Shown in pieces: positions 1 to 64,000 of a stretch of DNA of 64,000 nt (position 1 is the stretch's first letter; the number at the start of each line of letters is the position of its first letter). The DNA comes from Mayamaea pseudoterrestris (lineage: Eukaryota), in the NCBI GenBank assembly GCA_027923505.1, contig BROI01000001.1:2480001-2544000 (forward strand). The letters run 5' to 3'. The notes below the pieces were generated by a model that saw only the letters and a list, made by a program, of their open reading frames with translations, was not told the origin of the DNA and did no database searches. Position numbers and translations under genes: made by a program.

Positions 1-41
1 AAGCAGCGAGCACACGAGACGTTATAAAAATGTCTTCTCAC

Positions 42-276
42 CTAGCGCCTTTGCAGTCGCCATTACCTGCGTCTGTCCTGGCGCAATGTTTTGCGTCTGC
101 ACCTCCCAGACTCGCACGCTGTTATCCCAGCTGGACGAGACCAAAATGTTCGCTGCAGGGCTCCATGAGAGCGAGGATGTCGCGTCCGTGCCAGCGTTCG
201 CCACGAGGTGGTCGTTGGGTCCAATGCCGCGCGCAGGACTTGCGGCGCTTCCAAAGGCAGTTCCAAATGTAGACAT
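42..276 (-). CDS. RAE1: mRNA export factor Rae1/Gle2 (WD40), first exon; gene continues beyond the window start
   Basis: Translation NDHLVANAGTDATSSLSWSPAANILVSSSWDNSVRVWEVQ resembles the Rae1/Bub3 first WD40 repeat with a Rae1-like FG N-terminus. GTGAGA donor at 41. Confidence 0.8.
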
Positions 277-526
277 AGAAACTTTTAAGTGAGAGTAAAG
301 AGTGAAGTGAATATGCTAAAGACGGCGCTGATAGCTTGAGAATGAGAGCAGCAGCGAGCAGCGAGGCGACTGCATTGTGGCGGAGCGGAGGCGTTCGTTT
401 CCACGGAGCGAAAACGTCTTCAAAACCGCTCCGACGCGTGGAGCTTGGAATTTCGACGCGATCCCATGCATCACGAATGTCAGTACTCTATCAAGCACAC
501 GTAGTTGACATCGAGACAAGTGCAGG

Positions 527-1291
527 ATGGATAAGAAAGGCGATGAACCATCGAAAGACAGAAAGGATGCAGTCAGAGAGGCGCGAAAGTTGTTCCCGGC
601 ACTGTTCTTTGGCTGGGACGACGGCAAACGAGATGACAAGGAACATGGTCAACCATCATCAGCTTCCAAGAGCACCGACGCGGAAGCGAAAAGTAGCGTT
701 TCCTCGACGGAAAGGAGAAACAAAACATTACAGAACAAGGAAAGTAAGCTGTCTGCAGAGGAAACGCATCAGAATCAACCAATGGCAGCCGCTGAGAAAG
801 CCTCAGAGCTCATTGCCAGTCTGATAACGAAGAAGAATGGAAAAGAACTTCGCGAATCGTGGTTCTTTACAGAAACTTACAAGCAAGCTCTTTGGCAGCG
901 AGATGCATACTTTATTGGGCCAGAGTATGCGAATTGGAGCAGACGTAGACGACAACGAGAGCAGAGCAGCGACACTAGATCCGTCAAGGCGTACCTCACG
1001 CTCATGCCGTATGACGATTCACTCGCCAGCCAGCAACTCGCCAAAATTGCAGCCGACTTTATCCCTACGGAAACTGTCAAGCAGGCGTTGCTTCCAATTG
1101 TTCTGGCTTTGCCCAAAGGTGCCTTGTATGGAACGACACAGACGGCTCTGGTCGATATCATTCGCTCGCAGCAAAGTACGCTTGATCAAGTGGTCAAAAA
1201 TTCTCTGATATACTTTCTTGATGATCCAACAAACAGGCAGAATATCAAGAATACGACAAAGGGATTCATCTCCCAATTTGACAAGGATTGA
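527..1291 (+). CDS. hypothetical protein (254 aa)
   Basis: Long ATG-initiated ORF filling the space between RAE1 and RPT5; no motif recognised. Confidence 0.6.
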   Translation: MDKKGDEPSKDRKDAVREARKLFPALFFGWDDGKRDDKEHGQPSSASKSTDAEAKSSVSSTERRNKTLQNKESKLSAEETHQNQPMAAAEKASELIASLITKKNGKELRESWFFTETYKQALWQRDAYFIGPEYANWSRRRRQREQSSDTRSVKAYLTLMPYDDSLASQQLAKIAADFIPTETVKQALLPIVLALPKGALYGTTQTALVDIIRSQQSTLDQVVKNSLIYFLDDPTNRQNIKNTTKGFISQFDKD

Positions 1292-1595
1292 TGCGATTGT
1301 AATGTGTCGGTGCTCTCCGATGAGGCTGCAACATGCAGTTCCTCATTGCTCTCGTCTGCGGGGTCACCAAGAAGGGTGTACTCTGGAGCTTGGGTATGAA
1401 GCCATTTGGCCCGGCAGGCCGAGGTACCTTACAACATACTACCGGAAGTACGGATATATGTTAAGCTACCACATTTATTTAGAATTTTGTTCGTTGTTCT
1501 ATAAGGCGAGAATCGATCGTCCATATGACATCCGTAAACGGTGAACAAAGGTGGCATAGAGTCATCTGGAATTGTAACGAGACGCAAGTATACAG

Positions 1596-3199
1596 CTAAG
1601 CAAAGTAATCCAGGCTTCCCTTCTTCTTGGCCGAAACAACAGTAATGGCTTCGACAAAGTCTTCGTGCATGATTTCTGTCATTTCGCGTCGCAGTGCCAA
1701 CATTCCAGCTTCAACGCAAACGGCTTTAAGTTGTGCACCGTTGAAGTCTTCGCAACCCCGCGATAACTCTTCAAATACAACCTCAGAGCTTACATGCATC
1801 TTGCGCGAGTGAATTCTAAGAATTTTGGTGCGTGCATCTTCGTTGGGATGCGGCAGTTCAATCTTTCGGTCCAATCGTCCAGATCGCAGCAGAGCTGGAT
1901 CCAAAACATCAGGTCGATTCGTCGCGGCAATAACCTTAATCATTTCGTTACTGGAAAAGCCGTCCAATTGACTCAGCAGTTCAAGCATTGTACGCTGGAC
2001 TTCGCGGTCGCCGCTCTGATCGCCTCCAAAGCGCTTTGTACCAATGGCGTCAATCTACAACAGAGAAACTGCATGAGAATTCATCTAGACATGACAAAAG
2101 CAGCGACACTGAGCACCGGTCAACTTACTTCATCGATAAAAATAATGGCTCCTGCGGACGACCCAGCCTTGATCTTGGCTTTGGCCAGCTCAAACGCATC
2201 GCGGATGAGCTTGGCTCCGTCGCCGATAAACATTTGTACTAGCTGCGGGCCAGCAAGCTTCAAAAAGACCGCATTCGTTTGATTCGCACAGGCTCGAGCC
2301 AATAGAGTCTTGCCAGTTCCCGGAGGTCCATGTAGAAGCACACCCTTGGGTGGACGAATGCCAATGGTATCAAACATGTCCTTGTGTGTCATGGGCAATA
2401 CCACGGCTTCAATAAGCTCTTGAATCTGCAAATCGCAGCCACCAATATCCGAATATTCCTCCGTTGGTCGCTCGTCAACTTCCATTGCTTGTACTCTAGA
2501 ATCAAACTCCTCCGGCAGCTTTTCCAGAATGAGATAGGAATCCTTGTTTGTTCCGACCAAGTCACTCGGTTTGAGTTCCTGTGGATCAACGAGGCCAGGA
2601 ATGGGAAGGAAAATGGTCTGCCGAGTACTTGTTCGCACTACAGCTGAACGGGTTTTGCGATTGGCGTCAACGTCCGTAACGTCAATATCTTCCTCTTCAA
2701 GTCCTGTGGATGAGGCGATAGATTTGCAAGGATTAAATCGTTTTATTTGTGGCGAGATCGTGATCGTACAAAAGAGCATGATGGCACACTGAAATTCCAG
2801 CATAACTTAAATCGTCTAACATAACAGCCACTCGCTACTCTCAGAGTCATGCTTACCATCTTCAGCATCTGGCTCAAGTATCTCAACCACATTTGCAACA
2901 AGATACGGCAATTGCTTGTTCAGCTTGACCTTTTCCTGATTCTCTCGAATCCGATCACGCTGACCGCGACTCTCATGCGTAATCCGCTGGACATCCGACT
3001 TCATGACCCGAATATCGCTATTCAATAGATGAATGCGCTGTCGCAGCTCGCTAATGCTCATGTGGCGCGTATCGTCATCGTCAAGCTGCTCCTCGTTTTC
3101 CTTGGTTTCCTCCATGACATCATCGGCCTCCTTTGACTCGCCGGCAGCTGCGCCAGCGTCGCCCCAAATGTCTTCGCCTTCGAGATCGTTGCTACTCAT
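1596..3199 (-). CDS. RPT5: 26S proteasome AAA-ATPase subunit 6A; exons 3199-2857, 2703-2129, 2054-1596
   Basis: [17 protein letters not shown], Walker [27 protein letters not shown], Walker B IIFIDE, C-terminal DYFA HbYX tail. GT-AG introns join the ORFs in frame. Confidence 0.97.
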
Positions 3200-3571
3200 G
3201 GTAAATTATAATCGACGGGCTAATAACTTGAATGGACGAATGCAAGAGTCGGTTGTGAAAGATGCAAGCGAGATGATCGATGCGCAAAGATGCTTGACGG
3301 CACCACCCGCAGTGGCACTCACGATAGTCGTAGCGGCAATCAACCCTGACCATCGTTCCTTTCCGCTCACAATTTCGCCATGATGCAGCGTCGTCGACCG
3401 CTTTGTTGCGTCCAAATGTTTCAGTGATGGGCAGTTTTTTAAACGGTGCATGATGAAGAAGCAATAAAGTCGTAACATTGCTGATTGCACAACAAAGTGA
3501 GTCTTCTGGTGGTTTCCGATTGCCTCCTCTTTCGCACCTCGTCGTCGCCACGCTTGCTTGCTTGCTGTTAA

Positions 3572-3704
3572 ATGATGGATATCTCCTCCAACTATCACGA
3601 CGGTCTTTTGAGCTGTTGCGCAATCGCATGGCCTCGTGTTCCAAAATGGAATGCGAACGTTATATGCAATTGTATCAACGTGATATTATTTAGGATGAAA
3701 CTGA
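3572..3704 (+). ncRNA. box C/D snoRNA, U35/snR73-type guide for LSU rRNA 2'-O-methylcytidine
   Basis: C box ATGATGG 3572-3578; guide TCACGACGGTCT 3595-3606, the exact complement of 28S 63715-63726; D' TTGA 3608-3611; D CTGA 3701-3704; flanking TTGCTT/AAGCAA stem. Confidence 0.8.
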
Positions 3705-3934
3705 AAAAAGAAGCAACATGCACTGTTTCTTGTGTTAATGGAATGCGGTGTTTGTAACAGATGTTGCTGACAACTTTTGACCCTTCTTTTTGGTAGATGA
3801 CATGATCTAAGCGCTACGTTTCGTCAACTTTGAGCATAGCCTACAGTCATCAACAATATAAAGGTACGTGAAAGGATATCGACGGAGCTCGTTTTGTAAC
3901 TTCAACAAGCAAGCGACTCTGGCAGAACCTTCAG

Positions 3935-4030
3935 ATGAAGAGTCATAACTCAATCGAGTATCCTACAATCTGACACCTCTAATGCTAGCTTCCATGCAAA
4001 TGGAATCGATGATCTGAAATGGATATCTGA
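3935..4030 (+). ncRNA. box C/D snoRNA (second intron)
   Basis: C ATGAAGA 3935-3941, D' CTGA 3970-3973, C' CGATGA 4007-4012, D CTGA 4027-4030. Closed by a 21-bp stem (3913-3933 / 4031-4051) whose only non-Watson-Crick pairs are G-U on the + strand. Internal TTCCAT-GCAA-ATGGAA hairpin. Confidence 0.8.
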
Positions 4031-4480
4031 TGAAGGTTCTGCTGGAGTTGCTGCTCGGGTTGATGCATGGTATATCAACTGTGTAACTCATCAATCGCTT
4101 TTTCGTTTCATGCAGGCTGATCATGTATAAACGATTCGGACTATTTTCAGATGGTCGCTGCTTCGGTTTGGCTTTTGGGTCAAAGCTTATTCGGTTGACG
4201 GCCGCTTTGGTTGTGCTTCGGTAAAGCAGCTTTCCTTGAAAATGTGGTCTCCGTCAACTGTCGATGCGAGAGCACGTTGCAGCGACTTATGTATACTACA
4301 TCCTTTACAATACCTACTATTATTATAATGATTGAACGAAAGTACTGGGAGTTAGTTTGATGCTACCTGGCTATGGCAATTCAGCATCAACGCTGTATTA
4401 GACATCGGGATTACAGCGAGGCGTATGGTACAGTTGAATTACCGGGCTTACGATAAACATGCTAGTTTTTAAGATACAGT

Positions 4481-5416
4481 TTATGCATTTCTCCTACGCG
4501 TCAATTGCATCATGGCGAATAGTAGATTACCAATAACCCATCCAAAGGTACTTCCAACAATCATGGGCACAGGCCAGCGTTGCCACTGCCACCCTCGGTC
4601 GTAGAGATTCAGTATTTGCATGACAATGGTCACTGCCAAGGTTGCATGAAACACCAGCGTTGAAGAATCAATAGTGACGAGCGCCGTTTGAAGCCAGTTG
4701 GAACGAAACCAATTTGTTGATGGTACAGCGCACTTGGTGCTGGCAAAGGATGTGCGTACCGAGTCGGGGAACGGAAAAGGTTCAAGCATAAAGGCCAAGG
4801 TCGTAAAGTATATTGCCGCGCATAGAGTATGAATCAAATTGACTGATAAAGATGCCCCTGAAAGTAGCATGATTGCGAAGACGTAGATTGAAAGTGTCAC
4901 CGATTCATAGCATGTGCGCAAGCCGTTTTGAAACAATGCGACCAAGACTGTCAAGACTGTATATACGACAAGGCGCTTGCATTCGTAAGGAATTGCAATA
5001 ATCTGCGTTGGATCGAGCTGTTGGGCGTGCTGTGTTTAGGTGCAAACAGGTTCAGCCGCCTTGCGAAACAGAGCAAGAGTGACGATGAGGAGACATAAGG
5101 GACGGCAACACGAGCGTACCATTCGAACCGAGTCACTTCCAAGAGGCCTTAGAAATCCAAAGTACAGCCAAGCAAGCATTATCGAACAGGAAAACGGTAT
5201 TTGTAAAAGTTGTCTCTTGGTTGGCTTGGTGGAATCTTTTTGATCAGCCATTGCCTTTTCCAAACGTCGCGTCGTTACGTCGATTTGCTGCTGCAAGCCG
5301 CTGATAATGTCGGCCGATGTTTGGTTGCCATTTGATGTATTTGGTCGCTTCATGTGCGAGATGTACCAGTGGTTTGCTTTCCGATGATTCTTTAAACGAG
5401 ACGGCTCGGATGCCAT
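4481..5416 (-). CDS. PIGF: GPI biosynthesis PIG-F/Gpi11 family protein; exons 5416-5120, 5029-4481
   Basis: C-terminal LYDRGWQWQRWPVP resembles the PIG-F LDWDRPWQxWP motif; multiple TM segments. A 90-nt GTACGC...CTAAACACAG intron removes the in-frame TAA. Start codon uncertain. Confidence 0.75.
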
Positions 5417-5475
5417 GGTGAAAAATGAGGTGAGGTCGACGCCAAAAACTTAGAAGTCGTACTGGTACTGGCATG

Positions 5476-5483
5476 TGACGTCA
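5476..5483. promoter_or_regulatory. CRE/bZIP palindrome TGACGTCA in the PIG-F/epsin divergent promoter
   Basis: Exact TGACGTCA in a ~290-bp divergent intergenic region. Confidence 0.4.
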
Positions 5484-5707
5484 TCAGCAAGGTTCTCAGC
5501 TGCGACCTCTGACTTGCATTGCGGCAACCTGAACCGCACGCAAAGGAGATTGGAAAGTCGCCGCATCGTCACCGTCCGCCGCCATTGCGCGACAAGACCC
5601 AACAAACCCATTGTCTCAAGATTCATTTGACCCTTGTCGAATTGCTATTGCTGCAATAAGCGAAAGAGCGCATTAGTTTATATTCTCGACTTTGCGCGTT
5701 TTGATCG

Positions 5708-7682
5708 ATGAATTTCTTGCAGGATCTTTCCATCGACAAGGTCCGCAACCTTGCGGAGGACGCGTAAGTGAATTCGACGGACATTGGCATACCTACGAAA
5801 TGCTTTCATATAGTAAAATTTGATAGAATATTCTCATTCGCATCTCCATTTTCCTCCGCTACATTTCAGTTTTAATCAAGCCAAACCAAAGACGGAAGTG
5901 GAAACCCGCGTCTACGAGGTGCTTTCGCACAAGAATTGGGGCGCCAGCACGAGTTTGTTGAACCAAGTCGCCAAGGACTCCTACGACTATGACAAGTACG
6001 CCGTCGTTTCCGAACTCATGTGGCAGAGCATGGAGAATCAGCGACCGGCGGCGTGGCGGGTCGTTTTCAAGGCGCTGAGTTTGTTGGAGCATTTGATCAA
6101 GAATGGATCGGAGCGCTGCGTGGATGATGCCAGGAACCATGGGCATTCGTTGCGAGCGTTGCAGCAGTTTAATTATTATGAAGGCACCATTGATAGAGGC
6201 CTTGGCGTCCGAGAAAAATCCAAGCAGCTAATCGAAATCTTGTCGGACGATGAGCGAGTACGCGAAGAGAGACAAAAGGCCAAGAAGCTACGAGAAAAGT
6301 TTGGGTCAAAGCTTGGAGGCGTCTCCGGAGGGGCGGGAGCTAGTAGCGGAGGATATGGAGGAAGCTCTGGTTGGGATAGTGGAACCTCGTCTGGCTACGG
6401 CGAGGGCGGCATCGGGTCGGAACGCAAGAATGGAGGAGGGAATCGCTTTGATGCTGATCCGAGGGGACCGTCTGGTGCCTACACGGGTAGGTACGATGAA
6501 GATCGTGGAGCACGGGCGAGCACCGCGGCGGAACCGACGTTTGCCGCCTTGCCTGACGAAAAACGCACAAAGAATAAGAGTAAAAAGGTTGCAGAGCCAG
6601 CTCGTGTCGCAGCTCCGGAGATTGATTTATTTGCCTTTGATGAAGCTGCAGCGCCGGCTCAGGCTCCTGCAGCATCTGTCCCAGCTGATGATTTTAGTGA
6701 CTTTCAAGGCTCATCAGCTTCTGGTATCGATCCATTTGCGGCGCCTGCACCTGTCCCAGTGCAGCAGAATGGCTTTGAAAACTTCTCGACGCAGCAGAGC
6801 AGTAGTGCTGCCCAATTCGACGCGTTTTCGCAACCTTCGCAGCAAAGCAATTCACAGCAACAGCAATTTGACGCCTTTGGAACCTCGGCCACAAGCGGAG
6901 GCATGCAGAACAACTTTAACACCATGGGCGGCGGTGGTATTGGTCAGTCTTCCATGGGCATGCAGTCAACAGCTGCAGTGACGCAGCAGGTGCATTCGAA
7001 CTTTGGTGGCGATGAAGACGATGACTTTGGTGACTTTTCTGCCGCCCAGACAAGCAAGCCTCCATCAGCTGCGGCAAAGAGCAATGATCCTTTTGGAAGC
7101 TTAATTTCGCTAGACGGCTTATCGCTGAATAGCAACAAGAAAAAGACGGAGGATAAGCTCAACGCGCCAGTCATTGCCAATGCCGCAGCGGCCACGTATA
7201 TACAGGAAAAGGAACACATTGAGCAAGCTGTCCAGCAGAGTAAGAAGGGCAATATGGCTAGTTTTGACGGGCTTGTTGACTTGCCAAAGCAAAACAATAT
7301 GGGCGGCTTGTCAATGAACTTTGGAATGAACATGAACTCGGCATCGTTTGGTATGAATCCAAGCGTCATGGGCTCTGGCGGTGGAGGCGATGCGATTGGA
7401 AGCATCTTTGACCCTTCCAATTTGCAACCGCAGCAGTCCCATCAGCAAATGGGTGGCATGCCGCAAGGATTTGGTGGCCAGCAAGCTAACGGCGGCAATA
7501 TGATGGCTGGTAATCCGATGATGGGTCAAATGAATCAGCAACAGCAAATGATGATGGCTCAAATGACACCGCAGCAGCAACAACAAATGATGCAGATGAT
7601 GCAGCAGCGGATGTTACAGCAGCAGCAGCAGTCAGGATTTGGAGGACAAGGCATGGGTAATTCAATGGGCGGTGGCTTCTAA
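5708..7682 (+). CDS. ENTH-domain clathrin adaptor (epsin-related); exons 5708-5763, 5881-7682
   Basis: ENTH signature WRVVFKALSLLEHLIKNGSE...GLGVREKSKQL; DLF/DPF/FGDF motifs; Met/Gln-rich tail. Confidence 0.92.
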
Positions 7683-7744
7683 TGCAGTATCTGGCTTATA
7701 AAAAGGCTTCTACATCAATATGACTACTACTCATTATAAGCAAA

Positions 7745-8935
7745 TCATCTGGGACCGGTAATTAAATCCGCACATTCCCTCGCGCAACCAACGTTTATTG
7801 TCCATCCAGATCCTCCATGGCCGTAGTTATGCACCACCTTGACGGCTGAATGCTTGTACGCTTCATCTACTTCAACTCGAACAGTCTGCCGATACGGCCG
7901 GAAGCCCACCCATTCTGATATCGGTTCACACTGTTCCGTATCAATTCCAAAATGCTCCGCGTTTCTCAACAACTGGCTTCGTTCCGAAGCTCGAATACCA
8001 GTCTCCGTATCGCCTTTGAGCATGCTACCACCAAGCACCAGCACATCTCCACGAGGAATCAAGTAGGCTGGCATGGTTGGCGTCGCCCATGGTTCCTCGT
8101 CCGTCAAAATGACGGCATCCTTGACATGATCGCCGTACGGACCAGCTAGCACGCTGGCTGTTCGGGTTGCAGACGTGCGGTCGTAGAGATGCACAATGCC
8201 GCGGCCACCTACTAAATCTTTGTCGTCGCGACACAATGTTGCCGCTCCAAGTCCGGTGCAATTCACCAAAGTATCGCAACCATGGTCACTTGCATCCTGC
8301 ACCATTTCATCGAGCGACTCGTACTCACGTTTCGTGTCAACGTGAACATCGGCAACATAGCTCAATTCATCCAGCATGTGCTGCAGCATGTGGGGTGCAT
8401 TCACCACGACGGTTTTAAACAGCCAGGCGTAGCTGTAACCAGCTTTTATCAGTTTTTCTTGGGGTGGAATGCGCAACCGAAAGGCCGAATTTTGCCAGGC
8501 CAGCATTTCCACCGTCAAGTGCTGAAACTCGAGTCGAACATCGCTGGCCCAGGATGGAAGTACTTCTTGTGTCGCTGCTTGCTGATGCTGCTGCTGATAT
8601 ATCTCATACTCTTGCAAGACTGGTTCACTGTGTTGACGCTTGAGAACGACTGCCATGAGTTGCTCGACGAGTGGTGTCTGCTTGTCATCGCTACATCCGT
8701 TTGCCGAAGCAACTGCCATGGGCCATAGTTCATCCAACGTTTCCAGCGCCCACTGGTGCGTGCGAACGTCGGGAGAGTGAACCGGCATCCACAGGCCGCC
8801 GGCTCCCATGCTGCACGTTGTTTCGTGGAGAGAATGGCGGGGGGCGCGCAACGTGACGCGCAGGTTTCGTTTCGCAAGTTCCAAGGCCGTGCGTAGGCCA
8901 ATGGCGCCGGCGCCAATGACCAACACGTTCGACAT
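7745..8935 (-). CDS. D-amino acid / D-aspartate oxidase (FAD)
   Basis: VIGAGAIG Rossmann motif, LVNCTGLGA, WVGFRPYR, VVHNYGHGGSGW. Confidence 0.92.
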   Translation of the reverse strand: MSNVLVIGAGAIGLRTALELAKRNLRVTLRAPRHSLHETTCSMGAGGLWMPVHSPDVRTHQWALETLDELWPMAVASANGCSDDKQTPLVEQLMAVVLKRQHSEPVLQEYEIYQQQHQQAATQEVLPSWASDVRLEFQHLTVEMLAWQNSAFRLRIPPQEKLIKAGYSYAWLFKTVVVNAPHMLQHMLDELSYVADVHVDTKREYESLDEMVQDASDHGCDTLVNCTGLGAATLCRDDKDLVGGRGIVHLYDRTSATRTASVLAGPYGDHVKDAVILTDEEPWATPTMPAYLIPRGDVLVLGGSMLKGDTETGIRASERSQLLRNAEHFGIDTEQCEPISEWVGFRPYRQTVRVEVDEAYKHSAVKVVHNYGHGGSGWTINVGCARECADLITGPR

Positions 8936-9431
8936 GATGCAACAAAATGGTAATGCAAATTGTGCAGTAGCTTAGTAGTACTGAGTAGTAGTGAGTATAC
9001 TAGGTAAAGGAAATGTCTACCAGAAAGTATGTTGTGATCACCATTTTCGAATGCAAACTGCACAAATCGCCAATGGACGTGGGCATTGATTGCCGTGACG
9101 TACCGGTACTGTCTGTTCATGGCCGGGGTTATGGTGCTGCCCCAGCTACTAGAGAAAAAGAAGTATACCCATGTATATATTATATGGTAAAATACTACTT
9201 TATACTTTGAATGCAAATTGGTATACGGTTCACAGCTTGCGCTAACGAACAGCAGCTCACTTGTACAGCTATAAAGCGTCACGGGCATCAACCGAACTTC
9301 ACGTGTGACTTTTTCTCCATTGGCATGCGACACCGTCAATGGGAACACATAGCTAGGGCGCAAACTGTAGTTACTGCTACTTGTATGCTGCCTCAACCAT
9401 AGCGGGTAACGCCTACATTGCCACATTGTAC

Positions 9432-9961
9432 CTAAACGGCTGACATGGCGTCCAGAAAGCTCAAGGTGTTGCTGCATTCCAGGTATTTTGCTTCATAGTC
9501 ATTCCGTGCAAAAACAATGACTTGCCGCATCTTGTCTCGTATCGCTTGGAGCTTTTCTGCATGTTCGAAAAGCAAGTTGTTCAGTGAGATATCATGCAAT
9601 CAGCGCCGCATGTTCCAACTGAGCCGACAATGAAAGCTTGAGGGCAAAAGACGGAGTCTCGGTAGCTTTGAAGGAGCCCAGTCACAGTCAACGTTACTTC
9701 GGGTTTCACTAAATTTAAATCCAGTAGGAGCATGGATGTACCTGCAAGCAAATCCGGCGTCCTTCGACGCATTTCACGTTGCGACGGACATCTGCACTTG
9801 CCTTCGAGCTCAGCACAAATTTGGGCAATGGATTTGTCAAAGTTCATTGCAATCATATCCGGCAGAAACTTCGAATTAGTATTGATGATATGGCCCATCA
9901 TGATAACGTTAAGGAGGTTCGGACGAGCCGACTCGACGTCGCGTTTACATTGTTTCTGCAC
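9432..9961 (-). pseudogene. decayed tandem paralog of the adjacent GT47 exostosin gene (3' half only)
   Basis: Collinear peptide blocks match the neighbour: VQKQCKRDVESARPN~VQKECVRDKDSHVRPN, SYRDSVFCP~AYRDTIFCP, GTCGADCMISH~GTCGPPCIIPH, DAMSAV*~DAMSAIL. Frameshift at ~9583, TAG at 9432-9434, internal deletion. Confidence 0.85.
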
Positions 9962-11753
9962 TGGGCACTTCCTTCCAGTTTGCAACATAGTGCCGCGCTT
10001 CCACCAGTATTGCTGACATGGCGTCAACCGTTGACAGCGCTTTATTGGCCATGCCAAAACTGAAGAATCGTGCGAATTTCTGCATCGTTTCGTGCATGCG
10101 CTCCAATTCATCCATGCGATGTAGTAGCATTCCCTCCAAATGTGGAATGATGCACGGTGGTCCACATGTACCGTTGACAGTGACGACGAAATCAGAGTAT
10201 TGGATTCCCATTTCATCGATACCATCGAAGGTTCCCTTGGCAAATGGATACACATTATGCACTGCCGCCGTGTTCACGGCGAACCAACTCGGATAGCTTT
10301 CCTCAATACTGTCATATTCCAGCACCACGGGCAAGCATCCACTCAGTATAACATCAAAGAATCGCTTCTGCGGTGGTTCATCGCCACGAAGGCACGGACA
10401 AAAAATCGTGTCGCGATAAGCCTCCAGTATTTCCATTTCATTGCCCATTTTGCGGTGCGCGCCAAGCTCCCCCACGATCATTGACTTGTTGGCAATCAAA
10501 CTACCGTGAGTCGCCTCATGCGCGGCTGCGCTCTCCATGAAACGCTTTCGGTCAGAGCCATTGCCGGAAATTTTGGAGTTGAGCTTGGCCACCAACGCAT
10601 ATGTTCGTTCTCGGAGTGGTTTGAAATTATGGCGCACCACGTGAGGTTGATAGTTCTCATTCATATTGACATAAGGCATGATGATTTGTCCGCAGTTGGG
10701 ACGAACGTGTGAATCCTTGTCACGCACACACTCCTTTTGCACTTGCCCAATGGACACAACGAGTGGAAACTCACTTCGTAGCCACTTGTTGCTTGCTGGT
10801 TGCACGGCGCTCGATAGAAACAAATGCTTGTGCTTTGTGGCTGGTGCCAAGTATGCAAGCTTGTCAATGAGCTCCGTTTGCAGTTGATCGTAGTAGCTTT
10901 GAGTGTTGCGTCCCTCGCAGTGCAAGTGTGCTTGACTTGGAAAGGGCACGACAAAGAGACTCGCTTCACTTGCGTTAAACGTTCTTGAGCTTCCAAAGTA
11001 CTCGGCCATTAATTTCGATATTACAACATCACCGTTTCGGTTGAACCGTCGCTTGGAGTATTCGCCGCCGCCTCCCTCGAGTGAAACGCCGCAGAACGAT
11101 TCGGCCCAGTCGCAACTGCCGTCACTGCGAGCATTCATGCAGTCGGCCGAATATTCCCATGTATATTGGTTTGTTAGATTGTCGTAAATGTATATCTTAA
11201 ATTCTGAGCCAGGATATTGTTGAATGTATGCTTCTGCTTGGTGCGGTGGAAGAAGCATGCGAACCGTATCGTCTAGAATGGGACCAAGGTCGGATGTCGT
11301 ATTGGAAGCGTTGCGGCGAATCGTTATGACAGTAGTTGCTGCTGCTGTAGCTAATTCAGCTGTCGTAAGTGTAACATTTGCTGCTGCTAGCTTCTCGCCA
11401 AGACTCGATACTGCTTGTCGACTGCTGCGACTGACTGTTCGTGACGTTTGATCGCTTGCAGTTGCGATGGATTCTGTCGTCAAACGAATCACTTCATCTT
11501 CTTTTGCAATCTTGCGCCGTAATTTCTCAATACTTCCTTCATCCGTTTCTATTTCTAGCGTCTTTACTCTATTCTCTTGCAGTGTTTCGAGTAAAATATG
11601 GTTTTCTGTCTGAGCAATGGTGCTTGGTTGTTGGTCGTTGGAATGCAGTCGGAGGGATCCAAGAAAAAGTTTTGCCGTCACGAGAAAAATCAAGGATACA
11701 AAGAATCGACGACAGTCTCTATTGACTCGACTGCTGCTGCTCGATAATGCCAT
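9945..11753 (-). CDS. exostosin-family glycosyltransferase (GT47), type II membrane protein
   Basis: N-terminal TM, FKIYIYD, ASLFVVPF, FCPCLRGDEPPQKRFFDVILSGCLPVV. Confidence 0.9.
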   Translation of the reverse strand: MALSSSSSRVNRDCRRFFVSLIFLVTAKLFLGSLRLHSNDQQPSTIAQTENHILLETLQENRVKTLEIETDEGSIEKLRRKIAKEDEVIRLTTESIATASDQTSRTVSRSSRQAVSSLGEKLAAANVTLTTAELATAAATTVITIRRNASNTTSDLGPILDDTVRMLLPPHQAEAYIQQYPGSEFKIYIYDNLTNQYTWEYSADCMNARSDGSCDWAESFCGVSLEGGGGEYSKRRFNRNGDVVISKLMAEYFGSSRTFNASEASLFVVPFPSQAHLHCEGRNTQSYYDQLQTELIDKLAYLAPATKHKHLFLSSAVQPASNKWLRSEFPLVVSIGQVQKECVRDKDSHVRPNCGQIIMPYVNMNENYQPHVVRHNFKPLRERTYALVAKLNSKISGNGSDRKRFMESAAAHEATHGSLIANKSMIVGELGAHRKMGNEMEILEAYRDTIFCPCLRGDEPPQKRFFDVILSGCLPVVLEYDSIEESYPSWFAVNTAAVHNVYPFAKGTFDGIDEMGIQYSDFVVTVNGTCGPPCIIPHLEGMLLHRMDELERMHETMQKFARFFSFGMANKALSTVDAMSAILVEARHYVANWKEVPSAETM

Positions 11754-12151
11754 GTTATCCTTGAAAGGAGCGGCGTTGTCACAAGGCAGCAGCGGAGGCA
11801 AACATCATGGTGAATGACAGATTTGGGTCATCCGTCGATCGACCGACTTGGTGGTCGTGCGAAAGAATGACTATTGATCAAAGAGTGAAACCAACAACTT
11901 TGAAATCACTGCGTCTTAATCAGTAGTCCCAGTACCGGTCTGACTCTTTCAGAATCAGTTTTTCACTGTCGTTCAGAAAGTAGTACCAAAACGATCGCTT
12001 TCAAGCTTCGTCGTTCGAAAGGATGAGCAAGAGCCGACGATGATACACAATTCCATCCATTTTAATAGTTTCCTTCACAGCATCGAGCTGATACTGTAGC
12101 AACTACCGAATGAGAAGCTCGAGCCGTGCTAATAAGTTCCTTGCCGTCAAC

Positions 12152-13105
12152 ATGACATTTTTCTGCATCTTAGTGCTCCTCCTCTTGTCAGTTCCATGCG
12201 CTTCGTTCCAACACCCAGCACTGCTTGCTGGGCAACATTTACCAATACCAGCGCATCAGCAAAAGCAGTATGCGTCATCTGCATCATCGTCATCTCAACT
12301 ATTCTTGTTCGAAAAGAATACAGACTACAGTCGCCAAGTCTTGCTGCGCGAGGAGGCCGAGTCGCCCTTTCGCAAGGTGCGCTTCTTTCTCTACGCCAGT
12401 TTGGCGGGCGGCGCCACCATTAGTTTGGTAGTGTCGGGAACGCGCGTCTTGGCGGCGTGGAATGGCATCAATACTGACTTACTGGATGAGAGTCTGCAAA
12501 ATGTAGCCGTGGATGTTGGTGGATTAATTGTTTTGGGATTTTTGAACAACCAAGACGTGAAGGCGCAGGAGAGTCGACGAAAGCGAGCCTCCAAGGGAGC
12601 AGACTTGGCGCGGCTAGTGGTGCGAGCATCGCCGCGACTGAAGGATCCGCTACTGGATGCATCCGTGGCGAATGATCTTTCCTTTTCAACCTCACTGGCG
12701 TCGCTACGTCGGGGACGGGGAATCGAAAAGCGAGTCGTCATTGCGGCAGGTGGAGCAGAGAAGATACAGCAAGTATTGGAAGAGGCAACGAGACTGGATG
12801 CTTCCTTTCAAAGCACTGATTTGCTACTGGTGCCTGTGATTGCTCCATCTGGACAAGCGCCTCAGTATGAAGGTGAACTTCCCCAATGCGTGGCACTCCC
12901 AGCTGGCAATGGATGGAAGGCTCTCATTGACGATGAAATGCAGGAAGCTGCCGGTCAAGGCGTGGACGTTGAATCGAATGGCTTTTGCATAGTGCTGAAA
13001 AAGAATGGACGTGTTGGACAACGAACCAGTGGCATCTCGTTAATGCCAATGGTGGGCGACGTTGAGCAGCGGCAGGCGAGCGGATTGGACGTGAAAAACA
13101 TTTAA
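12152..13105 (+). CDS. plastid LPA1-like / DUF3493 PSII assembly protein
   Basis: LREEAESPFRKVRFFLY motif and two TM helices; signal peptide ending CAS-F followed by a Ser-rich transit peptide. Alternative ATG at 12110. Confidence 0.8.
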   Translation: MTFFCILVLLLLSVPCASFQHPALLAGQHLPIPAHQQKQYASSASSSSQLFLFEKNTDYSRQVLLREEAESPFRKVRFFLYASLAGGATISLVVSGTRVLAAWNGINTDLLDESLQNVAVDVGGLIVLGFLNNQDVKAQESRRKRASKGADLARLVVRASPRLKDPLLDASVANDLSFSTSLASLRRGRGIEKRVVIAAGGAEKIQQVLEEATRLDASFQSTDLLLVPVIAPSGQAPQYEGELPQCVALPAGNGWKALIDDEMQEAAGQGVDVESNGFCIVLKKNGRVGQRTSGISLMPMVGDVEQRQASGLDVKNI

Positions 13106-13172
13106 TATGATACCATGAGAATGTAAATGAAGCTATCGATAATTATGCATGCTAGCTTAATTAACTGCAGTT

Positions 13173-13541
13173 TCAAACCTTCCATAGATTGACAAAGAGT
13201 TGTAGCTCGTTGACGCTGGTCGTCTTCTTTTCTGTTGCAGATGTTTTCATCTTTGTCTTTCTAGTCTTTCTGACTTTTGTCGGATGCACTTTCTTCTTCT
13301 CAGTAGCTCGTTTTCCTGATGCGAATGCGGCATGAAGGCGATTAGTATCGTTGTTATTCGAGTCTTTTTGATTGCTGAGTTTCGGTTCGGCAACGTCATC
13401 GGCGTCCTCGGTTGGTTCGCCCAATAGACTCGCCAAGGCAGCAAGCGCTGAATTTGACGCAAAGTCGCCAGGTAAACTACTCATGAACAATGGACACGAT
13501 ACATCGTCTTCATCTGCTTGTTCGCTGTCGTCAATTTCCAT
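13173..13541 (-). CDS. small protein with a Cns1/TTC4-like N-terminal motif, no TPR
   Basis: EDDVSCPLFMSSLPGDFASNSALAALASLL, then a Lys-rich segment and ELQLFVNLWKV. ATG at 13541 assumed. Confidence 0.6.
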   Translation of the reverse strand: MEIDDSEQADEDDVSCPLFMSSLPGDFASNSALAALASLLGEPTEDADDVAEPKLSNQKDSNNNDTNRLHAAFASGKRATEKKKVHPTKVRKTRKTKMKTSATEKKTTSVNELQLFVNLWKV

Positions 13542-13822
13542 CGTTTTCTTCGTTTTGTGTTGCCATCGCCGCCGATCGCTGGAAATCGATGTCGTAACGG
13601 GACCGATTGTCACGCCACTAATCTTGGTATCACAGCGGTACTCCAGCTGCTGTCGCTCGTGGCTGCCTGCATAAAGTTGTCGGGACCATGACGCTCTTTT
13701 CCGCTTAATCAATTGAAAGAGCTAATCGCTTATTTGTGTAAATAAACGGCGCACATTTACTGGTTTCAGCCTGCGCCGTTCTTGTTGCTTATAAGCAGTC
13801 ATCTGCAGGGCACCTTACTACC

Positions 13823-14836
13823 ATGACAACACTCTACTCGGCGCGCAAGCTGGCAGCGGAAAGTCCTCCCTTTAATCCAACTCCCTACAATGCTCGCTCT
13901 CGCTCAAACTCTCCGCCTTACGCGAATCGTTTTGTTCCAAATTCGAACGCCGTTGCCAAGTACTCCTTTGACTATCAGGGCCAGCAGCTAGAAATTCGCA
14001 ACGTTTGGGCCGACAATGTGGAGGAGGAAATGGCTCGCATTCGACAAGTTGTAGAGAAGTATCCCTTCATTGGAATGGATACCGAGTTTCCGGGAGTAGT
14101 TGCCAAGCCAGTGACAGAGTCATTTTCGCTAGACTATCACTACAAGTCGCTCAAGGTGAACATTGACTTGCTCAAGATTATTCAGCTTGGATTGTCATTT
14201 AGCGATGAGAATGGCAACTTTGCTCCTGGATGTCCTTGCTGGCAGTTCAACTTTCAGTTTGATTTGGAGGGAGACATGTTCGCGCAGGATTCCATTGATT
14301 TGTTGACCAAGTCGGGCATTTCCTTCCAGGATCACAAGACGCGAGGCATTGATCCATTGCTGTTTGGAGAGTTGCTCATGGTATCGGGATTGGTACTTGA
14401 CGATCGTGTCACCTGGGTCTCGTACCACTCTGGATATGACTTTGGATACTTGATGAAGCTACTTACGACGGTGGAGTTGCCTTCGGATGAGAAGCAGTTT
14501 TTGGATTTGCTCAAAATTTACTTTCCAAAGATTTACGACGTCAAGTTCATGACGAGTCTACTGGATGGACATCAGTATTTGGGCGGTTTGCAGAAGTTAG
14601 CGGACGATCTCAAATGCCAGCGTCTCGGTCAGGAGCATCAAGCTGGAAGTGATTCGTTGCTTACCATGTCGGCGTTTTTCGCCTTGCGCAAGGCCAAGTT
14701 CTCGACGGCAGATGGAAAATTCAAGACGGACAACAACTATCGCAATGAGCTTTACGGTTATGGTAATAATCATACGGTGCGAAAGGGAGCTATGCGAGAA
14801 ATTTCGTCATCGTCGAATGGAAACATGGATGGCTAG
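13823..14836 (+). CDS. CAF1: CCR4-NOT deadenylase subunit Caf1/Pop2/CNOT7
   Basis: MDTEFPG, LKIIQLGL, WQFNF, HSGYDFGY, HQAGSDSLLT (DEDD nuclease). Confidence 0.97.
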   Translation: MTTLYSARKLAAESPPFNPTPYNARSRSNSPPYANRFVPNSNAVAKYSFDYQGQQLEIRNVWADNVEEEMARIRQVVEKYPFIGMDTEFPGVVAKPVTESFSLDYHYKSLKVNIDLLKIIQLGLSFSDENGNFAPGCPCWQFNFQFDLEGDMFAQDSIDLLTKSGISFQDHKTRGIDPLLFGELLMVSGLVLDDRVTWVSYHSGYDFGYLMKLLTTVELPSDEKQFLDLLKIYFPKIYDVKFMTSLLDGHQYLGGLQKLADDLKCQRLGQEHQAGSDSLLTMSAFFALRKAKFSTADGKFKTDNNYRNELYGYGNNHTVRKGAMREISSSSNGNMDG

Positions 14837-14927
14837 GGTTTAAGGAGTACATCTAAATGCGTCAAATGGCATACGTTCGGAGATTGGAGTAATAAAGATG
14901 ATAAGGAGTAGTCACCAATATCGTGCC

Positions 14928-16154
14928 TTACTTTGTATTTGTAGTTACAAACTGAAACAACTGCTCCTGCCCCGTTGCGTCATACAAATCAATGACTCCT
15001 CCGACGCCTCCCATGGCAAGCCTTCCATCTGGCGCAACTGCCAATACATGCACGCTCAGCGAGCTGCAGCAAGTCTTTTGAATCACCTTGTCCAAACACG
15101 TAAAGTGCCAATGACTGACGGCGCTCTCATTGGCACATGTCGCAAGAGTGCGATTTGGAAGAAATGCGCAACGCTGGGGCCTCGACAGTGTTTCCGTATA
15201 GGCGACAACGGAACGTGTCGGGACGGAAAATGTCGATAGAAACCCGTGGCAGCCATTATCATTATTAGTACTGTTGCTGCTGCCTATTAATTCACCAGCG
15301 ATGGAGAACCAATAGTCGTCCAGCACCGCTATACTCTTGATGCTTTTCCTAACGCCTTTGCGGCCGTGATCGTTGAGCGATATATCTTGAATGAGCTCGT
15401 CGTTGTGACAATTCCAAATACTCAAGATTCCTTCCTCTCCTCCAGTCAACAAGAAGGTGGCATCCGTTTCTGACTTAAGACTTTGAATGGAGTGCAAATA
15501 TGGAGTGTTGTGAAACGTTTTTAGCAACTGTTTCGTTTCCAAGTGCCACTTGTATAGTCCAAACTCGTCTCCAACGGCTGCATATAAATGATCGCCAACA
15601 ATGAGCGTGTCATTCACTTGCGCCGTAACGTTTGGATCTGGAGATGGGTATGGATGAAAGTGTTGCGGCGGCACCAAGAGATTCAAGTCTTTTAATGAGC
15701 AAGTAGACGACGTATTTGTACAAAGTTGATTCCAAAAATCAACAAAATCAATAACAACGACACCAGCGTCTCCTCCAACGACTAATAGTTGCTTTTCGTG
15801 GGAGACGATGTGAAACTGCATTGTAGACAGTGAGCCGGTGTGTATGCGGCAGACGCGAAAGGGCATGCGCGTGTATTCGCCGTCATGTTGCGCGAGGGCG
15901 GCATAGTCATCATCATCATCGTCGACTTGCATTAAATCTTCGCTCACGCTACTATTTGGAACCTTCCAAAAGTACAAGTTTCCGTCACTGGCGCAGGATG
16001 CAAGTAGCAGCTCATTTGGCGACTCGATGAATGAGCCATCCATGAGTGTTGGGTGTCTCTTGTTTGCTTGCAAATACTTATTCCACTCATTCTGACAAGA
16101 CGTTGGCGTCTCGTAAAAGGAATGTACGTTTGTCAAGCTTGTTTTTGTCGCCAT
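14928..16154 (-). CDS. WD40 protein, THO complex subunit 6-like
   Basis: WD repeats (ASCASDGNLYFW, LLTGGEEGILSIWN); the VND...LYAAVGD...YKWHLET...YLHSI segment resembles THOC6. Confidence 0.6.
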   Translation of the reverse strand: MATKTSLTNVHSFYETPTSCQNEWNKYLQANKRHPTLMDGSFIESPNELLLASCASDGNLYFWKVPNSSVSEDLMQVDDDDDDYAALAQHDGEYTRMPFRVCRIHTGSLSTMQFHIVSHEKQLLVVGGDAGVVVIDFVDFWNQLCTNTSSTCSLKDLNLLVPPQHFHPYPSPDPNVTAQVNDTLIVGDHLYAAVGDEFGLYKWHLETKQLLKTFHNTPYLHSIQSLKSETDATFLLTGGEEGILSIWNCHNDELIQDISLNDHGRKGVRKSIKSIAVLDDYWFSIAGELIGSSNSTNNDNGCHGFLSTFSVPTRSVVAYTETLSRPQRCAFLPNRTLATCANESAVSHWHFTCLDKVIQKTCCSSLSVHVLAVAPDGRLAMGGVGGVIDLYDATGQEQLFQFVTTNTK

Positions 16155-16288
16155 AATGAAACTATATAGTGGTCCAGAGAGCAGTTTTTTATTTTTGTGG
16201 GATGATGGCAGCTGAAATGTCGTTCCCGGTCGGACAGTTTAATGTCAATGTCGCAGCGGTTTATGAGTTGCGGTGTTTCGACGTCACC

Positions 16289-17533
16289 ATGGCGCTCCCA
16301 AAAACCATGACAAAGACGGCCGCTCCACCAGTCGTATCAATTCGCCCTATAGCGGATCGCTTACTCGACTCGCTAACGATTGCCTTTGGCGAAAATTTGG
16401 CAGATGCAAAAGACCATGACGACCTGATTATCGAACAATGGATCAAGCAGGCGAATGTTTTTGTCGAGCGTCGTCGTCACCTTTTGAATGACGATTGCAA
16501 TCCAATGGATTTCGTCAAGCAAGCACTGCAAGCAGCAATGGACATGCAGTCGACAAGTGAACATACTAGAAACGACGTTGCCGCTACAAATGCACCGCAA
16601 TCAGTCTCCTTGTTTGCGACTGGTTTCACTTTACCTCCAATACTTGATATTGACGAGCTTCAAGCAGCCACGCCACTGGAGCAGGCAGATATATTACAAA
16701 ATGCTTATCTGGAGGATGTTTTGCAGGATTGGGAGACTGTCGAGTCGATCCTTCGACGGGGACTGTTGGACGCTACTTCATGCGTTGCATTTTTGAATTT
16801 ACACGCCAAATGGTTTGGTGATTCGAAATCTATGCCGGACTGCAGCTCCTTGATTCAATCTACCATTTGTGAAAATCTCTTGGCTATTTTGAAGCAGAAA
16901 AGCATTGACGCTGCAGCTGTTGACCAAGTTTTACCGCTCCTCTGGAACGCTTGGATGCACTGGATGATGCAGTCGTCGCTACAAGGGGAGCCTTCCGCGG
17001 TGACAGTCATGTCAACAACGCTATTGAACTGGCACACGAATCCGTCACATACACAATTGCTGCATAGTTGGATGCAGCTCGACCCAAGTGCACTGTGGTT
17101 GCAGGCCTGGACCGCCGTCAAGGCTGACGCAGCGACGGTTTGTGGCGACCGTGCAGACTTTGTCTCGTCCATGTGGAGCAAGGTGACAACTGGCGGCAGC
17201 GATAATGATCAAAGTCAAGTGAAATATTGCTTGAGCGCGTTGCGGTCCTTGTTGGTCGTTATGCGAGTGTCCACCTTTCCTTGGGAGCAAATTTCTCGAG
17301 ACGAAAAGGAAGCTGCAATTCATTCATTGCTCAATCAGTACGTGACTTACTTGCAAACTGCCACTACCAGAGAAGACGAACGCATGGCTCTAGACGCCAT
17401 TGATACCATTATAAGCGGTTGCCGTCGTGCGCATGAGGCAGTCTACGATGCGTTTGTGCGGCGTTTATCGTCGTCGATGTTGGAGGCAAGGACAAAGAAC
17501 TTGCTAAGCGATATTGTGCGGAAGTATCAATAG
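16289..17533 (+). CDS. hypothetical helical protein
   Basis: Long ORF (open from 16169); ATG in CACCATGG context at 16289; no family confidently recognised. Confidence 0.65.
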   Translation: MALPKTMTKTAAPPVVSIRPIADRLLDSLTIAFGENLADAKDHDDLIIEQWIKQANVFVERRRHLLNDDCNPMDFVKQALQAAMDMQSTSEHTRNDVAATNAPQSVSLFATGFTLPPILDIDELQAATPLEQADILQNAYLEDVLQDWETVESILRRGLLDATSCVAFLNLHAKWFGDSKSMPDCSSLIQSTICENLLAILKQKSIDAAAVDQVLPLLWNAWMHWMMQSSLQGEPSAVTVMSTTLLNWHTNPSHTQLLHSWMQLDPSALWLQAWTAVKADAATVCGDRADFVSSMWSKVTTGGSDNDQSQVKYCLSALRSLLVVMRVSTFPWEQISRDEKEAAIHSLLNQYVTYLQTATTREDERMALDAIDTIISGCRRAHEAVYDAFVRRLSSSMLEARTKNLLSDIVRKYQ

Positions 17534-17933
17534 ATAGATTTTCTTTGACAATATTGGTTCAATTTAAAAGTTTAATACCGCAATAGCTTTATAGCGGCGC
17601 TCGCGTTATCAAGAAACCTACCGTAGATACAGCTACCACTACGAGTACCGATGTCGCATTTGATCCGATTGAGTACCGTAACGACGCGTGGTTGCTGCGC
17701 GTGCATCATTTTTTTTTAGCGACTGCTGCAACGAAACGATGCGAGACCATCTCTTGCAAATGCTCGTTCAAATCTGATACGTTTATAACTGAAATCACTT
17801 TCGCAGCCAACAATTAACGATATATTTGGCAAGCGATTGTAGAGGCTTTGTCGCGATCTTTCCAGCTAGATTCAGTCGTTAAAACTCTGACGCCCATCGG
17901 CATTTTCAAGTTTATAGCCATCAAACTTAGACA

Positions 17934-20900
17934 ATGGCGAAACAACTCATTATATCCGCCATGGAGGAGGTCTTCGGCGAGTACATTCTCAACATGAGCA
18001 AGGAGAATATGAAAATTGGCGCTCTCAAGGGCAAAATTGAGCTGGAGAATGTCCAACTTGACGGAGAGCTCATTGGTGGACACATAATGGGAGTATTGGG
18101 TCTGCAAGGCTTTGGCATACTAAGCTGCTACGCCAAGTCGTTGCAAATAAGTGTGCCGTGGAAGAATTTGGAAAAGGAGCCGACCAAGTTTGAGATCCGA
18201 GGTCTTCATTTGGTTTGTGTGCCGCTGACGCCGGCAACAGCAAACAAGTTGTACGGAACCGGTTCACGAGTTGATCCCCGATGCAAGCTTCGAACAAGAG
18301 TCAAGCGATTGACGCTTGCAAGATTTGAGAGAAATTTCTGGAATGGTATGATACCTGGTGAAGGACCGCCACTGAAGCGTGTGACACGAGCCGTCAAGGA
18401 GGTTGAGCGAGATTTGCGACGACGCAGCCGTCGGTCGACGTCTAATCGAACACCAGAAGAAATTGAAATCGATGAAGTACTGGACGATCTTGTTTTTAAT
18501 AGCAATGATACAGCTGCATTGGGCATGAATGGCGTGGAGGATAGAAGCGGTAGAGGCTCAAGCACTTTTAACTCCGAAGCAGACTTTTTTAATGTGGAGC
18601 TTCCAAGAGATTGGAAAGTTAAGCTTCGAGAAAAGGCACTGCGAAATATGGAAGCAGCAATCTTTGATGTCCATGTGCGGTGCGAGACTTCAGAGGGTGA
18701 TTACAGTCCACAGGGTGGCTACAATAAGCGAACAGCTTCATTGCGACTTGCGGAAGCAACTTTGTCTGCGGATGAACGAGCATTCGTGCTGGGTATAACC
18801 ATTGAGAAATTTGTTGTTAGGACGGCTACAGAAAAGTGGCAGGTTGGAAGTCATGACAAGCGAAATCCAGCCAACGGCTCAGCCATGTCGTCGACAAAGG
18901 GTCATCTGGGGCCGAACCCATATCTGGTCAAAAATAACAAAATTGGATCTTTTACCGGTGTTTCGATCTACTGGGATGATTCTCCGCCATTTCTCCTAAA
19001 TGAAACTGAACTCCTTCAAGGAAACTACCGCAAATATTCGTCAGACAAAGTTTTAAGTAAGACAGCTGCAGCGATGGATGCGTTGACTCACGGTCAAGAG
19101 CCCGGCACGAAAATTCGAGAATGTCTCGGAGAAACGGTTTCAACGTAAGTATACTTCCAAATATCCTGGAAGCTTTTATTGCATTGAGCGAGCACTCATC
19201 GTCTGTGTTGGTTACAGTGATATTGTTTCGCCGCACGACTATGTTTGTGAAGGTCTCAATGCGGAAGTAAGGGTGCGACAAAGCGACAGAACACTCCCAG
19301 GACCAATTTCTTGCTCCGCTGATGTGCTTCCTATTAATTTTAACTTCACCATCCGTCCAAACCAATATGTTCAGTACCACAAATTAAAACAATCCATCCA
19401 ACTCCAGCATCGCTTCGACACTATGCTTCATCAACGTCCGACGGAGAGACCGTCTGTCAAGCCTAGATCATGGTGGCAATATTGCATCGCATGCGTTATC
19501 TCGCGACCGAATACAAGACCATGGAAAGATGTCCAAGTCATAATAACCAACAGAACGAGGTATTTGGAACTGGTAGCCAAGAAAAATAGGAATACGAGTG
19601 ACTCGAATTTGGGATACCACTCAGGACTCTCTGAGAAAGAGAGTGTGGAATTACTGGCGCTTGAAGATCTGCTCCCAATAGAAGCTCTGGAAGCATTCCA
19701 TCTCCTAGCACTACGTCAGGTGTATGATTCTCAGAGAGGTAGAAGCACGGCTGCTAGTAGCCAATCGGAAAATCCCTCTTCGGCTGCGAACAGAGAGGAG
19801 ATGCAGTCACGTCAACGACAACAATCGAGTTCAGGCCGGTTCCGATTGCTGCGTAGCTCAGGGAGGTCAAGATCATCAGCATACAGTGAACTGGGTGACA
19901 TTCAACCCACGAGAATACCGGCGCGTCAATTGGAAGTGCCTGTTGTTCCACCTGAATCGGCTGCGAGAGGATCGCTGCCGTCACTATCTCTACTCGACAC
20001 GATGGCTTTGCGACTAGGTCCCAAGCCTTGGTTCGTTGACTGGAAGGTCCATGACGCCACAATCAACATTGCCTTCCTTGGTGCGGACTGCTGTACACCC
20101 CTAGCGCTTCTGACGATCCAAGCTGGTGGCAATATTAGTTCTTTTGGTCGAGGCAAGCGAGACTCTTTCATCGAAATTACGCGCGTCGACCTTTGCCATT
20201 CATCTGCGGGAAAAGTGTTTTTCTTACAGCCAGGCGACAGTTGCGAGTCGCAAGAAGAAGATTGGAACAGTGACGAATCGGTCGGAGGAGATGGTACAGT
20301 GGCATCGTCGCTCTCTGGCCATAGCGTGAATAGCAACCCGGGTCCCGACTTGTCAACAGCATCGCGATTCCTCGAGTTGCCGCCATGGGGAGTCGTCTGT
20401 CGCATTGCCGCTGGTAAAGACTTTGGCAATTCCAAATTTAGCGTTTCTGCGCATCCTGCTACTCTGATATGGACACCTGCTCTGTTTGATAGTTTGCTGG
20501 AATTTTTTCCGGTTCAAAAGTCTGATGACTTACAGCAAGATATAACTCAGCGGATACGGAATGCTGCTACTCCCTTGGCTAGAAAAGCTCAGCTTGCAAT
20601 GCTTTCTCCGTCTCTTTTATCCTTTCACGTAAATATTGCGGCGCCCAAGGTCTTTGTCCCGATCAGATCAAGAACCTCGGATGGCTCTCTTTGTATAGAC
20701 GCTGGTACATTTAAGTTTGCGTGTATCAAGGAAGAAGGAGAGACCGACATGAATTTTGACGTCACTACGCGAGACATACGAGCAAACTTCCTCAGAGGAC
20801 GGAACACGGTCCCTAGTGATGATCACAATCAGTTTCAGTATCTTTTCCGATTGCCTGAGAGAGTTGGACGCACAGATTCGATGATCATCTACCCCTTTCA

Positions 20901-23900
20901 CATTACAATGGAAGGGCGAACTAATTTCATGCATGCGAGGAGCGAGTATGGGCCTCGTGACAAGTTTCCTACTCGTTCTGGTCCGGTTCGAAACGTTGAC
21001 ATTGTCATAAGTCCAGTGAGTCTAAATTTAGTCGACGCAGAAGTCTTGGCCCGCGCCTTCGGCAAATGGTATGCACGAGCAATTCATAGCATTCGAAGCC
21101 GCAATTCGCAAATTCTCGCGCGAAGTAGTCACATCTGCGTCCCGCCCAAGAAAATTCCATCGGATAATGATACTCTTCCTCAAGTTATGATGCCTCGTAT
21201 CGTATCCATCACTCTGGACAAATTAGAATTAGCTCTTGAAGGCCACTCTCGATCCCACGCGGGGTCAAGTGATGACAAGAGCATGGCGTCGCAAGATTCT
21301 CTCTATGAAGTTGCTCCATCGACAAGAACGTATCTGATCGAGCTTCATGACGTTTCGGTCCGACAGATACGCCAAGACAAGTTCTCCACAACAGCGCTCT
21401 CCGTTGTAGATGCAGGCATCACAAGGCTGAGGGATGGATTACCGTTTACTCCTCTCAAGGGAAGGAGCAAAATGACCGACTACTGTATCCTTGAGAGTGC
21501 CAGGCGCGGGACTGGACAACACACAACTTCAGAAAGTCTACTCGAATCGGGTGATCCATGCATCTTGCACGCATCGTTTGTACATGACGGACGCCAATGC
21601 TACGATGAAGTTGACGTTGAAATTGATTCCGTGATTCTTAGAGTAACACCAATGACTCTGAAAGACTGTACCAAGGCAGCTCGACAGGTGGCCGAATTTA
21701 CTCAGCTGGTGACGAGGGAACTTGAACGCAAGGTCCACGAGGAGGGGAGACGAGCTCGGCTCCGCATGTTTTCAAATGCTGCAAGCGGATCATCAGATGG
21801 ACTTGATGGTACGCCTGGTGACCGTGCTCCTTCTCCCGCGTTGTCGGAAGCGATAAGAGTTGGCATTGAGCCATCTGCTGCTATAAAAGTCACCAATTCG
21901 GCCCAGCATGACTCGAGTATTTTATTCCGACTTACCCTCAAAGAGTCGACTCTGCTAGCAGGTCGACCCATCGCAGCTATCGAGAAGTCGAGTATCAAGC
22001 GTGATCGTCGCGTCGCGTTTGCTGTTCTTCAAGTGCTGGGCAATGCTCTAGTCATGTTTCAAAGTATTGAGAACCCTGACGCAAGTGGGTCAAAGACAAT
22101 CCACGCGAGTGTAGAGAATGTCTCTTCTATAGTGCACACTGAATTTGAGCGAGTATCGCCTGCTGAAGCAGCGCCAATGATTGGACCGCTTGCCGCTGAG
22201 TTCAGAGTTGTATACTCAACCGAAAACTTTGGCTCGATTGTTTCACAGAATATATCGCTCGATTGTGGAGGTATCAACAGTTGCCTCACTCCGAATGATG
22301 CGCTCATTATGGTTAACATATGCACAAAAATGCTTGAACGACTGCAAGCATTTCGGATGCCACCCACAAGACCCGGCGAAAACAGGTCATCTCGTCGGAG
22401 GAGTTCTTTAGCGTCGCTTATTCGCTATCAAAAACGAGGTACGGGCATTGCTACTCGCATAGACCTGGATGTCCAATCTGTCTCGTTTGTACTGTTGAAG
22501 GCGTACAAGTCAATGTATGGAGCTCCTGAGTTTCTTGGATTCCATCTCGTCGACTGGAAAGCGAAATTTGGAGGTTGTATGTCAGCACTGTCTGGCGATT
22601 GTTCTGTTCTGCTGTCCGTAAAAGTTTTCAACGCTGAAGTCTGGGACTGGGATTTTGCACTAGAGCCATTCCCGATACATTTGAAAGTCGAGCAAATGCC
22701 GAATGAAATGGTAAGGGCTCCAATTTGAGTATATATACTGGGTTATATTATCGTCTCACATGCTTTCTATTACAATTATCAGGTCCTTGATTTGTCTTCC
22801 TCTCAGCACATAAAAATGAATTTCACTGGTCTTCTTTTGAGGGAAATTGCGGAGCTTCGGTTCGACTTTATCCGCGACCGATCAAAGGGAGACGAAACGG
22901 AAGGATCTATTCTAACACCTTCTGCAATGTCGACGGTGGGACTTCGACGAGCCATAGAGTCACGACTGGTCCGCGTTAAGAACCAATCGGGAGTCGATAT
23001 TCAGGTCACATTGAATGCGACAACTTCACAGTTTGATTCCAGTATTGTTCGCAATGGTGAAGATTCGGCACTTGACATTGGAAAAATTCGCGAAGGAGAA
23101 GCAAGTATGGCTCTTCAGCTGGCCCCTTCTTCAGTTGGGCTTATTGGCGACAGGGAGCCCGTATACAATCTCCCGGTGACTGCTGCAAGTGAAAGGGTTC
23201 CAGTAGTTCTATTAAGACCGCGCGGCTTCTACGATACAATGACTCAAAACGCAGCAAATATTTTTGATGGTTTCGATGGCAGCAAGCGGACAGCCAGCCC
23301 CGAAACAACGTTGACGGATGCAACCCATGGTGACAGTGGCTTGAGCTACATTGCCGAGCCAGTTGTTGAGTGGTGTATGGAAAACCAACGTCTACGGCCA
23401 TCCATTATTGATGTATATAGTCTTGATAAGGGCCGAGATCTTTTGTCGAACAGTGTTTGGTCGCCTGATGATACGATTGTGGACAATCCGATTACCAGCT
23501 CTTCCGGTGATGGAAGCAATGCGAACCAGGAAATGGTTCCTCGGCTGTATAACACAAAAATTGCGAGCAAGTACACCGGGACTCGAAACAAAAGTAATTG
23601 GGTGAAGCCCTATCTAAACAATGATTCCCCTGAGTGGTACGGATACGTGCTGACATGTAAATTTAGCCCGTGAGGAAGACTCACGTTCATGTATGCTTTT
23701 CTTCTCAGGACTGATATGACATGTACTCTTCGCATGGCGAAAGAGCGCGTTATGTTACCTGATAGCAATTGGATGTGGGTGAATGACTGGACGGTCGACC
23801 TGTGTGGCGAGGTCGCTGATGCTGATGGGTGGGAGTACGCAGCCGACTTCGAGACATTTACTAAGACGAGACGCAACTACGAGAGGGGCGACAGCTGCCG

Positions 23901-26900
23901 CCGGCGACGTTGGATCCGGACAAGAATAGTAAAACCAGGTGCACTACAACGCCGTCACCTGAAGTTGATTTGGGAGACATCGGAAGATGAGAAGGGCAAC
24001 TATACAGTTGTCGTTCGGAGTCACGTGAGATGCAAGAATCGGTCAGGTACTCCATTGAGCATCTTCCTTGCATGTCCAAGCTGGGATCAGGATGTTTCTA
24101 TTGGTACGCTTCAGTCCGACGATGAAGCCTACGTTCCTTTACACTTATCGTCAGCAGTATATATGCGCCTTGCACGCCCAGTAGGATCGAAGAAGGAACC
24201 ACGGTCGATTCATGACTGCACCTGCACTGAGCGCTTTTGCATTCTACCGACGAGCTACACATCGAGCTCATCGATTCGTTTGACGATGGAGCTCTCGGAC
24301 AACGTATCGCAGACGAAGCTCAATTTTGTGGTTAACATCATCAGCAAGCATGGGGTAGTAGATGTCATCATTGACCCAGTTCTAAAAATAATCAACCTTC
24401 TGCCTTGTGCGCTTGAATGTCAACTGGGTGAGCTTATTGGTGGGGTTCCTCGAAAAGGAGCGGATGCTAGACCAATTCTTGGCAAGATAGGCACGCACAA
24501 GAAGATTGCTTTATGCGAGACTTTAAGTGTCGACATCGGCAAAGAAACGACTTGTATTGCAGTGACGCCGTTTAAAAAGCCTCACATATCTTTGCGAGTC
24601 CCTGGCTATGAGTGGTCACCGTGGCAACGAATTGTGAATCGAAAAGCGAGCGACAATACCTGGCTACCATCGGAAAAAGAAGAAGATTATCATTTGCATT
24701 TGAAAGAAGACAGTGAACTGAAGACACGCGTTCAGTTCGAGCGCGTCCTACAAGGCGGTGATCTACTAAACGTGGTTCTCAGCGTGGAGTACGGGCATTG
24801 TCCAACACTGCGCATCTATAGTCAGTTTTGGATCATTGACAAAACTGGATTTGGTTGCAGGTTTTCGGAGGGCTTCGCTGACTTCCTTGCTTCTGCACCA
24901 GATCCTGAGACGTCGCGCCGATCCCATTTACTGACAACTGAAGCAAAGCAATCCGCGATCAAACGCGATTTAACTCTTGCAGGTCATGAGTGGTCCATTG
25001 GAATGAGCGGGATGTCACTTTATTTCAGCAGGCGCGAGAAACTGACTCTCGCTATTGAAACTGGGCTAAAGGAGCGCAATGCGCCGAAGAGTTCACAGAA
25101 AGTGAAATCCAAGTGGGTCTCTCCATTGGACATATCGAACGTCGTGCCGAAGACTGTCTTTTCAGTTGACGAGCTGAATGGAACGCGCCAATTTGACTTG
25201 TGTATCAGTGTCACCGTTTGTCCTGGTATTTTCAAGAGAACACGACTAATCACCCTCCTTCCGAGATACCAGATTGTAAATCTCCTTCATCGCGAGCTCG
25301 TAATTGCGCAGGATGGATGTTCAGGTGGAGCTTTATTGGTCCCCTCTCAGTCGGCCATTTTCTTTCATTGGGAAAGGCGCTCACTACCTCCCAAAGTTCG
25401 TATCGGTGCCCCATCGGCTCAAGACAAGGCACGAGGCAATTTTAAACACTCGCAATGTTGGACGAAGGGTTGCTTTCGTGCAGATAGAGTGGGAATAACA
25501 TCCCTACGGCTCCCGACAGGTGAAGGCTTGACAAAGATTCCACTGGTCGTTCAAGCAGAAGTAAGGTTGGCATCCAAAGATCAAGCATCTGCGGTCGTGA
25601 TAGTCATTTCTGTTGCGAACGAAAAAAGCAATCCGTTATATTTACTCCGGAACTGTACCCCTCATACGATTCTTTGTCGCCAGCCACTCCGCGAGGAGCC
25701 GACACAGAGACAACGCATCGAAGATAAACCTGCAGAAGTCGGCGCACATTCGAACAATCATCGCCGCAAAGCATCAAGTGATTTTAATTGCGTACCTACA
25801 GAAATAGGTCCGATTTTTGAGTCTTTGCTTGGTTTGAGGCCACTACAGGATTTCGTTTGGACTCTTACCTGTGGTGCTGTTGCGTGCTTTGGTTTCGACG
25901 ATCCCGAAAAGCCCCATATGCTAGAATGGACTTGCGTCGAAGGAGGCGATGCTTCTTTTGGGGGCCGGACATCGTTTGTTGAAATCGATGCCATGGGTTC
26001 GTCGAGCGTTCTTGATTTGCATGACGGAAGACAGATTTTATGCCAGATGAAAGCCGAGCATTCAACGAAGGTCGTGGAGTTTACAGAATTTGCTCTTTCA
26101 CAGACAACAGATTCACCTTTATCAAGAGGATCGCCATCGTTTGGGCATAAAGGATCGGCAAGTCCGAACCCGCTAGTTGTTTCTGATAGCAGATCTGCCG
26201 CTAGTCTTATCGAAGACGAGGACGATCCGGCTTTCAGTGTTCGTATAAGTTTGCCAGGCTTGGGCATAAGCGTCATTAATAATGGCGACTCAAGATCGTT
26301 TGGCCGAGAAATTATTCTTGCTAAGCTGGACACAATATACTTTGCATTCTCACAAACTAGGGAAGGATATCATGAATTTGAATTAACGGTTCTAAATTTG
26401 CAGGCCGATAACCATGTGCAACATTCAGTTCACCCGGTGCTTGTAAGTGCGTTGACACTGAATATGCTTGTTGCTCGCCAGTAAATGCTCACATTGCATA
26501 ATTTAGCTATTTTGTCCAAGAACAAACACAGGCGCCTCGGAAAACTTGTTACATCTCTCCGCTGTGCGTCGCCTACAAAAACATTCGAACACTCTAGTTT
26601 TTCGGTACGCCGCCATTAGACTACTCGAAATTGAAATATATCTCGATCGTCGGTAAGTCCATGTCCAAGCAGATCACTCAAGCCCATGGAATTAACTGAA
26701 GCTAATTCTTGCCTTTTAACCGTCAACGAATAGTACCGCCGAGGCTTTCGCTCGTTTCATAGAACCTCTGATCACAGCAAAAGAAGAAGAAATGGTGGAG
26801 GCAACATATTGGCTGACGAAGATGACAGCGACCATTGGAAAAAGATTTGCCTCATCCGAGCGCGATGCACCTCGGGAGATCGAGAAGACGGTGCACGAAG

Positions 26901-28845
26901 CAAATACCGGTCGAATTTATTTTGAACAACTTTATCTTCATCCCGTTCGCATTGGCTTGACTTTTACGCAAGAATGGATGGAACCGCCAAATACAGCAGA
27001 ACATGAGGCAATGATGGTGTTTCAGTTTATTCGGGGCATGGTAAGTGGCTTTAGCAACACTTCCCGAACGCTTCTCTTTCTGACACGATCGTGCTTGCAC
27101 AGGCTTCAATTGCAAATGCGCCTTTGTTCTTCACCTCTTTTGTCGTAAGCCACGTCTTTGAAGCTCCAGATACGTTGACGAAAATTATTGCCGCACATTA
27201 CTCGTCGCAACTGACGAGACAAATCTTTAAACTCCTTGGTAGTCTTGCTATCCTGGGTGCCCCTGCCGATTTTTTGACAAATGTCGGGACTGGCGTCCGA
27301 GACTTCTTCTACGAACCGATTCAAGGAGCAGTACTTGGCCCGAAAGAGTTCATTCAGGGTCTGGACAGAGGAACTCAGAGTCTTGCCCGCGGACTCTTTG
27401 TAGGCATTGTGCGTGGAACTGCCAATGTGACTGATGCAGTGAACACCAATCTTGCCGGTCTCACTGCGGATGATGACTTCATTGATGAGCGCAAAACACA
27501 CCAGCGAATGCTAACCGATGCCATGAGTCGTGGGCTTGCTGCAAACCGCTCGCTCAGCGACTCATTTGGTCTCGCCGGTGCAAGCATTGCGCGATGTTTG
27601 CGATCGGGAGCGCTTGGGGTTTTGGAACAACCGACTTTGTATGCATCAAAGCATGGTCCTGTTGGTTTTGTAAAAGGTCTTGGTAAGGGACTTGTCGGCG
27701 CTATTTTAAAACCAGTGGTCGGCGTCGGTGATGCTGCCGTGTTGGTAATGAACCACATGTCGGATGCCACCAGCATGAAGCAAGCGCCACCCAAGATCCC
27801 AAAGCGATTACGCCGTGCGCTTCCTTGCCGTTCCATCGACCATCCGAACTGTGTACGTCTTGATCCATATGATGAGAAGGCTGCCAAGGCACAGAAAATT
27901 GTGACTGGTAGTGAGAGTGTCAACGATGTTTACATCTGTCATTTGAACATATCCAGTCATTTGATTATTGCGAGCGAGCAATGCTTGTGGGCGATTGACC
28001 GACAAACACGGGACCCATGGTGCGTGAACTGGGCAGAGATTAGCCACTATGCTACCATGGAAGGTGGCGTGCGGGTCGTTGTTTTCAGTCAAGCTGGCTT
28101 GAAGACATATGTCTTTGACGTTGAAAACAAGAAGCATCGCGCCATGTTTCAGTCCCTTTTGTCCATGCAGCAGCGCAAAATGGGCAACTCGTCGGAGCTT
28201 AACAGCTCTATCCTTAGCGCCGAACCTGAGAGTCTTTCGCGGCACCAAATTCCCGGAATCAAGGCACCGCAGGTGAATCATATTTTTGGAAGCTGCAACC
28301 AGAGTCGTAAGAAGCTTGACAATTCGGTCAAAGATGAGATTGATTTGGTTGAACAATGCTTTACACGCGTCAGAGAAATGAGCAGTCACTCCTCCACCTT
28401 TTTCCGAACGCTGGACGAGGAGGCGTGGTGTCTTGTTTCTTCGTGGGGTCAAGTATTTTCTGGTTTGAGCTCTCGTCGTTGTATTATCGCAAGTGTGATC
28501 AATGGAACCGGAGCTCCAATACAAGTCAAGTCCACCAAGCTTATGGAAGGTGGAAGCCCATGCTATTCCATCCCGACCAAGGAATTTGACGCGGAGCAAG
28601 GTATTCTCCATCCAGGTGGAGTCATTTTATTCTTTGGCTGGGGCACTGTTCCTTCTCTGCTGCAGCCGGGTCGAGTCTTTATGCACATTGAAACAAATGC
28701 GTTTATTGGTGACTTTTCGGACCAAAAGAGTCCGGAAACGTACGCAGAATCAATGCCTGGCTATCAGGTGGGATTTTTGGAAAAGTCGTTTGACGAGTTT
28801 TCCTGGTGGGCAAAATTTTGGTTGCTTGTCCGAGCGAAAAAGTAA
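17934..28845 (+). CDS. VPS13: VPS13-family bridge-like lipid transfer protein; introns ~19145-19217, 22711-22782, 23637-23708, 26443-26506, 26653-26732, 27041-27102
   Basis: Chorein-N (VFGEYILNMSKENMKIGALKGKIELENVQL), WWQYCIACV, VNIAAPKVFVP, VAB repeats (PRYQIVN), IYFEQLYLHPV, ATG2_C-like GFVKGLGKGLVGAILKPV. Inserted DysF domain. Confidence 0.93.
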
Positions 28846-29145
28846 TTGGTACTGCAACAGTGTGTTGACTGGCTGTACTTACATGTAACTACTTGAGAAA
28901 CATTATTCATTGTAGCATAGCAATGCGTTAAGTCCTGGATAAATCTCGACGCTCCATTAACGTTAGCTGCTTGTGAATTCTGTCGCATCGGTTCTCCTCA
29001 ACCAGGTACCGCAAAGACATCGCACCTCAAGTTGCTTGCAAAGCAACCGCCATGGAGGAAAGCAATCCAAACTCAAAGCATCACAAGTATTTTACCTTAC
29101 CCTCTGTTCTTAGCAAGCAAACCAGTCAACTCTATCCAAATCGGT

Positions 29146-32100
29146 ATGAGCTTCGATCAGCATGACTTGTTTGAACTTGAGCGATCAATTATGGAAGCCT
29201 ACTTGCGCGAGGCTGACATTTCGACACATTTTCAACGCAAGTCATCATCGGCTACATTGACTGTCAAGGATTTGGAGCTGGAAGACGGCAAACCATCAAT
29301 ACGAGACGAAACGTTGAAGCTAGAAGTACTGGAGGCTTGGCGGAAATTAGTCTTCTTTATGAAGAAGGAAAATGTCTTTCAAGACTATGTTGAAAACTTA
29401 TCGGAAGCCTTCAAGGAAGTCTTGGTTGCCGACAAGTCACTCTATCGACACCTTCATACTCTCACCAATCTACTGATCAATACTGCGGAAAACAAAGCAC
29501 GTGACAATTCCACCGAATGTCGGTTTGTGACGCTCCTTGAAGTGATTCTTTCCTACGGCCGCAAGTGGAGTCCATCGGAGGAAGTGTCACGCTTTTGGGT
29601 AAGACTATCGCAGCGCATTCCTTCCGATGTTCCAGCCGTCAATTTTCGGCGCAAGGCTTACCGCGTCCTAGTATCACTATCCTGGGTACCAAGTTCCAAG
29701 GGACTCTTGGAGGCTTGCTCCTTTGAGGAGTCGCGCCAACGCATCGATCCAACGAAATCACCCAGTCGCGTCAGAGCGCAAATTGAAAAGATCCAGGATC
29801 GACCGCAGCCGCGGTTTGACTGCGTGAATCAAGTATTGGATCGGCTCAAAGATGAAACAGATGTGCGCGTGGCCATTACATCCGAGCGGGAGGGACTGGG
29901 CAAGACAACGTTGGCTGCGTTGGTGGCGTCGCATCCGTCGATTCTCCGAGTATTCAAAGTTCTTTGGCTAAACATTCAAAAAGTGTCTATGACATATGAT
30001 CGGTACACGCAATTGCTGGACGAGTTATGCGAGCAATTGGATGTATCGCTGGAGTGGCCTCGGCCGATCAAGCGGTTTGAAGAATCCGCCCTGAAGGAGA
30101 TTCGCGATCAAGACTTGATGAAGGTTGCATGCAGCAAAATGTGTGAGATGCTGGAAAGTCGAGAAGACAATATACTATTGGTACTTGACGATGTTATCGA
30201 CGGAAAAGTCATTGACTTGTTTCGCTTCAGCGAACGACAGTCAATCATCGTCACGACTGCTGCTGCATTGACGGGCGTCGATTGGAGTGTGGAGCTGGGG
30301 TACTTGAGTGAGGAGGAATCGATTGAACTATTTTTGACTGAAGCTGGTTTTCCATTTGATCATATACTGGGCCTGACGGTTGAGGTTCGGAAGATCGTCA
30401 ACCAGTGCGACCGGCACCCCTTGACCATTCGAACAGTGGCGCGTTGGTTTCGGATGAAATCTGTGACAGCTGGTGTTGCTGCAGGAATGGCAGAGATTCT
30501 TCAGGACCTTGCACATCTGAAGGAGGTCGACGATGACATGACCTTGAATAGTGACGATGACGAGGTTAAAGGGGAGAAATCTGCTGCTCCCTTCCTCTTC
30601 GACGTTCTTAGTCTCGCGCTTGGTCCAAAGCGCGTCGAAGAAGGTTCCAATCAAACAATCCTCTTTTTCATGTGTCTTGCTTCCATGGTCGCGATCTTCC
30701 CAAGAAAAACGCCATTGGACACTCTGTTGCTTTTATGGGAGCAGCTTTTAAAAAGCGATTCGCATGCAGTCGACGAAATGTCTCATTTCGATGCAGATTC
30801 CTTGCCACCCGCACAACTGAAAAAGCTCGCATTGAAGCAGGCTGTGTTTGTCGCGGAGGGTTTGACGCATATGGGCATTATCATTGTATCTGAGGAGAAT
30901 GGCAATGCGACTGTCGAAGTGCATCACCAGATATATCGCGATTTTGCTCTATACATGGCGAAACAGATGGACTTAGCCGAAACATACGAAGAAACTGTTC
31001 AAAACTGGAACAAAGCTTTTGTCACGGCATATTTCACTCAACAAATTCAAGGGACGCTCGAGGAGTTGGAACAAAACAGTCAAACGTACGCTACCAAACA
31101 GTTGCCAAGCCACATATTTAAAGCAAAGATGTTCCCCATCGCTGAAACGGTTCTCGGCGAAAGTAACTTCTTCCATGCACGCATTGAATGCATGGGATGG
31201 GATCGCGCTGTTGATTGTCACATCGACGACTGCTTCATGCTTCAACAGGCATTGAACAAAAGTATAGAGGAAGAAACGGGTCATGCGCCTCGTCTCTCCC
31301 CCGTTTTTGAGCAGATAGCATCAGTGCTTACCGAACAGCTAGAGAACGACCGAGCAGATCAAAGCTTGACCTTTGCAATTGCTTTTGCCGTTTGTAAAAT
31401 TGGTATCGCGCTAGCGGAGAATGGTCACCATGAAGCAGCCACTGAATATTTGGAGAAGTCATGGAGCATGTCCCCAGATTCCGAAGAGCTGCAGGCAAAA
31501 CTCCTCTATTTTTCTGGATGGGTCCAACTCTGCACAAACCAATGCGAGAGAGCCTTAAAAATGGTTCGTGGAAGTCGAAGAATAATTGAGGACTCGGCCG
31601 TTGAGCACGAGATGCTTTATGACGTTTTGCAGCTTCAAGCTGATGCCCTCGTCGGGGAATGCGAGTACAGGGAGGCCCTGGCTTTTCTTGTCGACACTAT
31701 TGAGACTCTGCGTCCCAACGCCGAGAAACACCGCATTGAATTTGGAATGTTGTTGTTGAAGAAGAGTTTAGTTGAAGTTGTGATGGGCTATCTGGATCGA
31801 GCCAAGGCAAGCTTTACTGAATGTGTTGAATGGAAAAGTCGTACAAACGAGACCAGTCGCAGCTTGTCACTTGCCCACAAATACCTTGGAGATATCGCGA
31901 TTGAGCAGCGCAAAGTAAGCGAGGCCAGGGAGCACTACGAGAATGGCCTGCACGTGCTAGACAGCTTAAAAATTGGGACGGACGACGTGGACCACCTACT
32001 GCTCACTGGACGAGCAAAGATTCTTCGTAAAGACTGGGACGGTTGCATTGAAGCGTTAAAACAGGCTCGGCATCTTATAGTCGACAAGCCTAATGTCTCT

Positions 32101-33549
32101 ATGGACCAGTCTGCTGCCGATCTCCGCTATATAGCACGAACGTATCACCAACGTGGCGATTGCGACGACGCCGTGAGCGTCCTGCAAGACAGCTTATCGC
32201 TAACAGATCTTCGTCTATACTCTCTGGAGCGGTCTGCGGGTCTTCTTGAATTGGCCAATGTACTTTTGGACCAGGATCAGCCAAGCGAGGGGTTGCTATG
32301 TTTGGAGCAATCTCTTGAGATAAGCATTTTAAAGCTTGGCGAGTGTGTGCAGCTTCTTGACACTTTAAACGCCATTGGGAATGTGCACTTGTCACTTGGA
32401 GCCTATGAAGAAGCGCTTACCGTATTCTATAAGGTCGATGAGTTAACGCGACGAATAGCTCCAGACGATGTCGAAAGGATTGCTGGTGTTCTCTACTCGA
32501 TTGGGGAAGTACACGACGCCAAGAAAGACTTTACAGAAGCAGTTGAGAAGTTCAATGAGTGCATGGAAGTTCTTCGGTTGCAACGAAGTCAGGACCATCC
32601 GCACATTGCCAAGGCACTTCAGCGTCTCGGAGATGTGACCGTCTTGCAAAAGGATTACGATACTGCATATAATTACTTTGTTGAGGCCCTTCGCATTCGA
32701 AAGATTGACACAGACGAGCGGAACTTGGCTGAAACAATGCACAGCTTGGGCGTGTTACGGCGAAAGCAGAAGCAAATTGACGTTGCTCAGGAGACGTTGC
32801 TGGATGCTTTGGAAATTCGCCAGCGACTTGGCAATGGTCGTGAAACGGGAGAGACATTGCTGGAACTTGGAAATATTTACCGCCTAAAAGGCAATGCGGA
32901 GGATGCCATTTCCTTGTATGAAAAGAGCTTGGAAGTGTTGGAGCAGAAGGACGACATTCGCGGCAGCGTTTATCTTGCACTCTCGCATGCGCAGTTATCC
33001 GAGGGACTAGACAAGAAAGCACTAAAATGTTGCGAGCAAGCCTTGTCGATTCGACTTGCAGCATATGGCAAGGACAATCTCAAGACGGGCAATGTTTCTC
33101 GCAGCCTTGGAATCATTCGATACTTGTTCAACAATGGCGACGAAGCTTTGGTTCATTTGAATGAGTTTGTCCGCGTCATTGAAATGAACGACGACGAGGA
33201 CAACGAAGAGGAAGGCGACGACGTTGACTACCTCTTGTCTGTTCTTCTCATGTTTGACATTCACAAGGCGAATGGCCGAGAAGAGCAAGCTCGTAATTTG
33301 TTGGAAGTTGCAAAGGATGTTTGCGAGGAAAGCGAGGATGTACGCGAGCAGCTTCCGGAACTGATTGAAATGACGGAACGTCGGATCAAGATGCAGGAGG
33401 AAAAGGTAGCACACAAGGAAGTTGAGAAGGAGAAGAAGGGTCTCCTGGCAAGGCTCAACTTGTCGAACGAGGAGGGCGTTCTCGGAAAGCTCATGCTTGA
33501 GCCAAGCGAATGCGAAACGATGCGAAAGATACCTTTCATTGATGACTAA
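29146..33549 (+). CDS. NB-ARC/STAND NTPase with C-terminal TPR array (NLR-like)
   Basis: GLGKTTLA (Walker A), ILLVLDDV (Walker B), IIVTT, HPLTI, VHHQ, then many TPRs (e.g. HPHIAKALQRLGDV, LAETMHSLGVL). Intronless ORF. Confidence 0.85.
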   Translation: MSFDQHDLFELERSIMEAYLREADISTHFQRKSSSATLTVKDLELEDGKPSIRDETLKLEVLEAWRKLVFFMKKENVFQDYVENLSEAFKEVLVADKSLYRHLHTLTNLLINTAENKARDNSTECRFVTLLEVILSYGRKWSPSEEVSRFWVRLSQRIPSDVPAVNFRRKAYRVLVSLSWVPSSKGLLEACSFEESRQRIDPTKSPSRVRAQIEKIQDRPQPRFDCVNQVLDRLKDETDVRVAITSEREGLGKTTLAALVASHPSILRVFKVLWLNIQKVSMTYDRYTQLLDELCEQLDVSLEWPRPIKRFEESALKEIRDQDLMKVACSKMCEMLESREDNILLVLDDVIDGKVIDLFRFSERQSIIVTTAAALTGVDWSVELGYLSEEESIELFLTEAGFPFDHILGLTVEVRKIVNQCDRHPLTIRTVARWFRMKSVTAGVAAGMAEILQDLAHLKEVDDDMTLNSDDDEVKGEKSAAPFLFDVLSLALGPKRVEEGSNQTILFFMCLASMVAIFPRKTPLDTLLLLWEQLLKSDSHAVDEMSHFDADSLPPAQLKKLALKQAVFVAEGLTHMGIIIVSEENGNATVEVHHQIYRDFALYMAKQMDLAETYEETVQNWNKAFVTAYFTQQIQGTLEELEQNSQTYATKQLPSHIFKAKMFPIAETVLGESNFFHARIECMGWDRAVDCHIDDCFMLQQALNKSIEEETGHAPRLSPVFEQIASVLTEQLENDRADQSLTFAIAFAVCKIGIALAENGHHEAATEYLEKSWSMSPDSEELQAKLLYFSGWVQLCTNQCERALKMVRGSRRIIEDSAVEHEMLYDVLQLQADALVGECEYREALAFLVDTIETLRPNAEKHRIEFGMLLLKKSLVEVVMGYLDRAKASFTECVEWKSRTNETSRSLSLAHKYLGDIAIEQRKVSEAREHYENGLHVLDSLKIGTDDVDHLLLTGRAKILRKDWDGCIEALKQARHLIVDKPNVSMDQSAADLRYIARTYHQRGDCDDAVSVLQDSLSLTDLRLYSLERSAGLLELANVLLDQDQPSEGLLCLEQSLEISILKLGECVQLLDTLNAIGNVHLSLGAYEEALTVFYKVDELTRRIAPDDVERIAGVLYSIGEVHDAKKDFTEAVEKFNECMEVLRLQRSQDHPHIAKALQRLGDVTVLQKDYDTAYNYFVEALRIRKIDTDERNLAETMHSLGVLRRKQKQIDVAQETLLDALEIRQRLGNGRETGETLLELGNIYRLKGNAEDAISLYEKSLEVLEQKDDIRGSVYLALSHAQLSEGLDKKALKCCEQALSIRLAAYGKDNLKTGNVSRSLGIIRYLFNNGDEALVHLNEFVRVIEMNDDEDNEEEGDDVDYLLSVLLMFDIHKANGREEQARNLLEVAKDVCEESEDVREQLPELIEMTERRIKMQEEKVAHKEVEKEKKGLLARLNLSNEEGVLGKLMLEPSECETMRKIPFIDD

Positions 33550-33609
33550 TAGCGTGTACACACAGAATTGGGAATGAATATTGCAAGAAACTAGGCATGA
33601 GTTGCTCTT

Positions 33610-34919
33610 TTACTTTCGCGAGTCCATAACCAAAGGCTTGTTCACAAACGAGGGCATTGTCTCTCGCATCTTTGTAAGGGTTTCTTTCCATTCATTGTTC
33701 ACAACGGGCTCACTCGCCGATGATGATCCTCGGTTGGCATTCGCAGCCGCTTCATCCTCAGCAGAAACCATTGAAAGCGAAACCTTTTTGTTCTCAATAC
33801 CCTTTACTCGCACCTGCACCTTATCATCAACCTTGCAAACGCTCGACACCGAGTCAACGCGACCTGCCGCCAGTGCACTAATGTGCACCAAACCATCAAA
33901 ACTTCCCGTGCATTCACCATTCAGTTCGGACGCATCGACTCTCACAAACGCCCCAAAGTCCACCGTACTAACCACCGTTCCAGATACAAACTGATCCGCG
34001 TTCCAGCCCTTTTCCAAGAGTCCCGCCAGCACGGGTCCATCATCGCGGCGACCGCCGCCGCCGCCTCCGCGGCGCTCCTGCGGACGCGATTGCGCCTGCT
34101 CGGCTTTTTCCGCCTCGGCCTCGGAAAGTAGCGTCAATGCGACTTGATTCTTCTTTTCGTCAATCTTGATGATGCGCACGTTTAGCTGCTGTCCCTCCTT
34201 TAGGATTTCATTGACATCGGAAACAAAGTCGACGGACAGTTTGGAAATATGCAGCAACCCATCCGAGGCGGCACCAATATCCAAAAAGGCACCGTAACTG
34301 GTGATCGTCTTGACGCGACCGGAAATCGAGTCGCCCACTTTGAGTTCCGACAACGGAGTCTTTTGTTCGGCCGTCTTTTTCTTCAACGACTTGCGGGCCG
34401 GGCGTTCCACGTTGTGCGCTTCGTCCTCGGACAGAATGCCGTCCAAGGCGACAACCTCCTCGGGAATGGCAACGTCGTCGTCTGTAGATGCAGCTTCTGC
34501 AGGAGTAGTTGCTGCTTCAGTAGTTGCTTCCACTTCCTCGACGGACGCCATGAATAGTTTGGAATTGATGCTGCGACATGAAGTGCAGAGGCAGGTGGGA
34601 GTGTGACTCGAAACGCAAGCTGCGCAAAAGCAACCCGCTGGATGCAAAGCAGCAGAGGCAGCGGATGGAGCAGCTGCAACGGTGCGGGACGAAACAAAGG
34701 CTGATAAAAAAGAAACATTTAGTTAGCATTGTATGTATACTGATGAGTGAATGTATCATTGCTGAAGCAATAACTTGTATCGGCGGCTGCCTGGTGTCAC
34801 GCACTAAACTGGATCCATTTTTTATGTCACTCACCAGTGCTTTGAGATTGCTGCGTAAAGGCAGTCACTCCAGTCGCCGAAGCAACAAAGGCGGTAACGA
34901 CAGCGGCGGAGAAGCGCAT
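33610..34919 (-). CDS. plastid-targeted two-S1-domain RNA-binding protein (PSRP-7 / pro-EF-Ts S1-like); exons 34919-34835, 34700-33610
   Basis: Signal peptide MRFSAAVVTAFVASATGVTA-F; S1 motifs YGAFLDIGAASDGLLHISKL and FGAFVRV...DGLVHISAL. Confidence 0.85.
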
Positions 34920-35236
34920 GGTGGAATTCAAGTAGAGGATGAACAAGCGATGATGGCTTGACTTGGCTTGATTCTTCGTTGCGGGTGATGATGGATCGGA
35001 TGCAGCAGCAGCTCAGCGCACCATGGGATGGATGGTCGCACGCGAATGCCACGGGAAACGTGCGTCAGCGACGAATTTCCCAAAATTGCGTCATCACATT
35101 TCTTACTGTGAGATAAAGTGTACACTTTGAAAATGCACAAAGTTTCGTGACGTAGTTTTGGAAATTTCATGGCCTTGCGACGCGACCGCCCATTGTTGCT
35201 TTCTTCCATCAACAAACAACCGATTCCATCTCTACC

Positions 35237-35628
35237 ATGAAAACTATACTACTCCTACTATCCCTCTTTTTTACCTCGGCTGCGGCCTTTGGTCCTAGTC
35301 TCTTTGGTGTAAGGACGCAAGCAAGCAGGTAGGTGGAAGCAATCAGGGGGAGAAATTTTGTCTGGTGCCAAATGGCGCTTTGACTGCACCGTTTTGTATA
35401 CATAATTGACTGATTTTCCATTATACTTTCACTACCAGCACTGTTTGCTTTGCCAAGCACGCCAACGACAAGGCTGCCAAGTGGGCCGCCTCCAAGCGAC
35501 CCAAAAAGTCCAATTTGTCGGACAGGAACCACAAGCCGACGGAGTATGCGCTGCACTCCATGGTCAAGCCGGCGGAATACAACATTTCCGACGCGCCAGC
35601 GGAGCCAGTGACAAAGAAGGAGATTTAG
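35237..35628 (+). CDS. plastid-specific ribosomal protein 6 (cL38)-like; exons 35237-35328, 35439-35628
   Basis: Signal peptide ending SAAA-F; mature KRPKKSNLSDRNHKPTEYAL resembles plant PSRP-6 RPKKxxxxDxxRKPTxY. Not in the ORF track as a single ORF. Confidence 0.7.
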
Positions 35629-35822
35629 AGAGAGAATAGTAATTATTAACAAAGCTGGTTAATGGCGAGATTACAGTAGTTGTAGATGTGTTCGTTTGGC
35701 GAGTCGCTCGGTCGGACCTCTCGCTTCCATGCCCTTCAGTCCAAATTTAGCTATTGCATATGAAGCGCGCCGCGATAAAGCATAGAGCGATTTATGAAAT
35801 GTCATGGCTTATTCTCAGCGTG

Positions 35823-37576
35823 CTAATGGTTTCGCGCTCGCTCCAGCAGCTCCGGAATATCATGCGAAAAGACCTTATCCATCTCGCGAACAAGCTTTTT
35901 ATCAAGCTTTGGAAAATCACTCAAGTCCTTGATTTCGTACAAGGCTTGCCTCATGGGTTCCAGCGCTGGAAAGTCTCCCTTTGGTAGGCCATATCGCCGC
36001 GCCGCTGCCAAGAACTCCGTTTCCAATCGTCCAATCAACCGCGACTGCTTCTCTCGCTTACCCCACGTATATGGCAATTGCTTGCGCAAGTAATGAATAA
36101 TATAGGCATGCACCTTGACACTTCTCGCTCGCTTGACTAGCTCATTTATGCGTCGCATGACGGCCTGCTGCGGCAGTCCCATAATGTCGTGCAGCAAGTC
36201 CATTTCCTCGCGCTGCAGCAACTCGGCCTGCTCCATGTTTTGCAGGGGCGCGTCCCAAAAGGACCCCATGTAGACGCGACATACTTCCGGCGTGTTCATC
36301 ACCTTGCCGAGTGACCACATGAGGGCGCCATAGACGCGCATGAGTTGCTGCGTGGAAATAGTGTCGGCCTTGTTCAATACGACGCGAATCTTGTCGAGGT
36401 GGGGAATGAGAAGCTGTGAAACAAGAGATACGATACGAAATGAGATTCACGCTGGAGAAAAAAGCAGTATGATGATGCTGTCTGGTTTCTTACATGCATT
36501 ATATCCTTTAGTTCATCCGATATGTCAAGCTTGTGCGCATCAAACATGATAATTATCAAATCCGCTCGCTCCGCAAACCACTTCATCACATTCTCATAGT
36601 CATAGTTGCGTCCCCGCTGCTTGGCTCCACTCAATATACCCGGCGTGTCAACAATGGTGACATTTTTCAGCAGCGGCGAGTTTAGTTCCACTCCTTCTAG
36701 TCGCGACAAGAAGTTGTTTCCAAACGGACTCAACCCCGTAAACGGCCGATCCGATTGACTGCAGAGCGCCGCGCCCGGAACAATCTTGTCGGAATGTCCC
36801 CACAGCACCGTCGTGAAGCGATCCGTCGTTGGTTCCGGCCCGACGCGAATGCCAGGAAAGTCGCGGCCCAGCAAGTACTTGACAAAGGATGTTTTTCCAA
36901 CGCTGTATTGACCAAGCAGTAGTATCATTGGCGGAGCATCAAAGTCGGATGGCGATAGAGGAGGCGAATGAAAGTGACCGTAGCGGGACGCAAGTTCCAG
37001 TGGTAGTATCTTTTTGCGGTACAAGCGAGCCAATCCGCGCAGTATAAACTCCTTGTCAAAGGTTGATAAATCCATGGCGCCGTCCGAAACGGATGAACCA
37101 GTCGTGTCCCAAGCCATGGATGATTCTTGGGTTGTTTGAGGTACTTGTTGCTGCTGCTGATGTTGATAGTGAGGTGGGGCGTCATGGGCGTCTGGATATG
37201 GAGGTGGAGGATGTTGCTGATGTTGTTGTTGTTCATCATACTGCTGCGGCGGAGGCGCATAAGGATTCGAAGCATACTGCCGCTGCTCAGCGTCATCTAC
37301 AGGAAATGAAGGAGGTGGACGCATTACATTTCCATCCATTTCATCGTCCTCATTGTCGTCATATCCAGGTAAACTTGGCGGAGGGAGCTCTGCTGATGTT
37401 CCGTAGTGCTGCGGCTGTTGTTGCTGATACATTGATTCCGGTGGAAGCTGTTCGCTGTTTCCTCCTCGATACTTCCATAACCTTTGACATTGCTGCAGTG
37501 ACTTTGGTCTATTCCATATTGCTCCCGCAGCGGGAGCTAGTAATAATAGGCTCCGTATTAGAGGCAGCATTTTCAT
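35823..37576 (-). CDS. EHD/RME-1 dynamin-like ATPase with N-terminal signal peptide, no EH domain; exons 37576-36494, 36413-35823
   Basis: LLLGQYSVGKTSF, GPEPTTDRF, IVDTPGILSG, FDAHKLDISDE, VLNKAD, VYGALMWSLGKV. Confidence 0.92.
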
Positions 37577-38060
37577 GGTGGTTGTGGGACGTGGAAGAAA
37601 GAGGTCGATGGCATGAGAACCGTTGCGACTCGGAGCGGTACTTACATCGAAGAGGAGTCGAGATCGCGATGCATAGCTGTCCATGTTATCCAGACTTATC
37701 TGAACCTTAAAGCGTCCATCTACGCTATGCCTACTATAGCATTGCCATTCGCCAAGGTTCATCAAATTGTAGTGTCTCATGATCAGGCCGGCAAGCGAGG
37801 TTAGTTTTCAAGAAACACAAGCAAGACAACGAAATAGCATATCGATGCTAGTAGCAGCAGCGAATTAGGAAGCATACTCTTTGACAGCAAGGCTTGCAAG
37901 TAAGAGCGCGGCAGCTTATGCTAAAAAATGCCTGTAAAGAGTGTCATTATCCAATCCATTTCTATGGTTACTTTAATCATATCCTATCCCTCCATTGTGC
38001 ATCTTCCAAGTCTACGCTTTCACTATTTTTACCAGATAGCTTCACTCCACTCCAATCAAT

Positions 38061-38762
38061 TTAATGTCCACGCGCTCGCATGGCCGAATTGACATTCTTA
38101 ATGTCTTCTCGCTTGGCCAATGCTCTCTTGTGGCTTCCCAAACGTCGCTTGGCAAACTTGTAGACTCGCTTGTCGACGGAGCTTCCTCCCGTCTTGATCA
38201 TGTCAAGAATACGTCGCTCGTAGGGAGCCAAGCCGGCAACCTCGCGGACAATGGATCGAACCATGGAGACGCGCTTTCCGAGTTTCTGTGAATTAATTGA
38301 AGAAACAGAGTGAGTTGGTAAGCTCATCCAATGTCATTCATGCAGCGGACGCAAGGAATCGCAGCAGCAGCAAGGCGTACAACATAGCAGCGGTAGCTAG
38401 AGAACTCTTTGACAACTTGGAAATAGATTGCTCTCTTCGTAATCGTCCAAGCCGCTCCATGAAGGCTATGGAACGATTCATGGTAGAGTATATCGCGATG
38501 ATAAAAATCTCGGCCAAAAGCAAAGCTATACAAACGGTGACAGGCAAACTAACTTGCTCTCTCTCTTTATAATACTCGCGTCTCCCGCCCCTTGCTATTG
38601 CGCTCCATTCTCTCTCACTCTTAGACTCATGTCGCATGCATCATGCATCCTATAACAATTTCATTGACTTACTCCCTTGCGGTTGGAAGGCTTGGCGGGA
38701 AGCACTCGCTCCTTGGTAACATGACCAGAGTTGGTTCCTTTGGCAATTCCGTTTCGTGTCAT
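38061..38762 (-). CDS. RPL36: 60S ribosomal protein eL36; exons 38762-38673, 38285-38061
   Basis: GHVTKE...[31 protein letters not shown]...[11 protein letters not shown]. Confidence 0.96.
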
Positions 38763-39045
38763 GCTTGTGTAATATATTGGGAGATATGGAGGGTAGTCGA
38801 GACGACGATGGACTGCTCGCTTTGAATTGTTTCAGTGGCGCTGAAACGCGACGGAGCGTGACTTGCGTGGAATCCTACGCAATCCAGTACTGAACCACTT
38901 ACCGCTCTTTACTTGGAACCGTTCGCGTCCGTCGAAATTGCTTCATTCGCAGTTTCTCGTGCAAGCGAAACAAAGACTAGACTCTATCGTATAGTACATC
39001 TATATATTATACTCTCCCCCCTCTAACTACTATATCAATTAAACC

Positions 39046-39387
39046 ATGACAAACGACACTCGCTGGTTCCGCCGCGGCACGCGCCACTGCTACAACACGG
39101 CGCAGCACCGCTACCGACCTGTTCGTACGCCCGGCGGAAACCTGCACTCGCAGCGACTCCGCAAAACCACCAAGGGCCCCAAGTGCAGCGACTGCAAGAT
39201 TTCGCTCCCAGGAATTGCTCACTTGCGCAACGCCGAATACAAGCGAACGACCAAGAGAGAAAGAACTGTTAGTAGATGCTATGGAGGAAGTACTTGTGCG
39301 GGGTGTGTCAAGCAGAGGATTGTGCGAGCGTTTTTGCTGGAGGAGCAAAAGGCGGTGAAGAAGATTTTGGCGTCGACGAAGAAATAG
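39046..39387 (+). CDS. RPL34: 60S ribosomal protein eL34
   Basis: VRTPGG, PKCSDC, VSRCYGGSTCAGCVKQRIVRAFLLEEQK. Confidence 0.97.
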   Translation: MTNDTRWFRRGTRHCYNTAQHRYRPVRTPGGNLHSQRLRKTTKGPKCSDCKISLPGIAHLRNAEYKRTTKRERTVSRCYGGSTCAGCVKQRIVRAFLLEEQKAVKKILASTKK

Positions 39388-39728
39388 AAATTGTGATATT
39401 TGGAAGCGGTAAATGGCGAACATAGAATCGTCTTGGGTTGCAAGGAGTTGCGAACGAGATTAAAATGACAAAACACAAGTAATTACTATAGGAGACTTTA
39501 GTAGTACACATCAACCTCGATCATTTATACTACGAAGCACCGTTTCGTTTGTTTTGTGCCATGCTGGATGTCGTTTCGCATTTTAAGTTTGTAGGAGGTC
39601 TGCGGTTAGTTAATTCTGTGCTCGAAGGAACAGCGCTGCTACGCTAGCTACACTATACACAATTTACTTATTACTACATACAGTAAATACGAGTGTAACA
39701 AAACATTCTAATCCTTCAAAATGCATTC

Positions 39729-42700
39729 CTATGGCCCAGTCAAGCTTGCCAACGCTGCCATGGCCTCTGCTGCAGCTGTCTCGTCTTCACGCGCAGCTGG
39801 CGAGCTCGGCTCTGCCTGCATTGGACTCGCCGCAGCAACAACTGCTGCCTCCATTTCTTCATCAATATCCATTTCACTCTGCTCCACCGACTCAGCCAAC
39901 GTGTCAGCTTCGCTTTCTTTCCGCTGTCCGACACTAGATGATTCTGCCAACGTGTCCGCTTCGCTCTCTTTCCGCTGTGCAACACTCGATGCGGCATCGC
40001 CCCCAGCGTCGCTCTCGACAACAGGCTCCGCTTCAACATCATCCGCCGCCGCCATGGAATCGTCATCGTCAACCTCGTCATCTACTTGGCTCTTCAGCCC
40101 GGTGGCATCACTCTTTGGTTTTGGCTTGGCTGGCGACGCCTTTTTCTTTTTGCGAAAGTGGTTGACTCGAGCGGCCAAATCGTCCGCTTCAATTGCTTGA
40201 TCCATCTCAAGCCGCTTCGCAACAGCTTCCGCTGTAAGCTGTGATCGACGAGTAGCATTTTGCTTGACTCGTTTAATTTCAGTTTCTAGCAACTTGATCT
40301 GCTGCTCAAGGGCGGCTGACCGTTCGGATGACGTCTTGCCCGTTGTCGCATCAATCAACTCCCATGGTCGTTTGTTCTTCGTCACTTGATCTTCACTGTC
40401 ATCAGGCATGATCAACTCACCAGCAGCTGCACGAAAGGCTAAAGCCATGCCCACCAAGCCCGTTGACTCAATCATAGCGGCCGGAAGCGTTGATACTCCG
40501 TTCAAAGCAAGGCTTTTGTATTCGTCGTCACTCTTGGCCATGCGCAGCAAGTACGCCTTGACAATCGCTGAAGCACGAGCGCGCTTATCGGTGGCAAGAC
40601 CTCGATCGTCTTCATCTACATCCATCAATGATCGAGGACGCTTGTTCTTTCGAGCAGCTGCTTCTTTAAGTGCCTTCTCCCGATCACGAGTCCGCTTCTT
40701 TCGTCGGCGCTCCAACTCGCGTTGCTCCTTCTTTTCTTCCTTGGCTCGGAGCTTGCGCTTTGCCAAATCCGCCTTGGCCTTCTTTGCCGCTTCAACGACT
40801 TCCTTCTTATCCTTTTCCGGAACCGGAGCCTTCTTCTTGGCAGGACTTTTCTTCGGCGGAGGCTTCTTTTTCTTGCTATAATCGAAATTCGTCATGCCAT
40901 CATGCGCCAACAAATAGTTTGCCTCGACAATATCGCCATAGCTCATGGTTTCAACATCGTGATAAAAGTCTTCGTCTTCGTCAGCATCAATATCGTCATC
41001 CGCCTCTGCCAAAGCTGCAAATGTCAGGTTGGTCTCGTTTTCATCGTCTTCTTGTTGAGCATCCTCTTCATAAGCGTCAAGTAAAGTATTCTCGTACTCG
41101 TCGTTGGCCCAGACACACTCATTCACAGCCGTTGCATACGTCTTGGAGGTAATGGCAGAATGCATGGCGTTCCTTGGAGTACGCTTTCGCTTACTCGCAT
41201 GCCCCGCAGACTTGTTCGGATCGTCGTCAGGATTGAACGAATCTACAATGTCCGTCTCGCGCACCCACAAAAATACATGAGTGCCAAGAAATTCCACCAG
41301 AAACCAGCTATAGGTCTGTTTTGCTTGCGACTGCTCGCACTTGTGACGTGCAAGAATCAATTGCGTCCGCAGCTTCTCGGGAAGGCGCGATTCGTTACGT
41401 TCCGTCACAGTGGCATGCCAACTCTCGCGCTGGTCAGGCGGTGACAAGATTCCGAGGCATAGCGCTGGCCAAAACGGTTTTTTGCTGCTTTCTCGAGCCC
41501 ATACCGTCGCCGCGACATTGCCCCAAATGCTAGACTGCGTAACTCCTCGACTATTTGCTTCGTGCAAGGGACTAAAGCGCTTCCACAAAAAGCGATGCAG
41601 GCGATTCAATATGCGATTACGAACAGCTGGACTCGTCTCAAACAAGTCGCTAGGAACACAAGCCATCAACTTTTCATAAAAGAACGACAAGGTATATTCG
41701 TCTTCCGACTCTGTGAGCTGAATGAGCTTTGCGACCACCTTTTCCAAATTGTCAACAACTTCGCGTAGATCACTCTCGCCCTGTCGGCCACCACGTCGAA
41801 TCTCTTCCAAATCCCATAGCGGAATCGTGTCTAAACGATCAACGCATGCACCAGACTGTATAAATCTGCCGAGGAGCTTGCTCGTCTTGGCCATATGCTG
41901 CTTCTTGGCATCAACTAATACTCCAGAGTTGTCAAGGCGTTTCTTGCGATCGGCCGTGCGTCTGGCGAACGCATTCTTGAGTATCGGACTCGCATCTTCC
42001 GGAAGGTCAGACGGAATCATGTATTCATCCCACAGCGAATTGAAGTAATCTCTCAAGTGTAAACCAATCGAAACAAAGCTTGGAAGTGCATCTTTATTGG
42101 AAGGATGGGAATGGAACTTGACGCAATTCGAAAAGACTCTCCACATGTCGAGGCGAATGTCTCTCGTGTTCGTGTACTTTCGAGCCTTGATTCCTCGGCA
42201 GACGCGGCCCAAGTCAATGGGATGAGAAACAATCTTGCTGTAACTCGCCATGAGCTGAAACAGAGAAAAGAACGGCGTAAGTAAATAGTTGCGCAAAAGA
42301 CAATTTCCTCGTTGCAAATTCTAATCGAACTCACCTCTGGATGAAGCAAGGCTACTGGTCGCGAGAACTCGTTCAATAGCGGAACCTTGCAAAACTGCAC
42401 CATGAGATCAATCAAGCTCAAATATTCCATTTCCGTTATTGGCGGCGCAGCTTCCTCCAAGAGCCGCTCCGTCCGCGTATCAGGCGGCGGCAAGCCGTGG
42501 GAATCACTATTACTTGCAGCCTTTGATGCCGATTTACTCCTAGGCTTGGATGCAGCCTTCTTCTTCGTCGCTGTCTTGGTAGCTGCGCTCGTAACAGAAG
42601 CCGGAACACTTTCTAAGTTAGCCAAAATGCCTCCATCCTCAACGTACTCAGCTACTGCTTCCTCCTCGTCGTCATTTTGGTCTTCGTCCTCATCATCTTC

Positions 42701-43279
42701 ATTTGCTTGCAGCGAATCATCGTCGTCCTCATCTTCATCTACTTCCCTCAACAATTGCTTTTGCTGCTCCTCCTCCTCAAGCAATTCTTGCCGCGTAGAC
42801 TCGACCTGAAGTGCAGCTAAGCGAGCCGCCATGGCTTCCGGCTTGCCGCGAGGCACAATTGCGGACGCTTCATCGGTGGATGCGTGACTCGTCGCAGGCG
42901 GCGGCTGCTCTATACTCGCAAAATCCCGCCCCCAAAACGGCGGCGGAAAATGTCCTTCACTACTACCAGACGCATTCGGCGGAGAAAACCGCGGTGGCTG
43001 CTGCTGCTGCGCGTAAAAGGCGGCGTGACTCTGCGCCGCCGTCATGAACATTGGATGCTGGGGCACATAGCCGGCGCTGTAGGCGCGACTACTATTTTGG
43101 TCGAGTGGAGGCGGCGGAAAGCCAAAGGGAACGCCAAAGCCATTGCTATGTGCAAAGGCTGCAAAGGCGGCGGCGCGAGCAGCGTCGGAGGAATGGTCGG
43201 TTGTGTTGCTTGCGTTGTTGTTGTTGCTGCTGTCGTTGGAATTTGGTGGCGGTGGACCACCGGGATGATGAGGCCACAT
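39729..43279 (-). CDS. bromodomain + PWWP chromatin reader; exons 43279-42335, 42254-39729
   Basis: Bromodomain FSRPV...YSKIVSHPIDL...DMWRVFSNCVKFH; PWWP-like VWARES...PFWPA...FLVEFLGTHVFLWV. Confidence 0.85.
39895..39991. repeat. 51-bp tandem duplication within CDS (encodes SSVxQRKESEADTLAES twice)
   Basis: Copies start at 39895 and 39946 (GCCAACGTGTC...). Confidence 0.85.
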
Positions 43280-43696
43280 TTTCTATGAGCGGGATTTGAT
43301 TTGATGATCAATAAATGACCGATGATTTGATGACTATTAAAAGGATACACGTTAACTTGCGTTCGAGAGCCGCTCGTGATCGCATCATGGTGGCGCGGCG
43401 GCGTGCTGAAACGTTTCGTTGCGCGATCAAAAGCCCGAACCATAAACATGAAGTGAATCCCGTTGCGATTTCCTATGTGTCGTATCAGGTAGTGGAGCAA
43501 TCAAGCAAAGCCGTGCTATCGCTCTCATGCTTCAATAGTAAATTCCTATAACTTGTTATTCGTAGTGTTGTCTACATAAAATGTAATGGGAGAGCCATAT
43601 TTCGTCTCGCTGGCAGGACTACCAGATAAATTTTTTAAGCCTACCAGATACATCTTTGCAAAACTAATCGTTCCGCGCACCATCGTCATCATTACT

Positions 43697-44749
43697 TTAC
43701 CGACCCAGCGCCACGAGCGCTTGCTGCAGTCGCTCCGCTGCCAAGTCGGCATCCTTGTCATGCAATGCTGCCAAGGCGAAGTTGGTAAGTTCAATGGCAT
43801 CGTCAAACTGAGCTTTGGTCGCCGACTTTTCCTTCTTTGCAAAGCCAAATAAGCCAGCACTCTTCTTCTTTATGGCACTAGCGGTAGTGGACGAGACAAC
43901 TGGAGGAACATGTGCTGCTTGGGGCGGTACGGGTAACGTAGGTGGCTCGAAATCGAGCGATACAGGCGGTGGACCAGGGTAGGCTGGCGGTGGCGGCGCA
44001 AGGTGCAAATCCACTTCCGTGCCTTCTTCCTCGGTTCCGTCTCCATCGGCATGCTCGACACTGTGAGATTTTTGATCGTCCTGCCCATAAATCTCATGGG
44101 GAGCAGACTCTATATCCATGTCGTCGCCGTCTTCCTCGGTCAAGACCCGTTCGACTCCTGCGTTCTGAACTTCGGGCGCATCCTCCTTCTTTTCCGATCC
44201 ATCATTCTCATTATCAGCATCGTCATCATCATTCATAACGTCATCCTCTTGTCCATAGCCTCCGGCTCTGGGCTGCCGGCCTTCCTTTAGCGCCTTGAGA
44301 ATGTCCGTTGCCTTCCATTTACAATATACTCTCTTTTTTTCATCTTCTTCCGTCTGCTCCTCATCAGCTGCAAATTGCTCCAGCGACTGTAAAAATACAC
44401 TTGCCGCATAAAATTGTGCGGCAGTCGCCTTGTTCGCCAAACCCATGCGGTCCTCACCATCCGCTTTCTCAAAAACCTTGTGACAAAACTGACGACACAC
44501 CAAGGCAGCTTCCTCTCGCGTAAACTGGTTCATGTCAGCTTGCTCCGCTTCCAGAGCTTCCAATACATGTCCCAAACAAACTTTACTTTCCGGAAGTGTC
44601 GAGTGCGGAATGCCAACCTGAACGGCGTACTGGCGAAGGTAGTAGGCAACGAGGCGAGACTCGGGACGCGTTTGGTCGCGGTCGAGCTCCTCGGCGCGCA
44701 GAAGGAATGGCTTGATTTTCTTGAGCTCGGCGGGGACGGCGAGAGGCAT
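43697..44749 (-). CDS. VTA1: Vta1/LIP5, Vps4 cofactor (ESCRT)
   Basis: LKKIKPFLLRAEEL, VAYYLRQYAVQ, FYAASVFL, YCKWKATDILKALKEG; C-terminal VSL-like FALAALHDKD. Confidence 0.93.
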   Translation of the reverse strand: MPLAVPAELKKIKPFLLRAEELDRDQTRPESRLVAYYLRQYAVQVGIPHSTLPESKVCLGHVLEALEAEQADMNQFTREEAALVCRQFCHKVFEKADGEDRMGLANKATAAQFYAASVFLQSLEQFAADEEQTEEDEKKRVYCKWKATDILKALKEGRQPRAGGYGQEDDVMNDDDDADNENDGSEKKEDAPEVQNAGVERVLTEEDGDDMDIESAPHEIYGQDDQKSHSVEHADGDGTEEEGTEVDLHLAPPPPAYPGPPPVSLDFEPPTLPVPPQAAHVPPVVSSTTASAIKKKSAGLFGFAKKEKSATKAQFDDAIELTNFALAALHDKDADLAAERLQQALVALGR

Positions 44750-44895
44750 GGTAAACTATAGAAACCGAATAATAGTATAGGTGCTAATTGAAAAAGTGGT
44801 GAAGGATGTAAAGATGCGTGGACTTTGCCGGAACTTACGAGTCGACTGCTGCGGGTCTTGTGTGGCGAAATCGCGAGCCGTTTGGATTCGAGATG

Positions 44896-44910
44896 AAACC
44901 CTAACCCTAA
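44896..44910 (+). promoter_or_regulatory. telomere-like motif AAACCCTAACCCTAA (telo-box) in a divergent promoter
   Basis: Two full CCCTAA units plus AAA between the VTA1 and ankyrin gene starts. Confidence 0.55.
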
Positions 44911-45246
44911 GCAAAAGTCAGTAACGGTGCGGGTTTTCAGCTAATGACCTCGGCGCTACAACAAGTTTTTACATGCTTCTATACAAGTTGTAGCAACCCA
45001 GGCTTGCTTACAATTGGTCCCTGCCATCATTTGTGGATAGTCTTTCACCTAAAGAGCATTGCACCTTTTAGTGCGACAAATTATGCGGGACATGCAAACT
45101 ACGCCATTCGGTCTGACTCTTGATGAGTCCCGGTGCGAAGCCTTTTATCACGACATGACGCAGCAGGGAGCATTTCACAATTCGACAGCTGCTTGCTTGT
45201 CACAACATCTTGCTTCATCGTTATATATATATTATATTTGTCCATC

Positions 45247-64000: not shown

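Follow-up and report, generated by a model that had tools for sequence, protein, structure and literature searches.

A UHG/GAS5-like non-coding snoRNA host gene adjoining RPT5 in the raphid pennate diatom Mayamaea pseudoterrestris

What occupies the + strand between the proteasome gene RPT5, read in the opposite direction, and the next gene downstream in a 64,000-nucleotide window of the Mayamaea pseudoterrestris genome (the whole stretch of DNA analysed here)? The original prediction singled out this region as the largest ORF-less gap in the gene-dense part, a description that, outside the rDNA, holds if frames of at least 100 residues are counted (gap 3686-4483) and fails if the limit is set at 80 or 120 residues. 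We find that the locus is a non-coding snoRNA host gene of the UHG/GAS5 kind in a raphid pennate diatom, with RPT5 adjoining it. The combined explanation that fits best, to which we give a probability of roughly 80%, is a spliced non-coding host with three exons that carries one box C/D snoRNA in each intron, both snoRNAs being guides for 28S rRNA.

According to this explanation, RNA polymerase II would be the likely enzyme transcribing the short + strand gene into a three-exon RNA. Splicing would free the introns, each holding one snoRNA; after debranching, exonucleases would trim them back to the C/D core covered by protein and so yield the mature snoRNAs, the spliced exons probably being a disposable by-product. 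The snoRNA of intron 1 (snoRNA A) would direct 2'-O-methylation of C2865 in 28S rRNA, and the snoRNA of intron 2 (snoRNA B) would methylate G2699, G2697 or both within 28S 2696-2707. The features on which this account draws are collected in Table 1.

Table 1. Features of the host locus and of its two neighbours, in window coordinates
Feature	Position	Strand	Details
RPT5 (26S proteasome regulatory subunit 6A)	1596..3199	-	start codon at 3199; divergent from the host gene
Mini box-C/D-like element in exon 1	3446..3490	+	45 nt; GUGCA/UGCAC stem around AUGAUGA and CUGA
Host exon 1, 3' end	3468..3496	+	X3 contig fits the window to 3500, then exon 2 letters
Intron 1	3497..3796	+	300 nt, GTGAGT...TAG; junction in X3 contig
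snoRNA A, box C/D, U35/snR73 type	about 3566-3712	+	predicted from guide, spacing and flank pairing
snoRNA A outer helix	ending at 3716	+	UUGCUU/AAGCAA; from sequence
snoRNA A boxes	C 3572-3578; D' 3608-3611; D 3701-3704	+	AUGAUGG; UUGA; CUGA; from sequence
snoRNA A guide	3595-3606	+	12 contiguous Watson-Crick pairs to 28S 2862-2873
Exon 2	3797..3863	+	67 nt; stop codons in all three frames (script)
Intron 2	3864..4115	+	252 nt, GTACGT...CAG; junction in X3 contig
Long outer helix enclosing snoRNA B	3902..4063	+	~30 bp
snoRNA B, box C/D, snR48/U60/Afu_264 type	about 3925-4039	+	predicted from 28S pairing, Rfam and conservation
snoRNA B terminal stem	3925-3933/4031-4039	+	9 bp, directly at the boxes
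snoRNA B boxes	C 3935-3941; C'-like 4007-4013; D 4027-4030	+	AUGAAGA (one change); CGAUGAU; CUGA
snoRNA B putative degenerate D' box	3982-3985	+	AUGC, non-canonical
snoRNA B 28S-pairing stretch	3969-3980	+	12 contiguous Watson-Crick pairs to 28S 2696-2707
Exon 3	4116..4395	+	RNA-run contig cover to at least 4395; longest ORF 33 aa
PIG-F-like membrane protein gene, convergent, downstream	4481..5416	-	Pfam PIG-F below threshold

Gene structure and RNA support

The proposed structure, with two GT-AG introns around a short exon stopped in every frame, was confirmed by sequence and script, and the distances from the D boxes of the two snoRNAs to the 3' splice sites downstream, 92 and 85 nt, agree with the claim. 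The introns were also said to be longer than nearly all others in the region; this stands against the two introns of RPT5 (74 and 153 nt), the sole introns compared. The left limit of exon 1 at about 3468 is an estimate from bin depth, and the transcription start falls somewhere within 3200 to ~3468.

Evidence of splicing comes from X3, an RNA-like run of unrecorded library type, none of the runs listed for 3200-4480 being annotated as RNA; blanks in its coverage were not used as expression evidence. X3 behaves like RNA, since its contigs skip both RPT5 introns and its depth is absent over 3144-3417. One X3 contig fits the window to 3500 and continues with 30 letters: the first of them belong to exon 2, and at their end the last 10 nt of exon 2 run straight into the first 5 nt of exon 3, forming a 15-mer absent from the genomic window. 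This contig, from a single run at a depth of about 2 and with 30 of its 123 loose letters read, represents a variant allele with a shorter exon 2 than that of the window, and its junction 3496/3797 carries an ambiguity of 4 nt. A second contig begins two bases ahead of exon 3, at 4114, and extends past 4395. Yet another, over 3531-3723, reflects a precursor or an intron, since it exceeds snoRNA A in length; the stretch 3829-4102, with snoRNA B, is without X3 cover. A spliced host with one snoRNA per intron is thus backed by the GT-AG sites and by both junctions within one RNA-like contig of low depth.

As for coding capacity, the longest ATG-initiated ORF of the spliced sequence has 47 residues and falls before the part with RNA support; the second longest has 33. 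In a second haplotype, seen in the DNA-like runs X1 and X2, 105 unlike letters replace 3398-3494 and 214 unlike letters stand in place of 4127-4356; the same haplotype keeps 3494-3601 and 3966-4127, including the parts of the snoRNAs that these intervals cover. Moreover, blastn against 62 related loci (see below) returned no match to the exons. The view of the exons as non-coding is therefore supported: no spliced ORF exceeds 47 residues, exon 2 is closed in all frames, and the exons are unconserved where the snoRNAs are kept.

Two further elements were considered as possible guides and set aside. The mini C/D-like element of exon 1 yielded no anchored rRNA target above chance; its resemblance to 18S is in the sense and not the antisense orientation, and it is gone from the second haplotype. 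A candidate guide at 3755-3764, with 10 pairs before the CUGA at 3767, is at chance level, lacks a C box and does not qualify as a snoRNA.

The two snoRNAs and their predicted targets

As a class, box C/D snoRNAs are stable small RNAs in complex with fibrillarin, Nop56, Nop58 and Snu13; their C box (consensus RUGAUGA) is close to the 5' end and their D box (CUGA) close to the 3' end. Both boxes are present in snoRNA A (AUGAUGG and CUGA; its C box ends in G, against A in the consensus) and in snoRNA B (AUGAAGA and CUGA), and the terminal helix of each is kept by compensating changes. A guide of at least 10 nt faces a known 2'-O-methyl site in A, and B pairs over the equivalents of Gm2791 and Gm2793. 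Since 11-mers complementary to rRNA are about as frequent in the window as chance predicts (161 found, about 135 expected), the case for the snoRNAs rests on context and not on raw complementarity. From the guides on known methylation sites, the conservation in relatives and the helices that drift in sequence and stay complementary, we judge both predicted snoRNAs to be real. Upstream of the D boxes of A and B, and of the CUGA at 3970 in B, no anchored target for a second guide was found in 18S, 5.8S and the part of 28S that lies in the window (all but its final ~150 nt).

For snoRNA A, the fifth-nucleotide rule at the D' box leads to C2865 (numbering of the window 28S), which on sequence grounds is the counterpart of yeast Cm2959, Arabidopsis Cm2960 and human Cm4536. 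SnoRNA A shares its guide letters and D' spacing with Plasmodium falciparum PFS17, which its authors assign to LSU Cm2959 / snR73 / U35 / AtU35 (PMC2656528). PFS17 and human U35 are intron-encoded like snoRNA A, and PFS17 is much shorter (76 nt, versus about 135-145 nt). The final G of the C box and the long insertion that separates D' from C' distinguish A from SNORD35, snR73, AtU35 and PFS17 alike. The Rfam model plasmodium_snoR20 matches it weakly (18 bits, E 2.2, below the gathering score of 45 bits), and the region of A folded alone is no better than shuffles (z -1.23).

C2865 and G2699 are 166 nt apart in the window 28S. According to PMC8583080, the same spacing is found in yeast (2959-2793), Arabidopsis (2960-2794) and human (4536-4370), and because of this shared distance G2699 and G2697 can be read as the equivalents of Gm2793 and Gm2791. 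The target of snoRNA B, by methylation, is thus most likely G2699, G2697 or both; the fifth-nucleotide rule meets G2699 only if the AUGC at 3982-3985 is the D' box. In pairing with the LSU stretch of Gm2791 and Gm2793, B is like snR48, SNORD60 (U60), Afu_264 and sn2903, but unlike them it has a degenerate D' box (AUGC), and its score stays below gathering. The best Rfam family for B is Afu_264 (22.5 bits, E 0.15, with the gathering score at 40 bits), a predicted guide for two close Gm sites in 26S (PMC2377427), whose model the layout of B fits end to end. Its matches to snoRNA B of the relatives (E 0.0027-0.17) reach at most 34.5 bits, again below 40. The sn2903 model gives 15.2 bits against a gathering score of 50, and snR75 also matches weakly. 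SnoRNAs A and B are accordingly functional equivalents of these families by guide and not Rfam family members by covariance models. The fold of 3895-4070, which takes in the outer helix of B, has an energy of -61.5 kcal/mol (z -5.13), and none of 200 shuffles was as good.

Conservation, neighbours and competing explanations

A metagenome scan by the guide-A pattern yielded 62 loci. The 9-mer core of guide B follows 165-680 nt downstream on the same strand in 28 of them, where chance would place it in less than 1% of 1-kb flanks; these 28 loci were grouped into 17 distinct sequence groups. When 3000-5600 was compared with all 62 loci by blastn, only the snoRNA bodies matched (3568-3695 and 3926-4037). 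The helices flanking them consist of different letters in the relatives, with complementarity kept, and long helices recur around B. In each of two flank tests (18 cognate versus 306 non-cognate pairs, from 18 sequences), cognate flanks paired better, with means of -10.4 versus -4.9 kcal/mol for A (p 1.4e-4) and -20.5 versus -12.3 kcal/mol for B (p 8.5e-5).

The surroundings of the pair are more variable. Judged by eye and from sequence, about 12-13 of the 17 groups have what could be a short exon between the two snoRNAs. In four loci (L011, L021, L031 and L056) a distance of 165-329 nt separates A from B, and an intervening exon is not visible. In L016, a same-strand open frame of 573 residues, assigned to the TB2/DP1/HVA22 family (28.2 bits, cutoff 27.2), ends ~70 nt short of what may be the first 5' splice site; L034 is a similar, weaker case of a coding frame upstream of the pair. 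Given the four loci with no visible exon between A and B and the coding frame of L016, the non-coding design with one snoRNA per intron is not universal in the group.

The divergent neighbour varies as well. Here it is RPT5: its exon 2129-2701 matches PDB RPT5 chains (E 1e-84 to 4.5e-87) and is 100% identical to the NCBI protein 26S proteasome regulatory subunit 6A [Mayamaea pseudoterrestris]. Synteny with RPT5 did not appear in the relatives: tblastn of two RPT5 exons found none among the 62 loci, a result that is not decisive, many contigs being short upstream. A divergent gene other than RPT5 is present at the locus in six relative groups. Judged by such sequence comparison, the partnership with RPT5 is specific to the Mayamaea pseudoterrestris lineage, and the head-to-head geometry of the two genes suggests a possible shared bidirectional promoter. 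Downstream, the PIG-F-like gene (Pfam PIG-F, E 2e-4, 22 bits versus a cutoff of 24.2) has tblastn matches in eight loci; in seven of these the match follows the snoRNA pair downstream and is on the opposite strand, so that gene and pair are syntenic.

How far do these data leave room for other explanations? That box-like words and rRNA complementarity came together by chance in a non-functional spacer is scarcely credible. The box motifs are short and the 11-mer count is close to expectation, but the idea is contradicted by the recurrence of A followed by B in 28 of 62 loci, by the restriction of blastn matches to the snoRNA bodies and by the co-variation of the helices; in addition, the guides land on sites methylated in yeast, plants and human, and splicing is seen. 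We also consider it very improbable that the transcript is a coding or micropeptide mRNA, or the UTR of a neighbouring gene with the snoRNA introns inside it. The frame of L016, its weaker parallel in L034 and the two small ORFs of the window itself speak for such an arrangement. Against it, the + strand sequence upstream is antisense to RPT5, the downstream gene is read from the opposite strand, exon 2 is stopped in all frames, and the exon stretches that contain the small ORFs give way to unlike letters in the second haplotype and are unmatched in relatives.

Release of the snoRNAs mainly without splicing, by an RNase III-type cut in the long helix and exonuclease trimming, with the introns secondary, is unlikely, though less so than the preceding two explanations. 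Such release is known for polycistronic or Rnt1-dependent snoRNAs of plants and yeast, and both the strongly folded helix of about 30 bp around B, with its long counterparts in relatives, and the four loci lacking a visible exon would suit it. However, the spliced contig exists, and a plausible exon separates A and B in most of the relative groups. Furthermore, in vertebrates there is a spacing between D box and 3' splice site that is optimal for splicing-coupled snoRNP assembly; the values observed here, 92 and 85 nt, are near that optimum.

A spliced non-coding host therefore remains our preferred reading for the window. For diatoms at large, we tentatively raise a further possibility, itself rather doubtful: that what is conserved is an ancient linkage of two snoRNAs, a U35/snR73-type followed by an snR48/U60-type one, with interchangeable hosts, the helix of B permitting splicing-independent release. 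The pair would then be housed in a stand-alone non-coding spliced gene in M. pseudoterrestris, might, in L016, occupy introns within the 3' UTR of a coding gene, and might form two-snoRNA units with no exon between them in the four loci mentioned above. The divergent neighbour would have been exchanged too, being RPT5 here and another gene in six other groups. The pair might tolerate such changes of host because the co-varying helix of B offers a release independent of splicing.

Relation to known host genes

Hosts of the UHG type are known in animals and fungi and have apparently not been described in diatoms before. We found no snoRNA catalogue for diatoms in the searchable literature, and the terms 'snoRNA' and 'non-coding' are not in the text of the Mayamaea pseudoterrestris genome paper. 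The present locus extends the UHG design to stramenopiles and introduces no new principle. It illustrates, with partial RNA support, one way in which diatoms can express guides for rRNA modification. Diatom genome annotation, which is ORF-based, would miss a spliced non-coding host, and intergenic gaps can hold such genes; two search patterns, one for each guide, recover the snoRNA pair in 17 other sequence groups.

The vertebrate UHG, GAS5 and SNHG hosts and dUHG of Drosophila were reportedly described by Tycowski in 1996, by Smith and Steitz in 1998 and by Tycowski and Steitz in 2001. Vertebrate UHG genes have a 5'TOP start, and their spliced RNA is polyadenylated yet unstable and NMD-prone. 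Like these animal genes, the diatom host places a single box C/D snoRNA in each intron, has short exons in which no ORF is conserved and which change fast around conserved snoRNAs, and has its D boxes 85-92 nt before the 3' splice site. It differs from them in its size, with two snoRNAs and three exons in less than 1 kb, and in the helix of ~30 bp wrapped around snoRNA B, a feature not known from UHG, GAS5, SNHG or dUHG genes.

The UHG design, regarded in the original prediction as the vertebrate and Drosophila type, is not confined to animals: Neurospora crassa, according to PMC2780460, has UHG-like non-coding hosts. The same source lists CD31, an intronic homologue of snR73/U35, and CD8, a homologue of snR48/U60 with a D' guide. 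The Neurospora hosts resemble the diatom gene in belonging to a microbial eukaryote, in their intronic box C/D snoRNAs and in having short ORFs only. Unlike the diatom pair, CD31 and CD8 are not reported there as neighbours, and CD8 is listed as intergenic. The two organisms belong to different lineages, and the sequence similarity between their snoRNAs is confined to the guides.

Structure and coding potential of the host gene

The original prediction placed two GT-AG introns around a short exon closed in every frame, with the D box of each intronic snoRNA ~85–92 nt before the 3′ splice site. Both introns and the exon are present (see table), and the measured distances are 92 nt for snoRNA A (box C/D, intron 1) and 85 nt for snoRNA B (box C/D, intron 2). 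The divergent neighbor can be firmly identified from its sequence as RPT5. One of its exons matches solved RPT5 chains with E ~1e-84 and shares 100% identity with the protein that NCBI lists for Mayamaea pseudoterrestris as 26S proteasome regulatory subunit 6A; the named matches ranking after it come from other raphid pennate diatoms (91–94%). These matches bear out the diatom origin, which had previously been assumed. The membrane-protein gene on the other side is PIG-F-like by a Pfam match under threshold (E 2e-4). An rDNA unit (58325-64000, +), whose 28S is truncated by the end of the window, lies on the same stretch as single-copy genes. Its presence allowed guide pairing to be tested on the organism's own rRNA.

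Features of the host gene, its two snoRNAs and their surroundings
Feature	Position	Strand	Remark
RPT5	start codon 3199	-	bounds host gene on one side
Intron 1	3497-3796 (300 nt)	+	canonical GT-AG
snoRNA A, C box	3572-3578	+	AUGAUGG
snoRNA A, D′-type box	3608-3611	+	UUGA
snoRNA A, D box	3701-3704	+	CUGA
Exon 2	between the two introns (67 nt)	+	stop codons in 3/3 frames
Intron 2	3864-4115 (252 nt)	+	canonical GT-AG
snoRNA B, C box	3935-3941	+	AUGAAGA; directly flanked by 9-bp helix
snoRNA B, D box	4027-4030	+	CUGA; directly flanked by 9-bp helix
snoRNA B, 9-bp helix	3925-3933 with 4031-4039	+	
PIG-F-like membrane-protein gene	3′ end ~4481	-	convergent, downstream of host gene
18S rRNA	58325-60107	+	rDNA unit within window
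5.8S rRNA	60398-60552	+	rDNA unit within window
28S rRNA	60854 to window end	+	rDNA unit within window

A spliced model joining 3200-3496, 3797-3863 and 4116-4480 contains no ATG-initiated ORF above 47 aa. The 47-aa frame (3240-3383) lies upstream of the RNA-supported part, and the next longest (33 aa) lies in exon 3. On the + strand, the sequence upstream of the host gene runs antisense to RPT5; downstream, the next gene lies on the other strand. The genome of M. pseudoterrestris is described as diploid, with 2.97% heterogeneity (PMC9724779). Two sequencing runs with contigs matching the window, X1 and X2, contain a second haplotype, in which 3398-3494 is replaced by 105 unlike letters and 4127-4356 by 214 unlike letters, while 3494-3601 and 3966-4127 are kept. 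Exon 1 also contains a 45-nt minimal box C/D-like element (3446-3490, +) that combines a GUGCA/UGCAC stem with CUGA and a perfect AUGAUGA; it has no antisense rRNA target, is too short for a normal snoRNA and lies within the stretch that the second haplotype replaces.

Transcription and splicing

None of the runs listed for this region is registered as RNA. We compared 1500-5600 with the contigs of X1, X2 and a third matching run, X3. X1 and X2 cover the region evenly and are DNA-like. X3 contigs lack the two RPT5 introns, the skipped segments having CT..AC ends (GT..AG when read on the minus strand), and depth falls to zero over 3144-3417; this run, whose library type is not on record, thus behaves like RNA. 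One X3 contig matches the window to 3500 and continues for 123 further letters. The 30 of these that were read open with exon 2 sequence (window 3801-3806) and end with the last ten letters of that exon (unique, 3854-3863) followed by the first five of exon 3. The joined 15-mer is absent from the whole genomic window. As 3497-3500 resemble the first four bases of exon 2 (one mismatch), the alignment could run past 3496 to 3500, and the join is consistent with junction 3496/3797. Both expected junctions, 3496/3797 and 3863/4116, are therefore represented, the former through a 4-nt ambiguity, in a single contig of one RNA-like run, with a depth of ~2. This contig derives from a variant allele in which exon 2 is not as long as in the window. 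A second X3 contig starts at 4114 and reaches 4395 and beyond. A third (3531-3723) covers intron 1 around snoRNA A and, since it overshoots the snoRNA at both ends, represents a precursor or the intron.

Guides and their conservation in relatives

Outside the rDNA, the window contains 161 11-mers complementary to rRNA, against ~135 expected. Complementarity alone is thus not above chance, and the snoRNA case rests on context. Guide A (3595-3606) pairs with 28S 2862-2873 over 12 uninterrupted Watson-Crick base pairs, and its residue five nucleotides upstream of the D′ box lies opposite C2865 (window's own 28S numbering). P. falciparum PFS17 has the same guide letters and box spacing; PMC2656528 assigns it to the position corresponding to yeast LSU Cm2959, where its counterparts are snR73 and the U35 snoRNAs of human and Arabidopsis. 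Guide B (3969-3980) likewise pairs without interruption over 12 nt, with 28S 2696-2707. It is followed by a degenerate box, AUGC (3982-3985); if this is taken as the box, the fifth-nucleotide rule points to G2699. The distance from C2865 to G2699, 166 nt, is also that between yeast Cm2959 and Gm2793, Arabidopsis Cm2960 and Gm2794, and human Cm4536 and Gm4370 (PMC8583080). By this identical spacing, G2699 and G2697 correspond to yeast Gm2793 and Gm2791, the sites guided by snR48 (PMC5199042). The second guides of both snoRNAs have no target in the window's rRNA, its 28S being cut off at the window end.

Rfam matches all remain under threshold. For snoRNA A the match is plasmodium_snoR20 (18 bits vs gathering score 45). 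For snoRNA B the best is Afu_264 (22.5 bits, E 0.15), followed by sn2903 and snR75; B copies of relatives match Afu_264 with E 0.0027 to 0.17, still under gathering. Afu-264 is a predicted guide for two nearby 26S Gm sites (PMC2377427). Two motifs were also noted around snoRNA A: AAUGGAAUGCG occurs twice in intron 1 (3644-3654 and 3738-3748, +), and the interval from D′ to C′ carries a CCAAAAUGG-like motif in 16 of 22 loci counted. Separately, 4991-5004 (+), in the spacer that separates two minus-strand ORFs within the PIG-F-like gene, is perfectly complementary over 14 nt to 18S 1532-1545; it has neither a C nor a D box in its vicinity, and ~2 such matches are expected by chance.

Scanning JGI metagenome contigs with a pattern of C box, guide A and D′ box yielded 62 loci. 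The 9-mer core of guide B follows on the same strand in 28 of these loci, at a downstream distance of 165-680 nt (400 nt in the window); by chance it would be expected in far less than 1% of such flanks. These 28 form 17 distinct sequence groups. In blastn, window 3000-5600 matches the 62 loci only at 3568-3695 and 3926-4037, the two snoRNA bodies; host exons and intron flanks have no match in any of them. Cognate flanks of each snoRNA pair better than non-cognate ones taken from different loci, with means of -10.4 vs -4.9 kcal/mol for A (p 1.4e-4) and -20.5 vs -12.3 kcal/mol for B (p 8.5e-5; 18 cognate and 306 non-cognate pairs in each comparison), so the flanking helix is kept while its sequence changes.

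By eye, ~12–13 of the 17 groups have a plausible short exon between A and B, flanked by AG and GT; none is visible in L011, L021, L031 and L056. The PIG-F-like gene has tblastn matches in eight loci, seven of which (L038, L004, L017, L020, L031, L040, L048) share the window's arrangement, with this gene downstream and on the opposite strand. A search for RPT5 in the relatives gave no match (0/62 loci, many on short contigs). Instead, another, conserved gene lies divergently upstream within ~0.6-1.3 kb (L017/L001, L004, L041, L029, L011) or at 3.2 kb (L061). In L017 it is a 384-aa open frame with no Pfam family, and the 64-kb window, with RPT5 in its place, contains no homologue. The head-to-head layout thus recurs, and the RPT5 partnership appears lineage-specific. 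In L016, a 573-aa TB2/DP1/HVA22-family open frame (stored coordinates 4221-5939, minus strand; 28.2 bits vs cutoff 27.2) ends ~70 nt before the putative first 5′ splice site, and the snoRNA introns may lie in the 3′ UTR of this coding gene. Further AUGAUGA words after a possible third exon, downstream of snoRNA B, in L006 and L016 suggest that their host carries more snoRNAs than that of the window.

Proposed release of the snoRNAs and comparison with known hosts

Most likely, the host would be transcribed and spliced, both introns then debranched and trimmed to protein-covered C/D cores, and the mature snoRNAs would guide 28S methylation, A at C2865 and B at G2699 and/or G2697. The D-box distances of 92 and 85 nt are near the spacing reportedly favorable for splicing-coupled snoRNP assembly in vertebrates (Hirose and Steitz 2001). 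The main rival adds endonuclease cleavage around B as a further release route. Such release occurs in yeast and plants, and it is hinted at by a helix of ~30 bp (3902-3934 with 4031-4063, +) that encloses snoRNA B and may be a processing signal. The fold of 3895-4070 has z -5.13, with 0 of 200 shuffles equally stable; the snoRNA A region alone folds no better than shuffles (z -1.23), as is usual for box C/D RNAs. We consider this additional route improbable and retain release by splicing, debranching and trimming. Long helices of unrelated sequence were also seen in the same place around B in L006, L017, L031, L034 and L049.

In the literature searched, we found no description of diatom snoRNA host genes or of a diatom snoRNA catalogue. 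A P. tricornutum small-RNA paper mentions snoRNAs in passing only (PMC4247016), and diatom terms are absent from the SnoBIRD paper (PMC12309372). For Ostreococcus, intronic snoRNAs are reported, and a host named there is a predicted nucleoporin gene (PMC7671301). The window's host gene has the same design as UHG/GAS5-type hosts, as predicted; its attribution to vertebrates and Drosophila was too narrow. The design is not confined to animals, since UHG-like non-coding hosts are described for N. crassa in PMC2780460, where CD8, the snR48/U60 homologue, likewise uses its D′ guide.
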